Shown here: positions 1 through 64,000 of the stretch, in pieces
Layout of the letters: each line of letters begins with the position of its first letter
How positions within the stretch are numbered: the first letter of the stretch is position 1
DNA from: the human T2T-CHM13v2.0 reference genome, Homo sapiens
Length of the DNA stretch: 64,000 nt
Direction: 5' to 3' (one strand)
NCBI RefSeq assembly: GCF_009914755.1
Contig: NC_060930.1
Notes under the pieces: model-generated
Told to the model about the DNA's origin: nothing
Databases searched by the model: none
The model's input: only the letters and a program-made list of their open reading frames with translations
Translations under genes and position numbers: made by a program

Positions 1-2195
1 AACTACTTCAGTAAAGTTTCAGGATCCATTTACATGCAAAAATTAGTAGCATTTCTATACAGAAATAATGTTCAATCTGAAGCCAAATCAAGAAGGCAAT
101 CCCATGTACAATAGCTACACACACACAAAATTACCCAGGAAGACATCTAATGAAGGAGGTGAAAGACCTCTATTAGGCCGGTCGCAGTGGCTCACGCCTG
201 TAATCCCAGCACTTTGGGAGGCCGAGGTGGGCGGATCACGAGGTTAGGAGATTGAGATTGAGATCATCCTGGCTAACACGGTGAAACCCTGCCTCCACTA
301 AAAATACAAAAAAATTAGCCGGGCGTGATGGCAGGCGCCTGTAGTCCCAGTTACTCTGGAGGCTGAGGCAGGAGAATGACGTGAACCCAGGAGGCGGAGC
401 TTGCAGTGAGCCGGGTGCAGTCAGTGAGCCGGGATCGCACCACTGCACCCCAGCCTGGACGACAGAGCGAGACTCTGTGCAAAAAAAAAAAAAAATTCTC
501 TATTAGAAGAACTACAAAACACTGCTGAAGAAATAATAGATGACACAAACAAATGGAAAAACATTCCATGCTCATGGATTGGAAGAGTCAATGTTGTTAA
601 AACGGTCATATCACACAAAGCAATCTACAGATTCAGTGCTATTCCTACCAAACTACGAACATCATTTTTCACAGAAGTAGAAAAACTATTCTAAAATGCA
701 TATGGAACCAAAAAAACGCCCCACTGCCCAAAGCAATCCTAAGAAAAAAGAACAAAGTTAGAGTCATCACATTACCCGACTTCAAACTATCCTATAAGGC
801 TACAGTAACCAAAACAACGTGGTACTGGTACAAAAAGAGACACATAGACCAATGGAACAGAATAGAGAACTCAGAAATAAAGTCACAAACATATAGCCAT
901 CTGATCATTGACAAAAATAAGCAATGGAGAAAGGACTTCCTATTTAATAAGTCATGCTGGAATAGCTGGCTAGCCATATACAGAAGAATGAAACTGATGA
1001 AACTGGACCCTTATGTGTCACCACAAAGATTAACTAAAGATGGATGCAAGTTTTAAATGTAGGACCTCAAACTACAAGAATCGAAGAAGAGAAAACCTGG
1101 GAAACACCATTCTGAACATGGGCCTTGGGAAATAATTTATGACTAAGTCCTCAAAAGCAATTGCAACAAATACAAAAATTGACAACTGGGACCTAATTAA
1201 ACTAAAGAGCTTCTGCATAGCAAAAGAAACTGCCAACAGAGTAAACAGACAACCTACAGGATTGGAGAAAATATTTGCAAACTATGCATCCAACAAAGGC
1301 ATAATGTCCAGAATCTCTAAGGAACTTAAACAATTGAACAAGCAAAAAGCAAATAACACCCATTAAAAATGGGCAAAAGAAATGAACAGACACCTCTTGA
1401 AAGAAGACATACAAGCAGCCAACAAACATATGAAAAAATGTTAATCATCACTAATCACCAGAGAAATGCAAATCAAAACCACAGTGAGATATTATCTCAC
1501 ACCAGTTGGAATGGCTATTATTAAAAAGTCAAGAAACAACAGATGCTGGCAAGGCTGTGGAGAAAAGCGAATACTTATACACTGTTGGTGGGAAAGTAAA
1601 TTAGTTCAGCCATTGTGGAAAGCAGTTTGGGGATTTCTCAAACAACTTAAAACTGTTCCACTCAGCAATTCCATTACTGGGTATATATCCAAAGGAAAAC
1701 AAATCCTACCAAAAAAGCACATGAACTCATGTGTTTATCACAGCACTATTCACAGTAGCAGAGACATGGAATGAACCTAGGTGCCCACCAACAGTGAATT
1801 AGATAAAGATATACGTGGTATACATATATACCACAGAATACTATGAGTCATAAAGAAAAAATCATGTCATTTGCAGCAACATGCAGCTACAGGCCATTAA
1901 CCTAAGTTAATTAACACAGGAATAGAAAACCAAATACCATATGTTCTCACTTATAAGTGGGAGCTAACCATTGGGTACTCATGGACATAAAGATGGCAAC
2001 AGTAGACACTAGGGACTACTAGAGTGGGTAGGCAGGGTGGGGGACAAGAGTTGAAAATCTAACTGTTGGTACTGTGCTGAGTACCTGGGTGACAAGATCA
2101 ATCATACCCAAAACCTCACTATCACAAAATATACCCAGGTAACAAACCTGCAAATGTACCCCCGAATCTAAAATAAAAATTGGATTTAAAAAAAA
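1..2195 (+). mobile_element. LINE-1 3' portion (ORF2 remnant and 3'UTR), older primate L1PA/L1PB-type, interrupted by an Alu
   Basis: ORF2-like translations ([19 protein letters not shown]; [21 protein letters not shown]) and an L1 3'UTR ending in an A-rich tail near 2190. Confidence 0.9.
176..495 (+). mobile_element. AluY inserted in the L1
   Basis: AluY-type segments (atcctggctaacacggtgaaaccc, gtgaacccaggaggcggagcttgcag), poly-A 481-495, flanking repeat ctctatta. Confidence 0.9.
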
Positions 2196-2218
2196 GAAAA
2201 CAGAAATCAAGAATTGTA

Positions 2219-2517
2219 GGCTGGGTGCAGTGGCTCACGCCTGTAATCCCAGCACTTTGGGAGGCCAAGGCAGGTGGAACCCCTGAGGTCAGGAGTTCAA
2301 GACGAGCCTGGCCAACATGATGAAACCCTGTCTCTACCAAAAACACAAAAATTAGCCAGGCTTGGTGGTACTTGCCTGTAATCCCAGCTACTTTCCATAG
2401 GCTGAGGCAGGAGAATTGCTTGAACCCAGGAGGCGAAGGTTGCAGTGAACTAAAATCGCGCCACCATACTCCAGCCTGGGTGACAGAGTGAGACTCCATC
2501 TAAAAAAAAAAAAAAAA
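2219..2517 (+). mobile_element. AluS
   Basis: Full dimeric Alu with poly-A tail. Confidence 0.92.
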
Positions 2518-2987
2518 TTATTATACATACCTCTATAAAATAGTTTAGTAATTGTCGTTCTAAATGAAGCCAGAATATATATGTATATAGTCACAAGTAA
2601 CTGATGGCAAAATATACATAAAATTTTGTCATATGGCTTTAGAACTTACCAATATGCAATTTATTAGATCAATTGATGGCTCATTTTAAAAAATGTAAAA
2701 TACTTCAATCTCCATCACTCTGGTTTCTCTACTATTTTCTCATAATTCTTTAAAGGACCCTGACATTGCCTTTGAGCTGACATCAAAATTTGTCTCTGGA
2801 AATCTGGTATATCATTTAGTTGGACTTTAAGATATGAATGCATTTTTATTAAGGAATGTCCCCTCATATTTCAATATACTCTATTAGTGTTTTGCTCCTA
2901 TTTTTCCTTTAAGTTATAACTCATTTCTAAAAATAAAGGATAGAAACTCAACAAGCAACATAACTTTATTTATTTTAACTGTTAGCA

Positions 2988-3179
2988 CAGCTGTTCCTAA
3001 AGTGTGGTCTCCTGACAGGCAACATAAGTGTTACCTGGAAATTTGTAGAAATGCAAATTATCAGGCCCCACCCCAGACTTACTACATTGGAAGGTCTGGG
3101 GGTAGGTGACCCCCACCAATCTGAATTTTAAAAGCTCTACAGATGATTCTGATGCAAGTTAAAGTTTTAAGATCCACCA
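2988..3179 (+). mobile_element. MER5A-like hAT-Charlie MITE
   Basis: aaagtgtggtc...gaaatgcaaattatcaggccccaccccagac...gatgattctgatgca resembles the MER5A consensus. Confidence 0.75.
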
Positions 3180-3562
3180 TGTTGGGTTAGAATTATGCTG
3201 AAATTTATGTTGTTACTGTAAGGTTTTCAAGTAAAACATTCTAATTGTATTTCTTAGTTATTGCATTTTATACTTTTATGACATATTTGATAAAGGAAAA
3301 AATTGGAAAAAGAATAATAATGAAGAAGCAGTTAATATAATTATAGCGTAACTCACAAAGTCAACGAAATAACAAACTTATAGTGTTTATTTTCTTTAGC
3401 ACTTTTATGGGCTCTGAAGGCCATATGGAAGAAGTTGAAATTATGATCTATGCTACCTCAAGGGAACTAACATGAAATTAATAAGCATTTCTTTTTGTAC
3501 AAGAAATGTGCATTAAACAAGCTGTGGACATCATTATATAATGTGCTTTTTTAATGACTTAA

Positions 3563-3874
<312 letters not shown>

Positions 3875-4218
3875 CCTATAAGTGCTTTCGAGGTTAAAAG
3901 GAGAGAGATAATATATACAGTAGAGGAATCATTTTAAAAGGTCAAAAGCAGGCATTCGATTTCAGTCTAAAATGTAGCTACAACTTTATTTGATAGATGG
4001 AATAGGACACTTCAACTTAGAAGTGGGAAGTACAGAAACAACAGAAGATCTAAGTAAAACTGGGGAGTGCAGAATTGTTGTGGATTTTAGTATTGTGTTG
4101 ATGTGCGAATAGTGTTAAAATTTAAGCTAGGGCTGTTAAACTTATAGAGAAAATTAAGACAAGGTTTTGGATACTTCTGTTAGATCTACAATTGTCTGAA
4201 AAATAATTTGTGCCATGG

Positions 4219-4222
<4 letters not shown>

Positions 4223-4255
<33 letters not shown>
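4223..4255. repeat. (TG)n microsatellite
   Basis: Direct reading. Confidence 0.95.
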
Positions 4256-4257
<2 letters not shown>

Positions 4258-4670
4258 GGATGAGGACATGTGTATATGTATCAAAATGTTTTGTTTCTGG
4301 CTTTTATTCTGGTTTCAGAGAAGTCTAAGTCTCTTCCCGATGTATACAGACTAGTGCTAAGATGTTTGAGACCTTAAAGATTTCAAGGCTATGCTATTTT
4401 GAGAGTTCATAAAAGATCAGTTCTTAAGACTTGTGCAATGAATATATTTAGGCAGTAGAAAACAGATATAGTTCTCTGTCGACATTTTATTTGAAGATCA
4501 CTATAATAGTTTTTCTAAGAATAGTAATAATAAAGCAATTTGGAGAGAATTAAATTATAAGCTATGTAAAATTGAAGTCTTTAAAAGGCCTATAATTTGA
4601 GAATTCCTTTTTTTTTTATTAACACCCTTGCAAGCAACCTCTCAAAAGCTCCCTTTACATCTTTGTTTCT
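4223..4670 (-). pseudogene. Relic second OR2B-type C-terminus and 3'UTR
   Basis: Minus strand 4670-4590 translates RNKDVKGAFERLLARVLIKKKGILKL*; the sequence after it aligns by eye to the OR2B6 3'UTR up to a CA repeat. Confidence 0.8.
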
Positions 4671-4712
4671 ATGTGTGTGTGTGTATGTATGTATGTGTGT
4701 GTGCGTGTGTGT
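4671..4712. repeat. Imperfect (TG)n/(TATG)n microsatellite
   Basis: Direct reading; equivalent in position to the (CA)n after OR2B6. Confidence 0.9.
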
Positions 4713-4895
4713 ATTACTGAAGAGATGATTTCTGGATCAGAAAGGTCTAGTTTACACTGAATTGTACAAACATTGATGTAAAGTGTGACAACCCTTGAAA
4801 ATGTTGTGATTACAGTTTTTGGTGCATTGGAAGGCCAATTCTGGGGGCTTGTTCAATGAAAATGTTTAGGCAACAGAAACAAATATAGCTTTTTG

Positions 4896-5969
4896 TCAAG
4901 GAAATTTTCTTTGAGGGAGATTACAATAGTTTTCTATAGTAATGACAAAAATAGGACAACTTGCGGAGAAGTTAGTAAGGTAAGTAAGCACTGTGTCTTT
5001 AGCAAAGCTTATCATTTGCATATTTCTTATTTCTTGATTAAGAAGACTCTTTGCAACCAACCTTTTAAAGGCTTCCTTTACCTCTTTGTTCCTAAGTGTA
5101 TATATAAGGGGATTCAGCATGGGTGCAATGATTCCACAGAAGAGAGAAACCATCTTTCCCCGGTCTTTGGAGCTGGGTGAAGGTGGTTGCAGGTACATGG
5201 AGATAGCTGTACCATAAAAAAGTGACACCACAATTAGATGGGAGCCACATGTCCCAAATGCCTTTCGTTGACCTTCAGCAGACTGGATTCTCAACACTGC
5301 TTGGACAATAAAAGCATACGATATAAGGATGAGTGTCACGGGTATTAGAAGGAATAGCACACTGATGAAGAATAGTTCAGCCTCATTTGCTGTTGTGTCA
5401 ACACAGGACAACTTGAGCAGAGCAGGGACTTCACAGAAGAAGTGATCCACTTCTTTGTGACCACACAGTGGCATCTTAAGTGTCCAGGTGGACTGTAATA
5501 CTGAATTGCTAAAGCCACTAATCCAGGATGCAGCTGCCAACTGGAAGCAGAGCCTCTGGTGCATGATAATTGAGTAATGGAGAGGCCGACAAATAGCTAC
5601 AAACCTATCAAAGCACATGACGGCCAGGAGAAGACATTCTGTGGAACCCAAGGCCAGGAAAATGAAAAGCTGGGCCACACAGCCACCATAACTGATTACT
5701 TTCCTGGTGTTGCATATGTTTACCAGCATTTGTGGAACTGTACTTGTGGTATAGCAAAGGTCCAGGAGTGAGAGATTGCTAAGAAAAAAGTACATAGGGG
5801 TGTGGAGTTTGAAATCCACATGTGACACAAGAATTATTGTCAGATTGCCAAAGATTGTCAAGATATAGGAAAACAGAAACATCACAAAGGGTGGAATCTC
5901 TAGCCATGGTTGATCTGAGAAAACTAACAGAATGAACTCCTGTGGGACACTCTTATTTACCCAATTCAT
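4896..5969 (-). CDS. OR2B2: Olfactory receptor family 2B, 357 aa, C-terminus extended by a frameshift
   Basis: Intronless 7TM ORF with [44 protein letters not shown] and N5 sequon NKS; sequence and length recognised as OR2B2. Confidence 0.95.
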   Translation of the reverse strand: MNWVNKSVPQEFILLVFSDQPWLEIPPFVMFLFSYILTIFGNLTIILVSHVDFKLHTPMYFFLSNLSLLDLCYTTSTVPQMLVNICNTRKVISYGGCVAQLFIFLALGSTECLLLAVMCFDRFVAICRPLHYSIIMHQRLCFQLAAASWISGFSNSVLQSTWTLKMPLCGHKEVDHFFCEVPALLKLSCVDTTANEAELFFISVLFLLIPVTLILISYAFIVQAVLRIQSAEGQRKAFGTCGSHLIVVSLFYGTAISMYLQPPSPSSKDRGKMVSLFCGIIAPMLNPLIYTLRNKEVKEAFKRLVAKSLLNQEIRNMQMISFAKDTVLTYLTNFSASCPIFVITIENYCNLPQRKFP

Positions 5970-6015
5970 GTTAAATGGTTCAACTCTTCGTTCTCTGAAA
6001 TATAAGAAGTCAGGA
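5970..6015 (-). promoter_or_regulatory. Splice acceptor of the OR2B2 coding exon (AG at 5996-5995, 25 nt before ATG)
   Basis: cttcctgacttcttatatttcag|agaacgaagagttgaac; same spacing as in OR2B6. Confidence 0.75.
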
Positions 6016-6192
6016 AGTTAACAACACACTTCCTGATTTTGTCAGCTATAATCATTTTGCTATCAATTTACATAAAATTACAGACTGATCCAATTAATAA
6101 TGTGAAAAAAGTATTGATAAAAATATAAATATTTATCCATCCAAGTATTTAAAAAGTGTTTATATATCTGTAACAGCATATTAGCAAATTGA

Positions 6193-6515
<323 letters not shown>

Positions 6516-6991
6516 TAATTTCAAAAATCTTAAGCCATATTTTCAGTTTCCAAATTCACATAATGTATCCTTTGATATTTTACTGTTTGTAAATGTATTT
6601 TTCTCATTCTTCCTACCTAGATATCTACTGTGAGGTAGATGTAGATACAGTTTCCTGTCATTTGAATTCATTCTAATTTCTCTTCAAGGCCAGCGAGATT
6701 CCCTGATTGTAGAAATCAGTTAACATTAGTTAAAGCCACCTCCCATTATTCCCCTTCCCTCAAAAAAGCCATGTAGACAGTATCTAGTAAGTTATCAGAC
6801 ACAATTTAAGGAGACATATCCTTTTCGTTCTAGAAGCTCATAGAATTTGTATAGATTCCTTAGTAATATGATATTTGAAGGTGACAGGCTGGTCTCATAT
6901 CCCTACCCTCTCTAATTAGTTACATTCATTATATTGGAATGCTTCTAACCCTTTGATCTCCACAATTCTCATTTGTAAAATGAAGATGATA

Positions 6992-7786
6992 CAGTGGTTC
7001 CCCCTTTATCCATGGGGGATACATTCCAAGACCACCAGTGGATAGAAACCTGAAACTGTGGGTAGTACCAAACCCTATATATACTATGTTTTTTAATACA
7101 TACACAACTATAACGTTTAATTTATAAATTAGGCACAGTAAGAGATTAAGAACAATAATTAATAAAATGCAGCAAGTATAACAGCTCCAGACCCCCATTT
7201 ATTGTAATACATGTTATGTGAATGTGGTGTCCCTCTCTTTTTTTCTCTTCAAAACACCTTATTCTAGTGTACTCACCCCTCTGTGTTCTGACGATCTGAT
7301 AACCGAGATGGCTACTCAGTGACTAACAGGCAGGTGGATGCTTTAAATCAAGCTTGTCCAACCTGAGGCCCACGGGCTGCATGCAGCCCAGGATGGCTTT
7401 GAACGCAGCCCAGGATGGCTTTGAACGTGGCCTAACACAAATTTGTAAACTTTCTTAAAACATCATGACATTCACTGATGATTAAAAAAAAACTCATCAG
7501 CTATTGTTAGTGTTGCTGTATTTTATGTGAGACCCAAGACAATTCTTCTTCTTCCAATGTGGCCCAGGGAAGCCAAAAGATTGGACACCCCTGCTCTAAA
7601 CAGAAGGATGATTCCCATGACTGGGTGGGACAACACAAGACTTCATCAGGCTATTCAGAATGGCATGTATTTAAAACTTATGAATTGTTGACTTCTGTAA
7701 TTTTCCTTTTAATATTTGCAGACCATGGTTGACTGTGGGTAACTGAAATTGTGCAAAGCAAAACCACAGATAAGGAAGGACTACTG
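6992..7786 (-). mobile_element. MER44-type TcMar-Tigger element inserted in a MIR-like sequence
   Basis: TIRs cagtggttccccctttatcc / gataaggaaggactactg, flanked by TA on both sides. Confidence 0.8.
7349..7593 (-). mobile_element. MER30 hAT element nested in MER44
   Basis: Ends caagcttgtccaacc...gattggacacccctg; degenerate 8-bp TSD ctttaaat/ctctaaac; internal 22-bp tandem duplication 7383-7426. Confidence 0.85.
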
Positions 7787-9581
7787 TAATGTTTTTCTAA
7801 GTTGTCTTGATGTGAAGTATAAATGATGTGAGGTATTAACGCACACACCTACCCTAGACTTACACCTTTAGAAATGGAGAAGAGTGGATGAAAGGAACTA
7901 TAGTGATCCAAGGTCTGAGGTGCTCAGAAAGGAATTACTTATGATTTTTAGAACTTTAAATTTCCTAGGGTTACTAATGGAAATGACTATGCCTGTTAAA
8001 ACTCAACATCTGATTTCCTTCTTAACCCGCAAACATCAACTCCAACAAGAGGGGGTCATAGTAAGCGTATGATGTGAGTATAAATGTGATCTTTAGTGTA
8101 AATTGCCTAGCAGAGTGCTTGGCACATGGATGCACAGCTGTGTCAGAGACAGTACAACAGTTCTGCAGGAACTCTGAGATGCTTTGAGTAGAGGCTATTC
8201 AGTCTCATAAATTTCCTGGAGGGACTAATATGCCAACTCTACCAGCTAAACATGTATTCATCCCCCCCAAAATCTTAATGGGACACTTAATTATTTTATT
8301 ACTTTATCAATATCAGAATATTTGTTTTTCAATTTCATTCATGTTCGGCAAAATGTTAGCAATGTGAATTTTAATTTTTCTACTTATTTTAGAACCACTA
8401 GTTCCCTAAAAAATGTCTCCTTGACTCTCACCTGAAAAGAAATTTGAGATTTGTAGTCATAGATGTGGATAAGAAATGATACTCAAAGGTATTTTTAAGT
8501 GAAAAAAGGAAGTTACTGAACATTTGTATAGCATGATTCCATCAGTTTATAAAAAGAATATAATATTAGTATAATATATATACTAATATATAAACTAAAA
8601 GCTACCTTGAATAATATAGAAGAAAGTATTACTCCTAGGAAATCAAAATGGGGGTGAGTAAAGCAGACTTTACTTATAAATTTACCTATTTTTTGTTCAA
8701 ATTTTTAATAAGCAGGCATTACTTTTGTAATATATTTTTTTCAAATGACTCTGCTGACCAATTTATTCTCTGTATTCTACTTTCAGACAAACATTGCTTT
8801 AGTTAAGACTTTGATCTCCATGAGGGTGAAAATATTATAAGATATGTAATTTTTTTAGCTCTTGATAATTCCTTAAAATTCAGTCTGAATGTACAAAGAG
8901 TTTTTTAAAGGATGGATTGTAGGAGCATTTTGTATCTTACTAGTAATTTTATATATATATATAAAGTCAGACCAGGCCCTCTGTCTGACTTTTCTCCTTA
9001 GAAATCAGCTAAAAGACTGCCTTACCAAAAAGCCCTCTCACTGAGGATTATAGAAGAAGGAGAGAATCCGTTGACTCTTTTTAAATTAATTGACTGCCTC
9101 ACTCTGAGATTCAGTCCTTACAAAATAAATAAACTGCTTTCTCATCAATATAATATATTAGTGTATCCTGTTATGTAATATCCCCTCACATTCTGTAGTA
9201 AGGGCACAAGGAGGGGGGAAATATTTATCACTCTAGTAGGAAGCCCTGGAGCTGAATAACAATAATGCAGCCAGAAAGCAGTGAGGGGAGGAAGCCGGAG
9301 ATTTCAGAGCACTGGATTCTAATATTCTGTCTTACTTATCTTTGCATACTTTCTCATCTTCTAAACACACAGTTACCTCAAATATTTATCCACTCTTAAA
9401 AGGGTATCTTTAAATAGCTGTGGTATCCTTTTGTATTTCAGACATTTTATGTAATTTAAATTCTGATTCATATCCCTAATTTTAGGATTAAAGTGTTTGT
9501 TAACAACTAAAAAGCAAAACAAAACAAAACTAGGAAGTCCTTATCTGCATCTTTAAGATTATATCAAATAGGCTACTGAGT

Positions 9582-9590
9582 GCTTACCTG
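9582..9590 (-). promoter_or_regulatory. Candidate 5'UTR exon splice donor of OR2B2 (CAG|GTAAGC)
   Basis: Strong consensus; conserved at the paralogous OR2B6 position 47583-47591. Confidence 0.6.
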
Positions 9591-10007
9591 TTAACACCTG
9601 CTCCAATTGCTTGCAATTGTGGCTAATGTCTTAAAGGTGGTAGATTTCTCTGCTTTCCAATAAAATCACATTGCCAGCATCTCCAGATACAATTATTCTC
9701 ATTTTGAATAGCGAACATTCCATTGACTAGCAAAACAAAACATTTGAATTATATGAGATATCTAGCAGATCAGAAAGAGACCATAGCAATTGGATTAAAA
9801 CAGAAGTTAATGGAAGAGAATTTTAGAAAGCTGCTGAGGGGATCTTTATAGTTTTTATCTGTGATCACTTTAGAATGTTTTAACGCCTAGTTTAGAATAC
9901 TTACCTAGATGAATACACATCCTTACCTCCTTTCTTACCTGTGTATTGGTTGACCTTATGTTTGTCATCTTCCTCTTGAGTTTTCTGATTATATATATAT
10001 TTTTAAA

Positions 10008-10174
10008 TTTTTTAGTTATTTTTAATTTTATTATTATTATACTTTAAGTTTTAGGGTACATGTGCACAACGTGCAGGTTTGTTACATATGTATACATGTG
10101 CCATGTTGGTGTGCTGCACCCACACCAACATGGCACATGTATACATATGTAACAAACCTGCGCGTTGTGCACAT
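10008..10174 (-). mobile_element. Very short L1PA 3'-end insertion with fold-back inverted duplication
   Basis: T-rich tail plus atactttaagttttagggtacatgtgcacaacgtgcagg...; arms 10060-10113 and 10121-10174. Confidence 0.88.
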
Positions 10175-11324
10175 ATTTTTTAATATTAAAAAAGGTGAGG
10201 TTCAACAGAGTCTTCAAAGCATCTTTTTAAATTGCACTGTGGAACAAAAATCGAGACAAGAGAGGCAACAAGAGTTTTAGTCCCAAATCTGCCATCCAAA
10301 GTCACTGTATAATTGGGCGAGTTAGTTAATAGCTTTGGCCGTCAGTTTTATTTTCTGTAACATTATAAGGTTGCTGTTTTCCTCACAGCATAAAAACTGT
10401 TTACTTCTATGTTTTCTCAAAGTTTCTTATATCCCTGTGAGATAGATTTCCAGATACCATCTTTTTGCTGGAGTATGAGAATGAATCATGGGACCATTTT
10501 TTCCATACAGCTGATACATTGTACAAGGAAGTTTGTAAAATAAAAAAATTCCTGTTTATAAAAGGTTAATTTTGTAGGTAGAAACCTGAAATTATATACT
10601 CAAAGAAATTACTTTCCCAAAGTCCTAGGTCTTGTAAGCAGCAAACTGACGATTAGAACAAAAGACTGACTTTCTCTAAAGTTCTTATTTCCCATAGAGA
10701 TTACAAATATGCTCAAAATAACATTATATATAACAATAAAGCGCATAAAAGATGAAGCTAAGTCAGATTTTTCCAGCAGATAATTTGGTCTTTGCTGAGA
10801 TTTGAATTACAGACTATAACATGAGTGCTTACTTAGAACACTCAAATTTTAATGTAATTTTATTTCATAATTTTTAGAAATGTATTCTACTTACCTCCAT
10901 TTTAAGCATTAGAGGTAGATCAATTTTTTTTTTTTTGTCTAAGAAGCCTTGAGTTCAAATAGGACTAATTTAAAGTGCACAGATACAACGTCTTCATACA
11001 CTTAGTTGTATAATTGATTTCATGAAGTTTTTTGACTTATTTTAATTCCACTCAATATGCAGCAAGTCACGAAGTCTCTACTCAGAGTTAACTAGAGAAT
11101 AAGGATGAAATATTGCAGACAACCGGAATGTGGTGTGCAGCATCACATCACCTGGAATTTAGAGTGTCAACTGCTATTTTGGGAGACTCTGTTGAGTCAG
11201 TTTTGCAAAATGGATAAAAGAATTTTCTCTATTGATTTTAGTGTTTGTTTTGGTCTCCAGCAGAAATCTCAATCACTGAATTGCAAAACTCTTCCCCCCC
11301 AGTTTATAGTAGTTAATAGCATAC

Positions 11325-11520
11325 CCAGTGGGAAGAGAGAGGGAGGAGATCTCTATGAAGTGATGTTCCTATTTTAAAACTGATTTGCTAAGCAAAATCC
11401 TTTCTCTAGGGACTGAATCCTCAACTTTCTAATGCAAAAGGAATGACAATGGGGACTAAAATACTTTATCAAAGAAAACTGGAATTTTGTGCTATTGAAT
11501 TGGAGTTAGTTTTCTTCTGT
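11325..11520 (-). promoter_or_regulatory. Candidate OR2B2 promoter block with an O/E (EBF)-like site
   Basis: Conserved with 45470-45690; TCCCTAGAGA at 11412-11403; 22-bp identity at 11452-11473. Confidence 0.55.
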
Positions 11521-11604
11521 AAACTATTTCATGAGTTCTTTAAAGCCAATTAATTACTTCTATCAGGAAAGAATTCTTTATTTTTATTATTATTATTTTT
11601 TTAA

Positions 11605-11930
<326 letters not shown>

Positions 11931-13407
11931 CAAGGGAAGAAATTTTTTATTTCATATGTAAAATCTCTAAGATGCAATCCGAGGTCATGTTCCCAAACCT
12001 TCGATTTCTATATCAGAAAATAAGCTACCATTTATCACAAGAAAATAGTGTATTAATTTGATTTATGGTATATTTTATATAAAATGGCTTTTAAAAAACT
12101 TAATGTACAGCAGTGTATCTAGTATATATTTTCTTTCATGGATTTTGAGTTTTCAGTCTTAGTTTCTAAGGTCTTCTTCAGTTCAGAATTGTATCTGGCC
12201 CCTTAAATTGCCTGGTTTAAAGTTTATTTATAGTAGAGTATTTAATCCAAACATAATACTTTTATTTTTTATATGCTGTAATGTGCAGATTCATTTAAAT
12301 TTCTTTTCTAGATTAATAAAATTAGAAGACATACATTTATAATTCTAGAAAAAATATTTGGTATCTATTAAATAGAAAAAACTTCTAACAATTTTGAAAA
12401 AATACTACAAATAGCTCAATAGGAAAATAAATCACATAGGCAGTTCAGAGAATAGCACATTCAAATGATCAATAGATATAAGGAAATATGATCAAGTTAT
12501 CAAATATAGAAAGATAAATATTTTTAGTTCAACATCTCCTTCTGAAAGAAGGATATATTAATGATGATAAAGCTCCCCACTTTCACCAGATCAGAAACAA
12601 AAGGATAAATGAATTTTATTGCTAAAGTAGATGAAGGAAGACAGTTACTCACAGATTACTGGTGGATATTTAAAGTGTTATAGGCTTTCTGGTGAGAAAT
12701 ATGGCAATAGTCGCTTACAAACTATATATATTGTCAATCTAGCACTGTTACTACTGGGAATCTTTCCCAGGGAAAGGAAACTAACAGTACCTAAGGACAC
12801 ATGGGCAATGACGTTTATTGTAGAGTTATTTTAATGACCAAAGATAGAGAAAAATGTGGTTTTTTGGTAGATAACTTTCTAAATAATACATTCACTGAAC
12901 AGAATAATATGCATCCATCTAAAATAAGGAACTATAGGTCTAACAGATGGCTTGGAGATATTTTCCTGGGGTATGGCTGGGTGAGCAAATAAAGAAGCAA
13001 AAAAGGTACAAAACATGGTCCCAGTTTTATAAAATAATTATTTAAGGCACCCTAAATATGATTTTCTGTATTGCGTGTCTGTGTGAGATTACATAACAAA
13101 ATACCTTTGTTTTTTTTCCCAGAATAATAAGAAAGGCTACTTCTTAGATAATTAACAAGAGTAACTTGGAGAGAGGCAGACAGCAGTATCAGGAGGAGAA
13201 GGAGGGTGAGGAAGAGAAAGAGGTAGATGGAACATGAAGTAAAACTGGAAAGAGAAAGAAATTAAGATTTCACATACATTTGATTTTTTAAAAATGTAAC
13301 AGCAATGGTTACCGCTGAATAGAAGACCAGGAATAAGGGTGAGGATGGTGAGGGGGAAAATTGTACTGCTATGTGAATTTTGTTTTTTTACAATATTTTC
13401 AAAAAGG

Positions 13408-13779
<372 letters not shown>

Positions 13780-14619
13780 TAAACAAAGAAGCAAGAAAAT
13801 ATGAATAAATATAAATATTCTGTAGAACGAATCAATTATGCATAAATGGTAATTATTTCAAAAGTTCTTAAACTTAGAAATTATGAAGTGATGTCCATTT
13901 ATGCAAGTTCTGGAAGTAGGGAAAAGGATCTGCTGAATTTATTATTATTAGCCAGATATGTGCCATCCTTTCAAAGGATTATCTCACTCAGTCCTCATAA
14001 GTGCCGTCTGAGAAAGCAATGCACGATTTCCATGCTATAGATGTAGAAACTGAGGCTTAGGGTGATTAAAATAGAATGTGTCAGGAAACTGGTGACATAA
14101 TATGGCTGTTCTACTTTTATTCTTTTTTTTTTTTGTATTTTGTATTTTTGTTGTTCTTTTTTTTTCATGCCTTCCTTCTTACCACTAGGACTTATTTTTC
14201 AGAAATTTACTTATTAGCATTTTAAAATAGAAAATATATCGAATATTAGAACAAAATTCTGTAAGTAGCAAGGTGGGCAAAGTGTTTTCTGTCAGATAAA
14301 TGTTATAGAAGCATGAAAGACTGGATATAATAACTTTCCCAGGAGTGATGGAGATGGGATAAGGACCAAATTTTACTAATGTTTAAAATGAACCCTTAGT
14401 ACTGGAGTCCAAAGAGAGTGGGTAGTATTCTAAGAAATCAAAGGGAATGCTGAAGCTTTCTCCAAACATGGCTAGTCCAACAATAATTTCCTCAACTAAT
14501 TCCATGTCACCATAAGAAATCCAAAAAAGCAAAGCCTTCAATACAAAGAATCAAGTCCTGTATGTATGTATATGTTCATGTGCGTGTGTGAATTTTTTGA
14601 AGCTTTTATGTGTGTTTTG

Positions 14620-16720
14620 GACCTGATGCCCACAGCCCCTAAAGTTTTCAGAGTGTATATCCTCCAAACAAGAATATTCTCCATTTCCAGCATAACCATC
14701 ACAATTAGGAAATTCACACTATTGCAATACTGCCATCAAATCTACACACCACATTTAAATTTTGTCAGTTGCCTTAGGAGTGTCCTTTATAATCAAACTT
14801 TTCCTTTTGGTCTAGGATCCAACTCAGAGTTATGTGTTTTGTTTAGTTGTGATGTCTCTTCAGTTTCCCTACATCAGGAGCAGTTCTTCAGCTTTTCCTC
14901 ATCTTTCATGACATAATATTTTTCAAGAATGTTGGCCTGTCACTTAGTAAGTTGTCTCTCAATTTGGGGCATTTGACTTTTCTTCATTATTTATTTTTGG
15001 CAGGAATACAACAAACAGAAATACTGTTATCTTCTCATTCATCATATTAAGAGGCATCTGATGTCCATGTGTCTCATTATTTGAGTTTTTTTACTTTTAT
15101 TACCTGGTTTATAAAGTGTCTGCTAAGTTTGTCTGCTATAAAATTAATTAATAAGTATTTTGCATTTATAACTGAGATGTATCTTGTAGAGAGTTACTTT
15201 GAAACCGTATAGACATCACACTTGTTATTGAAATTTTACCCCCAGATTTAGCATTTCATTGATTCTTATCTGAATCAATTATTATAATGATTATGAAATG
15301 ATGATGATTTTCTAATCCCACCATTCCTCTGTATTTATTAGTTTATATTTTACCAAATGCTGACTTACTTACAACTTTAAAGCAGTATGGACTAATGGAT
15401 TTCAATTAAATTCAGTTGGTTGTAATATATTGCTATCTTTATTTTTATGCTCAAGTTTTCCCACGTTAGGCTAGTGGGAACCTCTGCAAGCCAGCTCCTA
15501 TATCATTTTGTCATTTTTCCTTGTTTCTATAGGCACTTTCTTACTTTAAGCACAAGAGGTGCCTGAAATCAGCTGTTTATCCAAAGAGCCCTAATTTCTT
15601 TCAGTGGAGAAGGGTAATTAGAAACCTGATCTAGGAACATGGTGGGCTTATTACTATTTTATACCCACACATACTCACAGACTCACTGTGTCTCTTTCTA
15701 TGCACACACATCTACATATATTAAATATCATGAGTCCACAGTGATACTTTCAATTTCAATCTAATTCTCTAGGTTTATGCAATTCTTACTTTCCCTACTT
15801 ACACCTTCTTTCTCTAGAAGAAACCTAACTTCTCAATATATTTGCTTATTTTCTCAGTCCTCTGTATGTAATCAATCTCTCTACCATGCAGGCCATCTCA
15901 TTTGAGTCCTGATATCTTCACACATGTTGGGTACTCAGTATGAGCACCACACTCTTCCCCTCCACTGGAACTTCTTATGAATGAAGTCGTATACTATGTA
16001 AACTTTTTTCTCTGGATTCTTCAACTGAGTATAATGTTTTTGAAATTCATCCACATTATTGCATCTATCAGTAGTTTTTTTCTTTTTACTGCCAAGAATA
16101 ATTACATTGTATTAATACACCATAATTTGTTTATCAATTCTTTTGCTGATCAATATTTTTATTGTTTCCTGTTTGGGGTTATTATTAATGGGGCTAGTGT
16201 GAACATTCCTGTATAATATCGATTGTGGACTTGTGTTTTCCTTCTTCTTGGGTAGGTATCAAAGTGTATAATTGCTATATTAGAATCTTCCAAATAATTT
16301 CCCAACTAGAGATACCATTTTACACTTACACCAACTGCGGTTTGAGAGTTCTGGTTGCTTCATATCTTTGCCAACATTTGATGTTGTCAGTCTTTTTAAT
16401 TTTATCCAATCTAGTGGGTGCGTAGATATTTCTCATTATGGTTTAACATGCATTCCACTATTGGCTAATAATGGTGAGCCCTATTTTATGTGCTTATTGA
16501 CCGTATAACTTCTCTTGTGTCAATTTAAGCCTTTTGCTCATTTAAAAAATAGGATTGTTTGTCTTTTCATCATTTATTTGTAAGAGTGATTTTATATATA
16601 TATTCTGGTTACAAGTCCTTTGTCAGATGTGCAAGTAATTTTCTCCCAGTCTGTGGTTTGCCTACTTATTTTACTAATAGTATCTTTTGATGAGCAAAAA
16701 AGTTTAATGTTTATGAGATT
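14620..16720 (-). mobile_element. Old L1M (L1MC/L1ME-like) fragments
   Basis: Degenerate antisense L1 3' sequence (atatctttgccaacatttg, tttatgtgcttattg, gtatcttttgatgagcaaaa). Confidence 0.6.
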
Positions 16721-17493
16721 TGTTATGGCTGTCCACTGCCTTCACAGTGCAGAAGCATGGCAACTGACATCATCAGGCCTCTTCATATTCCTGCTCTGTG
16801 CATTACATCATGATGCTGCTGAGTTGGCAATGTCAGCAGGCAGTGTCAAAAGTCTGAGCATTCCTAGAAACCATTCCTACACCAGGAGGGCTAACAACAA
16901 CTCACCTATCTGTATACATGACTTTAACCCCATAATTATATCTCTAATACACTTTCTCCTAGCCAGATGATGAAAATTCTCAAGGCCATTTCATTGTCAA
17001 TTGACATGAGAACTATGATAGAGAGAAGTTGGAATGGAAAAGTGAGTGCCCCTAATGAATTAAGGATAAAATATATTTTTCCAAATTTTACATAAACATA
17101 CGTTTATATGAACACATTACTAGGATCTCTCCCAGGGTCTTGGAAGGGGCCTATGCATGTGATACGCTATGAAATTATGCTACATTGGTTTCATGGTAAA
17201 TCTATCTGTGACATTGCCTATGAAGCCACCCACACCAGCAAAATCTGCAGTGTTTATTACAAATTTAGCTCAAACCCAGATTATGAATTCCTCTCTCAGG
17301 CAAAAAAGAATAGTTTTTGGAAGCCTAATCATCCTTCAAGAGCTAGAAAAGTGAAAATAAATATAAAAATAATTTGCATATCAGATCACAGAACCATTGA
17401 AGCAAAAAACCAAAAAAGTTCTTATTCCATGCAGTGAAGAACTATGAAGTTGAGCTGAAGTTGCTTTTTCTCTGGGGAAATTTGCTGATTCTG

Positions 17494-17663
17494 AGGGGGA
17501 GTTACACTTGTTTTTTGTTTTTTCCCCCAATATACACTTTCTATGGAGAACAGCGTCTCACTGTATTGCCCAGGTAGGTCTCGAACTCCTGGGCTCAAGC
17601 TGTCCTCTCACCTCTGCCTCCCTGAGAGCTTGGATTACAGGCGTGAGCCACCATACCCTGTGG
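17494..17663 (-). pseudogene. BC200 (BCYRN1) RNA retrocopy without a poly-A tail
   Basis: Minus strand has BC200-like gctctcagggaggc and gagacctacctgggcaata...gttctcca, an A-rich middle, and the start of the unique 3' domain (aagtgtaactccccct); perfect 15-bp TSD aatttgctgattctg. Confidence 0.85.
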
Positions 17664-18444
17664 AATTTGCTGATTCTGGATGCAAGCATGAAGCTGGTAA
17701 AGGGACCACTAATAGGGAATAAACGGGAAAAGCCCAGAAATTTGTTATTTTTGCAAAGCTAAAGTCACACAGCATCAATTGAGAGCATGATACAAGGCAG
17801 TTTTCCCTTAGGCATTTGAAACATTTTTGTGTAAGGAAGAACATTTAACAAGCTATGTCAAAAACCTCTGAAAAACGCAGCTGAATTTTCAACTGTCTTA
17901 AGGTACTGAGGAATTAAAGTTTAGAATTTATGACTAACCCAGAGAATGAACCCTGGCAAATATACTAGTCTCTCAGTCGAAAGCCCTAGAGGACTAAAAA
18001 GAGATCTGCCACGCCTTTCCAATATAGCAACCGAGTACTGCCTCACCTCCGGCGTTTCCTGGATAAATTCCTCTCTGCCTAGCAAAGGAAAAGGTGAACA
18101 CCCTGAATCAGAGGAAATGACCATAGACTGGATTTATGGACTCCCAGGGCCCACATGAAATGAATTTAGGTGAAAACAGTATTTATCATTTGACTGCCAT
18201 GAATCTCCACACTCAATAATTGACCAAGTAGAATCTCCCTTCTGGGGAGATTTCAGAGAATAATGTTTCTGTTAAAGACTTGAAAGATGTATTGAACTCC
18301 AGTTGCATTATCTCTTTAGCCTGTGCATAAAACAAAATGAGACTGGCGAATGAAATAGATTATTATAAGCTTCATAAGGTGGCAATTTTAATTGATTGTC
18401 ACTTTCAGTTTGGCTTGCTGTCCTATTTGACCACCTTGACACCT

Positions 18445-18590
18445 GGCAGCCTCTCACTGACACCTTGATTTTAGCCCACTGAAATAGATTTTTATGTTTT
18501 GATCTCCGAAACTGTAGGCTAGTACATTTATGTTTTAAGTCACCAAGTATGTGGCAATTTGTAAAAGCTGCCATAGGGATATAATAAACT
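18445..18590 (+). mobile_element. MLT1 (MaLR) LTR 3' fragment
   Basis: gacaccttgattttagccc...gttttaagtcaccaagtatgtggcaatttgt. Confidence 0.6.
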
Positions 18591-19311
18591 AAGTGAGCTA
18601 AATTTCAACTTTGGAAAGAAATTAACTGTATTTGAATGTTCTGCTTCTATCTATTTCTGAATCAACTCATGAGACTGTTAGCTTTGTGTGTGACTGAAAG
18701 CAAGAGAAAGATCTTGAACCTGTCCATCTATAGGTGAGCAATTGAGGCTTTTAGCTATCATACCCAAGAAAATTCAAAAGTGCTTGATCTGTCTGAAGCA
18801 GATTGGAATGCTATATGGAAGCCGTACATGCCTTGATAGAGGTATCTTAGCAAAGGCTACCAGATTTCTGCAGCAAAGCCACGCCTTCTTTAGCAAAAAA
18901 TGATCAACTGAGGGAAATAGAAAGGTAGAGAATCCTAAATTACTGCTTTAAAAACAGGACATTCAGATCTTCAGGCTCATGGCTAAAAAAAATAAAATAA
19001 AGTAAAATAAAAGGACACCTCACATTCTTAATTGTCTTAAGAAATATAGATTATAGATATATGTATATAGCTATATACACATATATCTGTGCATATTTAA
19101 GTGCAAAGCTCTTCAAATGAATTGCTCTGAGTGTATTTTATTGATTGTTAGGTTTTTATTTTGAAATAATTTTAGACTTACAATAAAGTAACAAAAATAG
19201 TTTAGAGAATTCATGTATACCCTTCAACTAGACATCTTACATAATCATAGCATAATTATCAAAGCACAGGAAACTACCATTGATAAAATACTGTTAAAAT
19301 TTTGCAAACTG

Positions 19312-19611
19312 GGCCAGCCACAGAGGCTCACACCTGTAATCCCAGCACTTTGGGAGGCCGAGGCAGGAGGATCACCCAAGATCAGGAGTTCGAGACCAGC
19401 CTGGCCAACATGGTGAAACCCTGTTCTCTACCAAAAACACAAAAATTAGCCAGTTGCAGCGGTGCACTCCCTGTAATCCTAGCTACTCAGGAGGCTGAAG
19501 CAGGAGAATCGCTTGAAACTGGGAGGTGGAGGTTTCAGGGAGCCAAGATCAAGCCATTGCACTCCAGCCTGGGTAACAGAATGAGACTCCGTCTCAAAAA
19601 AAAGAAAAAAA
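19312..19611 (+). mobile_element. AluS
   Basis: Dimeric Alu; flanking tgcaaact repeat. Confidence 0.9.
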
Positions 19612-20604
19612 TGCAAACTCATTCACAAATGTCCTTTTACTATTCCAGGATCTCATCCAGGACCCCACATTGCATTTAGTTGCTGTATCTCCTTAGTCTC
19701 CTGCTCCAACCTGGGACAGTTCCTCAGTCTGTCTTTCATGACCTTGAAACTTTGGAAGATTATTAGCCAATTATTTTATAGAAGTACCTTCAGTTTGGGT
19801 TTGTCTGATGTTTTCTTATGGTATATATCGAGGTTATACATGTTTGGCAAGAATGTCACAGGAATGCTGAGGTGCCCCTTTTAGTACATCATATCAAGAT
19901 ATTCACAATGTTTTATTGTATTACTATGATGATAACTTTGAACACTTGGTTAAGATAATGTCTTCTAGGTTTCTCCACTGTAAAGTTACCATTTTTCCTT
20001 TTTAAATTAATAATTATCTTGAGAGGGAATATTTTGAGATTATGAAAATATTCTGTTTCTCATCATATTTTTGCTACTTATATTGATGTTCATCAGTGAT
20101 TCTTGCCTGCAACAATTATTTCTGTAGCATCTATTTTCTATTTCTATTGCTAATTCTACATTTATTAATTGGAATTCTACTGTAAAGAAGAGCTGTTATT
20201 TTTCCCCCATTTGTTATTTGTTCAGTCATTTATTTAAACTCATATAGACTTATGGGTATTTGTTTTATTCTATTGTTTGTAGTCCCAATACTATCATTAT
20301 TTAATTTACTGCTAAAATTGTCCTAGATTTGGCCTTTGGGAGCTCCTTCAAGTTGACTCATGTATCTTTTTAACATGCCCCATCACTATTTGAGAACTTC
20401 TATACTCTGTGTCACCACCAGCTGTTCTAGGGTCATCTTGGACTTTTACTTCCCCAGCCCTGGAATTACTAATTTTTCTAAGGATCCTTGGTTCCTTTTA
20501 CTGGAAATATATTTAGAAATCAAGTTCTAGGCACCAGGTGTGTTCATTGCTACTGATTTGTTATTGCTTCCAGACTCTCTCAGTGAACAGAGCTTACAAA
20601 TAGA

Positions 20605-20647
<43 letters not shown>

Positions 20648-20714
20648 CTGACATATACATACACATACATTTTTATTTATATACCTAGCTGTGTGTGTGT
20701 ATGTGTGTGTGTGT
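20605..20714. repeat. Compound (TG)n(TA)n microsatellites
   Basis: Direct reading. Confidence 0.9.
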
Positions 20715-21446
20715 GACCACAGTTCATACTAATGCCTCTGATTCCAATCCAAATACCACATAGTATTTGCATAAACTCCCTCCATTCCTTATTTGTACCT
20801 TCTTTGTTGAACAGTGGGAAATTTGGCTCTCATTATCCATAATATATTTACTTATTTTCTCAATTCTAATACACAAATAGCTTTAGAATTGCTAATCCAC
20901 ACTCTTGGGAATAACCATTTTACTAACTAGAGTACAATATTTCTGTACAGTTCTTTTTGCTTTTATCCTTAGATGAGTCTATCCTTAGCAAAATAGTCAA
21001 GATACTCTTTTTCCCAAAGTTAATTAGGTTAGTTTTTTTTCCTTCCTTACCCTCTTTAACTTGGTTTTGTTGCTCATTTGTAATGCAGGTGGGTTAATTT
21101 ATTATTCTCTGTATTTCTTTTGGGTACCTCCCATTCCGGTTGACTTTAGTTATTTATTTAAATTGGAATATGTGAAGCATTACTATGGCTATAAAAGTTA
21201 GAACACACAAAATGTTATATGTACTTAGAAAAGTGTCACTCCCCCTCAGCCTTTCCATTCCACTAATTCTCCCATTTTTTTATACTCTATTCCAAATCAC
21301 CACCTCCTCCAACCCTGTGGGTAACTAATCTCATTAGTTTCTGGTTTATCATTCCTGTATTTCTTTTTGTATAAAAGGGCAGATATGTGGATAGTTCATT
21401 ACATGTCCTTCTTTCTTATATGAAAGAACTGTAAGATAGTACATTA

Positions 21447-23994
<2,548 letters not shown>

Positions 23995-26900
23995 ATAGCC
24001 AAGTGCAACAGGAAGAATTTTTCACCTGGGCCTTGATTCTTTCAGTATTATTTTTATAAGATGAACATCCTCATCTGAAAGACCATCATAAGGAAGGAGA
24101 TAAAGGAGTAATTATAATTATCAAAGAGCTACTGTATGTCAGGGACAATGCTAAATATTTAGTGTTTCTTACCTTATTTAACTTTCACAACAACTATTCA
24201 AAGCAGTTTTTCTCTCTAATGATAGTAAATGAGCCTTCCTAATTTTCAAGCCTGCAGTGATTGTTTCTGAGCTGGAGTTTGAGCCATTCTCCAAAGGCTA
24301 TTCTTCTTTCTCTTTATTCCAGAGATGATTTAAATTCTTATTCTTTATGAAAAATGGTCAGTAGTTTAATGCATTTGGAGCATGCAACAAACAGGCGCTC
24401 TTTAGATAGAGTTGTAATGTGAAGTTGGTACAGAACCACATCAATATTAAAGAATATACATGTATTTCTCTAGACAGTGTCACTTCAGGACTTTAAGCAT
24501 GGGCATAACAAAGCCTATATTTTAGGAAGCCTCCTTTTGTAGCAAAGCAAAAGATGGTTTGAAATAGCAAGATACTAGAGATTAACAAAGGAACAGCCTA
24601 GTGTAACAAATCATGCAAGAATTAATGAGCTACTGAGCTAGGACAAGAGAAGTAAAAACAAAAGAGTTAGTTGGAGGTATGAAAGACAGATGTTATAGGT
24701 AGGCCTAGAAACTTATTGAATGTGAGCATTCAGGGAAAGCAATGACTTAAGAAAATGGTGGTGTTTCAAGACTTGTAGACTGGACAAATCACAAAGGGAT
24801 GAAAATCAAAAAGAGCAGGTTTGAAAAATAAAGTTTGAAGAAATAATGGACATTTGACATCAAATTTTATAAATACTTGTGATATAACTATTATAAGTAA
24901 TCTGTTCTTCCACAAAGTCTACAATGATAATTAAATCGCAATAAAAAAGATTGAATTAAATGTAATTGCATCTGATGGAAAAGATGACTGATGTAGCTTT
25001 CATTTCTTTTCCTGAAGACATTCTATGATGTCATATTACAAAATGTGAAGTCATATGGTAACACGTTGGGAAGCCCTTCTTGCATCACATATTACCCTTT
25101 GATTGTATTATTTTATTTCACAGAAAGTAGCTTTCCATGACTATAATAGTTCCTTCAGTTACAAGTTTAAATGTATTTGTAATGAGTTAGGAATGGTGGT
25201 GGGCCAAAAGTGAATAAAAGGGGTAGAAGTGAAGTGGCAAAAAATAAATTTAAATATTCCTTCTAAATTTCTTCTTTGTTTAATAACTTAATATCCCTTC
25301 TTGAGTTAACTGCCCCATAAGGACCTCATCTCCTTCACTTCTCAGAGGGAATCATTATCTCAGATAGGAAATTCTTGAAAGCATCAAATTCTCTAGGTAT
25401 TTTCTGCTAGTTTCCAAGAGAAAATATTAGCTCAGAGATAGTAATACGAGCTAATAAGTGAATCTAAGCATAGAAAGCAGTTATCAGGAGGAATAGTCAC
25501 CTGACCATGCCAAGAAGTTTGTTGACATACAGAATTAATATTTATCAATTTTGACTGCACATCCATGTGTTTCAGTATTTCTGTTTAAAGAAAAAAAGTT
25601 GTATGTCATTTGTTTGTAAATTAATGGAGATGATAATATTATCATTGTTTCTAGCTAATATATTCTATCCCTACTTGTATAGTTAGTGGTATTAAGATTA
25701 CATGACTTTAATAATGTTTATATTTAAAACATAGTATTTGACATAGTAATGACCAGGCATTTTCTGTTCTATTGACAAAAGTATCTGGAAATAGTCACTG
25801 AAGTTAGTAGACCATAGCATATTATTAAAATTTAAATAACATTTTAAATGTACAAAGTGCATTTATATGTTGTATCTCATGTGTATCATCAATTAAAACC
25901 TCTGACTGTGGAGGTAAAATGTAAAATTTATCTCCCTTAGAAGTCTTTGATAGGTAAATATAGAACATATGCTTTTGAGATGCAGTTGTTTCTATATTGT
26001 TTACCTTATGACTATAACAGATAATCAACTGATCTGAAACAATTGCATACTGTTATTTACTGCCTTTTTAAAAAACCAAAACTTGCTAATTTATTCTGAC
26101 TTAGCTGATGTCATTTGTCAGTCAGATTGATAGTAATTCTCTTGAAATAATTTTATAGTGAATTTGGCAATTTTGAAATAAAATTGTTTTAATATTTTTG
26201 GCCTGTTTTTGATATTAATTTTAAATGTCAAAAATCAGTCTTTTTCTTTTTTTAATTCACCCTCCTCTTGATATACCTATATTTGTTTTAAATAGAAAAC
26301 ATTCAAGTTAAACTTTATTGTTAAGGATCTTAAAATTGCATAGAAAATTCATCTTAAGTAAACAAAATGGTAAAAGCACTTTAATAATAGCACTTCTTTG
26401 CACTGCATGCACCAAGCAAGTGGTAGAGGATATGTAACACAAAAAGAAACCAAAGCACACATATATCCTGGTACATCTTTTCCATAACTCTAGGTTCTGC
26501 TCTGAACTAAGTATAAGGTGGCCACTTTTGATACCTTAATGCTTATTACTATGTACTGGTCTTGATGATGAAAATAGACTCTTGAAGATTTGGTGCTGTC
26601 TCTTGTCTCTCTTGGGTGAATCTGCAGTGTGTGTGTGCACATCTATGTGTGTGTCTGTGTGTGCTGGGAAGAGTGATATTTCCTCTGAGGCCACACAATC
26701 CCCCAAACCTTGTTAGGGATAATTAGTGATGGGAGTTTTTGAAAAGGAAGTTTTACTCCATAGGGTGATCAGAAAAGGAAGTATCCAATCCCATATCAAC
26801 TCTGAACCCTATAAGGAGAGCTTCCTTCTCAGACTTGAATCTTTAATAAGTGTTTCTTGTGCTGGGTGTACATTGGAGAACCCCCAGCTTCCCTCATGCT

Positions 26901-29900
26901 GCTCCTTATCTGGCTCCTTATCTGGGGCTGGGAGGTGGAGTATGTGGCTGTACCTCATATCTGTACCTCAGGTGGTGTAACTATTGTGTGCTCATCAACA
27001 TTCTCTCTTCATTCACTCAGATTTAGCTCTGCTAGGTACTGTTACCCCTTTGTCTTTTTCCCATTCTTTTGGATTTCTTAAATGTCATCTTTCTCCTCTC
27101 CTTGTCTGCACTTTGGTCATCCCATTTGGACTTCCAAGTGAAGTCCCAAAAAGAGAAGCAACACGGACGTGGTGTTTCTGAGGTTGCAGTCAAATTTGGT
27201 AAGTTAATGGTATAGCAAGAAATGTGACCTAGACCTCTAAACTACCCGAGGATCTAGTTTCCCTAGGCTGTGGCCAAATCACGGACAATTAAATGTATTA
27301 TGCCAATATCGCACAGTCTGACTGTCTATGCACTTTATTTACATAGATTTGGTCAAATTTTAAAGATTGCGGTGTAATATCATTAATGTTGGGAGGAGGC
27401 TAGAGCGAGAGCTTTGAGCTTATTAGTGGAGTTCTTACCAAAAACTTAATTTAGAAAGTAGAACCTATTGTATTGGAAAATCTTAAGAATAAAATTATGA
27501 ACTGTAGTTCTGCATTGCATGAGAGTATGTTGAATAATGAGCTCTCAGAAACTGAGTGGTAAGAATTGATACTGGGACTTTGAACTCCAACATGGAGAGT
27601 CAATGAAAGAAACAAAATGTTCTTCTAGGTTTCTTATGACTTTGAATTTGCCTCATTTTCCATTTGGCACAGAATGAGCAGCCTATCTAGCTATGAAGTG
27701 TGCCCACATGTTTCTTAACCCTGGGACTTGATAATCCATTCCTCCAAACTATCTAAGCAGTAAATCCCCATTCTGGTTCTTTATAAGCTTATTAGCTAAT
27801 AGTTGGTGTTGGAGTATTATTTGCTTCAATTTTTAAAAAATATTGTGACATTTAAATTACCTGGTCATTGTTACAGAAGTCACTCAAGAAAACAAGTTTG
27901 TCTTGTTTTCCAAAACAATAGTAACACATTTAAATGCCAGAATCGATCAGCTGCTTCACTATAATTAAATAGTTAATGTGTATGGCTCTTGTGAGAAAAC
28001 TGTCATGTCACTGTGTTTAGAAGCCATTCTATTGAATTCAAATAAGGATAGACATACACATATCATTTAAAATAATATTCTTGGCACATAAAGAAATTAT
28101 ACATTAGTTATTTAAAGTCTATAAACACAGGAATGCAATCCTCACAAAGGGAAGACTCGATAAGGAAGAGTAATAACTGAATTGATATGACCATATAAGG
28201 AGAAAGGCAGTGAACAGATGGCTTAACCACTTTGAATCGGAATGAAAAATTTATGAGGATAATCCTAGTTGAGTAATTCCTGGTTGATTTGAGAAAGAAG
28301 AAAAAAAATAAAACAACTTGGGTTTATTATATTCCACTTTATGGTCGATAAACATTCATACACATACATACAAGTCATAGGGAAAATGATGATTATGATA
28401 ACTATGGAATGAGACAGTCACTGCCAATCACAGTCGCCTTGCACTTTCTTCCAGTAGGTACAGATGATGCCAGGCCTAGGCTTATTTTGGCAGAGTTTCT
28501 GTGCCCAGTGACTTAGTGTTAACCCATCCTAGCAGGGAAATTTTGACTGTATTTCTCATTTTCTGAATAAAAATGTGATTTGTTTCTCTACATCTTTGCC
28601 AGTAATACCAAGACAGCTACCTACCTACCTTATTCAATTTACAACCAATAAGTCTTTTTATGTTGAACTTTGTGCAACAAGTCAAAGGACATGAGTTTTA
28701 GTCCAATTTTACAACTTATTTAGTCTCTTTATATGCAGATTTAGTATAATTACTGCGCTGCTCAACTCTGCAGTGAAAATTGTGATTGATGAAGTGATCT
28801 TTGGAATGAAATCACAGGGGATCTAGTCGGCTCCATGACCCAGCCCTGTGATCTGTGGCAGGTTATTTCATCACTCTCAATAGCTTAATGTTGACAAATA
28901 AAACTGCTGACCTCCTGGGACTTCTTTGAGAATGAAGTGAGGTAAACTCTATTACACAGTTAACATTAGTGCCTTAGCTCATAAGAGGTACATATTGGTT
29001 ACATTAATATTTAAATAACTTGTAATTTATATTTTTAAAACATTTTGAGATATTTAAAACATAGAAATTTACAAAGACTAATAGAAAAAACATGTATACT
29101 CCGATATTCAGAATTAATAGCTATTCCTTTATGGTCATATTTTCTTCCAGATATTTTTAAAGAAATAAAACATTTTAGATAAAGAGAAAGTCCAAGTCCT
29201 TAATCCAATTTTCTCTCCAGAGGTGTCCACTATCATCAGTTTGGTATATACCTTTCCAGTTCATTTATAGGTACCTATATGTTCTTCTTTAACCATTATA
29301 TAACATCATCTTTTAAAATTCCCATTTTATGAGAGGTGGAGGGAATGCCCTTACTAACAATGCTGGCTTGATTATAAGTATTACTTCTTAGTTATCAAAT
29401 CAAATATTTGTTTATCCAGCTAGATATTATCACATCCATCCTTCACTACTGTAGAAACTTGTTGCAGCCTCTGGAGCGATGATTTTGACAATCCTTTAAT
29501 TTCCAGTGTCAACATTTGTGTATGAGTGTGTGTTTCTGCAAAGATGGTTACTTAAATTAAGTGTCAAAGTTTTAACGTATAAAATCTTAAAGCTGTTGCT
29601 GGGAACGCATGTCACAACATGATTTAATTATGGCAAAGCATTCTTATAACAGTGGATTTGAACCCTATTTTGTGCCTGTATGTACCCGAGAGATATAAAA
29701 GATTCCCTTTTAAGAGTCACAATGCTATTACTTTTTACTAACTGCTTAGTTAGAAAAATATTCAAAAATATTAGTAAGTGGGACTCTGCCTTTAGTTAAT
29801 TAACATTATATAGTACATTCACCTTAAGAAGTAAAATCACCACCAAATAATTAAAAATGTAAAGAATGAAATCTTTTTGATCTATGAGATCATAAGAATC

Positions 29901-30359
29901 AGCTAAATACAATATTCAATTAGGCTTCTCAGAAGTGGATTCTTTGTGAGAATAAAATGCGGAATATTAGTTCCATTGGAATTGAGTTTGGGGAATTGCC
30001 TTATTTCTGTCTTTCTATCTGTATGGAAAAGCATTCCCAACATCTGAAAAGTCACCCAATCCCAGGTTTTAAATACACCTCAGTAGTATAAAACATAATT
30101 GGTCACAGAGGTTTTGAATAGGCTGAGAATATTGAGGTGATGATGTAAGCTTTTCATTGCTGTCTTGTCTGACACATCTATGTCAGAGTCATGCCCAGTA
30201 AATAAAATGAATAGGATCAGAGATGTAGATATAAATAATAATGAAGTAATCTTCTTCCTAAAATTTTGCTTGATCACTTGCACCTTGTTGAATTTAGATA
30301 TGACTCTAGGTTTTCCAGTATTTATGAGACAGTATTTAGAATGAGATTTCACCTAATAG

Positions 30360-30799
<440 letters not shown>

Positions 30800-31105
30800 T
30801 AATTCCCTCAGCTTCTGAAAGTAATTTTTTACATCCTGCCCAATTGAAAAAAAGTGATGCAAAATGTTGGTAAATCATCACAGCCAGGAGCCAAAAAAAA
30901 AAAAAGGAACTCTCCCAAATACTGGGTGCTCCTCAGACCAAATAATGATTTAATCCATACCTATTAAAATTTTGGGTCAAGCATCCCACATATCCAAGGA
31001 AGTTTCCATTCTACTATTTTACAAATCATTCAATTTTGAAGGACTATATCTCTGCTATTCACAGGCATTCATCTTTCTCTCAACAGGTAATATGTAGCTG
31101 CAGGT

Positions 31106-32047
31106 GTGGAAAACGATAATACAAGTTCTTTCGAAGGCTTCATCCTGGTGGGCTTCTCTGATCGTCCCCACCTAGAGCTGATCGTCTTTGTGGTTGTCCT
31201 CATCTTTTATCTGCTGACTCTTCTTGGCAACATGACCATTGTCTTGCTTTCAGCTCTGGATTCCCGGCTGCACACACCAATGTATTTCTTTTTGGCAAAC
31301 CTCTCATTCCTGGACATGTGTTTCACCACAGGTTCCATCCCTCAGATGCTCTACAACCTTTGGGGTCCAGATAAGACCATCAGCTATGTGGGTTGTGCCA
31401 TCCAGCTGTACTTTGTCCTGGCCCTGGGAGGGGTGGAGTGTGTCCTCCTGGCTGTCATGGCATATGACCGCTATGCTGCAGTCTGCAAACCCCTGCACTA
31501 CACCATCATCATGCACCCACGTCTCTGTGGACAGCTGGCTTCAGTGGCATGGCTGAGTGGCTTTGGCAATTCTCTCATAATGGCACCCCAGACATTGATG
31601 CTACCCCGCTGTGGGCACAGACGAGTTGACCACTTTCTCTGTGAGATGCCAGCACTAATTGGTATGGCCTGTGTAGACACCATGATGCTTGAGGCACTGG
31701 CTTTTGCCCTGGCAATCTTTATCATCCTGGCACCACTCATCCTCATTCTCATTTCTTATGGTTACGTTGGAGGAACAGTGCTTAGGATCAAGTCAGCTGC
31801 TGGGCGAAAGAAAGCCTTCAACACTTGCAGCTCGCATCTAATTGTTGTCTCTCTCTTCTATGGTACAATCATATACATGTACCTCCAGCCAGCAAATACT
31901 TATTCCCAGGACCAGGGCAAGTTTCTTACCCTTTTCTACACAATTGTCACTCCCAGTGTTAACCCCCTGATCTATACACTAAGAAACAAAGATGTTAAAG
32001 AGGCCATGAAGAAGGTGCTAGGGAAGGGGAGTGCAGAAATATAGTAA
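31106..32047 (+). pseudogene. OR2W6P: Olfactory receptor family 2W; open 7TM frame but the first codon is GTG
   Basis: [44 protein letters not shown]; 31106-31108 reads GTG; in-frame TAA at 31088-31090; stop TAG ends at 32044 and is followed by TAA. Confidence 0.88.
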
Positions 32048-32196
32048 GGGGTGATTAAACTTTGGGATTGTATTTTGACCCATCTTCTATATATGTTGTT
32101 AGACCTAGCAAATATAGGAATGTTTTGGCATTGCAGGCTGAAGAGGCATTTAATGAGATGGGGGAATTCAATGGTTTAGCTAGGTCAAGAAAATAG

Positions 32197-32469
32197 GGGC
32201 TAGGAGCAGTGGCTCCTGCCTGTAATCCCAGCACTTTGGGAGGTGGGAGTATTGCTTGAGTCCAGGAGTTTGAGACTAGCCTGAGCAACATAGTGAGACC
32301 CCCATCTGTACGAAAAATTTAAAAAGTTAGCCAGGCATGGTGGTGCATGCCTACAGTCCCAGCTACTCAGAAGGCTGAGGTGGGAGGATTGCTTGAGCCT
32401 GGGAATTTGAAGCTACAGTGAGCCGTGTTTGTGCCACTGCACTCAGTCTGGGTGACAGAGCAAGACCCT

Positions 32470-32473
<4 letters not shown>
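32197..32473 (+). mobile_element. AluJ
   Basis: J-type features (attgcttgagtccaggagtttgag, gaggattgcttgagcctggg). Confidence 0.85.
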
Positions 32474-32514
<41 letters not shown>

Positions 32515-32521
32515 AAGAGGA

Positions 32522-32569
<48 letters not shown>

Positions 32570-32590
32570 GGAAAGAAAGAAAGAAAGCAA
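32473..32590. repeat. (AG)n + (GAAA)n polypurine microsatellite derived from the Alu tail
   Basis: Direct reading. Confidence 0.95.
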
Positions 32591-34902
32591 GAGTGTAAAA
32601 AATGTAATATTCCTCCTGAGTTGACAATCACTTGTATTCCTTTCAAGTCCTTCTAAATCAAGCATTCATCACCAGAAGCCTCCAAAATATTGTTCGTGAA
32701 TGTAGACACTAGGCATTTTTGTTCTCATACCAGTTTCTATCACAGTTATTTAATAGGTCCTCAACGATGTATGAAAAGAAAGATCTTAGAAGGACTTAGT
32801 AGGTCCTCAGCAATATATGAAACGAAAGATCTTCGAAGTCTTGCTGAAGAAGCACTTATTTTTTTCTAGAAAGTTCAAATATGCTTTTATAGTGCCAAAT
32901 GCTTGAATGAGAGCCAAAATAAATTGTTTAATTATCCAGCTTTAGTATATCCAACACCATAATCAACCGTGGATTCTGCACATTTTGAATCATTTATATA
33001 ATTGAGCTTAATGACATTCATGTTTGATTTTCTGAGATGATAGAGAATCAAGAAGAAAGGAGATAAAGCAAGACCATGAGGTGTTTGCTTTATGTGGAAG
33101 GAAGAATTTCTTGTTACTACTCAATCCTTGTTATTACTTGTTAATGGCAAAAGAAAGCTAAGGAGTCTTTTTGATTAAAATGTTTGAAGATAATTCCGTC
33201 TCCACTTTTCCCATATGTTATCAGGATAACCTTGAATAGAGGCAGAGAGAAATGAGATTAATTCTGGGGGACTGTTAGAATCTTTATGATTGGGTTATTC
33301 CCCAAGTGTTGATTTCTTCACATTTACATTAATGATAGCAGTACCTCAATAGTCATCAGGGAAATTGATTTGAATGGTTCGTGTCAAATAATGGATGTCC
33401 ACCTTAAAGGTAAGTATGTTTCTTCAGATCTGACATATCATTTGAATCAATCTTATCTCAAAACTTGGGAAAACATCTATTATGTTAAAATTTCTGCAAA
33501 TGAATAAGGGATTCCAAAATTTGGGAGTATTGCCAGCAGCATCATTAGGAACTGGATACAAAATGGGTCTAGCAATTTCTCATTTAAACTCCCTCAAAAA
33601 TTTTAAGAAAGGTCAGGTTAATCTAGAAGCCTTAGAAAATGTACCACATAGCTAATGTATTTTCCTCAAAATATGTAACTGTCAGATATAATGTGCATAT
33701 TTACCACTTTTTGAGCCCTAACTCTTATATTTTATCTGGTGGATTACATTATATTTTATTTAGATTAGTTAGGGTTTATGAGAACGGGGTTTTGGTTTGA
33801 TTTGGATTGTGGAAGATATTCTGTTATTTCCATAAAAAGGCAGAAAAATTAGAATATGTTTGATTTTTCCTACTTTATTACACGGAGTGAAATATGATAT
33901 TTGTCCATGATAATGTTTATCAAAGGGATCAATTCAGCCAACAGAATTTGGAGACCCACAGCTTAGCATTTTCCATCTCTTCTACTAGAAAACAATTTAT
34001 GTGTCTTACTAGCATGTATATACTATACATTTCTAAATAAATAAAAATCCTTTTAGAATCATTCTCTAAAAACAATGATTACATTAATTTTTTATAATCT
34101 CCATACTGTTTAGACATGCATTACTTTAGAATTAATAGGTAGGACAGAAGATTAAAAAAACAGTATAAATCTCAAAAATACATTGATTTTGGAAGCACCC
34201 TGTGGAATTTCTGACTCATTTTCTTCAAAATTTTATTTTTTCTCCACAAGCTTTATGTTAATTACACTCTCCTCTAAAAAACTTAGAACCATTATTATAG
34301 GTTTTAGGGAATAATGAGTGTCAGGTCTCAGGGGAAAATGTCACTATGTCCTTAATAACATCCTCATGGCCCAGCATCACCTTTTACTTAATTTGTAGGA
34401 TAGTTTATAAAGTTGATATAGTTTACTTAGGCATAAAGTGGGATGAATCAAATATATTCTAATAGTTCTGCCTTCTCATGGGAATCACATAATACTGCCC
34501 ATAATTTAAAAAAGTATCAGAAACATTTCATTTTTATTCTCTACAGGTTCTTCCTTTTGCTAATCTATGACTCATTCTTACAGTCTGGTCTTTTACAGAG
34601 ACAGAGCAGATGGAGGTTCAGATAGAAGAGCATCAGGATCCTACTCACTGTGCACAATTGCATATCTCTTAGCCATGGTGCTGAAAGTAACTCCAGGAGA
34701 AATAAATATTACATACATGCCTCTGTGCGTGTTTTTCTACTCACTGTGATTTTAAATTATGATCTATAAGAGGACAGCTCAATAAGTGCCTATTAATCAG
34801 ATTAGCACATCACTTTCCATCTTGTTGTCTTGATGGGTAGTACAACAGCCATGAAGACAACTTTCACCTATTTCATATTTTGTCCATTTTCAAGGTTTTC
34901 TT

Positions 34903-35410
34903 CCTCATTTATCCATTCAGCAAATATATATTAAGCACCTACTACGCCCCAGGCATTGTTCTAGGTACTGGAACAAAATACACAAAAATACACACCCACA
35001 AAAAAATCATCATAGCATTGAGTTTGCATTCTAGTGGAGAAGAAAGAAAACTGACAAATAAGAGAAACATGATAGTAATACCTTTGTAAGTGTTATGACG
35101 ATAAGTATAACAGGGAAGGGTGGAAGGAATTACAGAAGGGCTGCAATTTCAAATGGAGGAAGTCAGGGAAGACCTTAGAAAGTATGTTCAAGCAAAGACC
35201 TGATGGAGATAAGAAAGCACATCTGTGGGAGAGTGATCCCAGCAAAGGAAGTAGCGAGCACAGTATTTTTTATCTCAGGAAAATGAAGAAGAACCAGAGA
35301 AAGGGGTTGAGTGAGCAGGAGGAAGATCAAGACCAGGTGTATCCTGAAAGAGCAGAAAGTGTTTCCAGAAGGAAGGAGTGATCAACTGTCTAATATGTGA
35401 CTGGTAGGTC
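34903..35410 (-). mobile_element. L2 3' fragment
   Basis: catttatccattcagcaaatatatattaagcacctactacgccccaggcattgttctaggtactgg. Confidence 0.7.
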
Positions 35411-35839
35411 AATTGAGATTAGAAGTTTCATGCTGTAAATGGGAATCATGTATATGCAATTCCTAGGAGAAAGATTTGTAAAGCCCCCTTCACATGATGT
35501 GTGATTTCATAAGCTCCTCCTAGTTAATTCCACTCCTATCATCATAATACACTCCATCCAATAATAAGCAGTCAGGCCTGGTATCGGAAGTCAATATCTT
35601 AAGTTTGTCCTCAGGGTTTTTCACTAGTTACCTTATGGTCTCCACCTGACCCTTTGGTGTGGTATTGCATGCAGCTCCAGCCTATCAACACTCAGAGAGT
35701 TCTCACCTGGAGCCAGGCATACAGAGTCTAAGGAAAAATCACGCTGCTCCAAGCCACTCTGCCTTCCCCCAAATCTGATATATATATGTCAAAAATAAAG
35801 TTAGCTTTGAGGTTATATAGATCCGCAGAGAGAAGGGCC

Positions 35840-36050
35840 AAGTGTTTAAGAACATGGGCTTCCTTGAATAATTGGAATTCCATCTCTACTTTAGATTTAA
35901 CTTCTCCATACTTCAGTTTCTTCATTTAAAAATGTGAATAATAATATTGCCATTCTCCAAGGGCTATTTTGATGTTTAAATGAGTTAATACATGAAAGCA
36001 TTTAGAATGGTTCCTGGCATGTTGTAAGCACAATGTACATGTTTATAGTG
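35840..36050. mobile_element. MIR
   Basis: cttcagtttcttcatttaaaaatgtgaataata...aaatgagttaatacatgaaagcatttagaatggttcctggcat. Confidence 0.7.
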
Positions 36051-36089
36051 TTGTCACAATATATAAAACATGGTAGAGATAAAGACCGT

Positions 36090-36900
36090 TAGAACAGTAT
36101 TAGCCTGAAATAAGTTGATAATAAGTTCAGATGGAAAAACAAAAAATGAAAGAATAGCTAAGAAGACACTGAAAAGTAAAAACCATGAAGGAGCACCGGC
36201 CCTTCCAAACATTATCATGAAGCTCTATAGTTAAAATAACGTGGTACTAGTGCGTGACTACACCAGTGGAATAGAATAAAAAGCCCAGAATTAGATCCAA
36301 ATATATATGGCAATTCAGTATATGACAAAGATGGTATCTGAAATAACTAGGTAAAAATAGAATTATTTTTATTGGTGCAGGATCATCTAGATCATCATTA
36401 AAAAACATAAGATCCTTTCCTTACACCCAATACAAGAATAAACCCCAGATGAATTGGGGATCTAGATAAAATTGAAAACATAAAAGTATCAAAAGGAAAT
36501 GGATGAATTCCCCTTGATGATTGGCTAATTTGTCTACACATTTAAAAAGTGGCAAAAATATTGTAAATGAAGTCAAAATGCAACTGACAAAAATAGGAGA
36601 AAATATTCACAATGTCTAGCACAAAGGGCTAATATCTCTAATATGTAAAGAACCATTGAAGGAAGAAGAGCCAAATATCAAATAGAAAAATGGAGAAGTG
36701 AAGCAATCAACAAACCAGACAAAAAATTATTCTCACCATATGAAAAAATTTAAATGCATGTATAATTAGACAGGCACAAATTAAAACAATATTGAGATAC
36801 AATTTCTCACTTATTAGACTGGCATTAAAAATATTAGCATGTTCTTTTAGTGAAGCTCTGTGGAAACAGGAGTTCTCATGGCCAGCAAGAGCTGAACTGA
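36090..36900 (+). mobile_element. Old L1M ORF2 fragment
   Basis: Degenerate ORF2-like sequence (gtggaatagaataaaaagcccagaa, aatattgagatacaatttctcac). Confidence 0.6.
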
Positions 36901-36940
36901 GCTGCCAGTTGTGGGAGAAGTCAATTAAAACAACAGCCAA

Positions 36941-37798
36941 GGAGGAGGAGCCAAGATGGCCGAATAGGAACAGCTCGGGTCTACAGCTCCCAGCGTGAGC
37001 GACACAGAAGACAGGTGATTTCTGCATTTCCATCTGAGCTTTGAAGAGAGCAGTGGTTCTCCCACCACGCAGCTGGAGATCTGAGAACGGGCAGACTGCC
37101 TCCTCAAGTGGTTCCCTGACACCTGACCCCAGAGCAGCCTAACTGGGAGGCACCCCCCCAGCAGGGGCACACTGACACCTCACAAGGCAGGGTATTCCAA
37201 CAGACCTGCAGCTGAGGGCCCTGTCTCTTAGAAGGAAAACTAACAAACAGAAAGGACATCCACACCAAAAACCCATCTGTACATCACCATCATCAAAGAC
37301 CAAAAGTAGATAAAACCACAAAGATGGGGAAAAAACAGAACAGAAAAACTGGAAACTCTAAAAAGCAGAGCGCCTCTCCTCCTCCAAAGGAACGCAGTTC
37401 CTCACCAGGAACGGAACAAAGCTGGAGGGAGAATGACTTTGACTAGCTGAGAGAAGAAGGCTTCAAACGATCAAATTACTCTGAACTACGGGAGGACATT
37501 CAAACCAAAGGCAAAGAAGTTGAAAACTTTGAAAAAAATTTAGAAGAATGTATAACTAGAATAACCAATACAGAGAAGTGCTTAAAGGAGCTGATGGAGC
37601 TGAAAACCAAGGCTTGAGAACTACGTGAAGAATGCAGAAGCCTCAGGAGCCGATGCGATCAACTGGAAGAAAGGGTATCAGCAATGGAAGATGAAATGAA
37701 TGAAATGAAGTGAGAAGGGAAGTTTAGAGAAAAAAGAATGAAAAGAAATGAGCAAAGCCTCCAAGAAATATGGGACTATGTGAAAAGACCAAATCTAC

Positions 37799-37803
<5 letters not shown>
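36941..37803 (+). mobile_element. Young L1PA2/3 5' end: spliced 5'UTR plus start of ORF1 (ATG 37324, later stops)
   Basis: ggaggagccaagatggccgaatagg start; junction catctgag|ctttgaagag at 37038/37039; ORF1 begins MGKKQNRKTGNSKKQSASPP. Confidence 0.92.
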
Positions 37804-41035
<3,232 letters not shown>

Positions 41036-41147
41036 ATGCAATGCTGGTCATAGGATCCTGGACTTTGAGCATGATGCCATGATTGGACAGACTTTTAGGG
41101 ATCTTGGAAAGAAGTAAGCATATTTCTTATATGAAAAGATTGTTAAC

Positions 41148-41632
41148 TATGATAGATTGATTATAAAAATATTTCTAATTCTATAGCCCTCTCTGTGTTT
41201 ATGCCACTTACAATGTAACTTTGTAGCATCTCCCATCAAGAAGTAAAGTCTATTCCCTGAGCCCTTGAATCTGAATTGTTTTGTGACTTCTTTGGTCCAC
41301 AGAATATGCCAGAGGCTTTGCCTGCTTCCAACTCTCTTTCATGCTTCTCCAATTTTATCTTGAGAACATGCTCAGGATAGCAAAGTGAAAAATGACATAC
41401 ACTGAGTAGAGCTATTTTAGCCCAGTTTTCTTTCTCAACTGATGCTTCAGCCAAGGCTAGTAAAATTATTGTGCCAAACTGTATTGTCCACAGACACATG
41501 AATGAGACCTGAGGAGCTGAACCACTCAGCTAAACCAGGGACTTCTAAGCAAAAATAAGTATTTTTGGATGTCCCAGGGATTTTGTGGTTATTTCTTCCA
41601 TAGTATTATATTGAAAATAGATAGCAGATACA
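41148..41632 (+). mobile_element. MLT1F-like LTR
   Basis: ctcccatcaagaagtaaagtctattccc...cccttgaatctg...gtgacttctttgg. Confidence 0.6.
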
Positions 41633-41649
41633 ATTTATGACTCCTTTTG

Positions 41650-42330
41650 TAGGGCCACCATAATTTAAATACCAAATCTGATAAGGACATTGCAAGAAAG
41701 GAAAACTAGGGACCAATCTCTTGTGAGCCTAGATGTAAAAATCCTAAACAATTTTGTTAACCAATTTTATCTAGTGTTATACAAGAAGTATAGCATATTG
41801 CACTCGTGTTGTTTATCGCAGGATAGAGTGGTGTAACATCTGAAAATCATTTCGTACTATTTATCAATTTTTTAAAAAAATTTGGCAAATCTCTACAGAT
41901 TTGGACAAAGCATTTGATAAAATCAAACCCCTATTTAAATCTTAGCAAACTAGGAATACAGTGAAAACTCACTTAAGCTGATGAAGAATACTTACAAGAA
42001 ACCTGCAGCAGACATCATACACAACTATAAGGTATTGAATGAGACACAGAGGCCCACAATCATCACTTCTTTTTGGCATTATACTGATGGTCCTAGCTTG
42101 TGTAATAAGACAAGAAAAATAAATAAAATACACTAGAAATGGAAAGAAGTATAATTATCATTTTTTTCCCAATGACATGATTGTGTGTGTTCAAATGCAA
42201 AAGAGTCTACAAAGAAACTATTAGACTAATTAAATGCGTTCATGAAGGTCACTGGAAAACAGATCAATGCACAAAAATCAATTGTATCTATACATATCAG
42301 CAACAGATAAATAGTAAAATGAAATGGGGA
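41650..42330 (+). mobile_element. Old L1M ORF2 fragment
   Basis: aataccaaatctgataaggacattgcaagaaaggaaaact; aaagcatttgataaaatcaa. Confidence 0.6.
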
Positions 42331-45300
42331 GACAATTTGATCAAGATTTTGTGACAATAAAAATGACAGATTTTACTACAGGAGGTATTTTTAAAAGGAA
42401 GCCTCAAAAGAACACTTTTATCTTTGTACTCAAATAACTTCTTTTTGATAATTGCAGCATCAAATTAAGTGAATCACTAATTTGACTGTCCTGTTTTGAA
42501 GGAAACCTTATTGTTGTCTTCGGTTACTCCAGATATTTCTCTTATCACGTGATCTTACTATTCACTGTTTTAAAATCATTATTCTTATGAATTTCAGTAT
42601 GGAAGGTTTTTATAATTGTAGAATTTCAGCATCTCCCCACACCACCCTCATTTCCTCTTAATGTGAGCCAACATCTTCAGCCTTTTCTGCTGTTATAGAA
42701 TTTCTTTTACAGAAAATACAACTGGCTCACCTGCCTTATTGACATAGAATTTGATTCTAATTTTCAGCAAATTTGCAAGACAGAATTTTATATAAAACAT
42801 TATGTTCTACCTCATTACTTTTCCTTTCCACAGTGCATTCATCATATATATACATGAAAGAACTTATTTCCACTCAATAATTTTTGCAAAACATTCAGTG
42901 CAAAGAATAACATAAAGTATATTTCAACCAAATATGGGCATCAGAATGAGATAAATATTGCTAAGGATTTATTCAGCTCCCCCACTAAAACATTCACACA
43001 TTCCTATGCTTTCACAAACTAGAATACTATTTCTAAGACCACTAAGTTCTGTAAGGTTCTCAATGTCACACTTTTCCAAATTTTCCTATGCATTTGTGTC
43101 TAGCTTCCATTCTTGAATCCTTGCTTTTGGGGGCCTAGCTAGACCCTGCCTGAACTCTACATATACCCAATATACAGGTATAAGATACCAAGATTACATT
43201 TATGAAAAGGCCTGAATTCTTCCAGAATCATGCCCACTCTAATTTTGGGGGCAGTAATTAAAATTTGTTGAGTCATAATATCAGTTCATGGAAACCCATC
43301 TAATCCAAGAATGCTCCAAGTTTTATCTGAGCTTCTACATACTAAACATAATGATGTTGCTGACCTTCCCATCATAAAAGGGAAAATGTAAACTAAGAAT
43401 GAGGTTTGGGTATCCTACTTTAATTTATACTGCAAATCAGCCTTGCTTCAGAACATGTTAAATTTTTACTTAGTCTCTCAAATATTTAATACTTGGTGTT
43501 TCCTAAAGTACTATTAAAACTGTCTTTCTCAATGCTCAGTTCCCTCTTATATACAAAGTTCTTCCTGAGAGCTAAGCCTGACTGATCCAACCCCCAAGGC
43601 TAGTCACTAAAATATTACTGTAGCCAAGCCTATTTCATTCTGATATAAGGAGAGGTAATTGATTAGATGGTCAGAAATTAATACACAAAATTATAGTTAT
43701 ATTGTTTCAAGAGATCTTTCACTACTAATCAAGTAAGTGGTCCTCTGGGAAATTAGAGTAAGTGGGGAGTGTTGAGTTTGGCAAGAATCATCCTTAAGCA
43801 TTAGTCAAAGAGGAGAAATTAAACTTAAACCAAAATGTAGATTCATAGTATATCTAGGCTTTCTAACAAATTATGTTAATTTTGGAAAGTTTGTTTAACC
43901 TCTCTAAGCCTCCATTTCCACATTAAAAAAATAAAGATAAAGTGTAGCAATTTTATAGGACATTGTAAGCATAGTAAACATTGATACTATTATTATTAAA
44001 CTACAGATTCTTCCCTGTTTCCAGTCCCTTTGATAACTGAGCATTATTTCTTAATTTTTCACTTTAAGGACTACTGAATTTTTTTAGTTTATTTACCTTG
44101 GTTCACTCTGCAAACTAAAGATTTGTCTTTATTTTCTTATTTGTTTAGCCCTCTGTTTTTTTTTCTTTAAATACTATTGCCTTTATTTAAATTATCTATT
44201 GTAAGCATTTATGAGAAAAAAGAAAATCCAACATTATAAACATTTTCCTCTGACTAATCCCGCCCTCACGCTCACTCTTACTTTCAGAGATAAGCACTGT
44301 TATTAGTTTGGGAAGGTTTTAAATGCTATACATTATTTTTTGTGGATTACATCTTAGTCTTTTTCCCTGGTTTACTTGATGCCCCTTCCTTCTCCCTTCA
44401 CAGCTATCAGCCTCTGTGCTCCAGATTGCCCACATGAAGGAGCTAACAAGTGTTCTTTATTCTTCTTCACTCTCGTATAATTCCATGCAGGCGCACAATA
44501 CATACAGTTATATTGAGAGTGTTTTAGTCATTGTTTATATAATTAAGATCATGTTATTTATTCTTTTTTACATCTTCATTTTCTCACTCAGCAACATCAC
44601 AGGCAAATACTTCTGGATTAGGTTAATTACTAGTCAATTTCCTATTGAGAAACTAATTTTTTCTCTACTTTGGCCACCACAAACATTGCTACAATAAAAA
44701 TTATTGTTTCTACGATTTGTGTACCAGTATATTTTATTCCATAGGATAGATTTCCATGAATGCCATTGCTATGTTGATGAACAGAGTATTTTTTTCAAGA
44801 TTAACTGCCCTATTTATTTCTAAAATGTCAGTGACACTTTGAATTTCTAACCATAATTTATGAGAGGTTTTTTCCTTCAGCAACATTCAGGAGTTACTGC
44901 TAGTTACATTGTTTTTTCAATCTGATAAGTGACTCATCATTACTACTTTAATATATTTGTCTGAATATTTGGGAATTTAAAATCTTATATAGATTTGCTA
45001 TTCTGAGTTCACAGTATGTATATGGTCATATTATTTAGCATTTTTTCAATTGTGTTATTTGTGTTTTTCTTGGGCTTTATAAAAACTCTATTTATATTGT
45101 AGATACCAACCTTTTTCATAACCACAAATATATTTTCTCATATCTACTCATCCTTGAAAGCTGAGGAAACTATATATTAGAATGTATAAAAACAAATCCT
45201 GTATAGAAAAACTATAGAAAAATATAAATCTCTTTTTAATCTTGGAAAAAAATCTAGGAAATTACATTGACCCGAAGAGCTTTTCAACTAAGGCTAGAAA

Positions 45301-45469
45301 TTCAAAATCTATGAAAGAAAAGAAGCCTATTTGGATATATAATGAAGAAAACTACTTTATGTAAATCAAGGTAAAAATATTTCTACATCAAATTAACTGG
45401 AAGCCTATTTTATTGCATAGATACTGACCTCAGGATTTCAGAGTAAATGGACAGTTTTCTGTGGCTTGA

Positions 45470-45690
45470 CAGAACTTGATTAGTAAAAAGGAAACGAACA
45501 CTCAGTTTAATGGCACAAAATCCAGACTTTATTTGATAAAGTATTTTAGTCCCTGCTGTCGTTCCCTTTTGTCTCAGAAACAATTGAGGAGACAATCCCC
45601 AGAGAAAGGGTATCAGGGAGCAAATCTAAACTAAAATGAAGTATCACATCACAGAGATCTCCTCCTTCTCTCTTCCCATCAGATACCATG
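45470..45690 (+). promoter_or_regulatory. Candidate OR2B6 promoter block with O/E-like and homeodomain-like sites
   Basis: TCCCCAGAGA at 45596-45605, TAATGG near 45508, 22-bp identity at 45532-45553 with the OR2B2 block. Confidence 0.55.
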
Positions 45691-47002
45691 GTCAATTACC
45701 ATAAACCACATGAGGGTTGTTATCTTCCCCTGTAAGCCAGAGAACACCCGACATTCAAAAATAGTTTCCTATCCCTCTCATTTATTTTGTAAACCTGGTG
45801 AGGAGAATTCTGGAAAGATCAATAAATACCTTCATACTTGGTAATATAATATCAGAAAAACATGTCTGATCATCTGTAATGCTTTGTACCTATTCTCATA
45901 TTTTCTAAATTAATCCTGAATGGATATCTTATAATTTGCCACTTACAGCGTGAAACAAGGGAAAAATGAACAAACTTCACCATATCAGTTTTTACAATTA
46001 ATAGCTTACGAAGAGGTTATTGAATCCACATGCCTCCAGTTCATCCTATTTGAATTTAAAGCTTCTTGGACACACAAATCATCCTATCACTAATGCTTAA
46101 AATAGAGGTATGTAGAACACATTTAAGAAATTTATTATATAAAACCTGCTAAAATTTGGGTGTTTTGAGCACTTATGGACGTTTATGATTATCTCACTCA
46201 GAAAAATTTGACTAAGGCTCCAGTTTCTTAATTCCATTTATTTGTTTTATACTGCTATTTGCAATGTTTTGTTATCTCTACTGGAAATTAAAACTTGAGA
46301 GCAGAGCAGTCTTAGATTTGAACCTTCTGTCTGCCTATGAAAATAATCTAGCCTATGAAAATAATCTCTCTGAACCTCTAAATTCAGATTTCTACCTGAA
46401 TAATTAACCTTTTGTGAAACAGACAAAAAATATTGGCAAACTTTTCATCTATTCTAAGCCAAATTGCACTGTTGTGTGAAAAATTACTCCTAGTATTTAT
46501 CCTTATACTCCAGCAGGAACATGGGGGTTCACTGTAGTATATTTAAAGCTTTTTATACATTCTCAGAGGTATGATAATTATAGAAAACTTAGAAGCAAAC
46601 AATTTTTATGTCGAATGGAAAACAGAAAACTCTGGTGTTACCATAGATTAAACTGCTTCCCAAAGCCATTGAGTAACTTGCCCAGTAGTGAAGTGACTTA
46701 GTAGCAGCATCTAAACTACAGCTGTTGTCATATTTCTTATCTCAATGCTCACTGCATAGTAAACAGCTTAAAATAAAGTTTTCAGGACTTTGTTGAACCT
46801 CGTCATTCAGAATCCTCTGTCAGCCATATACTGAATAACTTCAGTATGTAGCTGATGGATGCAATCCCAACTAATATACAAGCAAACGGGTGGTGATTGT
46901 ATTTATTCAGACAATAAAATTGAAATATCCTGAGTTATGTATAGATAAAAGTTCTAAAGGTCCAAATAACCCTTTTCAACTGTTGCTTTTTACAGTACTC
47001 AA

Positions 47003-47342
<340 letters not shown>

Positions 47343-47582
47343 CAATACTCACTTTTTCTTACCTGCAGTTGTAAGATAGTTGCTATGCAATCTGATCCCT
47401 TTTGTCTCACATTATGAAAATATGTTCCTATGTTGACCAAAGGAAAGCTCGTTAACTCAAAATGAGAATGATATCCTCTGAAGATGCTGTAAACAGAATT
47501 CTATTCAGGACCAGAGAAATAGATTGTGTAGCCTTTTGCGATCTCAGCCATGACTGGGCACCACCATCAGCACAGGTGTAAT

Positions 47583-47591
47583 CAGGTAAAT
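47583..47591 (+). promoter_or_regulatory. Candidate 5'UTR exon splice donor of OR2B6 (CAG|GTAAAT)
   Basis: Paralogous to the OR2B2 donor at 9590-9582. Confidence 0.55.
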
Positions 47592-47690
47592 AATTGGTTA
47601 TGCTATCTGCGAGGATTTCAGAGATACAAGATTCCTACTTGTTTCCATTGTTAACAAGTCCTTCCAATCCAATGATAGTGATAAGAATAA

Positions 47691-48068
<378 letters not shown>

Positions 48069-48518
48069 TAGAGTGGATATGTAAAGAGGTTACTGGATAT
48101 TTGAAAGATGGGGAAATTTTGCCCCAAAAGTTAGCAAAGCAGAATATAAGAATGAGTTGTACTACAGTCTCCCCAGTACTTTTGTTCTCATGCAGGAGAA
48201 ATTTGGGGCAAAATTTCCCTCACTGCTGTGGATCATGGACATTACCTATAACAGAAGTGCATTTAATACTTTTGTAATTGCTGAACCTCAGTGAGAAAGA
48301 GTAGAAGTTAATTGAATTCCTCCCTTCTAGAATTTTCATTAGTCAGGGCTTCTTGGAGAGTTTGTTTTTGGCTGTATTCTAGCAGAGAAATGCCAGATAC
48401 AGGGCTGGTCAGGGAAAGCCACTGGCCCAAGTAAGGAGAAAGCATATGCAGTGTCCTCAGTGATGAGGTATCTCTTGAACAATAATTTGAAAATTATTTT
48501 AGTCTCCAATATTACAGC

Positions 48519-48648
48519 TAGAGAGACCTTATAACTTATCACCCAAACATGAACTCTTTTGAAGACTGAAGGGTTCTATTAGTAATTGTGTCAGAACAGC
48601 AGGAGTAAACTCGCAGTCCTGTGCAAACTGAGATATGCAGTGACCCTA
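48519..48648. mobile_element. MER81/MER94-like hAT-Blackjack MITE
   Basis: Ends tagagagacc...gtgacccta; internal similarity to the consensus as I recall it. Confidence 0.55.
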
Positions 48649-50202
48649 ATTATATAGACTGAGGGTATTTTCCAACACTTGTTAATTCAAGGAAATTGTG
48701 AACTTGTGAAATCTCTTTTTATGGATTCCATTTGTTCTGCTTTTCAGAATTCCTATAATGAGTGGCAACTCTTTTTGATTTTTTTTTGTCAATAAGATGC
48801 CGAATGCCCAATGCCCTTGCATTCCAGTCTTTAGAAAATGTCCATGTAGATTAATGTAGATCCTGTTTTAAAAATTTGTTGAGATAAAAGTCTAAATTCA
48901 TATAAGATTGTTTCAGTTATAAAGTCTAAAGCAATGCTTGTCTTTATAGTAAAACATACAGTATGAATATGTCCTCACTTAAAGTTATTATATAATACAT
49001 AATAATCTTTATTAATAATAAAAAGCATTATATTTGTTAAAAATTAGAAAAAGCAAGGATAAAGTTAAATATCAAAATCTGATTTTTCTCCCTCTTTCCA
49101 TTTCCATTCCCCAGAAGTAACAGCTTTTAACACTTCTGTATACTTCCAGGTAATTTTATACATATATGAATACTGACCAATATGATTATATTCCCTTATG
49201 TAAACACATGGAAGCATGCTAAATACATGTTCAGAAACTTGTTTTTTTCCTTAAGGATTTGAATGTTTTTGTACATGTATATCTATATCTGAATTTATAT
49301 CTATACCACATTCCTAATTTTATTGACAGCTGCATAGCATGTCAATAATATGCAGCTGTCAATAATATGCAGGGACTCATTTGAGAGGCTATAAAAGCTT
49401 TCCCTGCCATTTTATACTGAGAACTGTAGAATAAGTGAGCAAAATTGAAATACATATTGAATAATAGTTTAAAATTTATGATCCTATCCTTAAATTGACA
49501 TTTTTACACTAACAAAATTATAATAAAACAATAGAGGGTGGTGGTAGCAAGATAGATGATTTGGAAATTTTTAACTGGTAGCATTGACTTATATTAGTAC
49601 TTAGCAAATTTAGGGCTCTGAACAGCCTCTGCCCCGAATGTCTCAGAGTTCCTGTGTCATATGATACTTTCATTCACATTGCTGTGTGCCATTATACCAG
49701 GTAATTTACATTAAAGATCACATTTATACTTCACATCAGATAGTTATTATTATCTCTGTTGTTAAAGTTGATGGTATTGGAGTTGTGGAGAGAACAAGAT
49801 AAATATTACCTCACAGAGTCATTTTTTATTGGCAACCCCAGGACATTTAAAGTTCTGAAAATCATACATAATTTTTCTCTGAGCATCAGAAGATGACTAC
49901 AGTTCCTTTTGTCTACACTTTGTACCACTATCCCAGGAAGGTATTATTATACTCATTTTATAGGTGAGGAGCTTGAAGCTCACAAAGAGTAAGAAACATT
50001 CCCAGGAGGATGTAACTAATGACTTATGTAGTAGGGACATGGACCCAGACTTGTCTGCCTCCAAATTCCATGCTACTAATATCTTTTTATTCTAATTTGA
50101 TAAGGTCTTAGAAGGCAAAAGATGTTTCCCTGAGATGTGTCTAATAGCTTGCTACAGCCTATATGCATAGTTTTTGAGGCGGTCTAAATAATTTTAATTG
50201 TT

Positions 50203-50452
50203 TCACATCGTATGTTCCCATTCATAAGTGGGAACTAAGCTATGAGGAATGACACAATGGACTTTGGGGACTGGGGGGAAAGGGAAGGAGGGAGCTGAAG
50301 GATAAAAGACTACACATTGGGTACAGTGTTCACTGCTCAGGTGGTGGGTGCACCAAAATCTCAGAAATCACCACTAGAGAACTTATTCATGTAACCAAAC
50401 ACCTCCTGTTCCCCAAAAACCTATTGAAATAAAAAAAAATTTAAGAAACTAA
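50203..50452 (+). mobile_element. Short L1PB 3'-end insertion
   Basis: gataaaagactacacattgggtacagtg...caccaaaatctcagaaatcaccact...aaacctattgaaataaaaaaaa. Confidence 0.8.
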
Positions 50453-50839
50453 CAAATTGTTTGTTTCAGATGACAAGGCAGTTTCCTTAACATTGAGAAA
50501 TTAGAGTGAAAAAAATGTGTTAGAGATTATGACCGAATCTAATAATAGCTATCTATGTGGACAGTATTACAAAAATTAACCAAATGACAAAAAATCAAAG
50601 AAGAAATTTTGTGAAAGTTGTTTAAAATCAGGAATCTACTTTTTACATTTTAGCTTTCACTTTTGCAGTGATGATACAGATATAGAAAGATTAAATTTTA
50701 GAAATACTTTGGTAATTATGAGCATTTTCAACTGTATATTTTTCATGTAATAAAACAAGCAATATCAATTCTGTAAATATCTTCAAACAGGTAGTAAAAT
50801 GACTATAAGTAACTGAAATAGTTAACAAATATGTGTTAA

Positions 50840-50891
50840 TTGACTTCCTGAATTTTTCTGTTTCAGGAAACCAAGAGTTGAAACATTAATC
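50840..50891 (+). promoter_or_regulatory. Splice acceptor of the OR2B6 coding exon (AG at 50865-50866, 25 nt before ATG)
   Basis: cttcctgaatttttctgtttcag|gaaaccaagagttgaaac. Confidence 0.75.
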
Positions 50892-51833
50892 ATGAATTGG
50901 GTAAATGACAGCATCATACAGGAGTTTATTCTGCTGGGTTTCTCAGATCGACCTTGGCTGGAGTTTCCACTCCTTGTGGTCTTCTTGATTTCTTACACTG
51001 TGACCATCTTTGGCAATCTGACCATTATTCTAGTGTCACGCCTGGACACCAAACTTCATACCCCCATGTATTTTTTTCTTACCAATCTATCACTCCTGGA
51101 TCTTTGTTACACCACATGTACAGTCCCACAAATGCTAGTAAATTTATGCAGCATCAGGAAAGTAATCAGTTATCGTGGCTGTGTAGCCCAGCTTTTCATA
51201 TTTCTGGCCTTGGGGGCTACTGAATATCTTCTCCTGGCCATCATGTCCTTTGATAGGTTTGTAGCTATTTGTCGGCCTCTCCATTACTCAGTTATCATGC
51301 ACCAGAGACTCTGCCTCCAGTTGGCAGCTGCATCCTGGGTTACTGGTTTTAGTAACTCAGTGTGGTTGTCTACCCTGACTCTCCAGCTGCCACTCTGTGA
51401 CCCCTATGTGATAGATCACTTTCTCTGTGAAGTCCCTGCACTGCTCAAGTTATCTTGTGTTGAGACAACAGCAAATGAGGCTGAACTATTCCTTGTCAGT
51501 GAGCTCTTCCATCTAATACCCCTGACACTCATCCTTATATCATATGCTTTTATTGTCCGAGCAGTATTGAGGATACAGTCTGCTGAAGGTCGACAAAAAG
51601 CATTTGGGACATGTGGTTCCCATCTAATTGTGGTGTCTCTTTTTTATAGTACAGCCGTCTCTGTGTACCTGCAACCACCTTCGCCCAGCTCCAAGGACCA
51701 AGGAAAGATGGTTTCTCTCTTCTATGGAATCATTGCACCCATGCTGAATCCCCTTATATATACACTTAGGAACAAGGAGGTAAAGGAAGGCTTTAAAAGG
51801 TTGGTTGCAAGAGTCTTCTTAATCAAGAAATAA
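50892..51833 (+). CDS. OR2B6: Olfactory receptor family 2B, 313 aa
   Basis: Intronless 7TM ORF with [44 protein letters not shown] and NDS sequon; recognised as OR2B6. Confidence 0.95.
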   Translation: MNWVNDSIIQEFILLGFSDRPWLEFPLLVVFLISYTVTIFGNLTIILVSRLDTKLHTPMYFFLTNLSLLDLCYTTCTVPQMLVNLCSIRKVISYRGCVAQLFIFLALGATEYLLLAIMSFDRFVAICRPLHYSVIMHQRLCLQLAAASWVTGFSNSVWLSTLTLQLPLCDPYVIDHFLCEVPALLKLSCVETTANEAELFLVSELFHLIPLTLILISYAFIVRAVLRIQSAEGRQKAFGTCGSHLIVVSLFYSTAVSVYLQPPSPSSKDQGKMVSLFYGIIAPMLNPLIYTLRNKEVKEGFKRLVARVFLIKK

Positions 51834-51947
51834 GAAATATGCAAATGATAAGCTTTGCTAAAGACAAAATGTTTACTTAGCTTACTAACTTCTCTGTAAG
51901 TTGCCCTATTTTTGTTGTTACTGTAGAGAACAATGTAAACTCCCTCA

Positions 51948-51953
51948 AATAAA
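51948..51953 (+). terminator. Candidate polyadenylation signal AATAAA of OR2B6
   Basis: AATAAA about 115 nt after the stop; also present at the equivalent position of the OR2B2 relic (4491-4486). Confidence 0.45.
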
Positions 51954-52146
51954 ATTTCCTTGATGAAGAGCTATATTTACTTCTGTTGCCTTAATGTTTT
52001 CATTGAACAAGCCCCCAGAATTGACCTTCCAATTCACCAAAAATTGTAATCACAACATCTTCAAGGTTTGTCAAACATCCCATCAATGCTTGTACAATTC
52101 AATGTAAATTAGATCCGTAGAAAAGCCAGAAGTTCTTTCTCCAATA

Positions 52147-52147
<1 letters not shown>

Positions 52148-52190
<43 letters not shown>
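52148..52190. repeat. (CA)n microsatellite
   Basis: Direct reading. Confidence 0.95.
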
Positions 52191-52194
<4 letters not shown>

Positions 52195-53469
52195 TAAACG
52201 AGGCTCACTGAAACTCTCAAACCCCACCACTTCAAATTTGGATCTGAGGTTAACAATTCTAATTTTAAATTTTCCACTCCCGCATCAGCATAAGGAAATC
52301 TATAATAATTTTTATTCTAAAATTGTAACCAGATTTTCCATTTTCTTACCATATTTCTGTACTCATGTTTTTCCTACTAAATGAAGGCATTCTTTTTACT
52401 TCCTTTGCAAATCAAACCCTAGATATTTATTAGGTCCAGCTAATTTTCTTTTACATGAATTTTTTTTCATAATTCTCCCAACTATCAATATTATCTACCG
52501 TTCTCTTAAACCCTAAAGCACTTAACAGCTTAGATTCCAAAATAGCACATTATGTAATGATTTCCAAAGAGTTCTTGTTTAGTACTTTTGTCTTGCATAA
52601 TAATAGTCTAATTATATTTTATTCTTGAGGGTACAAAAACTATACCATACATTTTACCACAACACCTTTAGAAGTCATCATAGTGCTGAGGAAGTAGCAT
52701 GCATTTACATTATTAGTTGATTCTTTTGATTGTTGAGTGATTCATTTACATTATAATAATTTAACAACCTTGCTACCCTTCTTTATCCATTGTTTTCTTC
52801 TACTAATGCATTATACATGTAGAAAATACAATAGCTTAAAATATATTTATCATGTTTCTTATGAAAACCTACAGTAACTCCATGTACTTTTGCCATAATA
52901 AAATGTTAACAGAGAAATAAATCTGGTTTGCCAAGTTCTGACTTCAGTTTTCTCTCCTAATAGGGATAATTATCATAAAAAACATACATGGAAGCAAAAT
53001 ACTGATAAAGTATATTTAAAGCTTAAGACAATAATTTTCTCACTGAAAATTAATTCATTGCTAAAGGTCCAAATAAATGACAGATCAGATTACTGGAGAC
53101 AAATGTGTATCTCAAAGCCAATGTCAGTGTAGTTTGGTGAATTATGAGGACATAGAAGAGAAAACAGAATTCCAGAAATTGAAATAGTTAATTTTTAAAT
53201 TGAGAGGTTAATTGATTTAATTAATTTTATAATTGTAGATTTGGTTTTTAACTAGTATTTATATTGGTGTGCTGGTGTATAATTTTATACTGGTAACTTC
53301 TGTAACTAAGCTATTATCAGTTACCTTGAGAATATAAAAAATATATTAATTATTCATATAGAACAAGACATATTAAACTATCTCTCCTTTTTTGCAATTC
53401 TGAGAAATTTATTTTTCTAATACAAACCACTTTTAAGTTTTTAAGTGGTTTGTATTTTAAGGAGAATGT

Positions 53470-54135
53470 ATTTTGGATTTTTTTTATACTTGTAGTAAAA
53501 TATACATAAAATTTGCTAGTTTAACCATTTTTAAGTGTACAGCCAGTGGCATTAAGTGCATTCACATTGAGCGTCAATCTCCAGAATTTTTTCATCTCCT
53601 GAAACTAAAACTCTGTACCCATTAAACAATAACTACCCATATTCCATATTCTGTCCCCACCAGCCTCTGGTAACCACTATTCTATTTTCCATCTATGATT
53701 TTGAATACTCTAGATACCTCATATGAATGAAATCATAGAGTGTTTTTGCTTTGTGGGTTATTTCACTTAGCATAATGTCTTTAAGGTTCATCCATGTTGT
53801 AGCATGTGTCAGAATTTCTTCCCTTTTTAAGACTGAATAATATTCTATTGTATGTATATACCACATTTGGTTTATCTATTCATCAGTTGATAGGTACTTG
53901 AGTTGCTTTCACCTTTTGGCTATGTTGAATAATGCTGCCATGAATATCGGTGTATAAATATCTGTCTGAATTCCTGCTTTCAGTTATTTAGGGTATATAC
54001 CCAAAAGTGGAATTGCTAGATCATACAGTAATTCTACTTTTAATTTTTTGACAAACTGCTATACTGTTTTCTGTAATGGTGGCATCATTTTTCATTCTCA
54101 CCAACTGTCCACAAGGGCTATAATTTCTCCACATA
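53470..54135 (-). mobile_element. L1MA/L1MB 3' end
   Basis: ttaaccatttttaagtgtacagcc...tatttcacttagcataatgtc...ggaattgctagatcata. Confidence 0.75.
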
Positions 54136-54387
54136 GCTCATTTTAATAAAGTTAATTTTTATAAAGTGTTTTGTGATATCTATTTTATGACATAGAGAAT
54201 AATCAGAAAATAGTAGAATTCTATTTGTTCATATCTATTTCTATATGCTCACTCAAAAGTTGATTAATGGAAATTACTCAAGAAGAGAGGTTTTATTGTA
54301 TTAGGACATAAATATTCAAATATGAGAGCAATCGGGTCCAACCACCAATGGTAAACTAAATCTAGGGAATAAAACAACATCATATTT

Positions 54388-54482
54388 TGGAGGCTGAGGC
54401 AGGAGAATCACTGGAGCCCAAGAGTCAAGGCCAGCCTGGGTAATATAACAAGACCCATCTCTAAAAAAATAAAAAATAAAAT
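54388..54482 (+). mobile_element. Truncated Alu monomer (FLAM/AluJ-like)
   Basis: ggaggctgaggcaggagaatcactggagccc...agacccatctctaaaaaaa. Confidence 0.7.
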
Positions 54483-54795
54483 TGAACATCAATGCAAAAG
54501 CTTTTACTACATGTTATATTCTATGTAATAGTAGAAATTATAAGATTGGCAGTGACTCTTATAAAGATAGAAATAAGGACATATATTCATGGTACCACAT
54601 GTAGATTATTGAATTCAGTTCAATTCATAATAATCCTTATAACAGATATACCTATCCTAATAGGGAGTTTTTATGGTAAATTGCATCCATGATAACCATT
54701 TCCATTGAGGTCCAGAGAAACAAAATGTGAAAAAGAAATGACAGATAAATTGAAAAATTTGGGAAAATGTCACATAGAAAAGGAGTTAGACTTTA

Positions 54796-55270
<475 letters not shown>

Positions 55271-56134
55271 TCAAGTATATCACTTTGTGGAAATATTTCA
55301 TATGGTATTCAAATACTGGAAGGATGGTTGGATTACATAACTGATAAGATGATTTCTAACCCAGAGATTCTGTGAGTATGTGAGTATAAATAAAGAAGGA
55401 ATTTAACTTAGGAACAAAATAACTGTCTAGAGCCAAAAGTTCTGATGTTTTGGAATGTTTAGTTAAAGATTAGGATGAATAGCTATCTGTAGACATTCAT
55501 AGGCTGAAGCCATGTAGCCTATTATCCTCTGATTAAGCAGCATAACATTAACTTGCTTTTTATTGTTGTATGACTTTTAGTAAATTTATACAGTTGTTCA
55601 CCAGTTGTACTTTATGATTGTTTCCAGTTCGGATTATTTTGAGTAATGTTTATATGAAAATGCATAGACAATGTTTTATATAGATACATTTTCATTTTTC
55701 ATGAGCAAACATCTAGGAGTAGAAATGCTAGGTTGTATGGCAAATCCATGTATATACATTTTTAACAAAATACTAAGCTGTTTTCTAAAGGATTATACCA
55801 TTTTATATTTTCTCCAGCAACACATGAGGGTTTTAATTTCTCCCCATCCTAACTGACACATGTTTTCAGCCTTTTGGATTATAGCCATTCTAGAGTATAT
55901 GTAACAATATCTCATTATGTATTTAATTAGCATTGTCTAAGTGGCCAACGATGTTGAGCCTATTTTCATGCACTTATTAGCCATTTATATAGCTCCTTTT
56001 ATAAAATATACATTAAAATATTTTGCCCATTTATCAAATGAATTGTCTTATTATTATCAAGAGTTTTCTGTATATTGTAGACACAGTCTTTTATCAGATA
56101 CATATTTAGCAATTATTTTCTCCTAATCTGTAGC

Positions 56135-56240
56135 TTTTTTGTTTCTTTTTTATTTTTGACAGAGTCTCACTCTGTTGCCCAGGCTGGAATGCAGTGGTGC
56201 AATCTGGGCTCACTGCAACCTCTGGAGGCTGAGTTCAAGC
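56135..56240 (-). mobile_element. Truncated Alu right-arm fragment
   Basis: ttttgacagagtctcactctgttgcccaggctgg...ttcaagc. Confidence 0.75.
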
Positions 56241-56409
56241 TTATTTCATTTTTAACACCTTCATTGAGATATAATTTGCATACCATAAAACTTTCTCATT
56301 TAGAAGTACTGTTCAGGCCCTGCCAGGTTCAAGCTTGTTTCATTTTTAACACATTTATTGGGATATAATTTACATACCATAAAACTTACTCATTCAAAAG
56401 TACAGTTCA

Positions 56410-56577
56410 GGCCAGGTGGGGTGGCTCATGCCCGTAATCCCAGCACTTTGAGAGGCCGAGATGGGAGGATCACTTGAGTCCAGGAAGGTGGAAGCTGCAG
56501 TGAGCCCTGATTGCACCACTGCACTCCAATCTGGGTGACAGAGCAAGACCCTCTCTCAACAGAAAATAAATAAAATA
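56410..56577 (+). mobile_element. Alu monomer (FRAM-like)
   Basis: Single arm with tail; TSD a(a/g)aagtacagttca. Confidence 0.8.
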
Positions 56578-57039
56578 AGAAGTACAGTTCAGTGGTTTTC
56601 AAGTACAGTCACAGAATTCTGTAATCATCATCACAGTTGAATTTTAGAAATTATAATTATCCCCCAAAGAAACCTTGTGTACTTTCGCAGTCACTTTCCA
56701 TTTCACCTGCTCTTCACTTCCAACCCAAGCCATTGGCAACCATTAATCTACTTTTCATATGGATACATTAGCCTATTCTAGACATTTCATATACATGGAG
56801 TCATATAATATACAGCCTTTTGTGACTGGCTCCTTTCACTTAACTAATGTTTTCAAGGCCCATTCATGTTGTAACATGTTTCAGTACTTCCTTCTTTTTT
56901 ATTGCCAAATAATATTCCATTGCATGGATATACTTAATTTCGTTTATCCATTCATCAGTTGATGAAAATTTCAGTTGTTTCCACTTTTTGGTCTTTATGA
57001 GTAATGTCACTATGAATATTTAAGTGTAAGTTTGTGTAG

Positions 57040-57672
<633 letters not shown>

Positions 57673-58780
57673 TGAGTTATTTGTCTTTTTATTATTGAGA
57701 TATAGAAGTTCTTTACATATTCTGGGTACAAGTACTTTGTTGGAGATATAATTTGCAAAGATATTCTCCTATTCTGTATTTTCAATTTCTTGATGGTGTT
57801 CCTTGAAGCACAAAGTTTTTAAATTGTGATGAAGCCCAATTTAAGTATTAAGAAACCACTGTGTAAATGAAGACCATAAAAATTTTTACCTGGGTTTTCT
57901 TCTAGGGTCTTATAGTTCAGCCTCTACATACATTTAGGTCTATGATCCATTTTGAGTTAATTTTTATGTATGGTGTGAGGAAGGAGTCCAACATCATCTT
58001 TTTAGATGTGCATATCTATTTGATGCTTGTCCCAGCATCATTTGTTGAACTGACTATTATTTCCTCAATAAATTATCTTGGCACCCTTGTCAAAAATCCA
58101 TTGACCGTAAATCTGAAAGTTTATTTCTGGACTCTCAATTTATTCCATTGATCCATATGTTTACTTTTATGCCTGTACCGTGCTTTCTTTATAACTGTAG
58201 TTTTGTAGTAAGTTTGGAAATTAGGAAGTGTGAGTCCTTCAACTTTGTCCTTCATTATTAACATTGCTTTGACTATTTTGTGTCTCTTGCATTTCTATAT
58301 TAGTTTTAAGATCAGCTTGTTGATTTCTGCAAAAAAACAAAACAAAAAACAAGAAAGCCAGCGGTGATTTTGTTAGAGATTGCATTGGATCTATAGATCA
58401 ATTTGGGGAGTTTTGTCATCTTAATAATATTGTTTTCCAACCCATGAACATGGGATGACTTTCCATTTATTTAAATCTTTCATTTCTTTCTACAATGTTT
58501 TATAGTTTTCAGTGAACACGACTTTTACTTCTTTTAACAGAGGTCCAAAAGAGGTCAAACCTCTCTACTGACTGCAAGGCTGCCAGAGTTTGAATACGAT
58601 GCCACTGAGCTTGGGATCCCCAAGTTAAAATATCACAGACACCTACTAGCTTACTAAGATTCAGCAGTTTCTCTTGGATAGACCATTTAAGTTTGTTTGT
58701 TCTGTGCCTTAGCTTTATTTCCAAAGTTCCAGAAAAGACAAGTCACAGATCGGGAGAAAATATTTGCAAAACATATATAC

Positions 58781-59200
58781 CATGACCCATGAGGCCCCTC
58801 CTCTGCCACTGCCACTGCCACTGCCACTGAGATGGTGTATCTCACTTCCTACCTATTACCTTCCCTCATGAGCAACACCTCCCTTAGTGCCAAGGACATT
58901 AAGAAGATCCTGGACAGAGTAGGCATGGAGGCAACTGATGACTGGCTAAACAAGGTTATCAGTGAGCTGAATGGAAAAAATATTGAAGATATCATTGCCC
59001 AAGGTATTGGTGAGCTTGCCAGTGTGCCTGCTGGTGGGGCTGTGGCCCTCTCTGCTTCTCTGGGCTCTGCAGGTCCTGCTGCTGGTTCTACCCCTGCTGC
59101 AGAAGAAAGATGACAAGAAGGAGGAGTCATCTGAAGAGTTGGCCTGTTCAATTAAATTCCTGGTGTCCTACAAACAAAGCCTTTTCACATTAAAAAAAAA
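58781..59200 (+). pseudogene. RPLP2P1: Processed pseudogene of 60S acidic ribosomal protein P2
   Basis: SAKDIKKILDRVGMEATDDWLNKVISELNGKNIEDIIAQGIGELASVPAGGAVA matches RPLP2; intronless; frameshift near 59105; A-tail near 59192; symbol assigned from its position next to OR2B6. Confidence 0.9.
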
Positions 59201-59209
59201 CAAACAAAC

Positions 59210-59212
<3 letters not shown>

Positions 59213-59245
<33 letters not shown>
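59213..59245. repeat. (TG)n microsatellite
   Basis: Direct reading. Confidence 0.95.
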
Positions 59246-59249
<4 letters not shown>

Positions 59250-59980
59250 GAGGCTTTGTATTCAAAATATACAAAGAACTCCAAAGTTCAACAATAAGAA
59301 AACATGTAAACCAATTAAAAAATGGGCAAAATATCTGAACTGACACCTTAACAAAGAAGACATGCAAATGGCAAATAAGCATGTAAAAAGATAGTCAATG
59401 TCATTTTTTATTAGGAAATTGCAAACCAGAAAACAGGGAGATACCACTACATTCTTATTAGAATGGACTAAAATCTAAAAAATCGACAATACCAATTGCT
59501 AGCAAGGATGCGGAGTGGCAGAAAGTCTCATTTATTTCTTGTGAGATGCAGAAGAGTACATCAATTTCCTGATCACTGCAATTCATTCCATGACCCACAT
59601 AGATATTTTTCTCCCCATATGTTAGGGAAGCAGATCTCTCATGGTCTTCATGGACTTCTCTTTCTGAGTGGAAATTCACAAGGGTATCTTCTAGTTATCT
59701 ATTCCAATCTCCCCCACCCTCATCTAGCATCTTGAAGGGTCTTGGTTGCTGACCTGGGATTGTGACCCAAACCTTCATTTCTAAAGGTCTGAACCCTTGG
59801 TAATCATGACCTTTTCAGTCTGAAGTTGCTGCACCTGTCTATTCATAGTTATGATGGAACACAGGAGGTAGCCAAGTAGATCTCCTGTGCTCCACATGAA
59901 TGATTCTGCGGCCCTATTGTCTAAAATCAGCCCTGCTTCTTCCTGCTGATCAGAGTCAATTTCCCCTGACAGTATGGTAT

Positions 59981-61735
59981 GGTAGTTATCTATTACTGCA
60001 TAACAAATCACCCCGAAACTTACTAGCTTAAAACAATAAACGTTTATTACTTCACCATTTCTTTTAGGTTAGGAATCGAGGCACAGCTTAGTGGGGTCCT
60101 CTGGCTCCGGGTAGGTCTCACACAAGGATACAAAGTGTTGGCTGGAGCTACAGGCATCTTAGGTCTTAATGGGGTTTCCAATCTCACCCACTACCAGTTG
60201 GCTGGTCTCAGAAGACCTACTTGCAGGGTTACTCATTTAGGCCTATTCATACGGCTGCTCCATGACATGGAAGCTATCTTTCTCCACCATGAGTAATCCA
60301 TCAGAAAGAGTGAGAGAGAGTGCACCTAACATGAAAGCCAGTCTTTTTAGAACCTAACATCTTGGAAGTGACATCACATCACTTCTGCTTTGTTCTAATT
60401 GTTAGAAGTGAGTCAATAATGTCACAGGATCCTTCAGGTGTCACTTCGCCAGCCAGAAACCTCTGTGGCCGTTGGCGCCTCTGCTTGAGTTTAGCTCATG
60501 CCCACTGGGCTCATTTTGCCCACTTGGCTAATTTTGCCCACTTGGCTCAGCAGGCTGCACTCGGTTTGCACTACCGGCCCAGATCCCATGCCCGCCGAGG
60601 GTGAGCCAGGCACAGAGCAGTGAAGGGTGTGTGAGTGAGCGTGGTGTCTGGCCACTGTACACAGCCAGGCGCACCGTCTGCTGTGGCGGAGTAAGCAGCT
60701 CCTAGTGCCGGCTCCATGCAAGGCTGTGGCTGGACCAGGTATACGGCAAGCAGCTTCCCCTGCAGGCACCGGGCCTGGACGAGGGGAATGCGGTGGCGCC
60801 TGAAAACTTGACGATGCCACAATGTCAGAGCCCCAAGGGGTGTTGGGCGGAGCACGTGCTACATCTCTCTCTTTCCCGCCACCTGCAGCTTGGTAAATGG
60901 ATGCAGGGTGGGTTTCAGCCCGTTGTGTTGCGGCTTGTTCAGTCCCACCACCCCACTCCAGCCCACAGCTCTTGGGCTGGCCCAGCCACACGGCTGCTTC
61001 CCATTGCATGGGGCAGCCACCCCACACCAGTGGAGGTGGGTAGGGCTATAGTGTTACAGCTCTGGCAGGGGGAATCCCGAGGTCTGGGCCCTCAGAAGAG
61101 TCACTAGTCACCAGGCTTCACTCCCACAGTTTGACAAACAGGAGTGTGTCACTGCCCACATAGCTTAGCGAGCCAGCCAGGGAAGTGTTACAGCCCTTTT
61201 CACGCCTGCCATTCCATGGGTCTCGAGTTCTTGACCTGTGTCCAGGAAGAATGAGGTTATGTGGACAACTGGAGGGTGTGCAAGGTGAAGAAGAGCTTTA
61301 TTAAGCAACAGAACAGTTCTCAGCAGAGACCTGAAGTGGGTAGCTCCTATTCACAGGCAGGGTTGGACTGAATCTGGGGTTTTTATGGGCTCAGAATAAC
61401 CCCAGGAAGGTTATTATGAGCCCGTCCTCGAAAAGGAGGAAGTACATGCTGGGCAGGAGAATTGGTCCATGGAGAAAGTGCACGTTGATTGGTCAATGGG
61501 TGGGCCAGGAAAAAGCATCACCTGATTGTCCAAAAGGCATCAAGGAAGTTCTTACTCTATGTCTTGGACTCCATCTGGAACTGGCAACCCAACCCCCAGG
61601 CTTCAGGCCATCCTTGGCTTGAAGGTCGGGCCTCACTGCAGACCCGCCCCTTCCCACCTAGGAACCTATCTGCCTCCTGCCATCATCAATAAGACTAACT
61701 CATACTTAATAGAAGGGATTACACAGAGGGGAATA
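59981..61735 (-). mobile_element. MLT1-type LTR split by the MER52 insertion
   Basis: gttatctattactgcataacaaatcaccccgaaactt...gaagtgacatcacatcacttctgc, resuming after 61692. Confidence 0.65.
60420..61688 (-). mobile_element. MER52-type ERV1 solo LTR (about 1.27 kb, GC-rich)
   Basis: TG...CA ends (tgtcacaggatcc...catca), 4-bp TSD ataa at 60416-60419 and 61689-61692. Confidence 0.8.
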
Positions 61736-63124
61736 TAGCAGTAAACACAATACTTAATGGAAATGAAAATATCAAAGAATGGAAAAATAATAAGCAGTTA
61801 ACAAACATAATAGAATAAATAATCCAATGTTCATCTTTTTCACTGTCTTGGATAAGATAGTAATTGTGACACAATATTGTAATTTCCTCATTCTTACCTT
61901 TCTCTGGATTGTGAGATCCTTGAGGGAACATATGTAACGTTTATTTACATCCCAAGTGTCTTTCACAGTGCCTGAAAATGTTTAATGAATAGAAATATAT
62001 TGCATATCCCAGAGTCATTCTGCATTATAAGATTTTATGGGAATTATTCCTGAAGGATAAGCATAGAACAAAAAAGTCAGTGATAGAGAATAGCTCTCCT
62101 AGATACTCTCACTAAATCTCTACTCATCAAAATGCCATCCAGAAGTGAGGGGATGATTATTTGAGTTATAATGGGAAAGTTTCAGATTTGATGGGGTGAA
62201 TAATAATATTGGGTAAATCCCCAGGGCTGCTGAATAGCTCTAAGATGCAACTGTAAAGCAAAGGGAAGACAACAGTGACAGGAGCTGACTCACTTTAGCT
62301 CTCCACTGTAATCAGTCATTAATTGACTGTTTCTCTTCTAAGGCAGATAACCCCAGAGAGTGTTCTATTTTATGAATTATAACAAAAGTCATTTGAAACT
62401 TTTTAATAGTTGCATGCAGCATAGGAAGAACATGTTAATCAGTTCTACTCTCCCAAGAGCTGGATCCCTGTGGACATGGAGAAAACAAGATCATTGCTGT
62501 TGGTAGCTTAATTCTAATAGTTATTACAATGAGATATCTAGGGTCTTGTTCTTCCTTCCAACTTTTATAAAGAACTGCAGAAGGTGAAAATCAATTTCCC
62601 ACTTGCTCTAGTTTTAAATATTACCCATTGATGTCATCACTCAGAATCCCTTAAGATTTTTCAGTTATGCAGAGAGAATCACATGAGTAAATGTAGCCAT
62701 CTTTCAATTTTACCAGAAAAAAAATGGCCTAAGAAAAACTTATTTTATCAATAAATCCAAATATTTCTCATTCTTTAGTCTCTCCAATCTATAATTCCAT
62801 CTTTCTTTTCTCAACTCCTTAACTATCAGGGACAATAAGTCAATTGTTAAATGAGTTAGTGGGTTGAGTATCTTTTCTTTTTACTTAGAAGACAGAGAAA
62901 ACATGAAAAAACAAATGACATTAAACTGAAGCTTAATTTTAAAAATTTACTTCCAAAATTTATTTAACCCTTTTAAATGTTAAAGTAACATATAGTCATA
63001 ATTATATATTACATTTTCACATGGTTATATGTTAACTTTTTTATTTTTACAAGACTAAACAGGGAAAATTAAAAATTCACTTCTTTGAAACTCCCGTTAT
63101 CTTTGCATATTTATGTAAATCATA

Positions 63125-64000
63125 GTATTTTAGAAATTGAAGAGGAAGAAATTCTTCCAAACTCATTCTACAAGGCCATTGTTACTCTTATACCAAAAAC
63201 CAGACAAAATGCAACAAAACCAGAAAACTCCAGGCCAATATCCCTAATGAACATAGATACAAAAACTCTTAAAAATATAGCAAACCAAATTCAATAGCAC
63301 ATTAAAAAGATCATTCACTATGATCAAGTGAAATTTGTCCTAGGGTTGCAAGGATGGTTCAACATACACAAATCAATAAACATGATATATCATGTTAGCA
63401 GAATCAAGGACAAAAACTACATGACAAATAAAAGGCATTTGATAAAATTCAACAGGCTTTATGATAAAAACTCTTGAACCAGGTGTACAAGGAACATACC
63501 TCAAAACAATAAAGTCCATATATGACAAGCTGACAGCTAACATCATACTGAATAGGGAAAAGTTGAAAGCTTCATCTCTAAGATTTGGAAAAATATAAGA
63601 ATGCCCATTTTTAACACATTTATTCAACATAGTACTGAAGTGCTAATCAGAGCAAGTAGGCAAGACAAAGAAATAGAAGACATACAAATTGGAAAGGAGA
63701 AAGCCAAATTGTCCCTGTTCACAGATGACATGACCTTTTATATAGAAACCCTAAAGACACCACCAAAAAAACTGTCAGAACCAATAAACTAATTCAGTAA
63801 AGTTGCAATATACAAAATCAGCATCCAAAAATCAGTAGTGTATCTATATGCCAATAGCAAACTATCTGAAAAAAATCAAGAAAGCAATCTCATTTATAAT
63901 CACTACAAAAAAAAGATACCTAGGAATAAATTTAACCAAGGAGGTGAAAGATCACTACAATAAAAACTATAAAACATTGTTGAAATATATTAAAAAGTAC
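63125..64000 (+). mobile_element. L1 ORF2 fragment (L1MA/L1PB-like), runs off the window
   Basis: [25 protein letters not shown] and LSLFTDDM translations. Confidence 0.85.

What the first reader, a model, noticed from the sequence alone, without database searches (positions are those of the whole stretch)
4223..5100. OR2B2 appears chimeric: a second, older OR C-terminus and 3'UTR lie just downstream of an OR2B6-like 3' end
Seen: directly after the (TG)n at 4671, the minus strand reads RNKDVKGAFERLLARVLIKKKGILKL* (4670-4590), paralogous to OR2B6 RNKEVKEGFKRLVARVFLIKK. The sequence after it aligns to the OR2B6 3'UTR up to a second CA repeat (4255-4223). Homology then continues into the OR2B6 downstream flank (about 4140-4070 vs 52250-52310; about 2810-2680 vs 53085-53205). 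The current OR2B2 3' end matches OR2B6 51791-51866 exactly except for one inserted base, including 33 nt beyond the OR2B6 stop. By eye, the relic is about as diverged from OR2B6 as the 5' flanks are. Inference: a gene-conversion tract copied from OR2B6 overwrote the OR2B2 3' end, ran to the CA repeat, and rejoined the original OR2B2 at the TACAC/ACAC microhomology of the YTLR codons. That would leave the ancestral tail as a tandem relic of about 430 bp. Alternative: a local tandem duplication followed by homogenisation with OR2B6.
Basis: partly seen in the sequence, partly recalled or inferred. Interest (0 to 1): 0.8.

Follow-up and report, generated by a model that had tools for sequence, protein, structure and literature searches.

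The report
OR2B2 tail replaced, old tail kept
The human smell-receptor gene OR2B2 carries a 3' end copied from its neighbour OR2B6, and its own original tail still lies just downstream as a decayed fossil, so the direction and rough date of one gene-conversion event can be read directly.

Summary
On the minus strand, 4671-4223 is a second, decayed copy of an OR C-terminus, 3'UTR and CA repeat. It is 64.9% identical to OR2B6 51762-52191 (E 7e-14). It sits right after the current OR2B2 tail, 3'UTR and CA repeat (5095-4672), which is 87.5% identical to OR2B6.

Both flanks of the two inverted genes align collinearly at only 60-74%. The relic is therefore as old as the ancient duplication, and the current end is younger.

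Named orthologue proteins settle the direction. Non-anthropoid OR2B2 has its own tail type. Old World monkey and human OR2B2 are OR2B2-type at 12 of 12 diagnostic residues (85-235) and OR2B6-type at 4 of 4 (257-299). The relic lacks one codon, as do only the four prosimian OR2B2 tails.

So an OR2B6 tract replaced the OR2B2 end after the tarsier split and before the monkey-ape split.

Not resolved: whether one repair event did this (rejoining at ACAC, 5099-5096) or a tandem duplication came first and conversion followed.

This is a well-preserved example of known OR gene conversion, of moderate interest.

The parts
4896..5969 (-). OR2B2 coding sequence (357 codons), a chimera. Codons 1-235 are OR2B2-type. 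Codons 257 onward are OR2B6-type.
   Evidence: Translation. 18 diagnostic residues. N-part tree groups it with OR2B2 orthologues (SH-aLRT 100). C-part tree groups it with OR2B6 (97).
4714..5265 (-). OR2B6-derived tract in OR2B2. The upstream limit lies between 5265 (codon 235) and 5199 (codon 257), possibly up to 5438. The tract runs through the end of the coding sequence and the 3'UTR-like sequence to the first CA repeat.
   Evidence: 67 differences in 553 columns against OR2B6 51596-52146. Near-neutral divergence from codon 236 to 4746 is about 0.12 (43 differences in about 357 sites, summed from the rows), against 0.45 in codons 1-110; Fisher p 7e-10. In the human genome only OR2B6 matches it through the UTR (90% over 520 nt).
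5096..5099 (-). ACAC microhomology in codons T291/L292. This is the point where the relic copy begins relative to the current copy.
   Evidence: Read directly. The relic reads (CA)n-AT-AGA-AAC; the gene reads TACAC-TT-AGG-AAC.
5050..5052 (-). AAA run holding one extra A relative to OR2B6. The frameshift reads on into OR2B6-type 3'UTR sequence and gives the 357-aa human protein.
   Evidence: Old World monkey OR2B2 proteins are 313 aa (311 in Colobus) and end like OR2B6.
4672..4713 (-). First, imperfect CA repeat (CA-A). It marks the end of the OR2B6-like unit and the junction with the relic.
4590..4671 (-). Relic of the ancestral OR2B2 C-terminal codons (from L292/R293). The original stop codon position now reads AAA.
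   Evidence: Translation. D296 and G299 are non-OR2B6 states. The missing F codon is shared with 4 of 4 prosimian OR2B2. Alignment.
4256..4589 (-). Relic of the ancestral OR2B2 3'UTR. It keeps AATAAA at 4491, homologous to the OR2B6 hexamer at 51948.
   Evidence: Three-way alignment. It matches only the OR2B6 locus among 7 paralogue loci tested. Hexamers.
4223..4255 (-). Second CA repeat (CA-B). It is the positional counterpart of the OR2B6 CA repeat and is followed by the diverged shared flank.
   Evidence: Flank collinearity.
51597..52190 (+). Donor-type region in OR2B6: codon 236 to the stop, the 3'UTR, and the (CA)n at 52148-52190.

Best explanation
OR2B2 and OR2B6 are an ancient inverted pair, head to head and 45 kb apart. 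Their neutral sequence has drifted to about 60-74% identity.

In an anthropoid ancestor, a break or stalled fork in OR2B2 near codons 257-291 was repaired using OR2B6 as template. This happened after the tarsier lineage split off and before Old World monkeys and apes split.

Inferred steps:
1. Pairing started in the strongly conserved TM6 block (codons 237-256).
2. Synthesis ran through the OR2B6 tail and 3'UTR into its (CA)n.
3. The tail and UTR of the two genes were already too diverged for normal homologous recapture. The new strand, ending in CA repeats, instead rejoined OR2B2 at the 4-nt ACAC of codons T291/L292.

The result overwrote about 100-170 nt of coding sequence. It also inserted about 424 nt (OR2B6 tail, UTR and CA repeat) in front of the untouched ancestral tail, UTR and CA repeat. 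The ancestral copy has since decayed as a relic.

Later, in the ape or human lineage, one extra A in the converted tail shifted the frame. This extended the protein by 52 residues in the shifted frame (a net 44) read from OR2B6-type 3'UTR.

Shown: the chimeric structure, the direction OR2B6 to OR2B2, the relic's identity, and the date bracket (about 0.9 confidence for these). Inferred: that it was a single event, and the repair pathway. The confidence given here is for the whole statement including the single-event mechanism.
For: Tandem structure and identities:
- Unit A against OR2B6: 343 of 392 identical.
- Unit A against the relic: 245 of 379.
- Relic against OR2B6: 242 of 381.
- Informative sites: A=B6 106, A=relic 21, relic=B6 17.

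Age of the background. Collinear flank chains on both sides run at 60-74% identity. JC distance is 0.17 for UTR-A against OR2B6, about 0.50 for the relic, and 0.38-0.53 for the flanks.

Synonymous and non-coding divergence is mosaic: 0.45 in codons 1-110, about 0.12 from codon 236 to 4746 (43 differences in about 357 sites, summed from the rows), Fisher p 7e-10.

Orthologue proteins. 16 non-anthropoid OR2B2 and 11 non-anthropoid OR2B6 define 18 diagnostic sites. Human and 6 Old World monkey OR2B2 are B2-type at 12 of 12 sites (85-235) and B6-type at 4 of 4 (257, 282, 296, 299).

Survey of 111 rows: 68 pure B2, 26 pure B6, 16 with a B2 front and B6 end, 1 mixed, 0 the reverse.

Trees. The N-part places catarrhine OR2B2 with OR2B2 (SH-aLRT 100). 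The C-part places it with OR2B6 (97).

The relic lacks the F codon, as in 4 of 4 prosimian OR2B2 and 0 of 12 other reference OR2B2.

OR2B6 is the only human locus that matches the tract through the UTR.

For a single event: the inserted unit ends exactly in the donor's CA repeat. The junction shows ACAC microhomology. The upstream limit falls in a block that is identical at protein level in all orthologues.
Against: - Nothing here separates one step from two. A microhomology-mediated tandem duplication followed by conversion gives the same end product.
- A strand ending in (CA)n could have annealed to the original CA repeat 430 nt further on. That would have given a clean replacement, so the ACAC capture needs a special reason.
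- The AU test on the 66-column C-part did not reject catarrhine OR2B2 grouping with OR2B2 (p 0.40).
- Whole-tail identity of the relic discriminates poorly: 16-18 of 20 with prosimian OR2B2 against 12-17 of 20 with OR2B6.
- D296 and G299 are ancestral states.
- The last ~35 nt before CA-A are 43% diverged from OR2B6. They align about as well to relic sequence as to OR2B6, which could mean the converted tract stopped short of the repeat.
- Codons 178-235 have low synonymous divergence (0.20) yet keep B2-type residues at 178, 207 and 235. This is unexplained.
- The F-codon loss also occurs in one hyena OR2B6, so it can recur.
Confidence: 0.5

Rival explanations
1. Two steps. First, a microhomology-mediated tandem duplication within primate OR2B2. 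It joined the CA repeat to ACAC of codons 291/292 and made two OR2B2-type tail-UTR-CA units. Later, ordinary gene conversion from OR2B6 overwrote the end of the coding sequence and the first unit.
For: - It gives the same final structure and the same junction microhomology.
- Conversion between these two genes is clearly recurrent. There is a second low-divergence patch at codons 111-150 (1 synonymous difference in 26.8 sites). There is also a nested near-identical stretch at 5159-4994.
- Independent front-B2/end-B6 chimeras occur in monk seal, and two of the three unnamed chimeric records (P0023, P0029) differ in pattern from the catarrhine ones.
- A conversion tract would naturally stop at CA-A, because homology with OR2B6 ends there.
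- The last ~35 nt before CA-A are poorly OR2B6-like.
Against: It needs two events whose limits coincide, where one event would do. No un-overwritten OR2B2-type patch in unit A could be shown: A=relic 21 sites against relic=B6 17 sites, with no excess.
Confidence: 0.35
2. An old tandem duplication and no conversion. The tail unit duplicated around or before the OR2B2/OR2B6 split. The in-gene copy stayed similar to OR2B6 through purifying selection, while the distal copy decayed neutrally.
For: The three-sequence distances alone cannot separate a long relic branch from a true outgroup position. The informative counts A=relic 21 and relic=B6 17 are nearly equal.
Against: - Prosimian and non-primate OR2B2 proteins have the OR2B2-type tail, while catarrhine OR2B2 has the OR2B6-derived states S257, A282, E296 and E299. 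The in-gene tail therefore changed type within primates.
- Sequence at 85-90% identity continues about 180 nt past the OR2B6 AATAAA, where constraint on the mRNA is unlikely.
- The relic shares the primate-specific codon loss.
Confidence: 0.03
3. Chance similarity, a dispersed repeat, or an assembly artefact.
For: None found.
Against: - E 6.9e-14 and a score about 57 SD above shuffles.
- The relic matches only itself in a whole-genome search.
- Among 7 paralogue loci it matches only OR2B6.
- At 65% identity it cannot be a collapsed or duplicated assembly segment.
Confidence: 0.01

Closest known systems
Interlocus (ectopic) gene conversion between olfactory receptor paralogues in primates. General knowledge, recalled; the only statement seen here is the background sentence in PMC7055050 (passage).
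   Same: Non-reciprocal copying of a few hundred nt between clustered paralogues. It produces a mosaic gene, a patch of low synonymous divergence, and conflicting trees for the two parts.
   Different: The copy did not cleanly replace its target. About 424 nt were added, and the replaced tail survives next to the new one. Direction and age can therefore be read from a single genome.
Synthesis-dependent repair resolved by microhomology-mediated (polymerase-theta type) end joining, giving templated insertions or tandem duplications. Recalled; for PMC8654963 and PMC7407515 only the search listing and abstracts were seen.
   Same: One end shows homology-driven copying and the other a 4-nt microhomology junction. 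The product looks like a tandem duplication.
   Different: The template is a homeologous inverted paralogue 45 kb away, not the sister chromatid. The pathway is inferred from the footprint only.
Microhomology-mediated tandem duplication
   Same: Head-to-tail units of about 420-450 nt joined at ACAC/(CA)n.
   Different: The two units are not each other's closest relatives. Unit A is 87.5% identical to OR2B6 and 64.6% to the relic, so a duplication alone is not enough.

Membership tests
Interlocus gene conversion tract | Near-neutral divergence inside the tract is clearly lower than in the adjoining homologous sequence. | tested here: met
   About 0.12 from codon 236 to 4746 (43 differences in about 357 sites, summed from the rows) against 0.45 in codons 1-110, Fisher p 7e-10. 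Flanks are 60-74% identical and the relic 64-65%.
Interlocus gene conversion tract | Phylogenetic conflict: the tract groups with the donor's orthologues, and the rest groups with the gene's own orthologues. | tested here: met
   12 of 12 B2-type sites, then 4 of 4 B6-type sites. N-part split SH-aLRT 100. C-part split 97. However, the AU test on the C-part did not reject the alternative (p 0.40).
Interlocus gene conversion tract | Non-reciprocal: the donor keeps its own sequence. | tested here: met
   Human and bonobo OR2B6 are B6-type at all 4 tail sites. 0 of 111 surveyed rows have a B6 front with a B2 end.
Interlocus gene conversion tract | Length-neutral replacement of the homologous segment. 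| tested here: not met
   The ancestral tail, UTR and CA repeat remain at 4671-4223, a net gain of about 424 nt.
Simple tandem duplication | The two copies are each other's closest relatives. | tested here: not met
   Unit A against the relic is 64.6%; unit A against OR2B6 is 87.5%.
Simple tandem duplication | Head-to-tail copies with a defined junction. | tested here: met
   Units 5095-4672 and 4671-4223. The junction is (CA)n/ACAC.
Olfactory receptor family 2 subfamily B | 7TM odorant receptor domain and orthology with named OR2B2 proteins. | tested here: met
   Precomputed Pfam PF13853 and PF00001 on the identical protein P0001. Named OR2B2 orthologues are at 82-94% identity.

The most novel reading that the evidence does not exclude
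A single homeologous repair event is preserved as a fossil. Synthesis templated on an inverted paralogue 45 kb away stopped in a (CA)n tract and was captured by a 4-nt microhomology. This made a working chimeric receptor and left the displaced tail beside it.

The displaced tail may still serve the gene. Unit A has lost the AATAAA hexamer, while the relic keeps the homologous one at 4491. A later 1-nt insertion then turned donor-derived 3'UTR into 52 frame-shifted codons (a net 44 extra) in the human lineage.
Probability: 0.45. Interest if true: 0.45.

Novelty: new member of a known kind. Interest (0 to 1): 0.38.

Why it matters
Gene conversion among OR genes is usually inferred only from statistics, because the overwritten sequence is gone. 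Here the overwritten tail survives next to its replacement.

Donor, recipient, tract ends and a date bracket can therefore be read directly. The bracket is after the tarsier split and before the Old World monkey-ape split.

The finding also explains two things:
- Catarrhine OR2B2 proteins end like OR2B6.
- Human OR2B2 is 357 aa rather than about 313 aa, because a frameshift inside the imported segment reads on into OR2B6-type 3'UTR.

Practical consequence: orthology calls and selection tests on OR2B2 and OR2B6 should treat codons from about 236 onward separately.

This is a tidy case study. It is not a new principle.

Tried and rejected
- Whole-gene conversion was rejected. The 85% identity over 6028-4672 first suggested that the whole gene was converted. 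Synonymous divergence is 0.45 in codons 1-110 and 0.79 in codons 151-177, so the 5' identity comes from protein constraint.
- cDNA-mediated conversion or mRNA-level constraint was rejected. The high-identity block continues about 180 nt beyond the OR2B6 AATAAA at 51948.
- Inversion by crossover between the inverted genes was rejected by reasoning. It would swap the ends without duplicating a tail.
- The last ~35-55 nt before CA-A were tested to decide one step against two. The alignments were too short and ambiguous: against OR2B6, 138 of 1000 shuffles reached the score; against the relic, 22 of 1000 did, but at a different offset.
- Whole-tail peptide identity of the relic to each orthologue group barely discriminates.
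- New World monkey OR2B2 was not found. No named platyrrhine protein was among the 120 listed hits, so the event cannot be placed relative to the platyrrhine split.
- Literature searches found no paper describing OR2B2/OR2B6 conversion. The only paper holding both a gene name and 'gene conversion' is an unrelated IBD study (listing only).
- The early MHC-linked OR cluster papers (Ehlers 2000 and Younger 2001, recalled; Volz 2003, seen as a reference) could not be read. One look-up failed. Those papers could already mention this.

Full report
**What is there**

Read on the minus strand, OR2B2 ends with codons Y290 T291 L292 R293 (TAT ACA CTT AGG, 5102-5091). A tail and a 3'UTR-like stretch follow, and then an imperfect CA repeat (about 4713-4672).

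Directly after that repeat the sequence starts again at the equivalent of L292/R293. Positions 4670-4590 translate to RNKDVKGAFERLLARVLIKKKGILKL*. A second 3'UTR-like stretch follows, and then a pure CA repeat (4255-4223).

OR2B6 on the plus strand has a single such unit. It ends in (CA)n at 52148-52190.

blastn gives two alignments:
- 6028-4672 against 50832-52189: 85.4% over 1360 columns.
- 4676-4219 against 51762-52191: 64.9% over 470 columns, E 6.9e-14.

The relic alignment scores about 57 SD above shuffles. Three unrelated stretches score at shuffle level.

A whole-genome search with the relic finds only itself. Among seven OR paralogue loci it matches only OR2B6. It is therefore neither a dispersed repeat nor chance.

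**Ages of the three copies**

In a three-way alignment:
- current unit A against OR2B6: 343 of 392 identical (87.5%);
- unit A against the relic: 245 of 379 (64.6%);
- relic against OR2B6: 242 of 381 (63.5%).

Informative sites: A=B6 106, A=relic 21, relic=B6 17.

Sensitive blastn of the flanks shows collinear chains on both sides of the inverted pair.
- Upstream, 11516-6047 pairs with 45488-50807.
- Downstream, 3576-1556 pairs with 52515-54133.
- All blocks are at 60-74% identity.

The 342 nt right after CA-B align only marginally to the 324 nt after the OR2B6 repeat. 7 of 500 shuffles reach the score, which is above all 33 real-sequence controls. The spacing fits once the Alu at 3567-3880 is removed.

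So the two genes belong to an old inverted duplication of at least about 10 kb. The relic is as diverged as that background, and unit A is much younger. JC distances are 0.17 for UTR-A against OR2B6, about 0.50 for the relic, and 0.38-0.53 for the flanks.

**Is the young part conversion or constraint?**

The 85% identity across the whole gene is misleading. Synonymous divergence is mosaic:

| Region | Synonymous or near-neutral divergence |
|---|---|
| Codons 1-110 | 0.45 |
| Codons 111-150 | 0.04 (1 of 26.8 sites) |
| Codons 151-177 | 0.79 |
| Codons 178-235 | 0.20 |
| Codons 236-305 | 0.18 |
| Non-coding stretch 5054-4746 | 0.11 |

The 3' tract differs from codons 1-110 with Fisher p 7e-10. 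High identity continues about 180 nt past the OR2B6 AATAAA. Constraint on the mRNA is therefore an unlikely cause.

**Orthologues give direction and date**

The protein search returned many named mammalian OR2B2 and OR2B6 proteins (the best 120 of 7989 hits were listed).

From 16 non-anthropoid OR2B2 and 11 non-anthropoid OR2B6 I derived 18 diagnostic positions. For human OR2B2 and six Old World monkey OR2B2:
- 12 of 12 positions between 85 and 235 are OR2B2-type. The one exception is Colobus at 235.
- 4 of 4 positions (257, 282, 296, 299) are OR2B6-type.
- Position 44 is OR2B6-type, and position 25 is neither.

Human and bonobo OR2B6 are OR2B6-type throughout, except at 103 and 113.

I surveyed 111 rows: 109 of the 120 hits plus the two window proteins. 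11 hits longer than 420 aa were dropped as fused models. The survey gave 68 pure OR2B2, 26 pure OR2B6, 16 with an OR2B2 front and OR2B6 end, 1 mixed, and 0 the reverse.

The 16 chimeras break down as:
- 11 catarrhine rows, including the window's own protein and its identical database entry;
- 3 unnamed records;
- 2 monk seal isoforms.

Strepsirrhine and tarsier OR2B2 (4 of 4) have the OR2B2-type tail.

Trees agree. On residues 1-235, catarrhine OR2B2 sits with OR2B2 (SH-aLRT 100). On residues 240-305, it sits with OR2B6 against all 16 non-anthropoid OR2B2 (97). The AU test on those 66 columns does not reject the alternative (p 0.40), so the protein tree alone is not decisive.

**Identity of the relic**

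The relic carries D296 and G299, the states of OR2B2 orthologues. These are ancestral states, since the OR2B8 locus has them too. They show only that the relic is not OR2B6-type.

The derived marker is the loss of the F codon, giving ARVLIKK. This is shared with 4 of 4 prosimian OR2B2, 0 of 12 other reference OR2B2, and one hyena OR2B6. It ties the relic to the primate OR2B2 lineage and argues against a pre-placental tandem duplication.

Whole-tail identity is a weak discriminator: 16-18 of 20 against prosimian OR2B2, and 12-17 of 20 against OR2B6.

The relic's stop position now reads AAA, as expected for a decaying remnant.

**Mechanism**

The junction is clear. CA-A runs into AT-AGA-AAC, where the gene has TACAC-TT-AGG-AAC. 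The copies therefore meet at ACAC (5099-5096).

The upstream limit of the OR2B6-type tract lies between codon 235 (5265) and codon 257 (5199). This falls inside a block whose protein sequence is identical in all orthologues of both genes.

My preferred reading (about 0.5) is one repair event:
1. Pairing in that conserved block.
2. Synthesis on OR2B6 through the tail and UTR into (CA)n.
3. Capture at ACAC, because the tails were too diverged for homologous annealing.

The rival reading (about 0.35) is a microhomology tandem duplication followed by ordinary conversion. It predicts the same product.

I could not separate the two. The only candidate signal is inconclusive: the last ~35 nt before CA-A are poorly OR2B6-like (p 0.43), but their alignments are ambiguous.

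**Later layers**

A stretch at 5159-4994 has only 4 differences in 166 nt. A 170-column window with so few differences (6 in the best such window) arises with P 0.0002 under even spacing of the differences, although part of it is constrained coding sequence. It contains the extra A (5052-5050) that gives the 357-aa human protein. Old World monkey proteins are 313 aa, or 311 in Colobus.

**Novelty**

Six literature searches found nothing on OR2B2/OR2B6 conversion. The older cluster papers could not be read.

Gene conversion among ORs is well known. This is a new and unusually legible example of it.

Noticed in passing
window 5639-5520 (OR2B2 codons 111-150) and 51222-51341 (OR2B6): There is a second patch of near-zero synonymous divergence: 1 difference in 26.8 synonymous sites, against 0.45 upstream. 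Human and bonobo OR2B6 carry the OR2B2-type residue at position 113, and also at 103. This suggests a separate conversion in the opposite direction, OR2B2 to OR2B6. The direction rests on one or two residues.
   Followed up: partly
window 5438-5265 (OR2B2 codons 178-235): Synonymous divergence is low (0.20; Fisher p 0.006 against codons 1-110). Yet residues 178, 207 and 235 remain OR2B2-type in catarrhines and OR2B6-type in OR2B6. This could be a patchy tract, an older exchange or chance. It is unexplained.
   Followed up: partly
window 4912-4907, 4491 and 51948: The AATAAA hexamer of the OR2B6 3'UTR (51948) is kept at the homologous place in the relic (4491). In the current OR2B2 unit it reads AAGAAA, and that unit has no AATAAA or ATTAAA at all. 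OR2B2 transcripts may run on into the relic. The RefSeq 3' end at 4835 has no canonical hexamer before it.
   Followed up: no
proteins P0077, P0099, P0120, P0029, P0023: OR2B2-front/OR2B6-end patterns also occur outside primates: two monk seal isoforms, a mixed giant panda model, and unnamed records. One unnamed record (P0029) has a tail identical to that of a named cat-family OR2B6-like protein (P0095). Exchange at the 3' end of this pair may be recurrent in mammals. Some of these are low-quality gene models.
   Followed up: no
window 11516-1556 and 45488-54133: OR2B2 and OR2B6 sit in an ancient inverted duplication of roughly 10 kb. Collinear blocks at 60-74% identity are interrupted by younger Alu-type insertions, for example 3574-3874 and 6210-6510.
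   Followed up: partly
proteins P0003, P0004, P0014: Three UniRef models for Old World monkeys splice from the OR2B2 tail into the peptide that humans read only because of the frameshift. These look like models projected from the human annotation. They show that unit A's UTR is present in monkeys, but they are probably not real proteins.
   Followed up: no
window 4335-4256: The relic holds about 40 extra nt before its CA repeat, with two CCAGAA motifs. One resembles unit A and the other resembles OR2B6. This may be a small internal duplication.
   Followed up: partly
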